A stretch of 61,856 bases of DNA, filler included, from Pseudobdellovibrionaceae bacterium (GTDB lineage Bacteria; Bdellovibrionota; Bdellovibrionia; Bdellovibrionales; UBA1609), in NCBI GenBank assembly GCA_030591685.1. It is 5 parts of 5 records of this genome, joined end to end, with 100 filler letters (N's around TTAATTAATTAA, not from the genome) between each part and the next. Parts side by side here need not be neighbours in the genome. Positions count along the whole stretch, not along the records: positions 18,277 to 40,558 come from JAUVAX010000035.1; 4 more parts are not named here. The stretch is one strand, 5' to 3'. Below, in pieces: positions 1 to 61,856 of this stretch. A model generated the notes under the pieces. The model did no database searches. It was given only the letters and a program-made list of their open reading frames with translations, and was not told where the DNA came from. A program made the translations under genes and the position numbers. Position 1 is the stretch's first letter, and each line of letters starts with the position of its first letter.

Positions 1-1664
1 AAACCCGGACGCTCTTCACTTTCTTTTGTTGTAAAGAAGGGGTCAAAAACCCGGCTCACGGTATTCTGAGTGATCCCACCACCGGTGTCCTCAACAATGA
101 GTCGATAGGTGGCGCCTGATATTTTATCATAAATTTTTATATGAGAAGCGCCATCAGAACCAATAGCATCAAGGGCGTTTTCTATAATGGCCTTTAATGG
201 GACTCTGAAATCTTCGGCCGTGTAACCACTTTTGATAAGGTCATAGGTGTTTATAATTTCAATAGTTATGTTTTCAGAGGCGTTTGGGCTATAATTACTT
301 ACAATTTCAGTGATTAACAGCAACAGTGAGCGCTCTTTAGAAAAACTGTCCTCAATGACTTTTTGGATGTGAGCCCCTGAAGTTTTCGCCTCTGATATAT
401 TAAAAAGCGCAGCATCGCCTTTAGGGTGCGCTATGGTCGTTTTGTGCTCAATGGCCTGGTTTTCAGACAACACAGGGTCTGAGGTTAATATTTCTTGTTG
501 TAAGTTTTGAATTTCCTGTTCTGTGGCCTCCGCAGGGGGCTCTTTACTCTCAGTCTCTGGGCTCTTAGTTGGCAATAGCTCTTCTTGATCTATGACCGTT
601 GATGAGGGTGACTTGCCTGCCGTCATCGACTCGAGTCTCTGTAAACTAACCACAAGATCGGGTATGAGCTTTGCCATTTTCTCAGTTAATTTAAAATGTC
701 CATTGGTCAGGCTTTTTAAAGCATCAATAATTTCAAAGTACTGATCTTTAAATTTACTTGGAATTAATAATACAACTGTAATCGCTAACATGAAAACTAT
801 AAGATAGTGCAACACTGAGCCTGAAATAAGCCCCTTAAGCGCCTGAGAGTCTAACGTTAAAGGTGCCGTAACAAGGAGTTTTAAATTACTGCCGTTAAGT
901 GGCTGGATGATGCCTACTGAGCTTTCAGATTTTTTAAGTGAAAAAGATTTTAATAAGGGTTGAGTCACTTTTGAGAGTTTTATATTTTTAAATATAGGAT
1001 GGTTTTTGAGTAGCCCACCAAGGTACTCTGGGTTTTTATGGTTTAATGCATAAAAACCTTCGTTTAAAATCGCAAACTCCACGCCCGCTCTATTTACGTA
1101 CTCTTTAAAATTTGAAATAGCCATTTTCGGGTAAATGGCTATTATTAACTGACTCGCTTCTGTAGTTCGACTCAACTGTGCAGGGATGGCATAAGTCCAA
1201 ATAACTTGCCCCTTAGGGCTTTTTGCCCAACTCCATGTTGGTGTTTTAGCTCTTAAATACTGAGTTAAAGCCAACTTCCACGTGTTTGTTAAAAAATGAT
1301 CCGACCATGTCGACGACACCCCTGGGCTTAGAGACTGCCATGAAAACCGGTAAGACTTATTTTTCTTTTTTAAAACAATAATACCTAATAACCCAGAGTC
1401 CTTAAAAGCCTGAGAGTGACCCAGGCTTGTAGAACCAAGAAGTTGTACCTCAGACTCTTTATCTACAACATTTTGTACTTTTAAACCCTGGTCCTTGAGC
1501 TCTTGATGCATAAGGTTCTTTAACTGCCCTGAAATAAACTCAACTTTACTTCTGGCCATTTCTGTCGAGGCCGTACTCCAAAGTTTTTTACCTTGAGTTT
1601 GTAAAATTAAAAAACAAGAAATTACTACAGCAAAAACCAGTGATATGTATTTAAATTTATACAT
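1..1664 (-). CDS. Membrane-bound histidine-kinase-like ATPase (HATPase_c), 3' end outside window
   Basis: Not in ORF track (no stop in window). Manual translation from ATG 1664 (RBS AAGGAAGG upstream) is open to position 3: N-terminal TM MYKFKYISLVFAVVISCFLIL, second TM YLIVFMLAITVVLLI, N-box IIENALDAI, G1 IVEDTGGGI, F-box RVFDPFFTTK. Confidence 0.85.
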   Translation of the reverse strand, partial: MYKFKYISLVFAVVISCFLILQTQGKKLWSTASTEMARSKVEFISGQLKNLMHQELKDQGLKVQNVVDKESEVQLLGSTSLGHSQAFKDSGLLGIIVLKKKNKSYRFSWQSLSPGVSSTWSDHFLTNTWKLALTQYLRAKTPTWSWAKSPKGQVIWTYAIPAQLSRTTEASQLIIAIYPKMAISNFKEYVNRAGVEFAILNEGFYALNHKNPEYLGGLLKNHPIFKNIKLSKVTQPLLKSFSLKKSESSVGIIQPLNGSNLKLLVTAPLTLDSQALKGLISGSVLHYLIVFMLAITVVLLIPSKFKDQYFEIIDALKSLTNGHFKLTEKMAKLIPDLVVSLQRLESMTAGKSPSSTVIDQEELLPTKSPETESKEPPAEATEQEIQNLQQEILTSDPVLSENQAIEHKTTIAHPKGDAALFNISEAKTSGAHIQKVIEDSFSKERSLLLLITEIVSNYSPNASENITIEIINTYDLIKSGYTAEDFRVPLKAIIENALDAIGSDGASHIKIYDKISGATYRLIVEDTGGGITQNTVSRVFDPFFTTKESEERPG

Positions 1665-1824
1665 GAAAGCCCTTCCTTGAGGTCATTAATTACACGACCT
1701 CTTTTATTGTAGTTAAAAATAGCTCCGTAGAGCAAGAAATCAGTGGTTGAAAGCCCATTAGACCCCACAAGGCCGACGCGCTGCGCATGGAGCCTGACAA
1801 AAAAAAAATATACTTACTACAGCC

Positions 1825-3450
1825 ATGCAGACAGATGTGGACTTTTTAATCTTAGGCACCGGCGTGGCAGGCCTTAATTTTGCTCTTAAGGCCTGTGAGT
1901 ACGGCAAAGTGTTACTCGTGGCTAAATCAAAATTTCAAAAGGCTAATTCACGCTTAGCCCAAGGCGGGATAGCGTCTGTCACGGCCTCTTCAGATAGTTT
2001 TGAAAATCACCTTAAAGACACGCTCACTGCGGGGGCTGGCCTCTGCAGCCCTTCAGTCGTACAAAGTATTGTCGAGGAGGGCCCCGCAAGGATCCAAGAT
2101 TTAATTGATTATGGGGTTAAATTTGACTCTCAACCCGGCAGCGCTGACTACTCACTCACTCAAGAGGGAGGGCACTCCGACCGCCGAATTTTACACATTT
2201 CAGATCACACCGGCGAAGGCATTCACCAAGTTCTTCTTGAAACGGCAATGAAACACCCCAACATTGAGCTTATTGAAGACCACTTAGCCGTAGAGCTCAT
2301 CACTTTACAAAATTTATCTGAGTTTAAAACCTCCTCAAACCAATGCCTCGGTGCCTATTTACTCAATAAAAACTCCATGGATACCTTCCCTGTTGTCGCA
2401 AAAGCGACCATTTTAGCCACCGGAGGAGCTGGGAAAACTTACCTTTACACCTCAAACTGGGAGGGCGCCACTGGAGACGGCCTTGCCATGGCCTTTAGAG
2501 CCGGTGCACGAGTCGCTAATTTAGAGTTTATGCAGTTTCACCCCACATGCCTTTACCACCCTAATGCCAGAAATTTTTTAATTTCTGAAGCCCTCAGAGG
2601 TGAAGGCGGCGAACTGGTCAATCATGAGGGGCGTGCTTTTATGAGCACTTATCATAAACTAAAAAACCTCGCCCCTCGTGACATTGTTGCAAGAGGCATT
2701 GATGCTGAGATGAAAAAAACTGGAGCTGATTGTGTATTTTTAGATATGACACATCTAAATCCTCATTTTTTAGAAACTCGGTTTCCCACGATTCATTCTA
2801 AATGTTTAGAGCTGGGGATTAATATTACAAAAGAGCCCATACCTGTTGTCCCCGCCGCTCACTACCTTTGCGGGGGGGTTCTTACTAATGACCACGGAGA
2901 AACAGACCTCAAAAACCTTTATGCTGTTGGTGAGACGGCTTGCACAGGCCTGCACGGGGCCAATCGACTGGCGAGTAACTCTTTACTCGAGTGTCTTGTT
3001 CTCTCTCACAGGGCTGCTGAGCATATAAAACCCCTTATTTCAAAGACATCCCCCTTTGATGTTTTAAAGATCCCGAGCTGGCCCCATAAAAACAAACAAG
3101 ACCCTGATGAACTGATCGTTATTGGGCACATGTGGGAAGAGGTTCGCCACCTTATGTGGAATTATGTGGGGATTGTCCGCTCTAACCGAAGGCTTAAAAG
3201 AGCCTCAACACGCCTTCAAAACATCAAACGAGAAATTGCCGAATATTACTCAAATACTAAAACACACCCAGACCTCGTAGAGCTTAGAAACATAGCCCTT
3301 GTGGCTGACCTTACTGTACAATGCGCCCTCTTAAGGGCTGAATCAAGAGGCATACATTACAACTTAGACTACCCCGAGCTGAAGGGCGAAGAGTCACCAG
3401 GTAAAAATACAATTATCAGTCCGCAAGATTTTATAGGGTACGGATTTTAA
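1825..3450 (+). CDS. nadB: L-aspartate oxidase
   Basis: FAD motif ILGTGVAG, SRLAQGGIA, EGGHS..RILH, QFHPT, LISEALRGEG, AAHYLCGG, GLHGANRLASNSLLE, ESRGIHY. Confidence 0.95.
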   Translation: MQTDVDFLILGTGVAGLNFALKACEYGKVLLVAKSKFQKANSRLAQGGIASVTASSDSFENHLKDTLTAGAGLCSPSVVQSIVEEGPARIQDLIDYGVKFDSQPGSADYSLTQEGGHSDRRILHISDHTGEGIHQVLLETAMKHPNIELIEDHLAVELITLQNLSEFKTSSNQCLGAYLLNKNSMDTFPVVAKATILATGGAGKTYLYTSNWEGATGDGLAMAFRAGARVANLEFMQFHPTCLYHPNARNFLISEALRGEGGELVNHEGRAFMSTYHKLKNLAPRDIVARGIDAEMKKTGADCVFLDMTHLNPHFLETRFPTIHSKCLELGINITKEPIPVVPAAHYLCGGVLTNDHGETDLKNLYAVGETACTGLHGANRLASNSLLECLVLSHRAAEHIKPLISKTSPFDVLKIPSWPHKNKQDPDELIVIGHMWEEVRHLMWNYVGIVRSNRRLKRASTRLQNIKREIAEYYSNTKTHPDLVELRNIALVADLTVQCALLRAESRGIHYNLDYPELKGEESPGKNTIISPQDFIGYGF

Positions 3451-3966
3451 CTATTTACTAGAGCTCCCTATATCAAAGGTCATCCCCACGTTAATAAACA
3501 TCACAACCCCGGGGTTAATATTGAACTTCATATCTGTACGAAACCAAATGCCTTCGGCCATGGGCATGAGTATGCCTCCGCCTATATGAGCCCCTCCAGT
3601 GACCGACTCTGCAACGCTCACCCCTGAATACTTAATCACATCTACCCCAATGAACACGATGCCGTATAAATCCTCGACGGGCATATTCATATTCAAGGTA
3701 AAGTGAAGGTCTAGGTAGTCCACCCCGGCACCCGTGGCATTGATCACACCTGTTTCAAACTTAAATCTATCCATCATGTACGAGCCATAAAGCCCCCATG
3801 AGGGCACAATCTCTGTGGCGCCATCTAGTTGGTTTGGCAGCATGCGTCCGACATGGAATCCCCAGTCCATGGCCCCTTTACTCTCGGCACCCCCATCTTG
3901 AGCAGCGGCCTGACTTATAGGCAAAACAAATAACAAAAAGCTCAACCGAATAACAAATTTAAGCAT
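3451..3966 (-). CDS. Small outer-membrane beta-barrel protein
   Basis: Signal peptide ending AAA-Q; alternating hydrophobic/Gly strands (GGAHIGGGIL, WFRTDMKF, FINVGMTF). Confidence 0.65.
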   Translation of the reverse strand: MLKFVIRLSFLLFVLPISQAAAQDGGAESKGAMDWGFHVGRMLPNQLDGATEIVPSWGLYGSYMMDRFKFETGVINATGAGVDYLDLHFTLNMNMPVEDLYGIVFIGVDVIKYSGVSVAESVTGGAHIGGGILMPMAEGIWFRTDMKFNINPGVVMFINVGMTFDIGSSSK

Positions 3967-4070
3967 AAAACCATCCTTTCAATCCCTGATACTATTATGT
4001 TAAAATATCCTATCAATGCATACAATCACAACACTTGACCTAAAACCAGTATTGCGAAGATAATTAACTT

Positions 4071-4913
4071 ATGTACGAACGATTTGAAGGCGAACTTAAA
4101 GGCCATAAAAACTTAGAGTTATTTTACCAGGGCTGGGAAGTTAAAAACCCTAAAGGCAGTGTGATCATTGTCCATGGGCAAGGGGAGCACTCTGAGTGTT
4201 ACAACCCTTTTGCTACTTTTTTAAATGAAAATGATTGGAATTCTTACGCTTTAGACCTAAGAGGTCACGGAAAAAGTGAGGGCCAAAGAGGCTATGCTAA
4301 AAACTTTGATGATTATGAAAAAGACGTCATCATTTTTATCGACTTTATTAAAAAAACTCACCCACAAAGTGGCCCTTTTATTTTGTTTGGCCACTCTATG
4401 GGGGGGCTCATCTGCATTAAAGCCACTATTGGCTATGGCAGCTCCCATTTGTCAGCCTTGGCCCTGAGTGCACCCGGATTGGGGTTAAACGTTGAGGTCC
4501 CTGTTATTAAAGATAAAATAGCTCACTACGCGGCAAACCTTCTTCCTAGAATTACGTTAGGTAATGAAATTAAATTTACGGACCTCACCAGTGACGTAAA
4601 AGTTATTGAATCCTTTAATCGAGACTCTTTACGCCATCAACGCATATCACCAGGGGTTTATTTAGGGATGAAGGCCGGATTTATTCAAGTCACCCAGTTT
4701 GTTGACGAAATTAAATTACCTGTCCTTATGCAACTCTCAGGGCTGGACCCCGTTGTATCCACACCAGCCGCTGAAAAGTATTTTAAATCTTTAAATCAAA
4801 CCCCTAAAAAGCAAATGTATGTTTATGAAAAAAGCTTGCATGAAATATTGAACGACAAAGAACGTGAACAAGTCATGAAAGACTTTTTAAGTTTTATAAA
4901 CACTTTGGCTTAA
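4071..4913 (+). CDS. Alpha/beta hydrolase, lysophospholipase/monoacylglycerol lipase family
   Basis: IVHGQGEHS, DLRGHGKSEG, nucleophile GHSMGG, D in DPVV, H in LHEILN. Confidence 0.9.
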   Translation: MYERFEGELKGHKNLELFYQGWEVKNPKGSVIIVHGQGEHSECYNPFATFLNENDWNSYALDLRGHGKSEGQRGYAKNFDDYEKDVIIFIDFIKKTHPQSGPFILFGHSMGGLICIKATIGYGSSHLSALALSAPGLGLNVEVPVIKDKIAHYAANLLPRITLGNEIKFTDLTSDVKVIESFNRDSLRHQRISPGVYLGMKAGFIQVTQFVDEIKLPVLMQLSGLDPVVSTPAAEKYFKSLNQTPKKQMYVYEKSLHEILNDKEREQVMKDFLSFINTLA

Positions 4914-4922
4914 GGATCAGTG

Positions 4923-5516
4923 ATGAAAACTCTAATAGTAATTGCAACATTAATTTTAACCGCCTGCTCTACCCCTGATTTAAATCCAGAAATCGAAAAG
5001 CCCCGGCTTACAGACTCACAATACTCTGAGCTTTTATCCAACCACACTCGCCGAGCAGAACACTATGATGGGTTTAACAACCTTTATAATATTAAGGTCA
5101 CAATATTGAACACAAAGGTCTACTCGGCAGTGATTGATAGGGTTCGATTTTTTAAACAATATGGATCTCTAGAGGCTCAAAAAGAAAGAGAAAAAACTTA
5201 CCAAAAAATGTCCACAGAGACCCATTTTTTTGTTAGCTACTTTTCGCCACAAAAAGGACTCACAAGGCTAGATAGAGGAGACTCCCTTTGGAAGCTCTAT
5301 TTAGACGTCAATGGTCGACGAGTGAAGGCCCAAATCATTAAATACCCCTCAATCAAACAACAAACCCGAGCCCTGTTCCCTCACCACAGTCGGTGGAGCA
5401 AAGGGTATTTAGTAAAATTCAGAACCCCAACAAATTTATCAGAAAACCATTCGGCTAAGCTTATTATGTCTAGCTCTGCGGGGAGTTCTGTTTTTACCTT
5501 CCCGGCACTTAGGTAA
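4923..5516 (+). CDS. Hypothetical lipoprotein
   Basis: MKTLIVIATLILTA-CS lipobox; immediately downstream of the hydrolase. Confidence 0.7.
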   Translation: MKTLIVIATLILTACSTPDLNPEIEKPRLTDSQYSELLSNHTRRAEHYDGFNNLYNIKVTILNTKVYSAVIDRVRFFKQYGSLEAQKEREKTYQKMSTETHFFVSYFSPQKGLTRLDRGDSLWKLYLDVNGRRVKAQIIKYPSIKQQTRALFPHHSRWSKGYLVKFRTPTNLSENHSAKLIMSSSAGSSVFTFPALR

Positions 5517-5543
5517 CAAGCCCCTCTAGAAGTAAATAAAAAT

Positions 5544-8516
5544 TCAGAAGTCTTCAATGATAATTTTTTCTATGAGCGGGTAAACTACGGCCAATTTAAA
5601 GGGGCCTGCTTGGCCATGAGCCTTTAGAGCTTTGGCGTACACTTTCAGTTGCTCAATGGCCTTTTCACTATGATCTTTTGATCCTGACTTGTAATCAACC
5701 ACCCATACGTTTCCGGCATCAACACCCCATAAATCGATCTGCCCCTCCATAACTCCTTTTGAAGTCTTCTGCTGAAAGCCCCACTCAACAAAACCATTTT
5801 TTAGTAAACTCTCTATTGGGGGAGTTTTTAGTTCTTTAACATACTCAATAGCCTTTAAGACATTCGTCTTCTCATTGCCGAACCACGATTGAGCCACCGA
5901 ATCAAAGTTAAAATTAAAATCATGCTTTAACGCCTCCATACACTTGTGCATTAAGGTTCCGCTTTGAATTTTCTTTAATAATGAGGGCAGGTTTTGTTTT
6001 GTTTTTACTACGTGCTTGGGGCTCTCTAAGACTGAGGTGACCGAGTATTTCAACCCAGATTGATGACTTGTTTTTATGTCCATAAATGGTGTTCTTAATT
6101 TTACTTCAGTGGCCTTTTTATGGCTTAAAGACTCGGGCTTCCAAGGGCCTCGATCGACAACATAGGTGAATTTATCCGTTGTGTATTTGCTTTGATCAAC
6201 AGGCAGGTCAACCCGTGCTGCCGGTGAGCTGGCTTGTACTTTTATATCCCAAGTGAGTAGCAAGCCCTTTTTAGCTCTTGTTAAGGCCACATAAAGCACT
6301 CTGTCTGACTCTAAAAGCTCACTTTTTTTATTTTGATTAATAATTCTCTTATCCATAAGGCTTGGCCTTAACTGAGCCTCTTCACCAAAGGGTATGGGAA
6401 AGCAAAATTGACCTAAACGGTTGTCGACTTGCAACACCCCCCTATGAGAGAGGCTCGGTCGCTTATGTAAACTAGGGATCATTACATAATCAAATTCTAG
6501 CCCCTTTGAAGAGTGGATGGTCATTAAGTGGGTGCGGTTAGGTTCAAGGGCCGCAACGGCATCGCTGTCCTCACCCCCCTCCTCTGAGATATATTCTAAT
6601 GAGTTATTAATGTAGTCTAATAAATTAAACCCCGGGCGTCTGGACTCTTCGGTGAGCTGCTGGATAAGTTTCCAAATATTTGACTCTCTACGCCCGGTGG
6701 GGTCGTACTGAGTTGAAATATCTAAAAAACCATAACTCAAAAGTGTTTTTTTAACTGATTCTATAACTCCTAATTCGTACTTTAGCTGAATCATTTTATT
6801 CAGCGATTGAATAGAGATATAATTTAAATTTAAAATTTGAGACCAATATGAACTTTTAGACTTAAAATCTAAATTTTTAACTAACTCTTTTAACTCTAAA
6901 GAAAACCAAGGGCTTTTAAATAAACCAATCAGGTTTTCATTGTCGTGGGGGTTAATTAAAAACTTCAGGGTCATTAAAAAATCAATGACCTCTCTTCGTT
7001 TTGAAAACCCACCTGATGAGTGAACCTGAGTTGGCACGCCGAGAGTTTGTAAAAACAAGGCTATATTAGTAAGCCCTCTGTTTGTTCGCCCGAGTATACA
7101 AATCTCTTCACTTTTTACCCCTTGAGATTTTAAATCTATAATGTGTTGGGCTATGGCTTTGTACTCTTGGTCAGGATCCTCTGCCAAGTTAACAAGAGCC
7201 ACCTTTGCCACCACTTGAGAGTTTTTATATTCGTTAGTCTTAGGCTCCATATTTTGAAAATTATTAAGCCTTGAGAAATAATAATTAAAAAACTCTAACA
7301 ACTCCGGCCTGGAGCGATAGTTTTTGGTCTTAAACTCTACTTGAGCACCCAGCTTTTCTAAAGTTTTTTGTTTTTTTGAGAACACTTCATAATCGGCCCC
7401 TCTAAATAGATAAATTGATTGTTGAGGGTCCCCTACCGTAAAGCTATTGCTCTTACCTATAAGGCTTTTAAGTAGCTCCACCTGTACAGGGCTCGTGTCT
7501 TGGTACTCGTCAACAAGCCAATAATCATACTCAGCAGAGAAGGCTTGAGCTAAACCTGAGTTTTCTCTTAAAGCCATAATCGAAAACAACTCTAAGTCTG
7601 CCATTTCAAACGCACCGGTTTGTTTTTTACTGCTTATAAGCTGATCTGAAAACTCTGAAGCTAAAGAGTCAAAGGTGTTAAATGTTTTTACCGAGTCTTC
7701 CCATGAGGACTCATCCCATAGGCCTAAGTTGAGTAATGCTTTTAAGTCTTTAATGGCCTGTTGCACTACGCCCTCTAAAAATGGGTCTATTATGGGGGCT
7801 TTTTTATTTGCTCTTGGCTTTGGGCCCAATTGCTCAAAGGACTGTAAAATTTTACCTGTAACCCCGTCTGATGAAATCTTTAACTCTTTAGCAATAAGTA
7901 CTAAACCACGTGCATATTTATTCCATTTTTCATTCTCAGTTTGGTCAGAGATATCATTAGAGTAATTAATCAACTGTTCTGCCCATGCCTTTAACTCACA
8001 GGCTCTTTGAGCTTTAAAATCGTCTTTAGTAAATGGTTTCAATTGAGGGTTAATGAGCTTTGCCTCATAGTACTTTTGGCACATGCTTAAAAGAACCTCG
8101 TACCCAAAGGCCTCTATAAGTTCATAATGTCTAGAGTCATTGTTGACTAGTTTTCGTAAAATAAGTTTTTGCTCTTTTTTAGCTTGAACTGGAGATATTA
8201 AAGTAAACGAATTATCTAAGCCTACAAGATGGCCATATTTTTTTAAAAACAAACTCAAAACACCATGAATCGTCGTGATAAAAAGCTGGGGGGAGGACAC
8301 ATAGTCAATAAGCTCATAGTCTTTATCCGCACAGGCCTTTAAAATAAGTCGCTCTCGTAACTCTTGAGTGGCCTTTCTTGTAAAAGTAGTCACAACCATC
8401 TGCGGGTATTTTTGGTGTGCTTTATGAAACTCTAAGGCCTTAGAAAACACCTGACTTGTTAATCGAGTTGTTTTACCAGCCCCGGCTCCGGCACGAACAA
8501 TAATGTCATCTTTCAT
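5544..8516 (-). CDS. addA: AddA-like UvrD helicase-nuclease
   Basis: Walker A AGAGAGKT, TFTRKA, TTIHG, LVDEYQDTS, VGDPQQSIYLFRGA, MTIHSSKGLEF, LYVALTRAK, C-terminal nuclease GQIDL..VVDYKSG. Confidence 0.9.
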   Translation of the reverse strand: MKDDIIVRAGAGAGKTTRLTSQVFSKALEFHKAHQKYPQMVVTTFTRKATQELRERLILKACADKDYELIDYVSSPQLFITTIHGVLSLFLKKYGHLVGLDNSFTLISPVQAKKEQKLILRKLVNNDSRHYELIEAFGYEVLLSMCQKYYEAKLINPQLKPFTKDDFKAQRACELKAWAEQLINYSNDISDQTENEKWNKYARGLVLIAKELKISSDGVTGKILQSFEQLGPKPRANKKAPIIDPFLEGVVQQAIKDLKALLNLGLWDESSWEDSVKTFNTFDSLASEFSDQLISSKKQTGAFEMADLELFSIMALRENSGLAQAFSAEYDYWLVDEYQDTSPVQVELLKSLIGKSNSFTVGDPQQSIYLFRGADYEVFSKKQKTLEKLGAQVEFKTKNYRSRPELLEFFNYYFSRLNNFQNMEPKTNEYKNSQVVAKVALVNLAEDPDQEYKAIAQHIIDLKSQGVKSEEICILGRTNRGLTNIALFLQTLGVPTQVHSSGGFSKRREVIDFLMTLKFLINPHDNENLIGLFKSPWFSLELKELVKNLDFKSKSSYWSQILNLNYISIQSLNKMIQLKYELGVIESVKKTLLSYGFLDISTQYDPTGRRESNIWKLIQQLTEESRRPGFNLLDYINNSLEYISEEGGEDSDAVAALEPNRTHLMTIHSSKGLEFDYVMIPSLHKRPSLSHRGVLQVDNRLGQFCFPIPFGEEAQLRPSLMDKRIINQNKKSELLESDRVLYVALTRAKKGLLLTWDIKVQASSPAARVDLPVDQSKYTTDKFTYVVDRGPWKPESLSHKKATEVKLRTPFMDIKTSHQSGLKYSVTSVLESPKHVVKTKQNLPSLLKKIQSGTLMHKCMEALKHDFNFNFDSVAQSWFGNEKTNVLKAIEYVKELKTPPIESLLKNGFVEWGFQQKTSKGVMEGQIDLWGVDAGNVWVVDYKSGSKDHSEKAIEQLKVYAKALKAHGQAGPFKLAVVYPLIEKIIIEDF

Positions 8517-8519
8517 AAT

Positions 8520-11255
8520 TCACCTATTTAAATGAGGAGCCCTGCAAATTTTTATCCACTGACAAGTTGGGCAAGTTTTTATATCTTCAGGGACGGGGTT
8601 AAAGTTTCCGCTTTTAATTTGACAGGCGACTTTGTTAAAGACCTCTTTAATATCTAAATATAATTGGTTTTTTGCTTCCGCATCAATGCGCCTAAAGTGA
8701 TCTGCATCAGGAGGGACAAGGGCCTGATCGGCATCTGTCTGTTGAAATCCCTTTGTACGGTCCATTGTACGAGACACAAAATATTGAGCGGCCACAACAG
8801 AGCCCTTAGTTAGCTCCGTTAACCCCTGCTCAACAGCATAAGCGTATAGCCCTAACTGTAAAGTGTTATTAGAAACCCATGATTTATAGTTTTTAGCCTG
8901 GCCGGCTGAAGATTTATAATCAATCACTGCATAGTTTCCATTGTCATCTTTATCAACACGGTCAATAAAGCCTTTAAAATCAAAATCTCCTTCGGCTGAA
9001 AAGTCTTTCTCTTTACAGCTCCATTGGCCGTTGATCTCAAGTTCACGAGCGATCGTTGTGGTTTGTTTGTACTTATCTCTCCAAGAAGACTCAAAGGCTA
9101 AAAATCTTTTTGCCAATTGTACATGCTGAGCCCTTACAAGGGGCCAAACAGCTTCGTCACCAAGGTGAATACTCTCTTTAGCCCTGCAGCGATCTATAAT
9201 TTCTATAAGCTCTTGATCTGAATGATCCCACTTTATAGGCTCTACAGTGAGTTCCTCAAACAGAGCATGCATAAGCTTGCCACGACTCATACGGTCTATA
9301 TCTAAATCTAACTCTGGCAAATCACTTAATCCTAAAACTTTTTGTGCTGTAAAAATATAGGGGCATTTAATATAGTTTTCAACCTGAGAGACCGAAAGTC
9401 TAATCTTGTCATCTAAGGGGGTATCTGTGAACTCACCTAAATCTTGATTTAAAAATTGCGTATACATATTAAAAAAATCATCGCTCCATAAGTAGTTTTT
9501 CTTTAAAGTACTCAGCGATACTTCTTGAAGCTCATCGATTCTTGTTTTTTTAGGCAAACTCACCACATGTGAGTCGCCATCATTTAGAAGCAGCCCCACA
9601 AGCCAAATTTTTGAAGGCGCTTGCACCTGACCTAAAAAGTTACTGGCCGAATAACTGACATGTAAACCGGCCGACTCTTCTTGAATTAGCCACTGTAAAT
9701 CAAATTCGTTACCCTTTTGCTCAGGGTGGGGCAAATTAAACCCGGCTTGTTGTGAAAGCAACAGAACCTCTCTTGATGAGAGGGCGACATCAACAGTGCT
9801 TGATAAGTTACCCTCGCACGCGCCAATAATATACACGTACTCAGCCCCAAGCCAGTCGGCTGAAGCCAGGTTTTCGCAGTGAACTCCGCCCGTGTGGGCC
9901 TCTTTAATTAAAACCTCTGACTTACTAATGACCCCCTCTAAATAGCTCATCCAGTTATCAAATTTTAAATATAAATCAGAAGGTGTCTCTTGGTAGATTT
10001 TATGTAGAACTTGCTCCATTCGATCTACTGGCCCATTAGAGTGCCAAAGCTTAAGTATAACCCCCACGAACTCATCACAGTTAAGGGCCAATTGAGTGTT
10101 GATTTTATTTTTATAATTTTTATTAACCCGCTTATCACGGTTTAAATCAGAGGGCTCAAATATATTATTAAAAAATCTTTTAAAGTCCGCATACTGAATC
10201 ACCGGCTCATTTGTATTATATAAGTCCATTTCTAAGTCTGAAGTTTTAACTTTGTTTGCAAAAACTTTAATTCGCGACACCCATGATACTATTTCAGCAA
10301 AATGGCTTAAGGGAGCCACCTTGGGCTTATTAACCAAAACACCCTCGCACTCAAGAGCAGTGCTTAAGCTGGGCCAGTACTTTTCAATATCTGGGGCAAC
10401 TATGGCTAGTTTGTCAGGCGCGATGCCGTTATCTAGATGCTCTCTTATGCTCGCAACAGCATTTTTGACCTCGGCAATCTCAGTAGAAAACTCAGCCCAT
10501 TTAATTTTAGGTTTATTTTTTAAATGATCGTATGTTCTTACAGACTCAGACGTCTCAGAGAGCAGAGAGGCATAGGCACTCAATGAAATTTTATACTGAC
10601 CCGTCCACGGGGTCTTTGGCATAAGTACCCGAATATTAAAGCCCGCTGTGGATAGGTTTTGAATCAACTCTGCTTCTAATAGGTTAAGCTCTGCGCCTAG
10701 ATCAATAGTTATATCTTTAACTCCACTGACGCGGGTTAAATCTTCTGAGAGCAAAAGTATCGAAACCCACTGAGGTAAAGTCATATTTAGCTTTTTTAAA
10801 TGTGCCCATGCTTTTTTACAAAGCTCGTACCAATGGCCCCAACGTATAAGTGAGTCTGGATTACTCTTAAACCACTGAGCTAATATCTCATCCCCTTCAG
10901 GGTGTATTATTATGGGGAGTAATTGATTTAAATAGTTCAGTAAAGTTTTACTGGCCCCCGGGGTATTGGCCCAATCAAAAGTTGTGTTATTTAAAAAATC
11001 CTGAAGTGTGACTCTTACTAAATCAGAGGATGTGACTCGGATATCAGGCCTTATTTGAGTTAAAAACTTTCGCCACAACTCACTGGCTCGAAACACACAG
11101 GCCTCAGGTAAAACAATTCGGTCGTTTAAAAGTATTTTTTGTATTTCAAATTTAGATTTTAAATCAGAGACAAGCCATGTTTCAGACTCGGGGTTAAAAT
11201 CTTTAAATATGTTTTTTCTATCAATGGTAGAAGAAATATTAATTATATTAAGCAT
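8520..11255 (-). CDS. addB: AddB-like PD-(D/E)XK nuclease with Fe-S staple
   Basis: LSVSQVENYIKCP ... GFIDRVD ... VIDYKS ... CPTCQWIKIC (four Cys); 3 nt upstream of addA. Confidence 0.88.
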   Translation of the reverse strand: MLNIINISSTIDRKNIFKDFNPESETWLVSDLKSKFEIQKILLNDRIVLPEACVFRASELWRKFLTQIRPDIRVTSSDLVRVTLQDFLNNTTFDWANTPGASKTLLNYLNQLLPIIIHPEGDEILAQWFKSNPDSLIRWGHWYELCKKAWAHLKKLNMTLPQWVSILLLSEDLTRVSGVKDITIDLGAELNLLEAELIQNLSTAGFNIRVLMPKTPWTGQYKISLSAYASLLSETSESVRTYDHLKNKPKIKWAEFSTEIAEVKNAVASIREHLDNGIAPDKLAIVAPDIEKYWPSLSTALECEGVLVNKPKVAPLSHFAEIVSWVSRIKVFANKVKTSDLEMDLYNTNEPVIQYADFKRFFNNIFEPSDLNRDKRVNKNYKNKINTQLALNCDEFVGVILKLWHSNGPVDRMEQVLHKIYQETPSDLYLKFDNWMSYLEGVISKSEVLIKEAHTGGVHCENLASADWLGAEYVYIIGACEGNLSSTVDVALSSREVLLLSQQAGFNLPHPEQKGNEFDLQWLIQEESAGLHVSYSASNFLGQVQAPSKIWLVGLLLNDGDSHVVSLPKKTRIDELQEVSLSTLKKNYLWSDDFFNMYTQFLNQDLGEFTDTPLDDKIRLSVSQVENYIKCPYIFTAQKVLGLSDLPELDLDIDRMSRGKLMHALFEELTVEPIKWDHSDQELIEIIDRCRAKESIHLGDEAVWPLVRAQHVQLAKRFLAFESSWRDKYKQTTTIARELEINGQWSCKEKDFSAEGDFDFKGFIDRVDKDDNGNYAVIDYKSSAGQAKNYKSWVSNNTLQLGLYAYAVEQGLTELTKGSVVAAQYFVSRTMDRTKGFQQTDADQALVPPDADHFRRIDAEAKNQLYLDIKEVFNKVACQIKSGNFNPVPEDIKTCPTCQWIKICRAPHLNR

Positions 11256-11310
11256 AGGGCAGCTTAAATGAATTCGTAAGAACCCTCAAGTGAACTTCAA
11301 GGGTTAACAC

Positions 11311-12441
11311 CTATCGACGTTGCTTGAGTCTCCGCCTTCGAGCACCACCAACGCCCCCTTCTCCACCCTGGCCTGTTAGTTCATTGATGATTCCACCGAC
11401 GCCATCTATACCCACTTCTGCTGAGAACGATAATACATACCGTCGATCTTCAAGTTGACCGGGGTAGTCACCTAGCTCTACTCCATAAGTCGCTAACTCT
11501 ATATCTAGCGGCCCCAAGCTCATACCTAAGCCAAGTGTATAATAGCCTTGGTTTAGCCCCCCTCGTATATCTAACATTGGTAGACCAAACTCAATGCCCA
11601 TATGTATTTTATTGGCCAGTTGCATATCAGAATTAGTGAGGTGCCTGAGCTCAAAAGAAGGCGTAATGGTAAATAATGGCAGTTCTATTTCGGCGGCTGC
11701 ACCGAAAATCATGTTTTCATCATCTCTGGGGAGGTTTACATTGTCAAACGTCGTTAAGCCGACGTCCTTCCAGACAAAAGAAAAGGTCGGCGTAACAAGT
11801 GGGGCTGGAAAGGTGAAATTAAACCCTAAGTCTAAACTATACCCAACTCCCACATTATTTAAAGCCGCTCCAATATCATAATCAGGGTCCCCCAGGGTAC
11901 CCCCTCTTAAATTTAACTTTCCACCGGTGCGACCTATTCGTTTAATATTTACACCTGTATATAAAAATTTTGGTATTACCGGGAAGGCAAAGCCAATGCC
12001 AACGCCCAAATCATTGGCCACCTCGATTTCTAAGTCAATATAAGCTGGGTTTTCTAAGTTGAGATCGAGGTTTAAATTATCATACACGATCATACCAAAG
12101 TACGGAAAGGTCAGCGCAAAATTCAAACCCGCCCCTGTCCATATAGGTTCGCCATAAAGGGGCTGCAGGATTGCTGATAAATCAGCCCCCCCACCAGTGA
12201 GAGAACTTAAAGCCTTTTCATTACTGGCCCCCACTCGCAGGTCACCGATGCGCCAATGAACACCTGTATTTTTTGCTAAGCCTGCAGGGTTATAAAATAA
12301 ACTATAACTATCACTCACCACTGCAGTGTAAGCCCCCCCCATACCCATGGCTCGTACACTTGTTGTGCTATCAAACAAGCTTACCCCCAGAGCCGGAGAG
12401 CAAAGTAAAAAATGAATAGTAATAAAAATATACTTTTTCAT
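11311..12441 (-). CDS. Outer-membrane beta-barrel, FadL/PorV/TraF_2-like
   Basis: Signal peptide, N-terminal plug motif VRAMGMGGAYTAV..D..SLFYNPAGL, amphipathic strands, EDRRYVL near the C-terminus, then a polybasic tail. Confidence 0.75.
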   Translation of the reverse strand: MKKYIFITIHFLLCSPALGVSLFDSTTSVRAMGMGGAYTAVVSDSYSLFYNPAGLAKNTGVHWRIGDLRVGASNEKALSSLTGGGADLSAILQPLYGEPIWTGAGLNFALTFPYFGMIVYDNLNLDLNLENPAYIDLEIEVANDLGVGIGFAFPVIPKFLYTGVNIKRIGRTGGKLNLRGGTLGDPDYDIGAALNNVGVGYSLDLGFNFTFPAPLVTPTFSFVWKDVGLTTFDNVNLPRDDENMIFGAAAEIELPLFTITPSFELRHLTNSDMQLANKIHMGIEFGLPMLDIRGGLNQGYYTLGLGMSLGPLDIELATYGVELGDYPGQLEDRRYVLSFSAEVGIDGVGGIINELTGQGGEGGVGGARRRRLKQRR

Positions 12442-12452
12442 CTATTAATTCC

Positions 12453-13301
12453 CTAAGGGCAAAAACAAGCCGGACAAACAGCCAGCCCAATGCCACCGTC
12501 TGATTTTACAACACTTCGAAGTTCTTTAATAGCTGCCGCATCAGCAGCGAGTACGGCTGGGTCGGTGACTCCACAAAAGTGTCCGGCACCTGTTCCTAAT
12601 GCTGTACAAAGAGCATCGAGTAGTGTGAGTTGATCTCCGCCCACTCCTGTTTGAGCGGCGACGGCCGTTACACTGTCAATCATATGATTAATACTCACGC
12701 CCAAATCTACAGCATAAGAGTCGGGCAAGGTCCCTGCTAAGCAAGGGTCAAACCCGCCGTCTACAATACCGTTATCATCAAGATCCCCATGAGCACTGGA
12801 AATTGAGCCCATTGTTGACCAAGACACATACGCCATCATAAGGTTTTCATCTAAAGTTCTATTCGCGGCCACAGGGTCAACGGCACTGATTACATCTCTG
12901 GCTAAGGTGCAATTGTCGGCTTCAACTGTTGTTGCCCCCGGAAACCCAGCCATTAGGTTTACCATTAACGTTCCTGCTCCGGCTAGGTCAGAGGTCACAT
13001 TTAAAAAATCTTGCCCACAAAGAGATGCGTATATGGAGGCCCTTAGTATCTGGTGATCCCGTTTAATTTTAATATGCGCAGGGAGAGCATTGAATTTAAT
13101 TAATGCACTTGCGGGGTCTTTAAGCTTACTTAAAGCTATTTCTATATCTTTAATAAGTCCGGCTTCTCTGTCTTTACTACTTAACTCTGTAAAACCATTT
13201 GTACAGCTTGTGAAGTAAATAAGTATTGTGACTAAAAAAACTGATTTTAGAGCAAAACTTGTCATTTGTTTTTTATAATAATTAGGCTCGATGTATCTCA
13301 T
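12453..13301 (-). CDS. Cys-rich hypothetical lipoprotein (start may be Met at 13265)
   Basis: Lipobox-like LIYFTS-C; multiple further Cys, ends CPACFCP; lies between two barrel paralogs. Confidence 0.65.
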   Translation of the reverse strand: MRYIEPNYYKKQMTSFALKSVFLVTILIYFTSCTNGFTELSSKDREAGLIKDIEIALSKLKDPASALIKFNALPAHIKIKRDHQILRASIYASLCGQDFLNVTSDLAGAGTLMVNLMAGFPGATTVEADNCTLARDVISAVDPVAANRTLDENLMMAYVSWSTMGSISSAHGDLDDNGIVDGGFDPCLAGTLPDSYAVDLGVSINHMIDSVTAVAAQTGVGGDQLTLLDALCTALGTGAGHFCGVTDPAVLAADAAAIKELRSVVKSDGGIGLAVCPACFCP

Positions 13302-13371
13302 GAAAACCTCTCCTCATACTCTTATTTTACCTAAATATGAGCCACTAAGGTCAGCCAAACAAATGACGGGG

Positions 13372-14436
13372 CTAAAATCGATAGGCAAATTTTAACACAT
13401 ACCTACGATCCTCTACAGGAGCCACATCAGTACCAATTTCCTCACCGTAAGAGGCTATTTGTAATTGATAATTTTTCACCGCAAACTCTAAGCCGGCGGT
13501 CCAGTACCTTTGGTTGGCCCCGAACCTTAAAAATATAGCGTCAAAAAAGTTAAACTCTCCCCCAAAGTGATAGAGCTTAGCAGCATCGTCGTAGGCACTT
13601 ATATTAAGAGCATCTTTAATTTCAAAAGAAAAAGTGGAGCGAGTCCTCTTACCTAGTATTGGAGATATGGCGACTCCAATGTCATAAGACTGATTAATCG
13701 TATCAGGGCGCAATGAGGTTGTGTTAAAAACCCCACCATTTGAAAACTTAGTGTCCCCAAAATCGCGGGCCACTATGGCTAAGGTTGGTAGGGTCTTCCA
13801 GGGTGCTGTGAATATTAACCCTATATCTACGCCCAAGCCTAAACCCTCTTTACCATTATTAACCACAGAAAGATTTGTAGAGCTTGTGGGGAATACTCCT
13901 TTGACTTCAGATCTATTAATCACCTTCGTGTTAAACCCTAACTTCACGCGGCCATCAAGGAGTCGAAAATTAAAACCCACTATGGCGGCAAAATCATTAA
14001 CATAATCGGCATTAAAGTTGGTCCCACTAATGTCACCAGTCATGCGGTACTTACCTAACAGACCAACGCCAAAATTTGGTAATACTAACGAGGGGAACAC
14101 CTGAACTCTCTCACTTAAACGTAAAGTCGGCTTTGCATTTAAAGCATTGAGTGCTCTTTGAGGGGCCACTCCGGCCATAATATCAAGCCCTATAAGTGTA
14201 TTTGTGTCAGATCCATATTCAATTTCAGGGTCAGCCACGGTAACAAAGTAATCTCTGAGTCGCCCTAAGGCCGCTGGGTTTGCCACAAGGGCCGTCTCAT
14301 CGTTAACAACAGCGACCTGCACCCCTCCCATTCCAAGCGCCCGGACTCCGTTGTAAAATTCAAACACTTCAGAGGCATTTGATATAGTTGAGTACACAAA
14401 AACAAAAAATAAGATAAACGACATCACAAGTTTCAT
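13372..14436 (-). CDS. Outer-membrane beta-barrel, FadL/PorV/TraF_2-like (paralog of 11311-12441)
   Basis: Signal peptide, GVRALGMGG..AVVNDETALVANPAAL, ends EDRRYVLKFAYRF with terminal Phe (BAM signal). Confidence 0.78.
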   Translation of the reverse strand: MKLVMSFILFFVFVYSTISNASEVFEFYNGVRALGMGGVQVAVVNDETALVANPAALGRLRDYFVTVADPEIEYGSDTNTLIGLDIMAGVAPQRALNALNAKPTLRLSERVQVFPSLVLPNFGVGLLGKYRMTGDISGTNFNADYVNDFAAIVGFNFRLLDGRVKLGFNTKVINRSEVKGVFPTSSTNLSVVNNGKEGLGLGVDIGLIFTAPWKTLPTLAIVARDFGDTKFSNGGVFNTTSLRPDTINQSYDIGVAISPILGKRTRSTFSFEIKDALNISAYDDAAKLYHFGGEFNFFDAIFLRFGANQRYWTAGLEFAVKNYQLQIASYGEEIGTDVAPVEDRRYVLKFAYRF

Positions 14437-14466
14437 ATAAAGCCATCCTTGGTTTTACTTACAACC

Positions 14467-14494
14467 TACTCGGCATAGAGATGCCCCTTATTGA
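14467..14494 (-). promoter_or_regulatory. Possible sigma-28 (FliA)-like promoter of the barrel cassette
   Basis: Minus strand TCAA-N16-GCCGAGTA, 30 nt upstream of ATG 14436; resembles TAAA-N15-GCCGATAA. Confidence 0.35.
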
Positions 14495-14647
14495 GACAGT
14501 GCTCACGAAACTAGCCCCCCCCCCGCCGTAAGGGCCCGCAGAAATGAAGGGTAAAGCACTCTGCCCCAAGGCCGTGTGCCTCGAATAGATACGTATCTAA
14601 TTGTAGAACTTTATGGCAAATTATAATTATTAAAAAAAAAAGAGAAT

Positions 14648-14747
14648 NNNNNNNNNNNNNNNNNNNNNNNNNNNNNNNNNNNNNNNNNNNNTTAATTAAT
14701 TAANNNNNNNNNNNNNNNNNNNNNNNNNNNNNNNNNNNNNNNNNNNN
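14648..14747. other. Artificial contig linker
   Basis: N44-TTAATTAATTAA-N44, stop codons in all six frames. Confidence 0.98.
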
Positions 14748-14807
14748 CCTGACCGACTGCAAAGACGGCTTGAAAATGCAGGTTTTGTTTTAGGCTTCCC
14801 TGAATAG
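14748..14807 (+). CDS. C-terminal fragment of probable TolA/TonB-C-domain protein
   Basis: Reads PDRLQRRLENAGFVLGFPE* from the contig edge, directly upstream of tolB; assignment rests mostly on context. Confidence 0.45.
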   Translation, partial: PDRLQRRLENAGFVLGFPE

Positions 14808-14894
14808 GTGTTAATATTGTTGAGATATGTCATTATTTACTGAACGTAAAGAAACCACCCCGTGCCCCTATAGGCACCTAAGAAGGGACTTATA

Positions 14895-16271
14895 ATGAAA
14901 CTCATAACACTACTACTTTTAACCCTTTTTTATACTTTTGCTGAATCCAAGGCAGGGCAAATATACATAAGTGTTGGCAAGGGAACGGTTAAAAAATCTT
15001 TACTCGCTTTGCCTAATTTTAAATACTTTGGGAGCACCAAAGCCTCTAAAGCTAATTTAAGAGTGGGAACTGAACTTTATCAAACTATAAAAAACGATTT
15101 TGACGTTAGCACACTTTTTACACTCATAAGCCCTGATGCTTTTTTAGAGGACTCTTCTAAAAAAGGGCTCAAACCCTACCCCAATGACCCTGTTGGGTTT
15201 AAGTTTTCAAATTGGTCTGCCATTAGCGCTGAGTTTTTGATTAAGGGCGGGTATAAAGTTGTCGGCAACAACCTCACTCTTGAGGCTTATTTATACTATG
15301 TTCCACAAGCAAAGCTTATTCTGGGCCGGAGCTATACGGCCAGCCAATCAAAGGTTCGAACGCTCGGTCATAAGTTTGCTAATGATGCCGTAGAGGCCCT
15401 TACTGGCACTTCCGGGATGTACAACAGCAAGATCGCAGTCACCGCTAACCGCAACGGTAAGTACAAAGAAATATACACAATGGACTGGGATGGCCACAAT
15501 ATTCAACGCCTAACAAGCCATAAAAACTTATCTATCTCACCCACCTGGTCACCTGATGGTAAAAAAGTCGCCTACACAAGTTGGGCCTATCACCCTAAGG
15601 CCAAAACAAGAAATGCCGATCTTTTTATTAAGGATGTTTCTTCTACAGCTCAAGCAAAACTCATCTCTTACAGAAAGGGTATTAATTCAGGGGCTAACTT
15701 TCACCCCAACGGGAGAGATCTTTTTTTGACGCTCTCAAAATCTGGCAATGCTGATATTTACCGTAAAAACTTAAGCTCTGGAAAAACGACTCGTATAACT
15801 CGAGGCCCCAGAGGCTCGATGAATGTTGAACCTGCCATTTCACCTAATGGTAAAATGTTAGCCTTTTCATCTACCCGGGGTGGACCCCCTATGGTCTATG
15901 TAATGACTCTTAGTACTGGCTCTATAAAGCGCATCACTTATGCTGGCAAATATAATGCTACCCCAACTTGGTCACCTGATAGTAAAAAAATTGCTTTTGC
16001 CGGATACGATAAAGGCCATTTTGACATTTTTATTATGGACAGCAAAGGGTATGGCCTCACCCGCTTAACCTCTGCAAAAAAAGCCAATGGACGCACTGCT
16101 GACAATGAAAGCCCCACTTTTTCGCCAGATGGTCGATTTGTTATGTTTACTAGTAATCGAACCGGAACAAATCAACTTTATATTGTAGACACAAAAGGTA
16201 ACAATGAAAGGCGTATTACTTATGATAAATTTCATTACGAAAAGCCCTCATGGTCTAAAGTACTTGAATAA
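14895..16271 (+). CDS. tolB: Tol-Pal beta-propeller protein TolB
   Basis: Signal peptide, N-terminal TolB domain (GHKFANDAVEALTG), PD40 repeats SPTWSPDG, PAISPNG, PTWSPDS, SPTFSPDG. Confidence 0.92.
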   Translation: MKLITLLLLTLFYTFAESKAGQIYISVGKGTVKKSLLALPNFKYFGSTKASKANLRVGTELYQTIKNDFDVSTLFTLISPDAFLEDSSKKGLKPYPNDPVGFKFSNWSAISAEFLIKGGYKVVGNNLTLEAYLYYVPQAKLILGRSYTASQSKVRTLGHKFANDAVEALTGTSGMYNSKIAVTANRNGKYKEIYTMDWDGHNIQRLTSHKNLSISPTWSPDGKKVAYTSWAYHPKAKTRNADLFIKDVSSTAQAKLISYRKGINSGANFHPNGRDLFLTLSKSGNADIYRKNLSSGKTTRITRGPRGSMNVEPAISPNGKMLAFSSTRGGPPMVYVMTLSTGSIKRITYAGKYNATPTWSPDSKKIAFAGYDKGHFDIFIMDSKGYGLTRLTSAKKANGRTADNESPTFSPDGRFVMFTSNRTGTNQLYIVDTKGNNERRITYDKFHYEKPSWSKVLE

Positions 16272-16280
16272 ACCTACATC

Positions 16281-18176
16281 ATGAAAAATATTACTCCGCT
16301 TCATAAATTTACCAAAGAGCAAATTCAATCAGCAGGCCATCACTGCCCTGCTATTTTAAGATATACTTTTTTACTTGAATCTTTATTAAAAATCGATACG
16401 CCTTCAAACTCAAGGCGGCTTCGCACCCTAAGGCACCAGGCCTGGTTAACATGTGCATTGAATACATATTTTTCAACAGCTGACACTTTAGATATTTGTT
16501 TATTTTGGAGCCAAGAGACCGATAAAATTTTAACAAAAGCCTGGCACATGAGTGACCTCTCAAGTGAGGGCCTATTATTGGCCGCCATGGGTAAGCTTGG
16601 CTGCAACGAGCTCAATTTAAGCTCAGACATTGATATTTTATTAATCAGCAAAAACCCTGCCCCTGATGAATTACAAAAAAAAATAAAACATTTCACGCGC
16701 TTACTCAATGAAAACACAGAGCATGGGTTTTGCTACCGCGTAGACTACAACCTACGGCCGGGGGGGCGGCTAGGGCCCCTCATTTCTAGCTGCAAGCAAT
16801 TTCAAGACTATTATTGGTCTCATGGTGAAACTTGGGAGCGCATGGCTTTTATTCGGTTTCGTCCTGTTGTGGGGTGTGATGACGTTAAAGACGAGATTAA
16901 TACTTTTCTAACAAGTTTTTGTTACCGTAAATATATTGATTACACGCTTTTTGATGATCTCAAAACTATGCGGGCACAAATTAAATCTGCTCTTGTTGAA
17001 AAAAAACCACCCTCAGAAAGCCTCCATTTAAAACTTTTCACTGGCGGTATTCGAGACATTGAATTGTTCTTGCACGCCAATGCGATTATCCACGGGGGCA
17101 AGGCTCCTGAAATTCGTGCTAGTTCTACAAGCACCTTAAACCAGCGACTCAAAACTCACGGATTTATAAGCCCCGCCGACAGTGAAACACTTATATCAAA
17201 CTATTGGTTTTACAGAACACTTGAGAACAAAATTCAAATCATAGATGACCTACAAACTCACACCATCTCACTTACTAAAGACTACCCGCACATTAAAAAA
17301 GAGGACATCTCAAGCCTCCCTCAGCGCGCTAAAAAGGTCGACCAAATTGTTTCAGCCCTTACCGGGGCTATTGACGAAGCCCTGCCTTTGCTGCCAAAAT
17401 CCCTAGAGGACCAACAAAAACTTTTAGTACAATATGGGTTTAATAAATACTCTGTTGAGAGCGTTTGGCCGCAGTTGATTGCCTTAACTGCAAAATCAAA
17501 GCAAAAAACTAGAGACGAAACAACTCGTAAAAAATTTTTATACCTTTTTTTAAATGAACTCAAAAATTTAAATACAAATAAAAACTTAGGGCTCTCGTTG
17601 CTCTTAGATTTTGTTAAAAATACCCGGTCAAAAGCCAGTTTTTTTACATTACTATTAAGAGAGCCTGGGCTTTTAAAAAGTCTCGCGCGCCTGTTTTCGA
17701 CAAGCCCTTATCTTGGCGGGATCATTTCAGCAAGGCCCGAGCTTTTAGACTCTTTTGTTTACCGAGCACAGGAGGCTGAGTTTTCAGATCACTTGGATGA
17801 GGCCCTAGAGCAAATGTCTGAAACCCGACTTATCACTGAAATTATTGCGGCCAACGAATTTTTAAGCACTTTAGATGTACATACTTTTTGCCAAGCCATC
17901 ACCTCAACAGCAGATAAAATCTGCGCTCAACTATTAAAGTCACTTAAACTCGAACTTGGGAGATCTCAGGTTGGGCTTGTTGCCCTTGGAAAATGGGGGG
18001 GGCAAGAGCTTGGGGTGAACTCTGATTTGGATTTTATTTTTGTTGTCCCTAATAAGCCCAGTGAAAACGATTTTAAAATTGCGCGGCGGTTTGTTTCACG
18101 ACTTCAGGACCAGCACAGCGGCGGGACTCTTTATGATATTGACCTGAGGTTACGCCCGAGTGGCAATGCCGGGCCC
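16281..18176 (+). CDS. glnE: GlnE-like glutamine synthetase adenylyltransferase, truncated at contig end
   Basis: Two nucleotidyltransferase motifs AMGKLGCNELNLSSDIDI and ALGKWGGQELGVNSDLDF; YRVDYNLRPGG, WERMA, KLFTGGIRDIE, IDLRLRPSGNAGP. Confidence 0.85.
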
Positions 18177-18276
18177 NNNNNNNNNNNNNNNNNNNNNNNN
18201 NNNNNNNNNNNNNNNNNNNNTTAATTAATTAANNNNNNNNNNNNNNNNNNNNNNNNNNNNNNNNNNNNNNNNNNNN
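18177..18276. other. Artificial contig linker
   Basis: N-run with central TTAATTAATTAA. Confidence 0.98.
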
Positions 18277-18909
18277 ACTCAAGGGTTACCGTATAGGCCA
18301 ATATATATAAATCATGTGTGGCCCCTAGGCCGAGATGAAAAAGCCTTTTTTTCAAGAGTTCCGGTTAAATTACAAACTGAAGATAAACAAAAACTTGATC
18401 ACGCTGACGGATTCCGCATAGCCCGGTCTAATGCTTTAACAGATGAAATCGACACTACGGGCAAATATATTTGGTGTAGTGGGTTAGTGAGTTGGCAAAA
18501 ATTAGCCAAAAAAAAAGTTTGGGTAAACGGTTGTGATGATGGCCTTGGTGAGGGCGAAGACCCATATATTCAAGGCTTAAGTTGTGATGCAAATATTAAT
18601 TGGATAAAACTCACACATAACGAGGCTTTACTTTATGGCCCTCAAAAAGAGCAAGTGGCGACTTATTCGCTGAGACCAAGCAACAACAGCCCTGATCTTA
18701 AGGATAAAAAATACTTTTATTGGGCAAGCGCCACTAGTTTTAATGAGGCCTTAAAAAAATATCCTGAAATTAAAAAGGCCTTTCATTTTTGTGGGCCCGG
18801 AAATACGTATTTAGGTTTAAAAAAAATATTGGGTACAGATAAAAATATTTTTATTTTTACAGATTACAATGAGTGGTGGCGCTGGGTTCAGCCCGTAGGG
18901 AGTGAATGA
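18277..18909 (+). CDS. 5'-partial divergent HemD-like domain (uroporphyrinogen-III synthase; possibly C-terminus of a HemC-HemD fusion)
   Basis: Frame open from contig edge; [36 protein letters not shown] resemble HemD motifs; stop overlaps hemL start. Confidence 0.55.
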
Positions 18910-20198
18910 TGAATTCGAAAGAGCTTTTTGAAAGATCACTAAGGGTTTCCCCAGGAGGAGTTCATAGCCCCGTGAGGTCATTTAAATCTGTAGGCAGAGA
19001 GCCGATATTTTTTTCAAGCGCTAAAGGGGCTTATATTAACTCTGTTGAAGGGGATAGGTATATTGATTTTTGCCAAAGCTTTGGCCCTAATATTTTAGGG
19101 CACAGAGACCCTGATGTACAAGCTGTGGTCAGTGAAATGATCGACAAAGTTTGGAGCCTAGGCGCGTGTGACCCCTACTCACTGGAGCTGTCTGAGTGGA
19201 TTATTGAGCGTCTTAATTTTATTCAAAAATTACGTTTTGTTTGTTCCGGTACAGAGGCGGTAATGAGTGTGTTGCGATTAGCACGTGCGGCCACTAAAAG
19301 AGAAAAAATATTAAAATTTAACGGATGTTATCATGGTCACGTTGATAGTATGCTTGTTAAGGCCGGTAGCGGGTTAGCTGGGGATGCCGCAAGTGATAGC
19401 GCGGGGGTATCAGAGCAAGTGGCAAAAACAACACTTGTTTGTGATTTAGATGATGATAAGGGCTTAGAAGAGGTTTTTAAAAAAGAGGGGGCAAATATCG
19501 CCGCTGTGATTATTGAGCCGTTGCCCGCAAATTTTGGGTTATTAATACAAAGAGAAGAGTTTATTGAAAAAATATTTACTCTGGCTCGTAAACATAAAGC
19601 TTTAGTTATATTTGACGAGGTTATTAGTGGATTTAGAGTGGGCCTAGGTGGGATGGCCGAAAAGCTAGGGGTTAAGCCAGATATTGTGACTTATGGTAAA
19701 ATTATAGGTGGGAGCTTTCCGGTGGGTTGTTATGCCGCGAGTGCTGAGTTGATGGATATGATGGCCCCTAGTGGGCCGGTTTATCAAGCGGGCACATTGG
19801 CGGCTAACCCTATTGGCATGTGTGCAGGTCTGGCTACGTTAAAAAAACTTGAGACCTGTGATGTGTTTAATGTACTTAATGAGAGGACGCACAAATTCAC
19901 ACAAAAACTTCAACAGGGGTTTGATGATAATAACTTAGATCTTTCTGTTCAGTCTGAAAGTTCTCTGTTTTGGATTCATAAAAAATCAGCTCAGAAAATT
20001 CGTAGCATTGAGCAGTTTTCTAAAGGGCATGCCGAAAGTTATAAGGGGCTTTTTAACGGAGCTTTAAAAAGAGGTGTTTATATGGCGCCCAGTGCATATG
20101 AGGTGGGGTTTGTTTCATATGCCCATACAGATGAAATATTATCTCAAGCGGCCGATGCGATCATTGATGCCGCAAAGGAAAGCCATGTACAAGCCTAA
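18906..20198 (+). CDS. hemL: Glutamate-1-semialdehyde 2,1-aminomutase
   Basis: [40 protein letters not shown] Lys in [18 protein letters not shown]. Confidence 0.95.
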
Positions 20199-21072
20199 GG
20201 GGTTTAAGTTTTCATTATTATTTGCAGGCTTGTGGCTTATATTCACATTAACGCTTGTTATTTGGTGGCTTGCAAAAGTTCTTTCTATATTAAAACAAGC
20301 GAAATCACCTTTAGGGATTTCGGGCTCCATATCAAAGCTTGAGAATATGATTTTATGGGAGGGCGTGTCTCTAGTTTTACTTATTATTGTTGGGGCGGTG
20401 CCACTGATTTACCTTATTAAAAAAGAGGCTTTCAGGGCCGAGAGTTTTAAACAGTTTTTTGCTCATTTTTCACATGATCTTAAAACATCAATAGCAAGTT
20501 TAAGATTACAAGTGGAGTGTTTACTTGATAATTTACAGGGCACAGATGAGGGGAACAAAAAACTTTTAAGCCGTATCCTTTCAGACACTAACCGATTACA
20601 ATTGCAGCTAAATAACTCACTTTATTTAACACAGTTAAAGACGCCCAAGTTATTTTTTGAAAAAATTAATTCAGCCGATTTTTTTGAAAATCTAACATAC
20701 CGGTGGCCTCATCTGAAGTTTTCAATTAATGGATCCGCTGTTATTGAGGCTGACAGGTACTTTTTAGAGAGTTTATTTAATAACCTTTGTCAGAACAGCA
20801 CTCTTCATGGAAAGGCCCGATCTGTAGATATAAAAGTATCTTCTGATGATGAAGGGTTTATAAAAATTATATTTAATGACGATGGGGTAGGCTTTAATGG
20901 TGAGGTATCAAGCCTTACTAAGCCTTTTTTACGACATGGAGTTACAAGTGGAAGTGGACTTGGTTTGTTTTTAATTCAGCAGCTATCAAAGGCCTTAGGG
21001 GGGGAGTTTGGGGTTTCTGACCCGAACCATGGATTTGAGGTTTTTATCAAATTAAAAGGTGTAGTTTTATGA
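20185..21072 (+). CDS. Sensor histidine kinase (two TM, short extracytoplasmic loop)
   Basis: Start reassigned to ATG 20185 (RBS AAGGA); two TM helices, H-box [10 protein letters not shown]-box NNLCQNS, DDGVG, GSGLGL. Confidence 0.88.
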
Positions 21073-21749
21073 AAAAAATCCTCCTTGTTGAAGACGACGA
21101 TACACTTGGTGCCACACTGTCAGAAAAGCTTCAAGGTGAAGGCTATGAGGTCTTTTGGGATCAAACTCTAAGTGGAGCCCAAAAACATATTGATTCAATT
21201 GCATTTGATGTGGTTATTTTTGACCTGGGTTTGCCCGATGGGACGGGGTTTGATGCGGCCCAAGCACTTAAAGAAAGGTCAAAGGCTCCCTTTTTATTTG
21301 TTACAGCCCAAACTGATGCGCAGACTCGGCTTGAAGCCTTTGAGCTTGGGGCTGAAGAGTTTATACCTAAGCCCTTTCATATTAAAGAACTTCTTATGAG
21401 ACTAAAGCATGTTTTAGAAAACCATTTGCCGATACGTCAAATTATTTATGAGCACTTTCTCGTTGATCTTGATGGGCTATGTCTTGTGTTTAAAAGTGGG
21501 GAGAGAAAGGTCTTAGTCCCGAGAGATTTTGAAATATTAAAGTTTTTAATACATAAAGCACCATCTGTTGTTAGTCGTGACGAGATACTAAAAAAAATCT
21601 GGGGAGTAGAAGAATACCCCTCAACGAGGACGGTTGATAATTCAATCGTGAGGATTAGACAGACATTAGCCCCTTTTTCAGATGAGTACTTGCTATCTGT
21701 AAGGGGAGTTGGGTATAAATGGATAAACAACAAAGGGCGGCAGCATTGA
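21069..21749 (+). CDS. OmpR/PhoB-family response regulator
   Basis: LLVEDD, IFDLGLPDGTG, KPF, winged-helix SRDEILKKIWG..TRTVDNSI..SVRGVGY. Confidence 0.93.
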   Translation: MKKILLVEDDDTLGATLSEKLQGEGYEVFWDQTLSGAQKHIDSIAFDVVIFDLGLPDGTGFDAAQALKERSKAPFLFVTAQTDAQTRLEAFELGAEEFIPKPFHIKELLMRLKHVLENHLPIRQIIYEHFLVDLDGLCLVFKSGERKVLVPRDFEILKFLIHKAPSVVSRDEILKKIWGVEEYPSTRTVDNSIVRIRQTLAPFSDEYLLSVRGVGYKWINNKGRQH

Positions 21750-22768
21750 GTAGCGAAAGATTTCAAAATGCTTTAAGGGCAAAACCCCAAAGCACACCAC
21801 CGATTTGGTTTATGAGGCAAGCGGGTCGCTATCATGAGCATTATCAGCAAATGAAGAAAAAGCATACCTTTGTTGAACTCTGCAAAAACCCAGAGTTGGC
21901 AGCAGAGGTAGCACTTGGCCCCATTAGGGACTTTGATTTTGATGTTTCTATTATGTTTAGCGACTTACTCTTCCCCCTAGAGTCTTTGGGCTTTGGCTTA
22001 GAGTATTCTCCGGGACCTGTGTTAGATAAAAAACTAACCCCTGAGGTTTTAAAAAATTTAAAACCTCTAGAAGAAGCTATCGAAGGGGTCATGTTTCAAA
22101 AACAAGTAGCCCTTGCCACAAAAGAGATGCTGCCAAAAGATAAAAGTTTAATTGGATTTGTTGGGGGCCCTTGGACGCTATTTACCTACGCCATTGAAGG
22201 TTCACATAAAGCTCTTATGTGTGAAGTTAAAAATGACATGGATTTATTTGAGGCTTTTTGTGAAAGATTAATCCCATTTTTAATTAAAAACATTCAACTA
22301 CAGCTTGATGGTGGGGTAGAGCTTGTAATGATTTTTGATACAGCCGCTGGAGAGCTCTCTCCTGGGATGTATAACCAGTACATAGTCCCTCAGCTTGAAA
22401 AAATGATAAATGCTCATAAGGGTAAGCTGGGATATTATGGCCAAAAATTAACAGATGACCATTTGGCTCCAAAAATTAAAAGCCAATCCAGCCTTGTTGG
22501 TATTGGCGTGGATCACCGGTTTCAAATAAGTCGTGTACTGCAACAAAGAAAGTCAGGGTTTATTCAGGGTAATTTTGATCAAACATTATTATTTGCTCCG
22601 AGTGAGACTTTTAAAAAGTATTTATTAGAGTATTTGGCCCCGTTAAAAGAGTTAACAAATGAGCAAAGAGCGGGGTGGGTTTGTGGGCTCGGCCACGGTG
22701 TGTTACCTAAAACTCCTGAAAATAATGTCAGAGATTTTGTGCAAATTATTAGAAAGGAATTTTCTTAA
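21746..22768 (+). CDS. hemE: Uroporphyrinogen decarboxylase
   Basis: PPIWFMRQAGRY, FSDLL, LIGFVGGPWTL, QGNFD, LGHGVLP; likely TTG start overlapping the regulator stop (TTGA). Confidence 0.93.
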   Translation: MSSERFQNALRAKPQSTPPIWFMRQAGRYHEHYQQMKKKHTFVELCKNPELAAEVALGPIRDFDFDVSIMFSDLLFPLESLGFGLEYSPGPVLDKKLTPEVLKNLKPLEEAIEGVMFQKQVALATKEMLPKDKSLIGFVGGPWTLFTYAIEGSHKALMCEVKNDMDLFEAFCERLIPFLIKNIQLQLDGGVELVMIFDTAAGELSPGMYNQYIVPQLEKMINAHKGKLGYYGQKLTDDHLAPKIKSQSSLVGIGVDHRFQISRVLQQRKSGFIQGNFDQTLLFAPSETFKKYLLEYLAPLKELTNEQRAGWVCGLGHGVLPKTPENNVRDFVQIIRKEFS

Positions 22769-22771
22769 ATC

Positions 22772-23776
22772 ATGAAGGTAGCAGTGGTTATTGTAAATCT
22801 AGGGACACCTTCTGAGCTTACACTAAAGTCTGTGAAGTCATTTTTGTTGCAATTTTTGTTAGATCCGCTCGTGATTGATATCCCATACTTGTTTAGGCAA
22901 ATATTAGTTCGTTTTTTTATTGTTCCCTTTAGATCTAAAAAATCCCTTGCGGCTTATAAAAAAGTTTGGACTGATGAGGGGTCTCCGTTATTTATTGAAA
23001 GCAAGAAGTTACGTGATAAGCTGCAAGTATCCCTAGGGGACAAGGCCCATGTTTTTTTAGCTATGCGCTATGGGAGCCCAAGTGTTAAATCTGTATTAAC
23101 AGAAATTAATTATCAGTTGTTTGATAAAATAATTTTAATGCCTCTTTACCCTCAATACAGTTGGTCAACAGTGAGGTCGGCATTGAGGGAGTACTCCAAA
23201 GTTAAGAGGCAACTCAGTATTAAGGGTAAAACAAAGGTCATAGATGCGTACTATGACAAACCTAAGTACATTAGAGCTTTAACTGATAGTATGGATGATT
23301 ATGTCTCTGATTATGACCATGTATTGTTTTCTTTTCATAGCCTGCCTATAAGTCAAATAATAAAGCAAGACCAATCATCTCAGTGCTTTACAGAGCGCTG
23401 CTGTGAGGGCTCAGAGGGCTGTCAACGTCATTGCTACAGAGCTCAGTGCATTGCGACCTTTCAGCTCGTAGCGGAGCAACTCTCATTACTCCCTGAAAAT
23501 TGCAGTCTATCATTTCAATCGAGAGTGGGTAAAAAGTGGTTGTCCCCATTTACTGACGAGACTATTATTTCTCTGGCTCAATCAGGGGTTAAAAAATTAG
23601 CTGTCGTATGCCCGGGGTTTGCTACAGACTGTCTTGAAACTTTAGAAGAAATAGATATTGAGTGTAAAAACCTATTCCTCACTCATGGTGGCGAGGAGTT
23701 TAAATTTATACCTTGTCTAAATGACAGTGACTTTGCAATAGAGGCCTATAAAAAAATAATTGAACCGAGTTTGTAA
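22772..23776 (+). CDS. hemH: Ferrochelatase
   Basis: VNLGTP, AMRYGSP, PLYPQYS, FSFHSLP, SFQSR, FATDCLETLEE, IPCLND. Confidence 0.95.
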   Translation: MKVAVVIVNLGTPSELTLKSVKSFLLQFLLDPLVIDIPYLFRQILVRFFIVPFRSKKSLAAYKKVWTDEGSPLFIESKKLRDKLQVSLGDKAHVFLAMRYGSPSVKSVLTEINYQLFDKIILMPLYPQYSWSTVRSALREYSKVKRQLSIKGKTKVIDAYYDKPKYIRALTDSMDDYVSDYDHVLFSFHSLPISQIIKQDQSSQCFTERCCEGSEGCQRHCYRAQCIATFQLVAEQLSLLPENCSLSFQSRVGKKWLSPFTDETIISLAQSGVKKLAVVCPGFATDCLETLEEIDIECKNLFLTHGGEEFKFIPCLNDSDFAIEAYKKIIEPSL

Positions 23777-23811
23777 ATTATTAATAAATTTTACATTATA
23801 AAAGCTACTCG

Positions 23812-24456
23812 CTATTGATTCAAAGCCCCTGACTCAATCCAGTCGTTTATAATTTTAACATCCTAAGGTAAGAGTTGGATAGCCGTCGTGCCCATTCGCT
23901 CTCCAGCTGTGGGGTCAATAATTGTTTTATATAGTTGGCTGTTCATGGGGTCTCCAACGGTAACTAGACTCTTAATTTGCGTGTAGGAGCTCATTTGAGG
24001 ATTTTGATTACTATGACAACCCAGGCACTTAGAGCTTATAATTTCATTCACTTGAAAAAAGAAGACTTGGTCAACTCCTCCGGTTGGGGTCCCTAAAATC
24101 CAATTAGCAATACTGTCCTTGTCTGAATTTGTAATGCTTAGGGTGTCGTGGGGAGGGAGTAAGTCAATCATGGATTGATATAATAACGAGTTTTGCGGCT
24201 CGCCCATTACTAATACGGATCGACCGTCAATTTGTTGAGCTTCAAGGGTGGGAAAGTCTAAAATATCAGGTATTGCTGAATTTACGCCAGAACTCGGACT
24301 GTGACAAGAAGTGCATTTATCCTCAAGCACCTTACCGGCTAATGATGCGTAACTTTCAAAATATAGTTCAGCCTCTTCGTGAGAGGAACAGTTTTGAAAA
24401 TTGGTCAGTAGTATCGTGATTCCGATGATCACAGATAATAATTTAAATTCTCGCAT
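23812..24456 (-). CDS. Di-heme cytochrome c lipoprotein (planctomycete-type cytochrome domains); in-frame TAG at 23863-23865
   Basis: Lipobox-like TNFQN-C; CTSCH and CLGCH; each domain has GxPxNSxLY; the second domain's terminal helix IINDWIESGA lies after the TAG. Confidence 0.75.
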
Positions 24457-24473
24457 AATCGCACCCCTTAAAA

Positions 24474-26276
24474 CTAATTATTCAAAGCTCCATTACCTAG
24501 CCAAACTTTAATTCTCTCTCTTAGGTTCTCTCCATTGGCAACGGCATCTAATCCATTATCAGCGGGCATTTTTTTCAAGTAGTCGTACTCCCCAATGGGT
24601 GAGAGTCTTCGATACATATCACTAGTAATAAGTTCTTCGGGGACACGGGTCCCTAAAACACCATTAGGGGCCACCATAGAGTCAAAGTCAGTTAAGTCAT
24701 AATTGTTTTTAACTCTGTTATTATGACATTCTAAACAATGCTCAGTGAACACGTCTCGCATTAAGTTTTGAAGGTTAATCGAGTTAGGGTAGCTGTTGCT
24801 TTCCTGGTCGGCATCACTGGCAAGAATATTTAAATCTAAGCTGTTATTTACCCCTATTAGAGCTCCAGATACCAAGTCCTCAGAAAGAAACATTGATATG
24901 GTCTCTTGTGGTTCAAATCTACGATCATTAGAAATCATGACATCAAAATACTTTATTAATACTGGGTTCCCACTGCTGTCGACTTCACCTGGGATAAATT
25001 CAAGGCGATTATTTAGGACCTTATAATCCCAATTAAAATTATTAATAGATCCGACAACCTCATCTATAGTCACCCCATCATTAAAGGGCTTTGCGGTTCC
25101 ACTGTCAGCAGAGTTATTAATGCCCAGAGTCACTGTGATTTTAAACTCAGGGGGGGCACTTATGCGAATACCCACCTGAACGATTGTTTTAGGTTGAAGC
25201 TCTTCATCTTTAATGCCATCAAAGGGGTTTTCAGCGACTCCGGCCATAGAGGCAACAGTAAAATCAACTCTCACTGGCTGAGGGGGTCTATCTGTTTCGA
25301 CAAGTTCAATTTTTTCAAAAGAGAGGCTCATCACATCACTGGCATAAACTTTAGTTACAGCAATCATTGTCCCCGTTGAAAGTAAATCGGTGTTGGTGAG
25401 GTTCCTAAAGCGGCCATCCGTATCAGCAGCCTTCTCAGATGCCGTGACATATTTAATTATTTTATCTATGTAGGTGTATGTTGATTCATCAAGTATGTAC
25501 TCACCGTTAACTTTAACTCTGAGTCCTTTAATACGTACACCAAGGAGTTTATCATTATTTGTAGGGTCATCATCTGTGCCGGGAGTGCCTTTAGGGCCAG
25601 GGTCAAAACTTGTAAGATCTAAAGTGGGATTAAAAATTTCATAAAAGAGCTTGTCCTCAATACGACGAATTCTAACATCCATATGAATTTGAGCACCTGT
25701 TAAATTGGGTAGTTCTCCGTCAGTTGTTGAAATCGTATCTTTACCTAGGTTCCATGTAATGGTTGTTGTGGGGCCAATGAAGTCATCGCTGAGTGTAGGG
25801 TCAGCACTAATACCAATAGAGCGTGTGTCGATCCAACTTGTCAGGTCAACTTGAGGGCCGACACTAGTTCCACAGAGCGCCTCTTCAGAAAGAGCCTTCT
25901 CAAAACCCTGTTCAAACTCATTAATAATTACAGCATGTTTAGACCCAGAGTAGGGTGAGTTATGATTAGGATCGACTGCATATTTGTCCACCTTAAAGTA
26001 GCCAACGTTCATAAAGGCATCAAAGGCCACCTCAGTATTAGAGTCAGAAAAGGCACCCTTCCCTGTTCCGTTAGATGTATGGCAGGCTGCACAGTTTTGT
26101 TTGAGAAAGGGAGCATAAGTGCGTTCAAAGTAAGGACCAATGGCGCAACCCTTTAGACTTGATGAGTTTAGTTCACCACCCTCAAGGCCTGAATGCCTCG
26201 GTGAACAGGCATTAAAGTACACAGGCAAAAGCCCAGCGCACAGGGTGAGTAAAAATGTAAGTCTCTTACGGTCCAT
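24474..26276 (-). CDS. Di-heme cytochrome c lipoprotein with Calx-beta-like domain
   Basis: Lipobox VYFNA-C; CAACH near N-terminus; Calx-beta-like GTAK..DY..LEFIPGE..ISNDRRFEPQETI; C-terminal CLECH..KMP..IKVWLGNGA. Confidence 0.75.
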   Translation of the reverse strand: MDRKRLTFLLTLCAGLLPVYFNACSPRHSGLEGGELNSSSLKGCAIGPYFERTYAPFLKQNCAACHTSNGTGKGAFSDSNTEVAFDAFMNVGYFKVDKYAVDPNHNSPYSGSKHAVIINEFEQGFEKALSEEALCGTSVGPQVDLTSWIDTRSIGISADPTLSDDFIGPTTTITWNLGKDTISTTDGELPNLTGAQIHMDVRIRRIEDKLFYEIFNPTLDLTSFDPGPKGTPGTDDDPTNNDKLLGVRIKGLRVKVNGEYILDESTYTYIDKIIKYVTASEKAADTDGRFRNLTNTDLLSTGTMIAVTKVYASDVMSLSFEKIELVETDRPPQPVRVDFTVASMAGVAENPFDGIKDEELQPKTIVQVGIRISAPPEFKITVTLGINNSADSGTAKPFNDGVTIDEVVGSINNFNWDYKVLNNRLEFIPGEVDSSGNPVLIKYFDVMISNDRRFEPQETISMFLSEDLVSGALIGVNNSLDLNILASDADQESNSYPNSINLQNLMRDVFTEHCLECHNNRVKNNYDLTDFDSMVAPNGVLGTRVPEELITSDMYRRLSPIGEYDYLKKMPADNGLDAVANGENLRERIKVWLGNGALNN

Positions 26277-26297
26277 TAAAATACCCCTATAAAATTT

Positions 26298-27752
26298 CTA
26301 ACTGCTTCTGTTTCCAATTTTAATAATTTTATCTAAATCTGTTGAAGTAAAAAATCTTGGGATTACAGACTGAACTAAACTGAGCCTATTACAAAAAGCT
26401 AAGTAGTTTGCAAAAATCCCAGCTAAAGCTCTCTCAGGGTTTCCGCCCGTAATAAAGCTTTCTTCAGCGGACTGCCCTTCGTTAAAATACCCTAATTGAA
26501 AACTGTTAGACATAGGGGGGCCTGCTGGATCGTAGGCCATCATATATAGAGCTCCTCCACCACCTCTGTCAGAAGTCCAAATACCTCCGGCCTGAGAATC
26601 GGGTCCCGTAACGGCTCCATCAGTTGTTACAATTAAAAAGGCTTTTTTATTTAAAACTTGAAAGGACGACAGAACTTTACCGATCATCTCCCCCGCTTCA
26701 AGGTCACGCTGATCTCCTGTTGTGCGTGTCCCATTATGGTAGTCATAACCACCAAGGTTAATATTGGCCACTCCTGTTTTATTATTTAAAACGTTAAAAA
26801 CAATACTTGCGGACACAAAATCTCGGCTTCGAGTACTTGTGTTATTATTAATCCCCCAAACCGTTGCAAAGTCGGCATTACTTGTAGGGTTTAAATTAGA
26901 AGTATCTGCTCCAACAACATCTGCATTGGCCCCTGTCGCACACTGTATGAGTTTCCCCATTTCTGTAGAGCCGGAGGCCGAGGCCAGGTTTCTGACCTGA
27001 GAGCCTGAAAGGTTTTTAATAATTTGAAAAAGCTTGTTTTGCTGCCCAGGGTTTAAATTAGCGGCCAATCGACCGGTCACTCCTAAGGCTCCTGTTATGT
27101 CATTAAATCCAGTGACATTAATGGGTGTAGGGGGGGAGATAATGGCATGCATGTTTCTATTACGCCCTAAGTTGGGGAGTAAAAATCCATTACGGCCGGC
27201 CTTCTCCACCATGCCCTCAATGTTATATGGGTTTCCGGCGCTGTCGTCTCTTGTGCGCACACAGACTCCAACAAAAGCTGTATTAGCCATTGCAGTAGCC
27301 CCTTCAGTTTGTATACCAGTTAAAATACTCGACTGAGTACCGCCAGCGCCTCCATTTGTGTGAAAGGGGGCATTATTAGAAAAGGTCTGAACAATGCCGG
27401 GGGTTTTTCCTAACCCTAATTTGGAGTAACTCCCTAAAGGGTCCAATTGCCCGGTGAGCCCACCAATACCCTGGGGTACAAAGTTTGATGCGAGCCCCGC
27501 TCCGCCAGCAAGGTTTATGACAACTATGGGAACAAGTGCCGGATCGCCCCCTTGAGAACAAATGGCCTCTTGAGCATATGCCACATTATTATTTGCAAGT
27601 AATGAAACTATAGAAGGTACCGTCATGGTAGCTGTGAACTGTATGAGGCCAGCAGAGAGTAATTCACGTCGAGTCATGCTTTTAACAGATTTCTCGTGAA
27701 GCTGCTCAAAGGTTTCTCTTTTTTCGATTTTCTTATCAGTCTTTTTTTTCAT
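26298..27752 (-). CDS. Tat-exported DUF1501-like protein
   Basis: Twin-arginine MTRRELLSAG and AYA cleavage site; VINLAGG, GGYDYH, VTTDG resemble the DUF1501 L.GG / GGWDTH / SEFG blocks. Confidence 0.65.
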   Translation of the reverse strand: MKKKTDKKIEKRETFEQLHEKSVKSMTRRELLSAGLIQFTATMTVPSIVSLLANNNVAYAQEAICSQGGDPALVPIVVINLAGGAGLASNFVPQGIGGLTGQLDPLGSYSKLGLGKTPGIVQTFSNNAPFHTNGGAGGTQSSILTGIQTEGATAMANTAFVGVCVRTRDDSAGNPYNIEGMVEKAGRNGFLLPNLGRNRNMHAIISPPTPINVTGFNDITGALGVTGRLAANLNPGQQNKLFQIIKNLSGSQVRNLASASGSTEMGKLIQCATGANADVVGADTSNLNPTSNADFATVWGINNNTSTRSRDFVSASIVFNVLNNKTGVANINLGGYDYHNGTRTTGDQRDLEAGEMIGKVLSSFQVLNKKAFLIVTTDGAVTGPDSQAGGIWTSDRGGGGALYMMAYDPAGPPMSNSFQLGYFNEGQSAEESFITGGNPERALAGIFANYLAFCNRLSLVQSVIPRFFTSTDLDKIIKIGNRSS

Positions 27753-27779
27753 TTTATTCTCCCGAATAATTTTTACTCG

Positions 27780-28427
27780 TTACATTTCAATGGCGGATAA
27801 ACTAGCCAACATACTGGTACATGCAGTCAATACAATATTATGAGTAGCTGCAGGGCTGTTAGCATTTGAGTCCTGTGCCGCGATACTTAGAAGACCATCT
27901 ATTAGTATACCTGTTTCCTCTGATGTAATATTTCTCTGCCAACATGAGAGGGATAGCTTTTTTAGAACAATTTCTAAATCAGAATTAGACATACTCGACG
28001 GGCCTTCAGAAAAATTTATTGAGCTAAAAAACTGTTCTATGTTTGGCCTTGAAGAGTCTTGTTCAATTAAATCAGAGCACACCTCGCCGGCAACGGCAGC
28101 TATGCTCATCAGGGCTGGGCCTGTTACTTCAGTGGCATAACCGTACTCTGAAATATTTGTCTTTCGCACTTCAAATTCAGCAATGGTACGAGGGTCTACA
28201 TTTTTTAGGCCCGTGCAAGAAACCATATTGTTTAAAAACTGCTTTGCATAAACAACAGATGTTGTTTTAGCTCCAGATAATATTACGAAGTCTTCATCAC
28301 TCTCGCCACTGTTGAGCCCGACTAAGTTAGGGTCAGAAGACCCAAAGTTTCCGCACCCATGGCCGACCAGTAAAAACACAGTGCTGGCGGTGAGAAGTGA
28401 AATAAAAAATTTACTTTTAACTCTCAT
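27780..28427 (-). CDS. Hypothetical Cys-containing lipoprotein
   Basis: Lipobox-like LLVGHG-C; helical C-terminus with AGEVC, SCWQR, TACTSML; co-oriented in operon. Confidence 0.65.
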   Translation of the reverse strand: MRVKSKFFISLLTASTVFLLVGHGCGNFGSSDPNLVGLNSGESDEDFVILSGAKTTSVVYAKQFLNNMVSCTGLKNVDPRTIAEFEVRKTNISEYGYATEVTGPALMSIAAVAGEVCSDLIEQDSSRPNIEQFFSSINFSEGPSSMSNSDLEIVLKKLSLSCWQRNITSEETGILIDGLLSIAAQDSNANSPAATHNIVLTACTSMLASLSAIEM

Positions 28428-28440
28428 ATTCTTTCTCCAT

Positions 28441-30711
28441 TTATTTACCTAAACACTCTTCTTTTGTCGCAATTTCTTCAAATAATCCCTTTAACTTATA
28501 ACCATTTACTTTAAAATTAGTCGCTGCTACATCGAGCATTTCTTGGTCATAAATAACAGGGTCTCGTTTGCATACAGAGCGATAAACTCTTTTAGCCATA
28601 CATGTTGGGAAGGCCTTTGAGTTAGAAAGCATTGTTGCAAAACCATTAACTCCATATCCACTTTGTACTGAAGGCCATCCAAAATAATTGGCATTAGCAC
28701 CCTTGTTTGCATAGTTAATAAAAGAGTTAGACATCATGTAATATCCGCTAGGGTATACGCTGTCGTTGTGGTTCATTTTCTTCACAATTCCTTTAGGGTT
28801 TTGCTCGGTCATAAAGGGGTTTTCATCTGAGGGGTTACCATTGGGTAATATATTTGCATTTTTAACAAAACCGTTTTCAAAAGTGAACTGTCCAAAGGCC
28901 CCTCTTAAACTATCCATAACAGAGTGACAGGCACGGCAAGTAGTTGTGTATTTACTGTGGTCACCGGCAGGGAAGCGATCTATATCACGACCCACAAATG
29001 AATCAGGGCCTTCTGAATCTGACCAGTTATCTATAGGTATACATAAAAACTCCCTAAAGGAGTATTCGACAAGTCTACGGTTTGTGCCCGCAACAGCATG
29101 AGCAGCCATAAAGGCGCGAGATGTTATAGCTCCGGCAGCGTCCGCGGTATCAATAGTTGTGACCGCTCCATCAGAATTAATTTGCTTTTGAGGGGAGGTC
29201 CTAATTAGTACATCAGTATAGTTATAAAACCCATCTTGAAGGCCTTTATAATGATTATTACTCATTAGCATATCTAACTTTGTATTGCTAGGGACACTCG
29301 CCTTAGACGTGTCAGCAATGTAAGAGTAATTGCCTGTTAAAAGTTCACGAGCATCACGGTTATCGCGCGTTGTCCCTATAAACATGGCTATAAAATCTGA
29401 AAATTCTGAGTTCACTGTTTCGTCTCTTGTAGACATACGAGCTGCAAAATCACGCACTGTAATATTGTAAAAATCAGGCTCTTGAGTAGCAAGGGCTGCA
29501 GCTCCAATTAAATCACCGGAGTTAATTAGTACTGACATTTGGGAAATAATTGGGTTAGTCACAGGAGTACTGACGCCAACAAGTCTTTTGTACATAAGCG
29601 AGGCTTTTGAGTGACTGCTGGAGACTACAAAGTTCTCATCTAAAGTTTGTGAACTATAGTGTTTGATCCCCGGCGCCAGAGAACCTAAAATTTGCTCTTT
29701 AGTTAAGGCCTTACAGTATATGGCCGCAAGGTGTATGTTACCATTCCAACTGCGTTTTTCTGACGTGTAAGTGTCCCCATGGTCACTATCGACTTCGTTA
29801 CCAAAGGAGAGCAGAGCATTGGCGTCCCAATCGAGTGAACCTGTAAAATCATTACTCCCAGCAATGGTTTGAATAAATGCATGTGTAGGTACACCGTTAT
29901 CATCATTTCTAGTAATATAGACCTGTGTGGTCCCGTTTGAATCACGTGTGAGAATGATTTGTTGAAGCTTTTTGAGTTCTAGCTTTCCGGGATCAACTTT
30001 TATATTTGCACTGGAAGGGAGAAACTGACCAGCAAAGTCGGGGTTTTCAAATGGTTTTATGGCATTGCTTGTTTTCATGTTGAGCCTGTAAGTAGATTGA
30101 CCACTGTTCCCATCGTACTCTTGACCGATAAAGAAATTACTTCGCGCTGAGGCAAGGCTTTCAACAAGGGTTCCACCGAGGGGGTTTATATTTTCTGTTT
30201 GAGAGGTTAAGGCAATAATTCGTGCTGGTGCGAAAACAAGTTTCTCGAGTTGTTTATCCTTCATATCCACTTCGTTTTCAACCCAAAGCTCTATAGTAAA
30301 AGCATTGCTTGCATTACAAGCATCGAGTACTTTACTGGCCACAGGGGAGGTGAGGCGGTTATTAGACGCTCCAAGTGTGAGATATGTTTTAGTCAATGGA
30401 GAGGCTGTGATATTAGCAGGGGAATTCGCCGGAATACTTAAAGAACCTGTCCCCACAGCATTCATATACTTTATAGATAAGTTTAAGGGGCTGCCAACAT
30501 TAGAAACATCTACAACTTGATCCCCTGAAACAGAGTTAAATAAATAAAGACTTTGAAGGCCAAGATCATTCATCTTTGACTGCCAGTCCCCTTGATTGTA
30601 CAGATGAGCATTCCCACTTTCATCAGAATAGTTGCCAAAGACATCTAAGCCATAGGCTGACTGAGAAATGCAGAAGAGAATTGTAAATGTTAAAAAAAGT
30701 TTTTTTATCAT
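28441..30711 (-). CDS. Secreted LamG-like + mono-heme c protein (DUF1585/1588-like C-terminus)
   Basis: Sec signal (AYG); LamG/ConA-like FTIELWV..ARIIAL..FFIGQ..LSFGNE..WNGNIHLAAIY..ALT; CRACH; FPTCMAKRVYRSVC..LKGLFEEIA. Confidence 0.7.
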   Translation of the reverse strand: MIKKLFLTFTILFCISQSAYGLDVFGNYSDESGNAHLYNQGDWQSKMNDLGLQSLYLFNSVSGDQVVDVSNVGSPLNLSIKYMNAVGTGSLSIPANSPANITASPLTKTYLTLGASNNRLTSPVASKVLDACNASNAFTIELWVENEVDMKDKQLEKLVFAPARIIALTSQTENINPLGGTLVESLASARSNFFIGQEYDGNSGQSTYRLNMKTSNAIKPFENPDFAGQFLPSSANIKVDPGKLELKKLQQIILTRDSNGTTQVYITRNDDNGVPTHAFIQTIAGSNDFTGSLDWDANALLSFGNEVDSDHGDTYTSEKRSWNGNIHLAAIYCKALTKEQILGSLAPGIKHYSSQTLDENFVVSSSHSKASLMYKRLVGVSTPVTNPIISQMSVLINSGDLIGAAALATQEPDFYNITVRDFAARMSTRDETVNSEFSDFIAMFIGTTRDNRDARELLTGNYSYIADTSKASVPSNTKLDMLMSNNHYKGLQDGFYNYTDVLIRTSPQKQINSDGAVTTIDTADAAGAITSRAFMAAHAVAGTNRRLVEYSFREFLCIPIDNWSDSEGPDSFVGRDIDRFPAGDHSKYTTTCRACHSVMDSLRGAFGQFTFENGFVKNANILPNGNPSDENPFMTEQNPKGIVKKMNHNDSVYPSGYYMMSNSFINYANKGANANYFGWPSVQSGYGVNGFATMLSNSKAFPTCMAKRVYRSVCKRDPVIYDQEMLDVAATNFKVNGYKLKGLFEEIATKEECLGK

Positions 30712-30734
30712 TTCTTATGCCCTCGTAAAGTTTG

Positions 30735-32612
30735 TTAAGGTAGGTCTACAAAAAATGCAGACCCTGCCAATGTTTTAGTAATTCCATCAATAGTAAACTC
30801 GAGATTAGATAATGGAGCTCCCATAAGAACTTGACCATTACTAACGCTCACAGAAGCTCCCAGAAGAGCAGGGTTTGTGTCAGATCTAAACTCATCCATT
30901 ATTTTATAATCAGCTTTTTCTAAATCAGAACCAACACCAGAGAGGTTATAGTAAAACCCGGCCCCTTTATTATTATCGAATGTATGAGAGCCTACAACAA
31001 GTGATGTGCTATCAAGACTAACACTTATTCCAAAACCTGAAACATTTTGTGCTGTTAACTTATATGGGGTCCCGTTAAAGCCCCCTTTATAAAGGTAAGC
31101 AAACCCTGAACCTTCGCCGTAAGCTCCCACTACAATGTTGGCGCCTTTGACATCTACTGAAACTCCAAAATGATCTTGATCACCAGTACTGGCGGACAGT
31201 TTTGCTGATTGCGAAAAGATACCACCACTTTTCTCAAAGACATAAGCGGCACCTGGGCCTGTTGAAATATTGTAATCACTGCTATAATTGTTGGCTGTAA
31301 CAGGGGCCCCGACCACAAGGGTGTTCCCATCAATGGCAACACTAGAGCCAAAGAGACCTTCTATTTGTCGATCAGAGGGAGTAATTTTTTGTTCAAAAGT
31401 TAATGTTGAATTTAAATTTGCATAAACATAAACGGCACCATGTAGCTTAGGTTGTAATCCTGCGGGGGTTTGTGTGCTTCCATTGTCACCAGGAGCACCA
31501 ACAATAAGGTATCCACCAGAGGCATCTAAGGATTCACCAAAGTGATCCCCTGTTGTTATAACATTGGCACTGCCTGAAGGTAAAAGCTCTTGAGCTTGCT
31601 TGCTCCAATTACCACTAGAGTACCTATATATATAGACAACGCCATTTTTATAAGTCTCCGGGATGCCGGCAGTAGAACGAGTACTTGCGGCACCTAAAAA
31701 CAAGGTATTGCCATCATCACTCATCGCCACACCCTTAAGTTGAGCGGTAGAAAAAGTGGCCGGTGTTAATTTTTGTTCAAAAGACCAGGACCCATTATTT
31801 ATACGGTATACAAAGGCGGCCCCATTACTTGTACTTCCATGGTTAGGAGCCATTATGACTGCAAGGTTCCATTTTATAAGGACTATATTACCGAACCCAC
31901 TTTCAGTCTGCACATCATTACCAGTTGTTGGGGCGCTATCAAGGGCTGTTACTTTTTGAGTATTAAGACACCCTAAGTAGCTACTAGCACTAGGACCTCG
32001 AAGTAAATTTACGTTGACCTCAAGAGTATTAGAAGAAAGTGACTCATCACCACAACTCCACGTGGTTTCAAAACTTACTTTTGCCGAGCCTCCGCCCGAT
32101 AAACACTGAACATTGTTGCCCTGAGTAATACGAACTCTATTGTTACCAGGATTCAATTGCAAATTAAAAATATTACTGGCTATGTCCCCAGAGGAATCAA
32201 AAATATTAGTAAGAGTTCTAGTTCTAGAATCTATTTGCTTTGTGCTGGCACCTCTAAGAGTTTCTTGAATCGTCGGGTTAGGGTGAGTGAGTGTGGCTGT
32301 AAAAGTAATATCAACGTCATTAGAAGTGCCAGACTCGGTGTCCATTCCAATACTATAGTTTACATTAGTCGTTGAAATATTACTTATACTTACGCTGGCT
32401 TGGCTAAAACCAATGCATAAATCGGGCTGTGGAGGAGGCAGCAAAGGGTCACCTGGGTTGCCTGTATTAATTAAAGGGTCAGTCATTGAGTCGAGAGTGT
32501 GTACGTCTCCTGTTGGACCGCAATTTTGATAGGTGAACAAAATTAATGTCAAACTCATAAAAAGCCAAAAGCGTTTAAGCCTATTAATGGTAGAAGTTTT
32601 TTGAATGTTCAT
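30735..32612 (-). CDS. FG-GAP repeat beta-propeller lipoprotein
   Basis: Lipobox-like FTYQN-C; repeats FGESLD..LIVGAP..GAVYVY, FGSSVA..LVVGAP..GAAYVF, FGVSVD..IVVGAY, LGASVS..LMGAP. Confidence 0.85.
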   Translation of the reverse strand: MNIQKTSTINRLKRFWLFMSLTLILFTYQNCGPTGDVHTLDSMTDPLINTGNPGDPLLPPPQPDLCIGFSQASVSISNISTTNVNYSIGMDTESGTSNDVDITFTATLTHPNPTIQETLRGASTKQIDSRTRTLTNIFDSSGDIASNIFNLQLNPGNNRVRITQGNNVQCLSGGGSAKVSFETTWSCGDESLSSNTLEVNVNLLRGPSASSYLGCLNTQKVTALDSAPTTGNDVQTESGFGNIVLIKWNLAVIMAPNHGSTSNGAAFVYRINNGSWSFEQKLTPATFSTAQLKGVAMSDDGNTLFLGAASTRSTAGIPETYKNGVVYIYRYSSGNWSKQAQELLPSGSANVITTGDHFGESLDASGGYLIVGAPGDNGSTQTPAGLQPKLHGAVYVYANLNSTLTFEQKITPSDRQIEGLFGSSVAIDGNTLVVGAPVTANNYSSDYNISTGPGAAYVFEKSGGIFSQSAKLSASTGDQDHFGVSVDVKGANIVVGAYGEGSGFAYLYKGGFNGTPYKLTAQNVSGFGISVSLDSTSLVVGSHTFDNNKGAGFYYNLSGVGSDLEKADYKIMDEFRSDTNPALLGASVSVSNGQVLMGAPLSNLEFTIDGITKTLAGSAFFVDLP

Positions 32613-32721
32613 TAAACCTCCCCTGGGCTTACGTTGTATCTATATGAGATAAAAACGTTACTCTTCAAATCTTCTTAAATTAAAAATTTTTTTATCGTGC
32701 TCAACTTAATTTATAGTTAAA

Positions 32722-32737
32722 AGCAATGTGTGTGCCA
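32722..32737 (-). promoter_or_regulatory. Sigma-54 (-24/-12) promoter of the six-gene operon
   Basis: Minus strand TGGCAC-ACACA-TTGCT, exact TGGCAC-N5-TTGCW consensus, about 110 nt upstream of ATG 32612. Confidence 0.8.
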
Positions 32738-33036
32738 GTCCAACTCCTGTACAAGTGACTAGGGACCTAACTTCTGTTGAGTCATTAGACAGTGAATAAA
32801 CACTATACATTAGTTTAGGGTTTATTTTTTATGTAATATTGTATGTCTATAAAAGTTCAGAGAAAATAGCAGTTTTAATGTGCTTAATTGATACGGTTAA
32901 TTTTGAACTCTCATTATGAGCGTCATAGAGATTAAGGCGCTACCCTAGCGTTTCACTATATATATAGACACAAGACATAGGTGTTAGAACTGTAATCCAA
33001 TAAGTAATTTTATAGATCAAGGACTCTACCATGGCA

Positions 33037-34698
33037 CTAGTGTCTAACATAGGCTTCAGCAAGGTTTACAGTATGGTTTTTAATTCGCCTTAAGGATACT
33101 GAAATATCACTAAGAGTGAGACTGGCAAGAGGTGGGTACTTGCCCTCTTTAACCCGTTGTAAATAATTGTCTTTAATGGTGTTTGCGTATTTATTAAAGG
33201 CATTAATAAGGGTATTGAATTTTTCCATATCTAAGTGTTGCTTGTTTTTTATTGAGGCCTGGACAAGGTCAAATAATTCGATGTTAGAAGTGATTAAGTA
33301 CTCAAGCTCTTTTAATGTTTCTAAATCATAAACGATGTTGTCATCAAATCGTCTTGAAGAGTAATGAATGATAGAGTCACAGTAATCACTAATAGACTCC
33401 AGTTCATCACTTTCTCTCGTGATTGCAGAGGATCGAACAGATTGCAGCTGCGAAAGAGGCTTTTCAATGACCTTGCTTATAAAAATCATGATTTCTTTTT
33501 GCATGTTATCAGTGATGTCCTCATACTTTTTGACTCTGTTCTCTTCATTTAATTTTCTTTCTTTGGAGAGTAAGTATGATTTGGTGTCCTCTAAAGAGAT
33601 TTTCACTAAATCAGCCATTTTTACAATTTCTTGATGGGCCTGTTCAAGGGCCATAGCTGGTGAGAGGTTTTCTATGTCTCCAAAAAACTCTAGATGTTTA
33701 GTCTCTTTTTTATCTTTACCTGGTAAGATTTTAACGACAATGTTTTTTAAGGGGTTAAGAAAGGGCAAAAATATAAGTACGTTAATAACATTAAATGCAG
33801 TATGCCCGGCCGCGATATGTGCCGCTATATGGGGCCTAGAGCCGTCACTGGCTGTGAAGTCAGCAAGTCCTGGAATGAGGACTTCGACAAGCTCCTTGTA
33901 GCTCCAAAAAAAAGTGGTCAGTGTTAAAACTCCTAAAACATTAAACAGGGCATGAGCTAAGCTCGCCCTTTTAGCATTAGTGTTTGCCCCCACACCAGCA
34001 AGTAAAGCGGTTATTGTTGTTCCGATGTTTTCACCCATAACCAGTGCTAGGGCCGTTTGAAAATTTATGGCTCCAGACACAGCTAAAGCAATGGTGATAC
34101 CTAACATTGCAGAACTAGACTGAATTATAAAAGTTAACATACACCCTACGCCGATAGTGGCTAGCAAAGATAGGTAGGAGTCGGCCGTGAAATAAACAAG
34201 CAAAGACATAAACCCCTCATCAGTTTTTAAGGGGGCAAAAGCACTGCTCATATATTTTAGGCCAATAAATATAAACCCCACGCCTAAGAGGGTGTTGCAG
34301 AGGTATTTAAATTTTTCACTCTTAATGAGAATTGGCGCTAAGCCTCCAAATGCTATAAATAAAAGCCCATATTTACTCACTTTAAATGAAATAATCCACC
34401 CGGTAATAGTTGTGCCAATGTTGGCACCAAAGATAATACCGATGGCTTGAGTTAAGTTCATAAGCCCTGCATTTACAAAGCCAATAACCATAACTGTTGT
34501 AACAGAGCTGGATTGAACAATACACGTGACCACAAGACCAACAAATACAGCTGAAAAACGATTGGTAGTAAGGCTATTAATCAGTGTTCTAACTATAGCA
34601 CCTGAGGCCGCCTGTAGATTGTCAGAGAGTAGCTTCATGCCAAAGAAGAATATCCCTAAGCCCCCTAGAACTGTGTAAGTTAACTTAAACCAATCCAT
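33037..34698 (-). CDS. Na+/Pi cotransporter with C-terminal PhoU-like domain
   Basis: GGLGIFFFGM, two QSSS repeats, GANIGTT and GENIGTT, helical PhoU-like C-terminus. Confidence 0.92.
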   Translation of the reverse strand: MDWFKLTYTVLGGLGIFFFGMKLLSDNLQAASGAIVRTLINSLTTNRFSAVFVGLVVTCIVQSSSVTTVMVIGFVNAGLMNLTQAIGIIFGANIGTTITGWIISFKVSKYGLLFIAFGGLAPILIKSEKFKYLCNTLLGVGFIFIGLKYMSSAFAPLKTDEGFMSLLVYFTADSYLSLLATIGVGCMLTFIIQSSSAMLGITIALAVSGAINFQTALALVMGENIGTTITALLAGVGANTNAKRASLAHALFNVLGVLTLTTFFWSYKELVEVLIPGLADFTASDGSRPHIAAHIAAGHTAFNVINVLIFLPFLNPLKNIVVKILPGKDKKETKHLEFFGDIENLSPAMALEQAHQEIVKMADLVKISLEDTKSYLLSKERKLNEENRVKKYEDITDNMQKEIMIFISKVIEKPLSQLQSVRSSAITRESDELESISDYCDSIIHYSSRRFDDNIVYDLETLKELEYLITSNIELFDLVQASIKNKQHLDMEKFNTLINAFNKYANTIKDNYLQRVKEGKYPPLASLTLSDISVSLRRIKNHTVNLAEAYVRH

Positions 34699-34828
34699 GA
34701 AAGTCTCCTTTTATGAATACCTAAGGTGCCAGATTATAATGGCAGGAGCAAAGGAATATTTAAACATTTGCTTTAGTTTTTTCTAAGGGTAAAAAGGTCT
34801 TTCAATTGAGCATCACAGAATGACTTGC

Positions 34829-35389
34829 CTATAGTTTTTGCAGAAATTTAATGATCTCAGTAGGTGACATAATGTATGTGGGTTTCATCTCTCTTAATGC
34901 CGAGTCCGGCATTATTGGCGCTGTGGCTGTTTTTGGGTCCTGAACAATAGTGGTCCCTCCCTGCTTTTGGACCTCTTTAAGCCCCTCAGTGCCGTCACAG
35001 TTGAGACCGGTAAGAAGGATTGCTAACACTCTGTTTTTATAGACTTTGGCCGCCGATTTAAAAAGGTCATTAATAGATGGTTTACAGCTAAAAAAAGGGG
35101 CTCCATCTGATAGTCCTACCTTTTGAATGTGCGTCACAATTAAATGGGAGCCTGGTGGGGCAAAGTAAATATAATTAGCTCGAATCTTCTGCTGCTCCGT
35201 GCCCCACATAATGTCTAACTCAGAGCGTATATGGATTTGATGTAACCAGTTTTTATCAAAATTTTTTGTGATGTGATTTACTGCCAGTATTGGGGCCTCA
35301 AAATCACCAGGGATTTTGGGTAAAATTTTCTCATAAACTGTTAACCCCCCAAGAGAGGCTCCCATGACAACAACGCCGTAATCTATCAT
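34829..35389 (-). CDS. cheB: Stand-alone CheB-type methylesterase domain
   Basis: GASLGG (Ser), VNH (His), KPSINDLFKSAA, LLTGLNCDG (Asp), TIVQDP..A..PIMP; no receiver domain. Confidence 0.85.
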   Translation of the reverse strand: MIDYGVVVMGASLGGLTVYEKILPKIPGDFEAPILAVNHITKNFDKNWLHQIHIRSELDIMWGTEQQKIRANYIYFAPPGSHLIVTHIQKVGLSDGAPFFSCKPSINDLFKSAAKVYKNRVLAILLTGLNCDGTEGLKEVQKQGGTTIVQDPKTATAPIMPDSALREMKPTYIMSPTEIIKFLQKL

Positions 35390-35390
35390 T

Positions 35391-36101
35391 TTATGCAGCC
35401 AGTAAGCTTTTTGCTTTATTAATACGCTGCTTTAATACACTGACCTCTTCTTTGAGTTTAATATTTTCATTTTGTAGCTTTAAGACCTCTGTGTTCAAAA
35501 GTTTTAGTTTTTGAACAACCTTCTCAACGTTTCTTTTATTATCTGGGCTTTGTAAACTATTAAGTTCACCGGTACTGACGCTCATTTCATTAGGTACCGT
35601 TTCGACAGGTCTTTTTAGCTTTTGGTCACTATCTAGTGAGTCTTCAATATCGGGTAAGATATAAAGTTTTTCATCAATCATTTTTATATTTAAATCACCT
35701 TGGTTAATCATATATCTCACTTCTTCTATAATTTTAACAAAAGCTGTCGAAATTTCAGCCTTTGAGGGTGTTTTTTCACTCATCAGTCCAAGAATGCGTT
35801 TTTTGTGTCCATGGGTAAAAGTTCCTGTGCATTTTTCAAAGGTTTCAGGGGGCAGGCCCTTAAAGGCAATGGCTAAAGTTAAGTCCTGCAGTCGGGGTAC
35901 AATTTCAGCTAAAACAGTAGCGTCCCATAAAAGTATTCTTTCAAGTGTTAGAATTTTACTCTCTAAGGCCAGGGCCCAATCTGTGTTTTCACTCTCTACA
36001 TTTTCAAGAAGTTTTTGCTGTTTTTGAGGTCCGCAGGTTTCTATAAGTTGGACAAGTTGAACAAATCCGCCGGGTCTTTGGTATCTAGTGAGCATGGACA
36101 T
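35391..36101 (-). CDS. FliG C-terminal-like domain protein with C-terminal coiled coil
   Basis: GGFVQLVQLIET..KQQKLL, LAIAFKGL and AFVKIIEEVRYM resemble FliG-C helices; heptad tail LKLLNTEVLKLQNENIKLKEEVSVLKQRI. Confidence 0.55.
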   Translation of the reverse strand: MSMLTRYQRPGGFVQLVQLIETCGPQKQQKLLENVESENTDWALALESKILTLERILLWDATVLAEIVPRLQDLTLAIAFKGLPPETFEKCTGTFTHGHKKRILGLMSEKTPSKAEISTAFVKIIEEVRYMINQGDLNIKMIDEKLYILPDIEDSLDSDQKLKRPVETVPNEMSVSTGELNSLQSPDNKRNVEKVVQKLKLLNTEVLKLQNENIKLKEEVSVLKQRINKAKSLLAA

Positions 36102-36138
36102 AATTATTTACCTCTTAAATAGTGGGTTTCAATGTAGC

Positions 36139-36166
36139 TTATCGGTAAAATAAAATGTAAATTTTA
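36139..36166 (-). promoter_or_regulatory. Sigma-28 (FliA)-like promoter
   Basis: Minus strand TAAAATTT-N12-ACCGATAA versus consensus TAAAGTTT-N11-GCCGATAA; 37 nt upstream of ATG 36101. Confidence 0.55.
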
Positions 36167-36307
36167 TGAGTTTGGCATAGAGAGTATTAATTATTGTGTA
36201 TTAATATGGATCAAAAATTTACCTTGTAACACACCATGTGCTAGGTTTGCTTGTTCAAGGCGTGATTATTGTTTTTATGGCAACAGAGCCTGTTTTGTTA
36301 TGAGAAT

Positions 36308-37576
36308 TTAAAGATCTTTATGCTGAAAATTTTTAGCATGGGGGCCTGAGTAATCCTCTACGATATGGCCCTGGCCAGAAAGTTCAAACTTATAAATAAC
36401 GAGCCCCTCTATGCCAACCGGTCCTCGGGCGTGTGTTTTATTGGTGCTAATGCCGACCTCGGCCCCAAACCCATACCTGTACCCGTCAGCAAATCGAGTG
36501 GAGGCGTTTGTCATAACACTCGAGGAATCAACAAGCTGTTTAAATAAGTTTATGGTTTCCAGATCATTACTAATTATGCAGTCAGAGTGATGAGAGCCAA
36601 ATTGATTAATGTGATCAATGGCAGAGGCACAGCTATTAACGATCTTTAACGAAACTTTTAAATCACTGTACTCCGTGTGCCAGTTTGTTACTTTTTGTAG
36701 GCGCGGGTAGAGAGAAATAATTTTTTCACACCCAAAAACACTGACTGAATTTAACTTCAGTTGTTCTAAGAGTTGAGGCAATAAATTATTAACACAAGAC
36801 TCATGAATTAAAATAGCTTCAGTGGCATTGCACGCTGAAGGGTACTGGCATTTAGAGTCTATTATGATTTTTAGAGCCATTTTTAAATCAAAAGATTTAT
36901 CGATATAAATATGGCAAACACCATCGGCATGTCCAAGAACTGGTATTTTTGTTTGTCCCATAATGTTTTGCACCATTTCATTAGAGCCTCGCGGGATGAC
37001 AAGATCGATGAGGTGGTCGTGAGTTAAAATTTCAGAAATTTCCTCTCTTGACTGTAATAGGGTTGCCCAGTGGGTCGGGAGTTTTGTTTTTATTTTTTTA
37101 ACAAGGCCCATAAAAGCTAGATTAGTATTTTTAGCCTCGGAACCCCCTTTGAGTAGACAAACATTACCACTTTTTAACATCAGAGAGAGAACTTGGGGTA
37201 TTACATCAGGCCTAGACTCAAATATTACAGCAATGACACCAATGGAGGTTGAAACTTTTTTTAAAATAAGCCCCTCGTCTAAAGCTCTTTCAAATATATT
37301 TTGGTTACAAGGGTCATCTAATTTTGATAAATCTTCGATACCCTTAACGATGTGCTTTATTTTTTCAGAACTGAGCTCTAATCTTTGATACAAACTAGGG
37401 GTGAGTTTATCTTTTTGTTCCGTTAAATCCTTCTTGTTCTCACGGAGCAAATCATCACTGTTTTGTTTCAAAAGTTGAGCGAACTCAAGGAGAGCACTAC
37501 TCTTAACCTCGTGGTTTAAAGAGGACATTTCAGGGGACTGTGATTTGCATTTTTTTAAGAGCGTGAGTAAATCCAT
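36308..37576 (-). CDS. proA: Gamma-glutamyl phosphate reductase
   Basis: IGVIAVIFESRP, LKGGSEA, DLVIPRGS, PSACNATE, NASTRFADG, GISTNKTHARGPVG. Confidence 0.95.
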   Translation of the reverse strand: MDLLTLLKKCKSQSPEMSSLNHEVKSSALLEFAQLLKQNSDDLLRENKKDLTEQKDKLTPSLYQRLELSSEKIKHIVKGIEDLSKLDDPCNQNIFERALDEGLILKKVSTSIGVIAVIFESRPDVIPQVLSLMLKSGNVCLLKGGSEAKNTNLAFMGLVKKIKTKLPTHWATLLQSREEISEILTHDHLIDLVIPRGSNEMVQNIMGQTKIPVLGHADGVCHIYIDKSFDLKMALKIIIDSKCQYPSACNATEAILIHESCVNNLLPQLLEQLKLNSVSVFGCEKIISLYPRLQKVTNWHTEYSDLKVSLKIVNSCASAIDHINQFGSHHSDCIISNDLETINLFKQLVDSSSVMTNASTRFADGYRYGFGAEVGISTNKTHARGPVGIEGLVIYKFELSGQGHIVEDYSGPHAKNFQHKDL

Positions 37577-38712
37577 TATTTATAAGGCTCCTTAAAGGTG
37601 ACTAGGTTGTTTTTATGTATGAAGGGGCGGGGGGTATCAGTCCCCATTTTTTTAATTTCAAGACTATTGAGGCCTAGTGTTTTTATGAGCTCCGAGTGAT
37701 TTAACTCAGCGAGGCCTCTTGCGACTTCTTGCCCTTCATCGTTAATAACACTAATAAGCTCTCCAGAGTTAAAAGTCCCCTTGGCCTCTATGATCCCAAT
37801 AGGGAGCAAACTGGCATTGTTGTTCTCGAGTGCCTCTTGGGCCCCTTTATTTATGACAACAATTCCTGAAATAGTCTTAGAAAACCCGAGCCATCTCTTT
37901 TTTGATGTGAGTTTTGCTTTAGGTAAAATGGTGCTGCCATGCTGGGGAGATCCGCTAATAAGGTCATTGAGTACATTTTTAATTTCGCCAGAGGTAATGA
38001 CTGTCTTTATGCCACAAAGGCTAGCAATTTTTGCGGCTTGAATTTTGGTCGACATGCCGCCTCGACCTAAACTGGAGGTCTGGGTGTCATCTACAGGGGG
38101 GAACTGAGTGAAATTTTTAATTTCACTAATTAACTTTGCGTCCGAGTGTCGTTTTGGGTTTTTATCATAAATTCCATTTACATTAGTAAGAAGTACTAAC
38201 AAATCGGCATCCATTTTAGTGGCCACAAGGGCTGAGAGAACATCGTTGTCACCAAAGTTTTTTTGAGGTCCTTCGGTGATTTCCACTGTTGAAACACTGT
38301 CATTTTCATTGATGATAGGTAAAACATTAAGGTGAATCAGCTCGTCTATGGTATTTCGGAGGTTTAAGTAGGACTCTCGACCGGACAACTCATGTCCGGT
38401 AACAAGTAACTGGGCTGTGTTTATTTTAAAGGCCTCAAATATATTTTGATACTCGCTCATAAGTTTTGGTTGCCCAGTGGCTGCAAGAGCTTGCTTTGTT
38501 TTTAAGTTGAGAGCTTCTTTAGTTAAACTTAAACTAGAGCGCCCAAGGCCAATAGCTCCTGAAGAAATAAGTATTAACTCATGCCCTTGAGTTTTTAAGT
38601 GGTGAATTTGGGCGGCCAGCTGTTTTATAAGCTGAGAGTTAAACTCTAACCGCTCATTAATTACGAGTCCGCTGCCTATTTTAATCACAATCCGCTTATA
38701 ATCGGGCTTCAT
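37576..38712 (-). CDS. proB: Glutamate 5-kinase with PUA domain
   Basis: RIVIKIGS, SSGAI, PIINENDSV, FGDNDVLSA, GRGGMSTKI, C-terminal PUA (SLLPIGI). Confidence 0.95.
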   Translation of the reverse strand: MKPDYKRIVIKIGSGLVINERLEFNSQLIKQLAAQIHHLKTQGHELILISSGAIGLGRSSLSLTKEALNLKTKQALAATGQPKLMSEYQNIFEAFKINTAQLLVTGHELSGRESYLNLRNTIDELIHLNVLPIINENDSVSTVEITEGPQKNFGDNDVLSALVATKMDADLLVLLTNVNGIYDKNPKRHSDAKLISEIKNFTQFPPVDDTQTSSLGRGGMSTKIQAAKIASLCGIKTVITSGEIKNVLNDLISGSPQHGSTILPKAKLTSKKRWLGFSKTISGIVVINKGAQEALENNNASLLPIGIIEAKGTFNSGELISVINDEGQEVARGLAELNHSELIKTLGLNSLEIKKMGTDTPRPFIHKNNLVTFKEPYK

Positions 38713-38784
38713 TGTTTACTCTCACATATTAAGTTATTAGAATTATATATAATAATAGTAATAATATCTGATAAAGGGTCAAGT

Positions 38785-39138
38785 ATGTCACATAAAAAGC
38801 TACTCGTAATTGATGACGAAGTGGACATGTGCGAACTACTCACCGATCACCTCCAATCACTAGGTTACACGATCTTTTCGGCGCTAGATATTAAAGAGGC
38901 TCTGCATATTTTAAAAGAGCAGAGCATAGACCTCATACTTACAGACTTTAATTTGCCAGATGCAACAGCATTTGACCTTCTTGAAGGCCAAGAAGGTCCA
39001 TCACCACCAGTGATAATAATGACGGGTGTTGTTAGCTTCTCTATAGAGGATATTATAAAAAAAGGTGCTGTAGCTGTATTAGAAAAGCCTATAAACTTTG
39101 ACCAAATAGGGCTGTTAATAAAGGACGCTTTAAAATAA
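38785..39138 (+). CDS. Single-domain response regulator receiver
   Basis: LVIDDE, ILTDFNLP, IIMTG, LEKP. Confidence 0.88.
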   Translation: MSHKKLLVIDDEVDMCELLTDHLQSLGYTIFSALDIKEALHILKEQSIDLILTDFNLPDATAFDLLEGQEGPSPPVIIMTGVVSFSIEDIIKKGAVAVLEKPINFDQIGLLIKDALK

Positions 39139-39139
39139 A

Positions 39140-39322
39140 CTACTTAATTTCTTTATGTAGAGTGTGCTTTCTTAATGAAGGATTATATTTCATTTTCTCA
39201 AGGCGCTCTGGATGAGTTTGAGAGTTCTTTTTTGTCGTGTAGCGAGAAGGGGATTTCCCTATTTTTCTTGCTACTGTACATTCCAATGTGATAATACGGA
39301 TTTTACCCTTTTTCTTTGCCAT
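39140..39322 (-). CDS. rpmG: 50S ribosomal protein L33 (no Zn-binding CxxC pairs)
   Basis: [45 protein letters not shown]. Confidence 0.93.
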
Positions 39323-39438
39323 TTCTGTCCTCCGAGATCCAATTTAATATATCTAAACTGAGAAGTTGGCTAGTGTTTTTTAAGAGAAATAGGGGAAGGG
39401 CGCTTTTTTTACGCAGGGCGCAAGCCCGTAGGGTCTAC

Positions 39439-40209
39439 TTAAAAATGATCTTTTAAAGTTCTAATTTTAGCAAACACTTCGGTCTCAGTAGCGGTATCAA
39501 GTTTTAGAGCCCCTTTTAAGGCTTGGTCATTGCAGCGTAAAAAAGGGTTTAACTGAAGCTCTTCGCTGAGAGTGGTGGGGGTGGTGGGGAGGTTTTTTTT
39601 ACGTAGCTCCTGAATTTGCTCTTGTTTAGCTATAAGCTCAGGCTTTTTTGGTTCTAAACTTAGGGCAAAACTTACATTATTGGCCGTGTATTCATGACCA
39701 AAATAAACTTGAGTCTCTGGGGGGAGAGATTTTAATTGATTTAAGCTCTGCACCATTTGCTCTGCTGAGCCCTCAAAAAGTCGCCCACAGCCCAGTGAAA
39801 ACAGGGTGTCCCCTGTAAATAATATATTTTCACCCTCTATCCAGAAGGCCAATTGCCCACTGGTATGACCGGGCACATGTAGGGCTTTAATCGCTGTTTC
39901 GCCGAGGTGAAATATTTCATTGTCTTTAAGGGGGGTGTCTAAGCCTGGTGTGCGGTGTAGATCATAAAAAGAGCCAACGATATTACAGTTGTACTTTTGT
40001 TTGAGTTCAAGGTTTCCATTAACATGGTCCCAGTGATGGTGAGTATTTAAAATGTAATCCAATTTATTGTTATTTTCTTTTTCAAGAAAACTAACAATAG
40101 GGGTGGCTTCACTGGGGTCAATGACAGCACTTAACCCTGAGGAGGAGTCTTTGATAAAATAACAATAATTATCCTCTAACAATAAAAGAGGAGTTACATG
40201 AACTGACAT
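39439..40209 (-). CDS. gloB: Hydroxyacylglutathione hydrolase (glyoxalase II)
   Basis: DNY, THHHWDHVNG, PGHT, FTGDTLFSLGCGRLFEG, GHEYT, NPFLR. Confidence 0.93.
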   Translation of the reverse strand: MSVHVTPLLLLEDNYCYFIKDSSSGLSAVIDPSEATPIVSFLEKENNNKLDYILNTHHHWDHVNGNLELKQKYNCNIVGSFYDLHRTPGLDTPLKDNEIFHLGETAIKALHVPGHTSGQLAFWIEGENILFTGDTLFSLGCGRLFEGSAEQMVQSLNQLKSLPPETQVYFGHEYTANNVSFALSLEPKKPELIAKQEQIQELRKKNLPTTPTTLSEELQLNPFLRCNDQALKGALKLDTATETEVFAKIRTLKDHF

Positions 40210-40212
40210 TAA

Positions 40213-40558
40213 TTAACCAAGCTCCTTTAAGTACCTTTGAATTGTTGTCTGAAAACCTAAATAAAGGGACTCGCATATTAATGCGTGCCCAATAGAAACT
40301 TCCTTTATGCTTGGTATTTCAGTGATTAAATAATTAATATTTTTTAAATTTAAATCATGGCCCGCATTAAGTTGGATACCTAGTTTATTAATTAAGGTCG
40401 CCGATTTTTTATAGGCCTCTATGGTCGCAGGAGCCTCAGGGGTGTCAAAGTTTTTAGCAAACTGTTCAGTATAAAGCTCACAGCGGTCGGGTTTGATTTG
40501 GCAGAGGGCTTCAATTTGTTCTTGGTTGAGGGTGTGTGGGTCCACAAACACAGAGGAG
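40213..40558 (-). CDS. pdxJ: Pyridoxine 5'-phosphate synthase, 5'-partial
   Basis: SVFVDP, ELYT, NAGHDLN, EVSIGHALI. Confidence 0.9.
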
Positions 40559-40658
40559 NNNNNNNNNNNNNNNNNNNNNNNNNNNNNNNNNNNNNNNNNN
40601 NNTTAATTAATTAANNNNNNNNNNNNNNNNNNNNNNNNNNNNNNNNNNNNNNNNNNNN
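40559..40658. other. Artificial contig linker
   Basis: N-run with central TTAATTAATTAA. Confidence 0.98.
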
Positions 40659-40689
40659 TGTCTTCAATTCTTTGTTTTGTGTCTGACAT
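40659..40689 (-). CDS. grxD: N-terminal fragment, probably monothiol glutaredoxin (Grx4)
   Basis: RBS AGGAG then MSDTKQRIED, cut by contig end; directly downstream of bolA, its usual partner. Confidence 0.5.
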
Positions 40690-40723
40690 TTGGCTCTCCT
40701 TAAAGAGTTTTAATAGGTAAAAG

Positions 40724-40951
40724 TTACTTAACAATCGCTTTAATACTCAGGGCGTGTACTTGGCCTGAGTTAAGTTCTTTTTCAAAAAGGCCCATGACAG
40801 CCTTGTGTTGTTGTATACGACTCATGCCCTTAAAGGCCGATGAGGCTATACGCACCTCCCAGTGGTCTGAAGTGCCGGTAAGGTCTATGGCCATAACGTC
40901 GGCGTCCGGGAAGCCCTCTTTTAAGCGGGACTCCATGAGTTCTGGGGTCAT
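40724..40951 (-). CDS. bolA: BolA/IbaG family protein
   Basis: DLTGTSDHW..SSAFKGMSRIQQHKAV..VHALSI. Confidence 0.9.
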   Translation of the reverse strand: MTPELMESRLKEGFPDADVMAIDLTGTSDHWEVRIASSAFKGMSRIQQHKAVMGLFEKELNSGQVHALSIKAIVK

Positions 40952-40999
40952 AAAAAGCTCCTATAAGTAGCCACTAAGTCTTGAGTGAAATGACCATAC

Positions 41000-41308
41000 A
41001 TGTTACGTATCTTAATGGCAATGGAGATATTTTATCAAACGGCCTCAGAGGCCCATAAAAAACAAGAAAGAGCTAAGGCTCGCGCTCTTAGAAAGTCCCC
41101 TTGGTGGGGGCAGATGCTGGCTAAGGGCGAGTGCTCCTATTGTGGCGAGATGTTTTCAAAAGAAGACCTGACGATGGACCACAAAATCCCCGTCTCCCGA
41201 GGGGGGCGATCAACTAAAGGTAATATTGTTGTGAGCTGCAAAGAGTGTAATACAAAAAAAAAGCACCTCACTCCTGCTGAGATCGCATTAGAACAGTTGA
41301 AACCTTAG
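41000..41308 (+). CDS. Small HNH endonuclease family protein (start may be 41021)
   Basis: CSYC..LTMDHKIPVSRGG.STKGNIVVSCKECN. Confidence 0.88.
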   Translation: MLRILMAMEIFYQTASEAHKKQERAKARALRKSPWWGQMLAKGECSYCGEMFSKEDLTMDHKIPVSRGGRSTKGNIVVSCKECNTKKKHLTPAEIALEQLKP

Positions 41309-41791
41309 TAGCCCCGCTCATTTAATTAACCATATAAAATTAAAAATTTAAGAACCTAAAAAAAGGGCAGGACTTAATTTAGATTTAGGTTTTTTTGATC
41401 GTTAACGGCTTAAGAGTATTTTGTTTTTTTGAGTCAAATATATTTAGGTTAACAAAAGCCCCTTCGCTCAAAAAAACAGCAGTGAACCTTTGAAATTGAT
41501 GCCCATAGGGCTCAATGCTTCGCGTCGAAAGGTGGGGGGGCAAAAGAAAGTTCATGGTGCTCTTTTGGCCCTTACAAATAAGAACTCTATTTTTGAGCCA
41601 ATGCCCTTAACTTAAAGACAATTTCACAAGATTTTAAGGGCGCAAAATAGGGGGTTTTTATTGTTTTTAAGGGCGCTTTGAGGCTCTAAAATGAGGCCCT
41701 GACACGTGCTGTCGCTTAGTATGTCCTTGAAATAAGGCTTATATTTAAGAATAATCAATAAAGTCTAGTTATTCAACGAGGGTTTAAGCGC

Positions 41792-43636
41792 GTGGCAAGT
41801 AAAATAAAAACAAGTAGTACCGCTGAATATTTTGCCAAAAATCTGCAACAAGTGGGGTTTTCATCCCCCATAAAGGCGGTGTTAACAACCCTAAAAGAGG
41901 CGGTTGATAACTCACTAGATGCGTGTGAAGAGCACGGTATTTTGCCTGAAATTGAGGTGAGCATTCAAAAAATAGGTAAAGGCGGCTCTAAAAGTACAGA
42001 CCTTATTAAAGTGTCCATAGAAGACAACGGGCCGGGGCTAGAAGTAGATACTCTGCCAAAGGTATTTGGCGAGTACTTGGCCTCTTCAAAGTTTGGTCAA
42101 GGGCAGTGCTCTCGGGGGCAACAGGGTATCGGTATTTCTGCGGCGACCACTTGGGCGCAGTTAACGAATGCCTCTGGCGTTATGGTCCTTAGTAAAACTA
42201 AAAACATGAGAAAGGCTATAAAAGCCGTTATTGATGTAGATATTAAAGCCAACAAGGGTGTTTATAAAAAAAAGGACACTGTTGATTGGGATAAAAAACA
42301 TGGCCTACGAGCCGAATTTAAAATTGATGGTCGAGTGCAGCTTAATGGCGATGGTGGCCTTTTAACCTACCTAGAGGGGACAACGCTTGTTAACCCTCAC
42401 CTGAGCCTTAAATATAAACTTTTAGATCAAGACTGGGTAAAAATAAAACGAGTCACCGACGATGTACCCAAAATACCTAAGCCTACATTGCCTCACCCCC
42501 ATACCATGAAGCTGGGTGAGTTTATGACCCACTCTCATTTATATGGGGGGATGACGCTTTCTAAGTTTTTAAAAAATGGATTTTCAAGAGTCACCGACAG
42601 TGTCATTAAGGACTTTGTAAAACATGGACTGCCTAAAGGGATGCTTTCAAAAACTCTTAAAAAAACAAGAGAAGGGGACTTTAAAAAAATATTTCAAGCC
42701 ATTCAAGACTCAGAGATGGCAAGCCCTTCAACAAAATCAGTTTTAACTATTGGCGAAGAGTCGCTATCTAAAAGCATACTCCGTTTAGGAGAGGTAGATT
42801 ACTTTTCAGTGGTCACCAGGCGCCCTAAAATTTGTGATTTCAAACCCGTAGTTGTCGAAGTGGCGATTGCACGATTTTTAAATAAGGGGGCGAAGTCTGA
42901 AGAGCAAACCGTACAGTTGTTGCGTTTTGCTAACAGGGTCCCTTTACAGTTTGATAAAGCTGCCTGTGCAATCACTCAGGCCGTAGAGACAGTCAAGTGG
43001 CGCTCTTACGGGTTGGCTCAGTCAAGAAACTCTCTGCCTATTGGCCCTTATGTTATTGCCGTAAGTATGACCTCTCCGTTTATTAAATTTAAAAATGCCT
43101 CTAAAGAAACCATCGATGCTAACGAAGAGCTTGTCGAAGAGATCCGTAGAGCCCTTATGCAGGCCGGGCAAAAGCTAGGTCGACATTTAAAAAGAGAGCA
43201 TAAAGCGGCCGATTTAGAGCGAAAAATAGCCCATATCGAAAAGTTTGGCCCTATACTTGTAAACGGTCTAGTGCGAATTACCGGAGCCAATAAAGCCCGA
43301 AAAAAGAGGGCCGAAGAGGGCTTAAGAAAAATCTTAGGCCGCGACGCTAAAGCGGCAGAAGACCAACTACAATTAGCTGAAGATCGATTGGCAGCCCAAA
43401 AAGCCCGCCAAAAAGAAAAGTTTGGTGACTTAAGAGAGTCTGAAGAGGCCATCGATGAGACTAAAGTTTTAAAGACAGCTAAGGCTACCCCTAAAAAGAC
43501 AAAAGCGGCTAAAAAGAAGGCCTCTACAAAAAAACAAGCGACCGGTAACTCTAAGAAAGCCAAAAAGAAAAGTGCGGTCAAAAAAAAGGTGAAAAAAAAG
43601 CTACAAAAAAAAGCAACACCAAGAAATAAAAAATAA
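41792..43636 (+). CDS. top6B: DNA topoisomerase VI subunit B with Lys/Ala-rich tail
   Basis: AEYFAKN..GF, KEAVDNSLDACE, EDNGPG, SRGQQGIGIS, PHPH, RFANRVPL, KETI. Confidence 0.93.
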   Translation: MASKIKTSSTAEYFAKNLQQVGFSSPIKAVLTTLKEAVDNSLDACEEHGILPEIEVSIQKIGKGGSKSTDLIKVSIEDNGPGLEVDTLPKVFGEYLASSKFGQGQCSRGQQGIGISAATTWAQLTNASGVMVLSKTKNMRKAIKAVIDVDIKANKGVYKKKDTVDWDKKHGLRAEFKIDGRVQLNGDGGLLTYLEGTTLVNPHLSLKYKLLDQDWVKIKRVTDDVPKIPKPTLPHPHTMKLGEFMTHSHLYGGMTLSKFLKNGFSRVTDSVIKDFVKHGLPKGMLSKTLKKTREGDFKKIFQAIQDSEMASPSTKSVLTIGEESLSKSILRLGEVDYFSVVTRRPKICDFKPVVVEVAIARFLNKGAKSEEQTVQLLRFANRVPLQFDKAACAITQAVETVKWRSYGLAQSRNSLPIGPYVIAVSMTSPFIKFKNASKETIDANEELVEEIRRALMQAGQKLGRHLKREHKAADLERKIAHIEKFGPILVNGLVRITGANKARKKRAEEGLRKILGRDAKAAEDQLQLAEDRLAAQKARQKEKFGDLRESEEAIDETKVLKTAKATPKKTKAAKKKASTKKQATGNSKKAKKKSAVKKKVKKKLQKKATPRNKK

Positions 43637-43648
43637 AGGATTTAAAAA

Positions 43649-44809
43649 ATGGCCTTGATGAAAATTCGTGATTCAAAAATAAACATCCCTAAAGAGGCCA
43701 AGGCTCTTTGCGAAAAGATGCTCGCAGACCTTGAAAAATCTAAAAAGCCAACCCTGCAGGCGATAAAATGCTCGCTAGATAACTCTATTTATAACCCTAA
43801 AAAGGGCTACCTCACCCCAGGGGACAAAAGAGTTACAACAGAACTTAATGTTTCAAGCGTACTTAAGCTATCAAGAACAATATTTATGTTAGAGATGTTG
43901 TTAAATAACATCAAAACCGGGGCTGTAAACACAAAGCGTGAGTTTTACTACATGGCTAAAGGTTTAATTAAAGGGGGCAAGGAGCTCAAACCCTTAGATT
44001 TTGACGACCAACCCGAGTCAGATGCCATTATTGATTTTATATGTGACTTTTTACAAGTCTACAGAGAAGAGATGAACTGCTTTGCCAACGATCGCGGGGG
44101 GCAAACATACTCTAAACAATTAATTGTTACCGAGACCATGGCGGATGGTGAAAAAGCCGTCATTGACTTGGGCTCTCTGGGGACCTCACCCTTTCAACCT
44201 AAAAACAGGCCTCAATCGCTGAAGCTTAAGACGAGTAAAAAAATAGATTTTTGTTTGGTGGTCGAATCAGAAGGTACGGCAAACACCTTAGTGGCGAACG
44301 GTTTTACGAAAAGAAACAAGTGCATAATTATGGGTGCTCAAGGGGTGCCCAGTAATGCTGTGCGAGGTTGGTGTAAAACTATTCAAACGCAACTTGATGT
44401 GCCTATATATTTTTTTGGAGATCTCGATGCCTACACCATGCAAAATATTTATAGGACATTAAAAGCCGGATCGGCGGCAAGTTTAATAAGAAACAGTGAC
44501 TTTTCAGCCCCCGAGGTTAAGTTTTTAGGTGTTTTACCTGAGGATGTTAAAAAGTACGATCTCCATTGCTATCATGTGAATGAAAAAAACGCATCTGACG
44601 CTCGCACGTTAAAAAAAGCTAAAGATGCACTCACTAATGACCCCTTTTTTAAGGACAAAAAAAATAAAAAGCTGGCTGATATCTTAAGGTGGTTGCTTAA
44701 AAATAAAATACGTTGCGAACAGCAGTCTTTGTTTTCAGTAGACCCAACAGATCAACTTATGACTGAAAAAATTATATTAGAAAAAATCAAAAATAAAAAA
44801 TACGTTTAA
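43649..44809 (+). CDS. top6A: DNA topoisomerase VI subunit A (Spo11-like)
   Basis: Catalytic Tyr region TKREFYY, FDDQPESD, TOPRIM VESEG, QGVP, GDLD, EQQSL; 12 nt after top6B. Confidence 0.92.
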   Translation: MALMKIRDSKINIPKEAKALCEKMLADLEKSKKPTLQAIKCSLDNSIYNPKKGYLTPGDKRVTTELNVSSVLKLSRTIFMLEMLLNNIKTGAVNTKREFYYMAKGLIKGGKELKPLDFDDQPESDAIIDFICDFLQVYREEMNCFANDRGGQTYSKQLIVTETMADGEKAVIDLGSLGTSPFQPKNRPQSLKLKTSKKIDFCLVVESEGTANTLVANGFTKRNKCIIMGAQGVPSNAVRGWCKTIQTQLDVPIYFFGDLDAYTMQNIYRTLKAGSAASLIRNSDFSAPEVKFLGVLPEDVKKYDLHCYHVNEKNASDARTLKKAKDALTNDPFFKDKKNKKLADILRWLLKNKIRCEQQSLFSVDPTDQLMTEKIILEKIKNKKYV

Positions 44810-44922
44810 TTAAGCTTACGTTAGCCCTCTGGGACTATTAAAAAGCTCCAGTTGTCTATAGTGCTTTTAATCTGAAGTATAATAAACTTGTTAATAAAAA
44901 ATAATATTGATACCGTTTCGTT

Positions 44923-46470
44923 ATGAAAAACAACGCACAAAGTTGGGGCGAAAGTCTAAAGTTTTTTTTAAAACCCTCGTCTATTACTATGTTGTTTTTA
45001 GGGTTTTCAGCAGGCCTGCCTATTTATCTCATTTTCTCGTCCCTTTCACTTTGGTTACGTGAGGCCGGCGTTGAAAGAGCCAGCGTGACTTTTTTTAGCT
45101 GGGCCGCCTTAGGGTATTCGTTTAAATTTATTTGGGCGCCGTTAGTAGATACTCTCCCGATACCATGGTTGACAAATAAAATGGGCCGCAGGCGGTCATG
45201 GATGTTGTTGTCTCAGTTTATGATCATGGGGTCGATTATCATGATGGGCCTTGTAGACCCAGCCTCGTCAGAGCGTGCACTGGTATGGATGGCCGTAGCA
45301 GCTGTACTATTAGGGTTTTCAGCAGCTACACAAGACATAGTGATTGATGCTTTTAGGATTGAGTCAGATATACCCAGTTTGCAAGCCGCTCTGTCGGCCA
45401 CCTATATTGCCGGGTACCGCATAGGTATGATTGTTGCCGGAGCAGGGGCTTTAGTGTTAGCAGTCCAGCTAGGGTCGACAAAAGAGGCCTATAGTTATAA
45501 CGCCTGGATGTGGACCTACATTTTTATGGGGCTTTTGATGCTCGTGGGGGTCGCGACAACACTACTTGCTAATGAACCAAAACCTAAGGGCTTAAAAGAA
45601 AATAAATATAAAGCCTCTGAGTACAGAGACATATTTGTTTTATTTTTAATTATGGCGGCAACCTTTGCGACCACGTTTTTCTTTTGTGGCCAAGCATTGC
45701 TGGGGGTAAAAACTCAATTGAGCCTTTTGACGGGCAAGGGGCTTAGCCAATTTATTTTTGAAGCTTTTAAATTAGTAGTAGCTATTGGTGTGGTGACAGT
45801 TGTTGTTAAATTAATTTTAAAAACAAAGTTTATTAATAAAAAAATAGTCAACGAAACCTTTGTGGCCCCGGCTTTAGATTTTTTTAATCGCTATGGCAAT
45901 AGCTTAGCATTTTTGATTTTAGCTCTAGTGGGTTTGTACCGAATTTCAGACATAGTGTTAGGTGTGATCTCAAATGTTTTTTACCTAGACTTAGGGTTTA
46001 CAAAACTTCAAATCGCTGGAGTTGTAAAATCTTTTGGATTAATAATGACTATTGTAGGTGGGTTTTTAGGGGGCCTCATGACTATTCGTTATGGGGTCAT
46101 GAAAATTTTATTTTTAGGGGCCGTGCTTTCAGCCGCCACTAATGTGCTATTTATGTTTTTAGCTAATATGGGTAACGATATGACCTTTTTGTACATAGTT
46201 ATATCAGCAGATAATTTATCAGCCGGTCTGGCCAGTGCAGCTTTTGTAGCTTTTTTATCAAGCTTAACAAATGTATCTTTTACGGCTGTACAGTACGCTA
46301 TTTTTACATCTTTAATGACCCTTTTGCCTAAAGCTATAGGTGGGTACTCGGGGACTTTGGTGGATAGCATGGGGTACTCGCAGTTTTTTGCGTTTACAGC
46401 TATTTTAGGGGTACCTGTGTTAGTGCTGATTTGGTTGGCAGGCAAAAGATTTGATATTAAAGAGCAGTAA
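44923..46470 (+). CDS. ampG: AmpG-family muropeptide MFS permease
   Basis: LFLGFSAGLP, YSFKFIWAPLVD, GRRRSWMLLSQ, ATQDIVIDAFRIE, FTAVQYAIFTSL. Confidence 0.9.
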   Translation: MKNNAQSWGESLKFFLKPSSITMLFLGFSAGLPIYLIFSSLSLWLREAGVERASVTFFSWAALGYSFKFIWAPLVDTLPIPWLTNKMGRRRSWMLLSQFMIMGSIIMMGLVDPASSERALVWMAVAAVLLGFSAATQDIVIDAFRIESDIPSLQAALSATYIAGYRIGMIVAGAGALVLAVQLGSTKEAYSYNAWMWTYIFMGLLMLVGVATTLLANEPKPKGLKENKYKASEYRDIFVLFLIMAATFATTFFFCGQALLGVKTQLSLLTGKGLSQFIFEAFKLVVAIGVVTVVVKLILKTKFINKKIVNETFVAPALDFFNRYGNSLAFLILALVGLYRISDIVLGVISNVFYLDLGFTKLQIAGVVKSFGLIMTIVGGFLGGLMTIRYGVMKILFLGAVLSAATNVLFMFLANMGNDMTFLYIVISADNLSAGLASAAFVAFLSSLTNVSFTAVQYAIFTSLMTLLPKAIGGYSGTLVDSMGYSQFFAFTAILGVPVLVLIWLAGKRFDIKEQ

Positions 46471-46706
46471 AACTAAAATAGTTTTTTTATCTTTCAGCCC
46501 TAAATTTTTTAAAAGTAACCCATAGTAAAGGTAGGTTTATTAGCTATTAAGGCCTGTCTAAGTATAGGTTTGCTGTTGGTGATTTATAAAAAAAGAAGCG
46601 CTAATGGATCATAAGCAAAGTGTAAATACATATTATTAAAGAAGCTTTAGTTTTAAAAGAAGCACTTTTTTTGTGTATGGGCTTTGTAATTTAGCGCTAA
46701 ATCTTA

Positions 46707-46730
46707 TGGCAAGGCCAAAGGGCCTTGCCA
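46707..46730. terminator. Hairpin between convergent ampG and porin genes
   Basis: Perfect inverted repeat TGGCAAGGCC-AAAG-GGCCTTGCCA, 18 nt past the porin stop. Confidence 0.6.
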
Positions 46731-46748
46731 GTTTTATAAAAATAACTT

Positions 46749-47801
46749 TTAGAATTTAAACACAAAATCAAAGTGTGCTTTGGTGTAATTTGTAGAGTTT
46801 TGAATACCTGTGTTGTTAGCATACAATGAAATTGTAGCTGTGGTATTTTTTTCTAACCCATATTTAACGGAGAGTTTATGGCCATTAGTGTCTGTAGAGC
46901 CACCGTTAAAATCACCATCATTAAGTGCGCCCACAATAGCATCGGCCTCTGTTTCACGGTAAGTGTAACCAACAGCGTAGTCGCCCTTTTCTTTGACGTT
47001 TTTATAGTTAACGCCAACAAGGTAAGCATTGTTTTGAGTACTAAAACGAGTATTTGTTGCGTAGTCTAGAAAAAACTTGAACTGACCCATTTCATACTGA
47101 GAAAAGAGCTCATAAATTTCATAATCTTTGGCGTAAGTAGCACCACCACCATCGGTGTTGCCTTTAAGCGCGCCTCCTAAGGCATTTTGACCTTGCAGTG
47201 TAAATAGGTAGCCGGTTAAGCCTACTGTCAATTTATGCTCACCGATTTTAAACATCTTACCCACTTGCTCTGCAATAACACCAGAGTCTGTGCCACCACC
47301 GCTAGCATTGGCTCCGAGCCAAAAAGTACTAATGTTTGCAAACCATGAACCTTTGTCACAACTACAGGTCCAACCTAGGTTTAAGCCTTCTGGGGTCCAA
47401 TCACCATCTAATAAAAACCCAGTGCTACCGACTTGATAAAGTGGATTTTTCATTTTACCACCAGTAAGAGTTAAGCTTTTTGAGGCGGCCCAAGTGAAAT
47501 AGGCTTGGTCTAACTCGATAGGTTTGTTGCCGCTCATTGCACCTAAAGTTTGGTTTGTTGATACGGGCGAGTAGTTGCCTGTTGTGAGTTGCAGTACTAA
47601 AGTTGAAGAATCATTAACTTTAGCGGTCGCCTTTACGCTGGCTTTAATTTTATGTTGATGATATTTTTTATTGCCAGCTTCTTGGTCTACAAACTCGTGA
47701 CGGTATCTTAATCCAGTATTTAACTTTAAGTCTTGGGTGTCAAAAGCCCATGACGTTGTACTGGTGGATACAAGTGCCAAGAGTAGAATGAGTGCTTTCA
47801 T
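46749..47801 (-). CDS. Putative outer-membrane porin (Porin_5-like)
   Basis: Signal peptide, LRYRHE, PVSTNQTL, LDQAYF, GGKMKNP, DGDWTPEG, terminal DFVFKF; RBS AAGGAG. Confidence 0.8.
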   Translation of the reverse strand: MKALILLLALVSTSTTSWAFDTQDLKLNTGLRYRHEFVDQEAGNKKYHQHKIKASVKATAKVNDSSTLVLQLTTGNYSPVSTNQTLGAMSGNKPIELDQAYFTWAASKSLTLTGGKMKNPLYQVGSTGFLLDGDWTPEGLNLGWTCSCDKGSWFANISTFWLGANASGGGTDSGVIAEQVGKMFKIGEHKLTVGLTGYLFTLQGQNALGGALKGNTDGGGATYAKDYEIYELFSQYEMGQFKFFLDYATNTRFSTQNNAYLVGVNYKNVKEKGDYAVGYTYRETEADAIVGALNDGDFNGGSTDTNGHKLSVKYGLEKNTTATISLYANNTGIQNSTNYTKAHFDFVFKF

Positions 47802-48027
47802 GGAGTTCTCCTTTAGTTGAGTTTTATCCTTAAAGTGGATGTTTTAATAACTAGGTAACAAAGTTATTTTATGAGGTGTAGTATATTTTTTTTTACCCAG
47901 TTGCGTTGAATTAGAATTGAGTAAAAAAAACCCATTTTTTGCTGCTCATTATGGGTTGTTTATGTCCCATAAACTCTATACTCTCATAAAATATTTTTAA
48001 TTGTTTACCGCCGTGGGAGAAATACAA

Positions 48028-50292
48028 ATGTCTAAAATTGCTACAACTAAAGAGCTCGTTGAGGGTGCTTATAAAAAAACGAGAGACAATTTAGCGATTG
48101 TTAGAAACCGGTTAGGGCGGGCTTTAACATTAACCGAGAAAATACTTTATGGTCATTTAATAGACCCCGAAAAACAAGACATCACTCGTGGTGAGAGTTT
48201 TTTACTACTGAGCCCTGATAGGGTAGCTATGCAAGATGCCACAGCCCAAATGGCTTTGTTGCAATTTATGTTGGCTGATAAAAATGAGTCAGCAGTCCCA
48301 GCAACGGTGCACTGTGACCATTTAATCCGTGCCTATGAGGGTATGTCTGGCGACATGAAGATCGCCATGAAAGAAAACAACGAAGTGTTTGATTTTTTAG
48401 AGTCTGTTTCAAGTCGTTATAACATTGGCTTTTGGCGCCCCGGGGCGGGCATTATCCATCAAGTTGTTTTAGAAAACTATGCCTTCCCTGGTGGGATGAT
48501 GATAGGGACTGATTCACACACCCCCAATGCTGGTGGTTTGGGCATGGTGGCTGTTGGTGTGGGCGGTGCCGATGCCTCTGATGTTATGGCGGGACTCCCC
48601 TGGGAGGTTAAAAACCCAAAAATAGTGGGGGTACACTTAAAGGGTCACCTTAATGGTTGGGCAGCGCCTAAAGATGTTATTTTAAAACTCTTAGGCATAA
48701 TGACCGTTAAGGGTGGGACTAATAAAGTCATTGAGTACTTTGGAGAGGGTTGTGAGTCGATTAGTTGCACCGGCAAGGCAACGATTACAAATATGGGGGC
48801 TGAACTAGGCGCCACATGCTCGGTCTTTCCTTTTGATTCAAGAATGTCCACATATTTAAATACAACAGACCGTTCAGGGTTAGTTGAGATTGCCGAAAAT
48901 AATAAAGACCTTTTGACGGCTGACGAAGAGGTGGCTCAACAGCCGGAAAAATACTACGATGAAATTGTTGAAATAGACTTATCAACTCTAGAGCCTTACA
49001 TTGTAGGGCCTCACTCCCCAGATGCAGCCAGGCCACTGAGCAAAATGAAAAGTGCGGCTAAAGAGAACAATTGGCCAACTAAATTATCTGCAGCTCTTGT
49101 GGGCTCGTGTACAAACTCATCTTACGAAGATATCGGTCGCACTGCACACGTGGCTAAGCAGGCCTTAGACAAAGGCCTTAAAATGCAGCAGCCCTTTTTG
49201 GTGTCACCTGGGTCGGCGCAATTTAAAAAAACCATTGTAAGAGACGGCCTAATGCAAACTCTCAATGATATTGGAGCTACTGTTTTGGCAAATGCCTGTG
49301 GCCCTTGCATTGGGCAATGGCGACGTGACGAGGTTAAAAAAGGGGACTCAAACACTATTGTAAGTAGTTTTAATAGAAACTTTAGAGGGCGTAATGATGC
49401 TAACCCCGAAACCCTTTCATTTATAACAAGCCCCGAAATTGTAATGGCTTTAGGTATCGCCGGTCGAGTAGATTTCAACCCCCTAACTGATGAGTTAGAG
49501 GCGAGTGATGGGTCGTCATTTAAACTTCAAGAGCCGACGGCCCCAGAGCTACCTGAAAATGGCTTTCTCTCAGACCCAGAAGCTTACCAAGCCCCTAAAG
49601 GAGGCTCTGTAGAAGTAAAAGTAGCACCAAACAGTGAAAGGCTGCAGCTGTTAACGCCTTTTTCAGCATGGGAGGGTGAGGACTTAGTAGACATGATCCC
49701 CCTATGTAAAGCCGTCGGCAAGTGCACCACCGATCACATAAGCCCCGCGGGGCCTTGGTTAAAGTACAGGGGGCATTTAGATAATATTTCTAGCAATATG
49801 CTTTTAGGCGCAAATAACGAATATACAAAGGGCCCTGGTAAAGCAAATAATGTTTTAACAGGAGAAAAAGAACTCGAATGCCAACAAGTCGCCAGGGATT
49901 ATAAGGCTAAAAACCAAAGCTGGATGATTGTTGGTGACGAAAACTATGGCGAAGGCAGCAGTCGTGAGCATGCAGCCATGTGCCCTCGGTTTTTAGGGGC
50001 AAAAGTTGTTTTAGTAAAAAGTTTTGCCCGCATCCATGAAACAAACTTAAAAAAACAAGGTGTTTTAGCGCTTATGTTTAATGATGTTGCGGATTACTCT
50101 AAAATAAAAGAGACAGATCGAATTAGCGTTAAGGGATTAAAACAGTTTTCGCCAGGGCAATTATTGACTATTGAGCTAAAACACTCTGATGGTTCGACGG
50201 ATGAGTTTAAAGTTAAACACACCTTTAATGATGAGCAAATAAAATGGTTTAAAGCCGGAAGTGCTCTGAACTTATTAAGGCAGCAGTCTTAA
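48028..50292 (+). CDS. Aconitate hydratase, mitochondrial-type
   Basis: PDRVAMQDATAQMA, VHCDHLI, GIIHQVVLENY, GTDSHTPNAGG, GSCTNSSYED, ANACGPCIGQW, KCTTDHIS, NYGEGSSREHAA; ATG 48028 after GGGAG. Confidence 0.93.
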   Translation: MSKIATTKELVEGAYKKTRDNLAIVRNRLGRALTLTEKILYGHLIDPEKQDITRGESFLLLSPDRVAMQDATAQMALLQFMLADKNESAVPATVHCDHLIRAYEGMSGDMKIAMKENNEVFDFLESVSSRYNIGFWRPGAGIIHQVVLENYAFPGGMMIGTDSHTPNAGGLGMVAVGVGGADASDVMAGLPWEVKNPKIVGVHLKGHLNGWAAPKDVILKLLGIMTVKGGTNKVIEYFGEGCESISCTGKATITNMGAELGATCSVFPFDSRMSTYLNTTDRSGLVEIAENNKDLLTADEEVAQQPEKYYDEIVEIDLSTLEPYIVGPHSPDAARPLSKMKSAAKENNWPTKLSAALVGSCTNSSYEDIGRTAHVAKQALDKGLKMQQPFLVSPGSAQFKKTIVRDGLMQTLNDIGATVLANACGPCIGQWRRDEVKKGDSNTIVSSFNRNFRGRNDANPETLSFITSPEIVMALGIAGRVDFNPLTDELEASDGSSFKLQEPTAPELPENGFLSDPEAYQAPKGGSVEVKVAPNSERLQLLTPFSAWEGEDLVDMIPLCKAVGKCTTDHISPAGPWLKYRGHLDNISSNMLLGANNEYTKGPGKANNVLTGEKELECQQVARDYKAKNQSWMIVGDENYGEGSSREHAAMCPRFLGAKVVLVKSFARIHETNLKKQGVLALMFNDVADYSKIKETDRISVKGLKQFSPGQLLTIELKHSDGSTDEFKVKHTFNDEQIKWFKAGSALNLLRQQS

Positions 50293-50315
50293 TACCTCAA
50301 CTTTAAAGTAAAAAA

Positions 50316-50343
50316 ATGCAGACCTATAAGTATAGGTCTGCAT
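50316..50343. terminator. Intrinsic terminator between convergent genes
   Basis: ATGCAGACCTATA-AG-TATAGGTCTGCAT with an A-tract on the left (U-tract for the minus-strand gene). Confidence 0.75.
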
Positions 50344-50376
50344 GAGGTTTTTGATTAATTACTTATATCGTTTTTA

Positions 50377-50946
50377 TTATTGTCCATTAATAAGAGAGTC
50401 AACGGCATCATAATTATGTCCGCCACCTCGTCGGCCTCCGCCTCTGCGAGCACCGTCTCTACGGCCACCACCACGACGTTGATTTTTATATACTAAGTAT
50501 CGAGAGTGATCAGAGTGCCTAACTTGCGAGCACGGACTACAAGAGTACCGTCGGCTACCGTCGCATCTGTAGTCGTTTCTTTGGGCCACTAGGCACATCT
50601 GAATGGCCCTTGCTGTTTTACGGTGATAAAAGTGGACCTCATCAACGATAACTTTACGTCCATGTCCTGGGCGCTGTACGACGACACAACGCGCTCGTGG
50701 GTTGCGTCCGCGGTCATGTCTCCAGTTAAGCTCATTTTGGCACTGTCTTTTGGCTCGACGACATCTAAAGGCGTAAAAAGTTTCAATCACTCTCCCTCGA
50801 TGAGTTTGTAACTCAACAACGCACTCGTTAGAACCAGAGTAATAGTTACTACTGGACCCATGACTATAGTTATTGCCCCCTTGAGCCAGAGCCAACATTG
50901 GTAGTGACATAAGTATACCGATTATAACTTTTAAGTATGTTTTCAT
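50377..50946 (-). CDS. Secreted Cys-rich, Arg/Gly-rich hypothetical protein
   Basis: Signal peptide ending ALA-Q; eight Cys; tail RRGGGRRDGARRGGGRRGGG; RBS GGGGG. Confidence 0.75.
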   Translation of the reverse strand: MKTYLKVIIGILMSLPMLALAQGGNNYSHGSSSNYYSGSNECVVELQTHRGRVIETFYAFRCRRAKRQCQNELNWRHDRGRNPRARCVVVQRPGHGRKVIVDEVHFYHRKTARAIQMCLVAQRNDYRCDGSRRYSCSPCSQVRHSDHSRYLVYKNQRRGGGRRDGARRGGGRRGGGHNYDAVDSLINGQ

Positions 50947-50984
50947 TTAAAATCCCCCGTTTGTAAGTTTCTTATTATGTGTAA

Positions 50985-51000
50985 AGCAAATGTGATGCCA
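50985..51000 (-). promoter_or_regulatory. Sigma-54 (-24/-12) promoter
   Basis: Minus strand TGGCAT-CACAT-TTGCT, 38 nt upstream of ATG 50946. Confidence 0.7.
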
Positions 51001-51150
51001 ATAATTTGGTGTCACAATGCACAGGGCGTAACGCGCAGCACTGATCAAGAATTTAAAGATACATAATATTTATTCAGAACTAAAAAATAAATTTTAACTA
51101 AGCCTTAACTCATGTTAAAACCAAATTTCACTTAAAGGGGGGCTTTTAGG

Positions 51151-51993
51151 GTGAAGACAAAAATACTATATATTTTAATTACGATATTTCCAGTGATTTG
51201 TTTTTCAGGTTCAATTCATTTAGAGAGCTATAAACCAAAATCAAAAGCCTTTGCTTTAAAAGGTATTGGCGGAAACATTTCAGGGGTCACTTATAACTGG
51301 GATACAGATAGTTATTTGTTTATCCAAAACAATTACGCCTTTATTTATGAGTATGATGCCTCAATTAGTACGCTTTTGAGAACTATAAAAATAAAGGGCT
51401 CTAAAGATACTGATTTTGAAGACATAACTTACCTCGGCCAAGGCGAATACGCTATTGTGAATGAGTCTAATCATGTATTGATTTTTAATATGAAGAGGGC
51501 CTCAAAGGGCACTATAAATTTAAATTATAAAAAAAAATCAGTCCAGCAATTTACATTGCCTCGCCCGGGGAAGTCTAACAAAGGTTTAGAGGGCATTTGT
51601 TACTCGCGTGATGAAAAGGGTGGGGTTAGTTTTTTTGCAGTTCAAGAGGACAAACCAAAGGCCCTTTATATGTTTTATCGACCTCGCCATAAAAGAGATA
51701 TATCAGCCCGGTGGTGGGGAGAGTTAGAGGTGTTTGAGCCCTTTAACATTAAAAAAATACTAAAACATAAGTTAAAAGACTTATCAGGTTGTTATTTTAG
51801 CCAATCCACAAATACGTTGTTACTTCTTTCACACGAAAGCTCAGCTCTTGTTGAATTAAATGAGAGAGGTAAAATAATTTCTAAATTAAAGTTAAAAGGG
51901 GCTTCACAATTTGAGGGCGTAACAATTAACCCTAGCGGTGAAATTGTCGTTGTGAGTGAGCCTAACATTGTAAGAGTCTATAAAAAGCAGTAA
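51151..51993 (+). CDS. SdiA-regulated/YjiK-like secreted beta-propeller
   Basis: Signal peptide, ISGVTYN, DFEDITY, NKGLEGICY, DLSG, LLLSHES, QFEGVT, VVSEPN. Confidence 0.85.
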   Translation: MKTKILYILITIFPVICFSGSIHLESYKPKSKAFALKGIGGNISGVTYNWDTDSYLFIQNNYAFIYEYDASISTLLRTIKIKGSKDTDFEDITYLGQGEYAIVNESNHVLIFNMKRASKGTINLNYKKKSVQQFTLPRPGKSNKGLEGICYSRDEKGGVSFFAVQEDKPKALYMFYRPRHKRDISARWWGELEVFEPFNIKKILKHKLKDLSGCYFSQSTNTLLLLSHESSALVELNERGKIISKLKLKGASQFEGVTINPSGEIVVVSEPNIVRVYKKQ

Positions 51994-52175
51994 GGTAATT
52001 ACTGAAGTAAAAAGCAGTAGGGTGTTCGTATAAGCTTTGTTTTGCAGACTCGAAAGTAGTTCAGTTGTTTTTATTTTTGTATAAGATTTAGTAAAGTTTT
52101 TTGTTTAAAAGCGGGCCGAAGGCACGGCACATTTTCACAAACAGTAAATCAAAAAACCCTTTATGGGAGGTTTAA

Positions 52176-52523
52176 ATGGATAAATTAGTCATATGGCACA
52201 ACCCTGGGTGTTCAAAGAGCCGGCAAATACTGTCGATTATACAAGAGTCGGGTCATGACGTAGAAATTTTTGAGTACCTAAAAACGCCCCCGACAACTCA
52301 GCAGCTCAATCAAGTCATTAAGCTGCTAGGCATTGCCCCAGGCGCTCTGGTTCGAACTAAAGAGGATGCATTTAAAAACCAAAAGTTTGATTTAGATAAT
52401 AATGATTTAGTAATAAAAAAACTTTCTGAGTTTCCAAAGCTCATTGAGCGGCCCATTGTTATAAAGGGAAATATGAGCGCTGTTATTGGTCGCCCCCCTG
52501 AAAACGTAAAATCTATTTTATAA
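52176..52523 (+). CDS. arsC: ArsC-family (glutaredoxin-type) arsenate reductase-like protein
   Basis: HNPGCSKSR, EYLKTPPT, PKLIERPIV, IGRPPE. Confidence 0.85.
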   Translation: MDKLVIWHNPGCSKSRQILSIIQESGHDVEIFEYLKTPPTTQQLNQVIKLLGIAPGALVRTKEDAFKNQKFDLDNNDLVIKKLSEFPKLIERPIVIKGNMSAVIGRPPENVKSIL

Positions 52524-52815
52524 TATAAAAATTAAAGTGTCTTTTTAAAGTGGATAAGGGGTATACCCCTCACTTAAGCTTGGCTGAATAACTTGTATCG
52601 GCATGAGAAGACTTGAGTGCATACTTTAAATCTTAAATTGAGATGGCGTAAGCGGTGCTCTTTATGGCGTGGGATATATTTTACTTAATTCACACTTAGG
52701 CTTTTAAAACTTACAGGTTATTCTGATTACAGCCAGGGCACTGTACTAAAGCAAGACACATGGGGGGCTAAGCTTTTGATTTATAGGTGGAATTTTTGAG
52801 AATTTCAAAAAAAAC

Positions 52816-52842
52816 TAAGAACTGTTTCAAAATTTCCGATTA
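52816..52842 (+). promoter_or_regulatory. Possible sigma-28-like promoter
   Basis: TAAG-N15-TCCGATTA, 41 nt upstream of ATG 52884. Confidence 0.35.
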
Positions 52843-52883
52843 GGCTATATATAATAGACTTCATTGAGATAGAGGTAGGCATC

Positions 52884-54089
52884 ATGAAATTTGTTTTGAT
52901 TACAGGATTATTACTATTCTCATCCAGTATGTACGCTGGGAGTTGGCAGTCATTGCCGGGTGTTTTAGTTGCTGATTTAGATGATATTGAAATGGACTTA
53001 GAGGACGCCCAGGCGAACACAGAGGCAGCTCAAATAGAGGCCGAGGATGCACGAGATCGTCGAAGAGAGGCTCAAGAAAGACGCGACAAAAAGTCAAAAG
53101 ACGCAAACAACAAACTAGCACAAGCTAGAGCGAAAGAGAGAGACTCTAAGTCTGAAATCAAGGATCTTAATCAAAAAATTAGAGAGATAGAGACCGACAT
53201 AGCAAAGTCAGAGAAAGAGATATCTTCAGCTGAGGCTCGAATTGAGAAGGCTATTGAAACAGTTGCGATTAAAAAACAAGAGAGCCTTGCTATCCAAGAA
53301 AAATTTGAGCAGACCAGAGAAGAGAGAGACGAAGTTCAAGATAAGTTAGACTCAAAACTTGAAGCCCTGAGACTCGTTAAGCAAGAGAACTCTGAGTCAA
53401 GCCAAGAGAAGCAAAGGGTTAGGTCTGAACTTCAATCGGCCCAACAAGACTTAGCTGCCAGCAAAGCATTGTTAGTTAAAGAGAAAGGTAAAAGTAATAA
53501 AATTAAATCAAAGAACAGTAAGAAAATTACAATATATAAAAAGCAAATTGAGAAATACAATAAGAAAAGTCAAAAAAATGAAGAGAGTCGAAGAGTCTAT
53601 GTACAAAAAATTGACCAAATATCTGAGGAAGTAACTATCGCTGAGTCAGAAGCTGAACAGGCAAAACAAAGAGCTGAAGAAAGTGCTCTAACATTAATGC
53701 AGCTTAAAACAGATAATAAAGACAAGCGTAGAAAAATGCTAAGACGTAGAAAGAAGGCTCAACTGCAAAAAAGACGACAAGAAACTCGTAATTTAGCGAA
53801 CACAAGAAAGATAAAGGCCCTTAACGCCGGAAGCATAGACACTTCGTCGTCAATTGGCAGTGGTGTAAAGGTAAGTTTAAAAAAATCAAAAAGAAAAAGA
53901 AGTTTTAGACGTAGGAGTTTAAAAATTAATTGCAACCTCCGTGCAAAACCTGAATTAAGTGGTAAAATTGTTAAACTCACTAAAAAGTCTTCTAGATTAT
54001 ATGTAAAAAGCTATGGTAGAAAGTGGTATAAAGTAACTACATCTAGAAAAAAGGGCGTACAGGGCTATATGGCAAAAGCTTGCTTTTAG
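52884..54089 (+). CDS. Secreted long coiled-coil protein with C-terminal SH3b-like domain
   Basis: Signal peptide, about 270 aa charged heptads, then CNLRAKPELSGKIV..KWYKV..GYMAKACF. Confidence 0.75.
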   Translation: MKFVLITGLLLFSSSMYAGSWQSLPGVLVADLDDIEMDLEDAQANTEAAQIEAEDARDRRREAQERRDKKSKDANNKLAQARAKERDSKSEIKDLNQKIREIETDIAKSEKEISSAEARIEKAIETVAIKKQESLAIQEKFEQTREERDEVQDKLDSKLEALRLVKQENSESSQEKQRVRSELQSAQQDLAASKALLVKEKGKSNKIKSKNSKKITIYKKQIEKYNKKSQKNEESRRVYVQKIDQISEEVTIAESEAEQAKQRAEESALTLMQLKTDNKDKRRKMLRRRKKAQLQKRRQETRNLANTRKIKALNAGSIDTSSSIGSGVKVSLKKSKRKRSFRRRSLKINCNLRAKPELSGKIVKLTKKSSRLYVKSYGRKWYKVTTSRKKGVQGYMAKACF

Positions 54090-54228
54090 TTGGTTTCAGT
54101 CACTTTCACATCCGAAGCATGCCTTGAGAGTTTTAGCTCAAAGGACTGTTCCCGCGCACACCGACATTTCACAGGTCATTTAGGTCTTAAAGATAAATCT
54201 AAAAAGTATAATTTAGTAAATGATATAC

Positions 54229-55109
54229 CTAAGGGCTGATCGGTGAATTTGGAGGCTTAATAGGGTCAGAGTTTTCGATAAAAAGAGATTGAGTGGGGTA
54301 GGCAAAATCAACATTTAATTTTTTTGCAAGTTTTAAAATTTCTAAATTAATATTTTGCTTTTCTTTGAGCTCTTCAGCCCAGTCATCTAAACATAAAAAA
54401 TAATAAACAAGTATATTTAAGCTAAAGTCACCGTAGCCAGTAAAAACAACGTGGTAGTAGTCTTTGCGGGTGGTGTTATTTGCTTTTATGATGCCTTTAA
54501 TGCCCTCTAGGAAGTCGTCAATTTGATCAGGAGTTGTCTGATATGTAACTCCTAGGTTGAGAACTATTCGGCGGTACTCGCGCTCACCCATGTTATCAAT
54601 AGAGACATTGGCCAGGATCGAATTGGGCAAGCAAACAATAGAGTTATAAAATGTACGGATGCGGGTGGATCTAAAACCAATCTCCTCAACAGTGCCCTCT
54701 GCTGAACTTGTTTTAATCCAGTCTCCAATTTTAAAGGGCCGGTCAAAAACGATCATTAATGAGCCAAAGAAATTGGCAGCTGTATCCTTTGCCGCTAAGG
54801 CAAACGCGAGCCCCCCTAGGCCCAAACCAGCCATAATAGACATCACATTAAATCCCAAGCTTTGCATGGCGAGAAGCCCACCAAAGATTAAAACGAATGT
54901 TCTTAGGGCCTTTGTCACTAATGGGACGAGGTGGTCATCTAAGGTAGATTTTGTTTTTTCTGTTAGCTTTTGAAGGTAAATATCAACGACTGTACACAAG
55001 TTATAAGTGACCCAGACCATACCAACGCTAAAGGTGATTTTAACTAAAAACAGTAAAATAATAAGGGCTCGGCCCTCAATACTTAAAGGCTCGATACATA
55101 AAAACCAAA
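54229..55109 (-). CDS. mscS: MscS-family mechanosensitive channel, 5'-partial
   Basis: AGLGLGGLAFALAAKDTAANFFG, DRPFKIGDWI, GTVEEIGFRSTRIRTF, PNS, FAYPTQ; frame open to contig edge. Confidence 0.9.
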
Positions 55110-55209
55110 NNNNNNNNNNNNNNNNNNNNNNNNNNNNNNNNNNNNNNNNNNNNTTAATTAATTAANNNNNNNNNNNNNNNNNNNNNNNNNNNNNNNNNNN
55201 NNNNNNNNN
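55110..55209. other. Artificial contig linker
   Basis: N-run with central TTAATTAATTAA. Confidence 0.98.
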
Positions 55210-55504
55210 TATTTTTTGTAACACAGACGTCAAGTTCTTGAGTGAAATTATTTTCTTTAAATTTAATATTAAAGTACTTACCTCCCACTCCCGAAAAACC
55301 AGCCAATACAAAAATGACTGAAAGTGGTTTTTTATTTTTTTTAGGGACAAGAACCGGAATTTGCCGCTCAAGGGGATCTTTCAACGGATTCGATTTCAAG
55401 CCCTTGCTCTTAACAACAAGAGTTTGAATATTAAAATTCTTTAATTCATAAGGGTAGTAATTTTCATGTAACATCACACCTGATTGTTCAAAAATTCTGC
55501 TCAC
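55210..55504 (-). CDS. Fes/esterase-like alpha/beta hydrolase, 3'-partial
   Basis: SKGLKSNPLKDPLERQIPVLVP..VIFVLAGFSG resembles the N-terminus of enterochelin-esterase-like hydrolases; start uncertain. Confidence 0.6.
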
Positions 55505-55568
55505 AAATCAATACTTTTATGAACTCAGGGCTGTTTATTATGGCGTTTTCTATTAATTTTTAAAATCC

Positions 55569-56510
55569 TTAAGAGTACAGCTCATACTTGAACCTATCCC
55601 TGCCGGCCTCTTTGGCTTCATATAAAAGGTCATCGGCCTTTCTTATAATTTGCTCAGGCGTTATATGCTTTACTGAGGGCTCCAATAGGACGCACCCTAT
55701 GCTCGCCGTGACCCTTTTAAAGTGCATATCATTTTTAAAAGTATGTTTACTAATTTTATTTAGTAATTTTTTTGCAAAAATTTGAGCACCACTTGCGTCA
55801 ACATCACTAGTAACTATCAAATACTCATCGCCGCCGAAACGGGCAGATAGGTCATTTTCCCTAAGAAGCTCCTTTATAATCCGGCCCACTTTAGAGAGAA
55901 CAAAGCTACCAAACAAGTGATCACAGGCTTTATTGACGCTTTTAAATTTATCCATATCCATCATATAAATACATAAATTAACATTATTTTTAGCGGCCTT
56001 TTTAATTTCTAACTCTAATCTTTTATACATCGATCGCATATTATAAAGCCCCGTTAGGTCATCAATATCAAGAAGCTCTGCCAAGCGCTCATTTGAACTT
56101 TTAAGTTGATCTCTAAGCTCTTTAATTCGCAGCTGACAACGCACTCGAGCACACAGCTCCCCCATATCAAAGGGTTTACAAATATAGTCATCAGCCCCCT
56201 CGTCTAAGCCCTGAATCACTTTTTCAATATAAGAACTCCCTGATATAAAAATTACCGGGATATACTCTCGATTTTTCCTAATTAACTCTAAAACTTCATA
56301 CCCATTCATACGGGGCATATTTATGTCGAGTAACATGACGTGTGGCTTCCAGTTTTTTAGATCATAAATTACAGACTCTGCACTTGTAACAGACTTCACC
56401 AGGTAGCCCTCAGCTGTTAGTGAATCTCCGATGAGCACTCCTAGATCTGGCTCATCATCCACAATCAATATTCTTTGTTTTTCACCGGCCAATTCATGCA
56501 TCGCCGCCAA
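55569..56510 (-). CDS. REC-GGDEF dinucleotide cyclase, probable Hypr (cGAMP-synthesising) type
   Basis: REC ILIVDDE..LLDINMP..KPF; DDLTGLYN; DMDKFKSVN; HLFGS (Ser in place of canonical Asp); I-site REND five residues before GGDEY; start may be ATG 56501. Confidence 0.88.
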   Translation of the reverse strand: MAAMHELAGEKQRILIVDDEPDLGVLIGDSLTAEGYLVKSVTSAESVIYDLKNWKPHVMLLDINMPRMNGYEVLELIRKNREYIPVIFISGSSYIEKVIQGLDEGADDYICKPFDMGELCARVRCQLRIKELRDQLKSSNERLAELLDIDDLTGLYNMRSMYKRLELEIKKAAKNNVNLCIYMMDMDKFKSVNKACDHLFGSFVLSKVGRIIKELLRENDLSARFGGDEYLIVTSDVDASGAQIFAKKLLNKISKHTFKNDMHFKRVTASIGCVLLEPSVKHITPEQIIRKADDLLYEAKEAGRDRFKYELYS

Positions 56511-56785
56511 CTATATGCCATATTCACAAAGAGTTTCGTAAAGGTTCTATTAAAAATTTGCTTTAGGCCCAACTATTTAAATTCATTGATGTTTTGTGGT
56601 CCCCAAGGCTTGAAGCCAATGAGTTATGCTTACCTGCCGCCCCCTCCCTAATCACTCGTGAAGCCTCGATTTTAAAAAAAATATAAAAAAATGAACTCGA
56701 CCACTAAAAACATCCCGAATTTTAGTTTTTAATGGTACATAAATCGCATAAGAAATTTTTTATTTTTCTCGTTATTATTTAAGAG

Positions 56786-58708
56786 GTGACCATGAGCCAA
56801 AACAGCTGGACCTGTGAAAATTCTATAGACCTTTATGGTATAAAAAATTGGGGTAAAAACTTTTTTAATGTTAAAGACTCTGGGAACCTTTGCATCAACC
56901 CTAAAAAAAATGACTCTAAAGAAATTGACTTATTTGAGCTCATTGAGGACTTGAAGGAGCGCGGAATAAGACTCCCCTTGCTGCTCCGGTTCCCAGATAT
57001 TTTAGAAAGCCGCATACAAAGCTTAAATGACTCTTTCACTCAAGCCATAGAAGAATATGAATACAAGGGTCACTACCAAGGCGCTTACCCCATAAAGGTA
57101 AATCAGCAAAGCCACTTAGTTGAAGAAATATTACGCCTTGGAAAGCCCTACAACATTGGGCTTGAGTGCGGGAGCAAGCCCGAACTATTAATTTCCTTAG
57201 CTCTTATGGACAACCCCAGTGCTCTTATCATTTGCAATGGATTTAAAGATGTTGAGTATATTGAAACGGCACTCCTGGCTCAAAAGCTCCGACGGAATTG
57301 TATAATTGTGATCGACCGGGTTGATGAAATACGCCTTACCATTGAAGTCTCAAAAAAACTTAACATTAAGCCCAATATAGGATTTAGATGTAAGCTCAAC
57401 TCTCAAGGGGGAGGCCGGTGGATTGAGTCCTCCGGGGCTCGCTCAAAGTTCGGACTAACTCCCTCTGAAATAGTACGAGGAGTGGCACAGCTTGAGGAAG
57501 CAGACCTCCTCGATCGTTTAGTGCTTTTACACTTTCATATAGGCTCACAAATACCCTCAATTCAGTCCATCAAGGCTTCTGTTAAAGAAGGGGCCCGTTT
57601 TTATACAGAGTTAAAGAGGTTAGCCCCAAATTTAAAATATATTGATGTCGGTGGCGGGCTGGGGGTGGACTATGATGGCTCTGGAAAATCCGATAGCTCT
57701 ACTAATTACAGCGACCAAGAGTATGCGAATGATGTTGTTTACCACATACAAGAGGCTTGTAATGAAAAAGGTATTGAACACCCTATTATCATTACTGAGT
57801 CCGGGCGATCACTTGTGGCCCCTAGCTCACTTTTAGTTTTTGATGTACTTGGGGCCAATCAGATCAGTAAAGATATCACTGACATTACTGTAAATAGTAA
57901 GGACTCCCCCGTTGTTAAAGAGTTACATTATATCTATAAATCACTTCAGTCTGACAACCTCAACGAATACTATAATGATTTGATTGAAAAACGCCGAGAC
58001 ACCCTTCAGCTCTTTAAATACGGAGTTCTTGACCTTAAACAACGAGCCAAAGCTGAGGACCTCTACTGGGCTATTGCTGCCAAAATTTACGAGTTGGCAA
58101 AGAATAATGAAAATTTAGAAGATATTTACTACGCGTTAGAAAACGAGCTTTCAGATACATACTTTTGCAACTTTAGCATATTCCAATCCCTACCGGACTC
58201 ATGGGCGCTGAAGCAAATATTCCCCGTGATGCCCATTCATAAATTAAATGAAAAGCCCACTCACCGAGCGACCCTGGTTGATTTAACTTGTGATTCTGAT
58301 GGTAAAATTTCTCAGTTTTCTGACACTGAAACCGGCGGTACTCAAAAATACCTTGAAGTTCATAAGCTTGTAGATAAAGAGCCCTATTATTTAGCGGCCT
58401 TTATTACCGGCGCTTATCAAGAGATACTAGGAGATTTACATAACCTATTTGGTGACACCGATGCTGTTCATATTAGCGTACAAGAAAATGGATATAAAGT
58501 AGACCATGTTGTTGAAGGCGACTCTGTCGCCGAAGTACTTTCTTATGTACAATACCAAATCCCTGAGTTACTTGAAAAAATACGCCTTGCCTCCGAGCAC
58601 AGTATTGCCGAGGGCCAACTCACTCGACCAGATGCTCGATTATTACTGAAGCATTACGAACAGGGCATTTCAGGTTATACTTATTTTGAGCAACCGGAAG
58701 GCGAATAA
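56786..58708 (+). CDS. speA: Biosynthetic arginine decarboxylase
   Basis: YPIKVNQ, GLECGSKPEL, CNGFKD, SKFGL, HFHIGSQI, DVGGGLGVDYDG, NFSIFQSLPDSW, TCDSDG, GAYQEILGDLHNLFGD. Confidence 0.95.
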   Translation: MTMSQNSWTCENSIDLYGIKNWGKNFFNVKDSGNLCINPKKNDSKEIDLFELIEDLKERGIRLPLLLRFPDILESRIQSLNDSFTQAIEEYEYKGHYQGAYPIKVNQQSHLVEEILRLGKPYNIGLECGSKPELLISLALMDNPSALIICNGFKDVEYIETALLAQKLRRNCIIVIDRVDEIRLTIEVSKKLNIKPNIGFRCKLNSQGGGRWIESSGARSKFGLTPSEIVRGVAQLEEADLLDRLVLLHFHIGSQIPSIQSIKASVKEGARFYTELKRLAPNLKYIDVGGGLGVDYDGSGKSDSSTNYSDQEYANDVVYHIQEACNEKGIEHPIIITESGRSLVAPSSLLVFDVLGANQISKDITDITVNSKDSPVVKELHYIYKSLQSDNLNEYYNDLIEKRRDTLQLFKYGVLDLKQRAKAEDLYWAIAAKIYELAKNNENLEDIYYALENELSDTYFCNFSIFQSLPDSWALKQIFPVMPIHKLNEKPTHRATLVDLTCDSDGKISQFSDTETGGTQKYLEVHKLVDKEPYYLAAFITGAYQEILGDLHNLFGDTDAVHISVQENGYKVDHVVEGDSVAEVLSYVQYQIPELLEKIRLASEHSIAEGQLTRPDARLLLKHYEQGISGYTYFEQPEGE

Positions 58709-58710
58709 TT

Positions 58711-59973
58711 ATGGCCACTGCTATTGTTGGCTTAGGCATTATGTTTTTCACAGGGCACGCCCTTAATTGGTTTTTTACCAAAACAAAAATACCTGATTTA
58801 TTAATATTAGTTGTTATTGGGTTTGTAATGGGACCTGTCCTGGGGTTACTTTCCCCTGATGATTTTGGCAAAGTTGGCTCTGTAATTGCCTCACTGGCTT
58901 TAATTGTTATTTTATATGAAGGCGGTTTGCACTTAAGTGCTCGTGATCTGTTAACTGGCAGCCTGCCCGCAGCAGGCCTTTCTATTATTGGGTTTCTACT
59001 GGCCGTTGCTGTTGGGTTTATTGTGACCTTTGGGTTGGCACTTCAAAGCTGGACGGTGGCACTACTTGTGGGGGTGGGCATAGGCTCTACCTCTTCAGCT
59101 ATTGTAATACCCCTGGTAAAGCATTTATCGATAAATAAAAAGACAAAAACTATCTTATCGTTAGAGTCGGCTTTTACAGATGTCCTCACTATTGTGATTT
59201 TTTTAGTTTTAATTGATGCTTTTGTTGCCGGTCAATTTAGCCCTCAAGACATACTCATAGGCCTTGGGCCAAATACTCTGATTGCCACATTTTGGGGGCT
59301 TATCTCAGCACTTATTTGGGCTTTTTTAAAAAAACACTATGGCGACACTATCCCTAAAACCTTTTCTGGAGAGGCCTGGGCTTTACTAACTTATGGAGTA
59401 TTAGAGCTCTCAGGACTTAATGGGGCCATAGGTGTGTTGGCTTTAGGGTTTACCCTTGCTAACTTAAGCCTCTTGCCTCAGTGGCTTCAGTCAGGGCTTG
59501 ATATGAAGGCTGTTAGTTTTTCAGACCTTACCTTGTTAAAAGAAATCACCTTTTTATTAAGAACTTTCTTTTTTTTATACCTTGGGCTTTTAGTACAGCT
59601 GTCTAATTGGAAGATCGTTGTTATTGCGCTTATTATCTGTGGCCTCATTTTTATAACCCGCTACATAATGGTTCGAATTGTTTTTAAGACCGACAGGTAT
59701 TCAAGGCTTGACGCCATGGTAGCTGCTGCGATGGGTCCGCGAGGCCTGGCCTGCGCTGTACTCGCCACACTCCCTTTAGAAAAGGGGCTCCCAGGGGGCG
59801 AATGGATTCAGCAAATCTTGTTTGCCATCATACCCTTTTCAATTCTCTTTACAGCCATATTTGTGGCCTTAAGCGAAAAAGAGGGCTTCAGAAGCCGTAT
59901 GGTCCATTTTTTTAAGCCCTACAGTGATGATACAAATCGGACTACAAACTCGCTCCCACAAATCAAAGACTAA
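58711..59973 (+). CDS. Cation:proton antiporter (CPA1/NhaP-like)
   Basis: KIPDLLIL, ILYEGG, STSSAIV, LESAFTDV, FFFLYLG, GPRGLACAVLA; many TM helices; 2 nt after speA. Confidence 0.88.
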   Translation: MATAIVGLGIMFFTGHALNWFFTKTKIPDLLILVVIGFVMGPVLGLLSPDDFGKVGSVIASLALIVILYEGGLHLSARDLLTGSLPAAGLSIIGFLLAVAVGFIVTFGLALQSWTVALLVGVGIGSTSSAIVIPLVKHLSINKKTKTILSLESAFTDVLTIVIFLVLIDAFVAGQFSPQDILIGLGPNTLIATFWGLISALIWAFLKKHYGDTIPKTFSGEAWALLTYGVLELSGLNGAIGVLALGFTLANLSLLPQWLQSGLDMKAVSFSDLTLLKEITFLLRTFFFLYLGLLVQLSNWKIVVIALIICGLIFITRYIMVRIVFKTDRYSRLDAMVAAAMGPRGLACAVLATLPLEKGLPGGEWIQQILFAIIPFSILFTAIFVALSEKEGFRSRMVHFFKPYSDDTNRTTNSLPQIKD

Positions 59974-60051
59974 TGTTTTCCGCCCTCACCCTGCCCCACT
60001 TAGGCCTAGGTTTACTTTACTCTTAAGACCTCAAAGGATTAAGATATAAGT

Positions 60052-60429
60052 ATGACGGCTAGAGTTTTTAACAAATCAGGGCTTGTGGTGCTTTCTCTCC
60101 TTTTTATAGGCTGCTCAAGCATGCCTAATGAAAACGGCACACAACTTGATGGTGAGCCCGCCAGCGCTGAGAACTGCTCTATTGAGGGGCACGCCCTAGA
60201 CTGGTCTCTTAATTACTGTCGCCTTAAAACAGATATTAAAAATCGACATTCTAAAGTAATTACAACTTGCATGGAGAAACAACAAAAAGGCTTTGAGCCA
60301 TTAATAGAGTGCCAAAAGCGAAGAAAAATAAAGACAAAGTACTGCCGCTTACAAAAGAAATTAGGACGCCTCGAAGGTGGCGTTGTTAAGTGTGTTGACT
60401 CAAATAAAAACACCCCTTCAAAAGATTAA
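60052..60429 (+). CDS. Small Cys-rich lipoprotein
   Basis: Lipobox LLFIG-C; six further Cys. Confidence 0.65.
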   Translation: MTARVFNKSGLVVLSLLFIGCSSMPNENGTQLDGEPASAENCSIEGHALDWSLNYCRLKTDIKNRHSKVITTCMEKQQKGFEPLIECQKRRKIKTKYCRLQKKLGRLEGGVVKCVDSNKNTPSKD

Positions 60430-60616
60430 CCGACTACGCCTTTGAATATCGAGGGGTTCCGCCGAGGCCTCTAATACATTTAAATCCAGATTCATTCTAT
60501 GTCGTGCCAATACCCCGGCCCTTCTACCTATAAATCAACATTTAAAAATCAAACTAAGCCCAATTACCCAAATAATACATGAAAATAATTCACTTTAACG
60601 AAAAAAGCCTGCCCCA

Positions 60617-61726
60617 ATGCCGGTAACTCAATATATAAAGCTTTATAATAAACGCTTAAAGGGGATAAATATCAGCCTGTTTCACATCAAAAACTGCTTA
60701 TTTGTTTTAAGTACGGTGTTTGTAGTTCTTCTTTCAACACCGGCTCACACAAAATCCTTGTGTGCACAGCTGTTCTCAAGCTCACGACCCGCATCTCAAA
60801 GAGCCCAGTATTATATTGAAAAAGATGTATTCATTTTAAAAACTATTCTTAACGAGTATTTAAATTTTGCCAATACTATTCACCATGAATCCCAATTAAA
60901 AAACACCCCTCTAGTGACTGCAAGAGGCGAGTACCTCACTTTATTTAATGAATTTAATGAACTTTTAATGAGTCACTCTCGAAATAGTTTTGCAAAACAA
61001 AAAAACTTGATGACTCAATTACTAAATAATTACGAAATGACGGATCCTCAAAAAGAATCCACTCAAGATATAATTAAAAAACATCGAGAAGCCACAAAAC
61101 TACTTAAAAAAAATTATATTGAAATAGAGAGCATAAAGTTTAAGTCAATTAATCATTCCAGAAGGGTCATTAAAAGGACTTTTCGACACCTAGCTCGTCA
61201 GCATCAATTTTTACAAACTTACACACACTCTTTATTAAATCAATTTATTGAGGTTATTTCGCTGAGGCCCTCTTTAACAGAAGTGGCTTTGCCTTCTGCA
61301 TATCACTCATTAAACTGGAAACACAAGGGGCTTTCTGACAAGCTCTGGGAGCATATCAACAAAGCACCCGCTCTTGAATATAATACTAATCACCATGAAC
61401 AAAAAAATAATATCCACCAATTTAATAAAAAAATTGATGAAAAACTAACGGCATTAAAAGAGGCCCTTTTTGTATTAAATGTTTATAGCTCCCACTCGCT
61501 TAGCGACATCAACACCCATTTTAGCACCTTCAAAAAAGCAAACCTCGTAAACCTTACCCTTTTAGAGGAGGGGCGCCTTAACCACAAAGAATTTAAATTT
61601 CAAACCCAAAGGTATGTATTTGGCCTCACACAAGGGCTTCGCTCAAAATTTTCAGAAGCCTGGGTCTTGAGTCGACTACCCATAGATGGGCATGAATATT
61701 TTTTGAGTATTAAATCTTCCCGATAG
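60617..61726 (+). CDS. Hypothetical helical protein, probably secreted; start uncertain, C-terminus possibly truncated
   Basis: Hydrophobic signal-like segment LFVLSTVFVVLLSTPAHT followed by CAQLFS; long open frame. Confidence 0.55.
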   Translation: MPVTQYIKLYNKRLKGINISLFHIKNCLFVLSTVFVVLLSTPAHTKSLCAQLFSSSRPASQRAQYYIEKDVFILKTILNEYLNFANTIHHESQLKNTPLVTARGEYLTLFNEFNELLMSHSRNSFAKQKNLMTQLLNNYEMTDPQKESTQDIIKKHREATKLLKKNYIEIESIKFKSINHSRRVIKRTFRHLARQHQFLQTYTHSLLNQFIEVISLRPSLTEVALPSAYHSLNWKHKGLSDKLWEHINKAPALEYNTNHHEQKNNIHQFNKKIDEKLTALKEALFVLNVYSSHSLSDINTHFSTFKKANLVNLTLLEEGRLNHKEFKFQTQRYVFGLTQGLRSKFSEAWVLSRLPIDGHEYFLSIKSSR

Positions 61727-61856
61727 TGGTGAACGTATGGTTGTTAACCCTAAAATTCGAAATAATACTGTATTCTTTAATACGTTAATTCCTGATTCAA
61801 CTAAATGTGCATTTGGTGGCTCAGGTTGGATAATGTCGGTTAATTTAGAAAATGGT
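61707..61856 (+). pseudogene. pilY1: Internal fragment of PilY1/PilC beta-propeller
   Basis: Reads VLNLPDSGERMVVNPKIRNNTVFFNTLIPDSTKCAFGGSGWIMSVNLENG, the characteristic PilY1 C-terminal block; in-frame TGA directly before it (61704-61706). Confidence 0.7.

Follow-up and report, generated by a model that had tools for sequence, protein, structure and literature searches.

A sigma-54-promoted operon of exported proteins from a Pseudobdellovibrionaceae bacterium, with a conserved four-gene core that may encode a lipid-anchored periplasmic haem enzyme complex

The window analysed here is the whole stretch of 61,856 nucleotides (filler included) from a Pseudobdellovibrionaceae bacterium (GCA_030591685.1). 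Six ORFs, all co-oriented on the minus strand and designated g6 to g1, span positions 23863-32612 of the window sequence. Together with a putative promoter and the motifs discussed below, they are the following:

32722..32737, minus strand: credible sigma-54 (-24/-12) promoter TGGCACACACATTGCT, TGGCAC-N5-TTGCT (exact pattern match)
30735-32612, minus strand: g6, 625 aa, lipobox-like signal, FG-GAP beta-propeller, accessory (ORF, Pfam)
28441-30711, minus strand: g5, 756 aa, Sec-type signal SAYG/L, LamG and haem-motif core (ORF, AF2 model)
29677..30615, minus strand: predicted ConA-like/LamG jelly-roll of g5, residues about 33-345 (VIA-align, Foldseek)
28444..29619, minus strand: conserved core of g5, predicted helical, one haem motif, residues about 365-756 (hhalign, AF2)
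28924..28938, minus strand: haem-attachment motif CRACH of g5 (C592, C595, H596; coordinates verified)
27780-28427, minus strand: g4, 215 aa, small lipoprotein between g5 and g3 (ORF, lipobox GHGC)
26298-27752, minus strand: g3, 484 aa, Tat signal, predicted alkaline-phosphatase-superfamily fold (ORF, AF2)
27654..27674, minus strand: twin-arginine motif TRRELLS of g3 (R28 and R29 invariant in 35/35)
26736..26753, minus strand: motif GGYDYH of g3 (G334-H339) after a core beta-strand (D337, Y338 and H339 invariant in 35/35)
24474-26276, minus strand: g2, 600 aa, lipoprotein, two CXXCH domains with a long middle part (ORF, Pfam)
26079-26093, minus strand: CAACH of g2, N-terminal cytochrome c domain (coordinates verified)
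24723-24737, minus strand: CLECH of g2, C-terminal domain (coordinates verified)
23863-24456, minus strand: g1, 197 aa, small dihaem-motif lipoprotein, PSCyt1-type, accessory (ORF, Pfam)
24301-24315, minus strand: CTSCH of g1 (coordinates verified)
24013-24027, minus strand: CLGCH of g1 (coordinates verified)

The intergenic gaps from g6 to g1 are of 23, 13, 27, 21 and 17 nt, a ribosome-binding site of the GGAG, GAGG or GGGG type precedes the ATG of all six genes, and no internal terminator above background was found within the operon. An export signal was read by eye on each product: a lipobox-like cysteine in g6 (YQNC), g4 (GHGC), g2 (FNAC) and g1 (FQNC), a Sec signal in g5 and a Tat signal in g3. 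The first-pass annotation had described six co-oriented genes separated by 13-27 nt, the same distribution of export signals and five CXXCH motifs over three proteins; all of this agrees with our observations, and the CXXCH motifs are moreover conserved in the homologues. These data support a real operon of exported proteins. The genome also encodes TatC and one cytochrome-c assembly gene.

The sigma-54 site is localized 109 nt upstream of the g6 ATG, and the window has no other exact match. In the 2.66-Mb genome 19 exact sites were detected, against 1 for the reversed-pattern control; elsewhere the genome carries rpoN together with 12 strong genes for enhancer-binding proteins. In 4 of 19 relatives' clusters the first gene is preceded, at a distance of 34-51 nt, by a site with at most two mismatches, our estimate for chance being about 0.4. 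The exact promoter proposed earlier can be retained as a credible match.

The synteny survey comprised 38 g3 copies in 36 loci. No scatter of the homologues was seen: g5 is upstream of g3 for 36 of the 38 copies, g4 lies between them for 34, a CXXCH protein is found downstream of g3 for 31, and g5, g4, g3 and a g2-type gene occur all together for 29, with core median gaps of 0.5, 13.5 and 11 nt. The conserved unit is of four genes (g5 core, g4, g3 and g2) rather than all six of the operon; g6, g1 and, within g5, the LamG domain are restricted to one long subtype present at 6 of 20 relatives' loci. On the g3 tree the members of this subtype group together, with 6 changes compared with a mean of 11 after shuffling; none of 500 shuffles gave so few. 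The family was detected in 121 of 301 genomes of the phylum. The four-gene core recurs across predatory bacteria, including complete Bdellovibrio genomes, and relatives also exist in non-predatory Gammaproteobacteria, such as Aestuariibacter salexigens. The flanking genes are not conserved among the relatives' loci and gave no pathway clue.

The AF2 model of g5 has a pLDDT of 75, with core blocks mostly above 90. The LamG domain scores below the Pfam cut-off (20.2 vs 27.6 bits), but the predicted N-terminal fold (VIA-align Z 16.7, rmsd 3.1, 207 residues aligned; Foldseek E 2.6e-6) bears out the LamG-like domain of the first-pass annotation, the structural matches being CBM40, pentraxin, laminin G and lectin-like toxin subdomains. 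The short-form homologues (380-490 aa) are devoid of LamG and align to residues about 350-756 only. The CXXCH motif is invariant in 20/20 aligned homologues and falls in register when the g5 core is compared by hhalign with seven canonical DUF1552-neighbour proteins (probability 95.8 %, E 8e-9, 235 columns). No member of the g5 family reaches the Pfam PSD or PSCyt3 cut-off; 13 of 19 homologues nevertheless have sub-cut-off PSD2 matches, as does the g5 of the window (21.3 bits), and the atlas look-alikes of the core bear PSCyt3/PSD2/PSD4. Profile comparison shows the g5 core to be remotely homologous to the end of DUF1592, to DUF1588 (PSCyt3) and to DUF1585 (PSD2). A DUF1549/DUF1553 protein, the partner of DUF1501, was ruled out for g5, which belongs to the PSCyt3/PSD2 type usually paired with DUF1552. 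Of the kinship first suggested with planctomycete PSCyt/PSD and DUF1501 systems, the remote relationship stands and the partner type does not.

The small lipoprotein g4, the conserved third component of the core, belongs to no known family. Its lipobox cysteine is invariant in 16/16 members; the invariant residues are C25, C117, W163 and C203. Pfam gave no relevant family for any of these 16 members (two chance-level matches only) and no meaningful match to the PDB was obtained by sequence. In g2, Cytochrom_C exceeds its cut-off (24.5 bits); in 6 of 12 homologues the C-terminal domain scores above that of PSCyt1. The Calx-beta-like domain announced earlier was not recovered in the g2 of the window at E<=0.05; it is weak at best, with sub-cut-off matches only, in 5 of 7 long-form homologues. 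The small g1 matches PSCyt1 with 26.7 bits (cut-off 22) and a LIC11213-family lipoprotein with an E value of 5e-13, under the cut-off of that family. The FG-GAP repeats of g6 are confirmed (FG-GAP_2, E 2.3e-35; 4 repeats, 4-7 in homologues) and follow an N-terminal part of about 230 aa of no known family. The binding modules vary by locus, comprising FG-GAP, RCC1 propeller, lactonase-type propeller and four Calx-beta repeats fused to g4. The LamG domain, the FG-GAP propeller and g1 are accessories of one subtype.

No match of g3 to solved structures was found by sequence, nor any Pfam or NCBIfam family. Its AF2 model (pLDDT 82) gives VIA-align Z values of 9-11.7 over 200-245 residues, with an rmsd of about 4-5 A. 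All 50 structural matches listed belong to the alkaline-phosphatase superfamily and include sulfatases, NPPs, alkaline phosphatases, phosphoethanolamine transferases and phosphoglycerate mutases; a carrageenan sulfatase ranks highest among those listed, in a tie with others at Z 11.7. We predict that g3 adopts an alkaline-phosphatase-superfamily fold, in the model of which some 100 residues (about 216-322) form a helical insertion. This predicted fold and the TRRELLS motif agree with the earlier proposal of a Tat-exported enzyme. The proposal that g3 is DUF1501-like holds for the GGYDYH resemblance and the Tat signal and fails for family membership: 0 of 35 members match PF07394, the DUF1552 model has no HMM match in the family, and g3 itself fails both Pfam models. 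It belongs to an unnamed family of its own, of about 1,000 clusters; the g3 profile finds 1,054 representative clusters at E<=0.001. The residues D170, D337, H339, D350, D378 and D395 are invariant and D169 and S141 (helix start) near-invariant; in the alignment and the predicted model, the invariant acidic and histidine residues come after core strands.

We propose, with a probability of about 55%, that the sigma-54-promoted operon encodes, through its four-gene core, a lipid-anchored periplasmic enzyme complex in which g3 performs the chemistry and haems transfer electrons. Haem would be attached at all five CXXCH motifs. The g3 protein would fold in the cytoplasm, where it may also take up metal, before its export by Tat and its docking onto g5 and g4, with g2 completing the assembly. 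Its Asp-rich candidate metal site would comprise D170, D337, H339, D350, D378, D395 and D169, and S141 would be the candidate nucleophile, an ester-type group of the bound substrate being cleaved or transferred. The g5 haem, wired via g2 and g1 to the respiratory chain, could carry electrons to or from g3 and drive a redox step coupled to its reaction; alternatively, it may hold a redox-active metal in the state needed for activity. Capture of the substrate, most likely a glycan or glycoconjugate, would fall to the LamG domain and the g6 propeller as exchangeable devices.

The roles could be reversed, the g5 haem, open to substrate, being the catalyst and g3 a co-exported non-catalytic scaffold or chaperone-like partner of alkaline-phosphatase fold. 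The g5 core is the best conserved and best modelled part (pLDDT >90), its CXXCH has many invariant polar residues around it (D576, R579, D600, R603 and K645), and the alignment offers as sixth haem ligand no invariant second His and only a near-invariant Met. In enzymes of the alkaline-phosphatase superfamily, the first core strand is usually followed at once by a metal ligand; g3 displays no acidic residue at this point and only one invariant His in its mature part, and could for these reasons be a non-catalytic scaffold. However, g3 seems, from alignment and model, to retain an invariant acid/His set at the metal-binding loop positions of the superfamily, and the conservation of the Tat signal in 35/35 homologues suggests a folded, probably metal-loaded protein. 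We consider this reversal unlikely.

More doubtful still is a role in phosphate scavenging, in which g3 would act simply as a phosphatase or phosphodiesterase of the periplasm and the haem proteins would be only incidental. Alkaline phosphatases and NPPs are among its fold matches, and a Na/Pi cotransporter with a PhoU domain, which would import the phosphate, is encoded directly upstream (33037-34698). This gene, however, adjoins the cluster at 0 of 20 relatives' loci, the promoter belongs to the sigma-54 class, no phosphate gene comes near the haem-motif partners in conservation as a neighbour, and the single invariant mature His is unlike two-zinc phosphatases. Slightly less probable again is the removal by g3 of sulfate from a polysaccharide held by LamG, for which speak the carrageenan sulfatase match, the lectin fold in g5 and the PSCyt genes adjoining sulfatases in freshwater Verrucomicrobia (10.1101/150078), genes for which such a glycan-processing role has been suggested. 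Against it, the formylglycine signature C/S-x-P/A-x-R is absent from the g3 of the window and from all conserved columns (at most 2/35 per column), and most family members have no LamG domain. Surface adhesion or prey recognition without enzymatic role, to which the FG-GAP, LamG and Ig/fn3-like modules and the predatory lineage of the host might point, is highly improbable, as these modules are variable whereas the invariant part consists of haem motifs and an enzyme-type fold, relatives of the cluster are also found in non-predatory Gammaproteobacteria such as A. salexigens, all anchors are of lipoprotein type, and the operon encodes neither an outer-membrane nor a secretion component.

The proposed complex can be compared with several known systems. 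In the periplasmic sulfur-oxidation (Sox) pathway, a metallohydrolase exported by Tat is joined to dihaem cytochromes of small size and to a small carrier protein with a Cys; the likeness would be one of function only, SoxB having a different fold, that of the metallophosphoesterases. With the alkaline-phosphatase superfamily (type I sulfatases, NPP/ENPP, EptA/MCR-1, cofactor-independent phosphoglycerate mutase), g3 shares the predicted core fold, but it differs by its identity of 5-14 %, the missing sulfatase signature, the helical insertion, the single mature His and an obligate haem-motif neighbour. To our knowledge, no enzyme of this fold depends on a haem partner.

The PSCyt3/PSD multidomain haem proteins, reportedly first described in Rhodopirellula baltica, have the layout cytochrome c - DUF1587 - DUF1595 - DUF1592 - DUF1588 - DUF1585 and are paired with a Tat-signal DUF1552 protein (HXXSHH); in the phylum, the haem protein precedes DUF1552 at 7 of 8 canonical loci examined. 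Similarly, the alignment of g5 residues 433-752 covers the end of DUF1592 together with DUF1588 and DUF1585, a Tat-signal partner gene lies close downstream, and the set includes a cytochrome c domain, the g2 N-terminus matching the canonical N-terminal cytochrome at 86 % over a stretch that includes the signal peptide. In contrast, DUF1587 and DUF1595 were not detected, the cytochrome c domain is encoded on its own after the Tat gene, the extra g4 is intercalated, and g3 lacks HXXSHH.

With DUF1501 proteins, g3 shares the Tat signal, the motif GG[WYF]D.H after a core strand (found in 5 DUF1501 proteins of the phylum, aligned to g3 by low-stringency hhalign) and colinear later motifs, and 29 of its 30 named language-model look-alike clusters are DUF1501. 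The profile-profile match is nonetheless weak (27-39 %, E 3e-4 to 7e-4), the 1,054 clusters stop short of the DUF1501 family, which is much larger, the first-strand Asp is Ala and the later 'DH' is 'DR' in g3, and its haem partner is not of the PSCyt2/PSD1 type. The multi-gene layout, the second cytochrome, the signal-peptide protein of unknown family and the lectin or propeller decorations are all reminiscent of DUF1501 clusters. According to Kamneva et al. 2012 (PMC3542564), clusters of DUF1501 with PSCyt1/PSCyt2/PSD1 include four-gene ones with LamG, WD40 or Big_2, decorations mirrored by the variation of binding modules described here. No published function was found in print for any relative of the cluster, and that of the nearest known PSCyt/PSD modules is stated to be unknown in two sources (PMC3542564; 10.1101/150078). 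The four-gene core is distantly related, without a name of its own, to the 'PSCyt + DUF1501/DUF1552' gene pairs of planctomycetes.

The six genes g6-g5-g4-g3-g2-g1, named here in transcription order, are located on a single contig of 22,282 bp (positions 18277-40558), the only segment of the window that is contiguous with them. The source genome (2.66 Mb, 98 contigs) is rated 100 % complete. No RNA run was among the listed carriers of the locus; a cold-seep metagenome DNA run contains 0.70 of the sampled words of positions 23812-32737 and may represent the source sample. The features of the window considered here are the following:

14648-14747, 18177-18276, 40559-40658 and 55110-55209: runs of N (contig joins)
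18906-23776, plus strand: haem-biosynthesis set convergent to the operon (hemL-like class-III aminotransferase, histidine kinase, OmpR-type regulator, uroporphyrinogen decarboxylase hemE, ferrochelatase hemH)
23863-24456, minus strand: g1, lipoprotein with CXXCH motifs
24474-26276, minus strand: g2, putative cytochrome c
26298-27752, minus strand: g3, protein with a Tat signal
27034-27336, plus strand: antisense ORF of 100 aa within g3, most likely a chance frame
27780-28427, minus strand: g4, small lipoprotein
28441-30711, minus strand: g5, protein with one haem motif
30735-32612, minus strand: g6, FG-GAP protein
32722-32737, minus strand: sigma-54-type promoter, 109 nt ahead of g6
33037-34698, minus strand: Na/Pi cotransporter with a fused PhoU domain, immediately upstream of the region with the sigma-54 promoter
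34829-36101, minus strand: stand-alone CheB methylesterase domain protein (186 aa, without receiver domain), then a FliG C-terminal domain protein of 236 aa

The six ORFs fill the minus strand from 23863 to 32612, with intergenic gaps of 23, 13, 27, 21 and 17 nt from g6 to g1, and a purine-rich ribosome-binding site precedes each of the six ATG codons. Five terminator-like sites were found inside the operon for 8.0 expected, none exceeding the background, and the spacer 3' of g1 folds no better than its shuffled versions (z -0.38). Inspection by eye reveals a lipobox-like cysteine in the products of g6, g4, g2 and g1, a Sec-type signal in g5 and a twin-arginine signal in g3; the genome also contains TatC and a cytochrome-c assembly gene. 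The five CXXCH motifs reported in the first-pass annotation are present at the places where they had been claimed. The operon is real, conserved and uncharacterised, and its earlier description was confirmed as a whole, with two qualifications concerning the labels "Calx-beta" and "DUF1501-like". A multihaem extracellular electron conduit was ruled out, since the five haem motifs are carried by only three proteins and a porin gene is absent.

The promoter sequence TGGCACACACATTGCT is the sole exact match to TGGCAC-N5-TTGCW within the window. It places the -24 GG and -12 GC elements in the intergenic region upstream of g6, and rpoN is present in the genome. At the genome scale, the exact consensus was found 19 times versus once for the reversed-pattern control, and 12 genes encoding strong enhancer-binding proteins were detected, none of them on the 22-kb contig of the operon. 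The 19 sites and 12 regulator genes point to a sizeable and mappable sigma-54 regulon. The region before the promoter displays weak repeats only and no convincing upstream activator site. In the relatives, no strict consensus is correctly placed before the clusters; relaxed sites (at most 2 mismatches) are located 34-51 nt ahead of the first gene in 4 of 19 clusters, for a chance expectation of about 0.4 (hand estimate). Sigma-54 control therefore appears recurrent, not universal.

Matches to the g3 profile occur in 21 of 41 related genomes and, across the phylum, in 121 of 301 Bdellovibrionota genomes representing 74 of 170 genera, with up to 4 copies per genome. The survey of gene neighbourhoods suggested in the first-pass annotation was conducted by applying HMMs of g2 to g5 to all ORFs around 38 copies of g3, at 20 loci from the related-genome list and 16 from the phylum list, the latter hand-picked to cover other families. 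It revealed a conserved order, with the complete four-gene core at most copies.

Table. Gene order around the 38 copies of g3
g5 directly upstream of g3: 36/38 copies
g4 between g5 and g3: 34/38 copies
CXXCH protein directly downstream of g3: 31/38 copies
All four together: 29/38 copies

The median gaps in the core are 0.5, 13.5 and 11 nt (measured from longest-ORF starts, overlaps being approximate). Such a widely kept g5-g4-g3 order with near-zero gaps is expected of subunits produced in fixed proportion. The genes g6 and g1 were found by BLAST at only 6 of 20 loci, always alongside a long, LamG-bearing g5; the short forms of g5 (380-490 aa) match residues about 350-756 only. In a quick tree of g3 the long-g5 loci cluster (6 changes versus a shuffled mean of 11, with 0 of 500 shuffles as low), and the window joins the other six-gene loci on a weak branch (support 80). 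Genomes with long six-gene loci also carry short paralogous modules. The flanks of the operon (haem-biosynthesis genes and Na/Pi transporter) are conserved at none of 20 relatives' loci. The first-pass picture of an envelope redox operon holds in outline; it was revised as to which genes form the core and which are accessories, and as to the planctomycete pair that the module resembles.

Elsewhere the core is decorated differently, with an RCC1 propeller at one locus, a lactonase-type propeller at another and four Calx-beta repeats fused to g4 at a third. The latter is a tandem pair of modules (L099:6280-19871, in the surveyed genome G085) where the g4 domain of each copy is part of a very large fusion protein, of 916 aa in one and 1,801 aa in the other; the 916-aa fusion combines the four Calx-beta repeats with one CXXCH. 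Outside the phylum, named records from Gammaproteobacteria and from one Myxococcota MAG contain relatives with 25-31 % identity. This search listed 63 loci, 13 of which were examined, and its list is biased towards close relatives because it was seeded with 12 closer sequences. The order g5-g4-g3-g2 is kept at four Bdellovibrio/Bacteriovoracia loci among these 13. At six of seven gammaproteobacterial loci (L148, L149, L162, L163, L145 and L169), a large CXXCH protein of 655-969 aa directly precedes g3 instead of the small g4, and a g5-like gene lies ahead of it in the two loci with a long enough listing. The carriers of the module include Aestuariibacter salexigens DSM 15300 and complete genomes whose titles read Bdellovibrio sp. 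At one relative's locus (L098:6295-17430, genome G150), the genes next after the module encode a 5'-nucleotidase-type metallophosphoesterase, a zinc alcohol dehydrogenase, a cytochrome c7-like protein with five CXXCH and a Tat-signal molybdopterin/4Fe-4S oxidoreductase; this respiratory neighbourhood was seen at no other locus.

The AlphaFold2 model of g5 (pLDDT 75) is composed of two parts. Residues about 33-345 adopt a ConA-like/LamG jelly roll, for which VIA-align returned matches with Z from 16.7 to 10.2 (rmsd 3.1 over 207 aligned residues for the best match) to CBM40, pentraxins, laminin G, neurexin LNS and lectin-like subdomains of several toxins and sialidases; ConA-like/LamG matches were also returned by Foldseek. 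The LamG-like domain announced from the sequence is therefore borne out by the fold of the model, despite a Laminin_G_3 score under the Pfam cut-off. The ConA-like/LamG jelly roll is a common sugar-binding fold, and its presence in g5 tells nothing beyond that. The second part, residues about 365-756, is a helical domain modelled mostly with pLDDT > 90; it includes the motif C592-x-x-C595-H596, invariant in 20 of 20 sequences, together with other Cys, Asp and Arg residues that are likewise invariant. No new-fold claim is made for this helical core, as the N-terminal lectin domain took up the matches of the two fold searches; a sequence-profile search of the PDB with g5 gave zero matches.

In Pfam, the g5 of the window only displays PSD2 (DUF1585), at its extreme C-terminus and with 21.3 bits for a cut-off of 25.8. 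Thirteen of 19 homologues score 16.3-25.4 bits with the same model, and none of the 19 matches the PSD4 and PSCyt3 models. The relationship was revealed by hhalign, using an alignment of 20 rows of the g5 family against 7 canonical proteins of the architecture cytochrome c-DUF1587-DUF1595-DUF1592-DUF1588-DUF1585, whose genes neighbour DUF1552 genes in this phylum and whose domains were checked. The match (95.8 %, E 8e-9, 235 columns) covers both the haem module (DUF1588) and the tail (DUF1585) and keeps the single CXXCH in register; it identifies g5 as a remote homologue of PSCyt3/PSD proteins. The nearest language-model look-alikes of g5 are clusters that are unnamed or named "putative DUF1585", and in the next ones a minority of the members carry PSCyt3, PSD2 or PSD4. 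The DUF1552 partner typical of PSCyt3/PSD proteins is absent beside g5, the adjacent g3 aligning to DUF1552 over its signal peptide alone.

The lipoprotein g4 conserves its lipobox Cys (16 of 16 members), C117, W163 and C203. None of the 16 members belongs to a relevant Pfam family (two chance-level matches only), no NCBIfam family was found, and a PDB sequence-profile search with g4 gave nothing meaningful. Against the DUF1595 region of the canonical proteins, hhalign gives 30 % (E 5e-4) over 35 columns only, and a split-off DUF1595 is thus a mere lead as to the possible origin of g4. The FG-GAP repeats described earlier in g6 were recovered (FG-GAP_2, E 2.3e-35, 121 bits, 4 repeats); six homologues contain 4-7 repeats, some with an Ig or fn3 domain ahead. 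The N-terminal domain of g2 scores 24.5 bits with Cytochrom_C (cut-off 21.3), and its C-terminal CXXCH domain exceeds the PSCyt1 cut-off in 6 of 12 scanned homologues. The Calx-beta label is not supported for the g2 of the window itself, residues 131-500 giving no match to PF03160 at E<=0.05; 5 of 7 long-form homologues score 17-24 bits for a cut-off of 27. The dihaem-motif lipoprotein g1 is of PSCyt1 type (PF07635, 26.7 bits, cut-off 22). Judging from their CXXCH motifs and model matches, g1 and g2 belong to the c-type cytochrome/PSCyt1 group, with putative haem attachment.

The twin-arginine signal of g3 has the sequence TRRELLS, where R28 and R29 are invariant in 35 of 35 homologues. No Pfam or NCBIfam family was detected for this protein. 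The DUF1501 model (PF07394, cut-off 27 bits) matches neither g3 nor any of its 35 homologues (E<=1), its sole match in a six-frame scan of the genome being an unrelated fragment located on a different contig. The DUF1552 model (PF07586, motif HXXSHH) gives no match in g3 or 35 homologues, in which H339 is the sole conserved histidine of the mature protein, and nothing genome-wide at E<=0.01. With hhalign in default mode, the alignment to DUF1552 (18 sequences) is confined to the signal peptide; DUF1501 was represented by 3, 5 or 44 sequences, with 27 % for 5 sequences and 39 % (E 3e-4) for 44, the latter over the first 119 columns and including the signal peptide. The global mode aligned g3 with neither family. 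The motif GGYDYH at positions 334-339, with D337, Y338 and H339 invariant, fits the pattern GG[WYF]D.H, which was defined together with colinear downstream motifs from five DUF1501 proteins of the phylum (L054-L058), and hhalign pairs the motif with theirs at low stringency; the later motifs differ at key residues (TTDG versus EFGR, SDRG versus DHG). Among the 30 named language-model look-alikes, 29 are DUF1501 clusters, at 0.93. The label "DUF1501-like" denotes a resemblance (motif, Tat signal, look-alikes) and no match to the family model. A g3 HMM run against 1.84 billion representatives recovered 1,054 clusters at E<=0.001, 517 of them at E<=1e-30; at the sequence level the family appears bounded, with no merging into the far larger DUF1501 family. 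The closest named relatives of g3 are metagenome-assembled Bdellovibrionales and Pseudobdellovibrionaceae.

The AlphaFold2 model of g3 (pLDDT 82) was compared by VIA-align with 48,161 chains, 56 of which reach Z>=8 (top Z 11.7). The best 50 listed of these 56 chains all belong to the alkaline-phosphatase superfamily and share its core alpha/beta fold; they include sulfatases, NPPs, phosphoethanolamine transferases, phosphoglycerate and phosphopentose mutases, alkaline phosphatases and LtaS-type enzymes. The Foldseek matches are weak, yet consistent with this result, and a sequence-profile search of the PDB gave chance-level matches only. On the basis of this model, g3 is predicted to have the alkaline-phosphatase superfamily fold. 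The invariant residues of the mature protein are mostly acidic (D170, D337, D350, D378 and D395), with H339 as single invariant histidine; D169 and S141, the latter at a helix start, are kept in 32 of 35 sequences. The acidic residues and H339 are candidate metal ligands, and S141 is a candidate nucleophile.

The operon anatomy typical of co-transcription, the export signals, the conserved order of the four core genes, the g5 homology and the predicted folds of g3 and of the binding modules are best accommodated by a putative lipid-anchored periplasmic complex, a reading to which we give a probability of about 0.55. The Tat signal present in every g3 suggests that this protein folds, and probably acquires metal, before export, and the haem motif of g5 together with the cytochromes g2 and g1 suggests electron transfer. 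In this complex, the exchangeable lectin or propeller modules would hold a substrate with an ester-type group, on which g3 would act; the haems would couple the g3 reaction to the respiratory chain or hold the metal site in an active redox state. The redox-coupled chemistry is the more tentative part of this proposal. A difficulty for g3 as the enzyme is that it lacks the usual first metal ligand; an inverse distribution of roles, with catalysis by g5 and a scaffold function for g3, is unlikely in our opinion. Plain phosphate scavenging would suit a fold shared with alkaline phosphatases; it accounts for fewer facts than the complex and is still harder to support. The same holds for a sulfatase-type processing of glycans: sulfatases are among the fold matches of g3, whereas the formylglycine signature C/S-x-P/A-x-R is absent from the g3 of the window and matches by scattered chance in 7 of 35 homologues, with a maximum of 2 per column, which makes this reading distinctly improbable. 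A purely adhesive role, in line with the binding modules, also leaves more facts aside and is very improbable.

Within the reading of a g3 enzyme complex, a broader and rather doubtful extension would see in the g5-g4-g3-g2 core the minimal, split version of one ancient periplasmic machine, also at the origin of the PSCyt+DUF1501 and PSCyt+DUF1552 pairs of Planctomycetota and Verrucomicrobiota. Through the haem subunit, a metalloenzyme of alkaline-phosphatase fold would cleave or oxidise an ester-linked group of captured macromolecules in a redox-coupled reaction, with exchangeable lectin or propeller modules setting the substrate. We know of no such chemistry for the alkaline-phosphatase fold.

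The module is a compact, split relative of the PSCyt/PSD + DUF1501/DUF1552 systems that is not named by current family libraries, g3 and g4 having no family in Pfam or NCBIfam and g5 staying under the cut-off. It is common, being found in two fifths of the sampled Bdellovibrionota genomes and in about 1,000 sequence clusters overall, and its culturable carriers would make knock-outs and biochemistry feasible. As each domain is here a separate small protein, this version may be the easiest one for learning the function of the whole class. The system is unsurprising in kind; its split form could make the long-open PSCyt/DUF1501/DUF1552 question testable.

The passages of Kamneva et al. 2012 (PMC3542564) on these clusters describe DUF1501 as partnered with PSCyt1/2-PSD1, including four-gene clusters and decorations by LamG, WD40 and Big_2; a membrane-linked electron transfer is proposed there and the function is termed unclear. 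According to the main text of He et al. 2017 (10.1101/150078), PSCyt2 genes adjoin DUF1501 and PSCyt3 genes adjoin DUF1552, with nothing known of their function. Some Planctomycetota and Verrucomicrobiota have dozens of PSCyt/PSD and DUF1501/DUF1552 genes in a genome; as these two sources present them, such genes have stayed functionally unassigned since their first description. Our literature search, which covered passages of the main text of He et al., retrieved no paper on the module in Bdellovibrionota and no function assigned to DUF1501, DUF1552 or PSCyt; a Caulobacter Tat paper makes no mention of DUF1501. Compared to the PSCyt3+DUF1552 pair, the module has likewise a PSCyt3/PSD2-like haem protein (g5), whereas its Tat partner g3 is unlike DUF1552 and DUF1501-like instead. 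By its sequences, the module thus appears as a mix of the two planctomycete pair types. It also differs from the canonical PSCyt3/PSD proteins by a cytochrome c domain split into its own gene and by the extra small lipoprotein g4. Classical PSCyt3/PSD + DUF1552 pairs (L074-L081) and the g5-g3 module share several genomes (for example the surveyed genomes G001, G009 and G023), and the two systems therefore coexist and do not replace each other.
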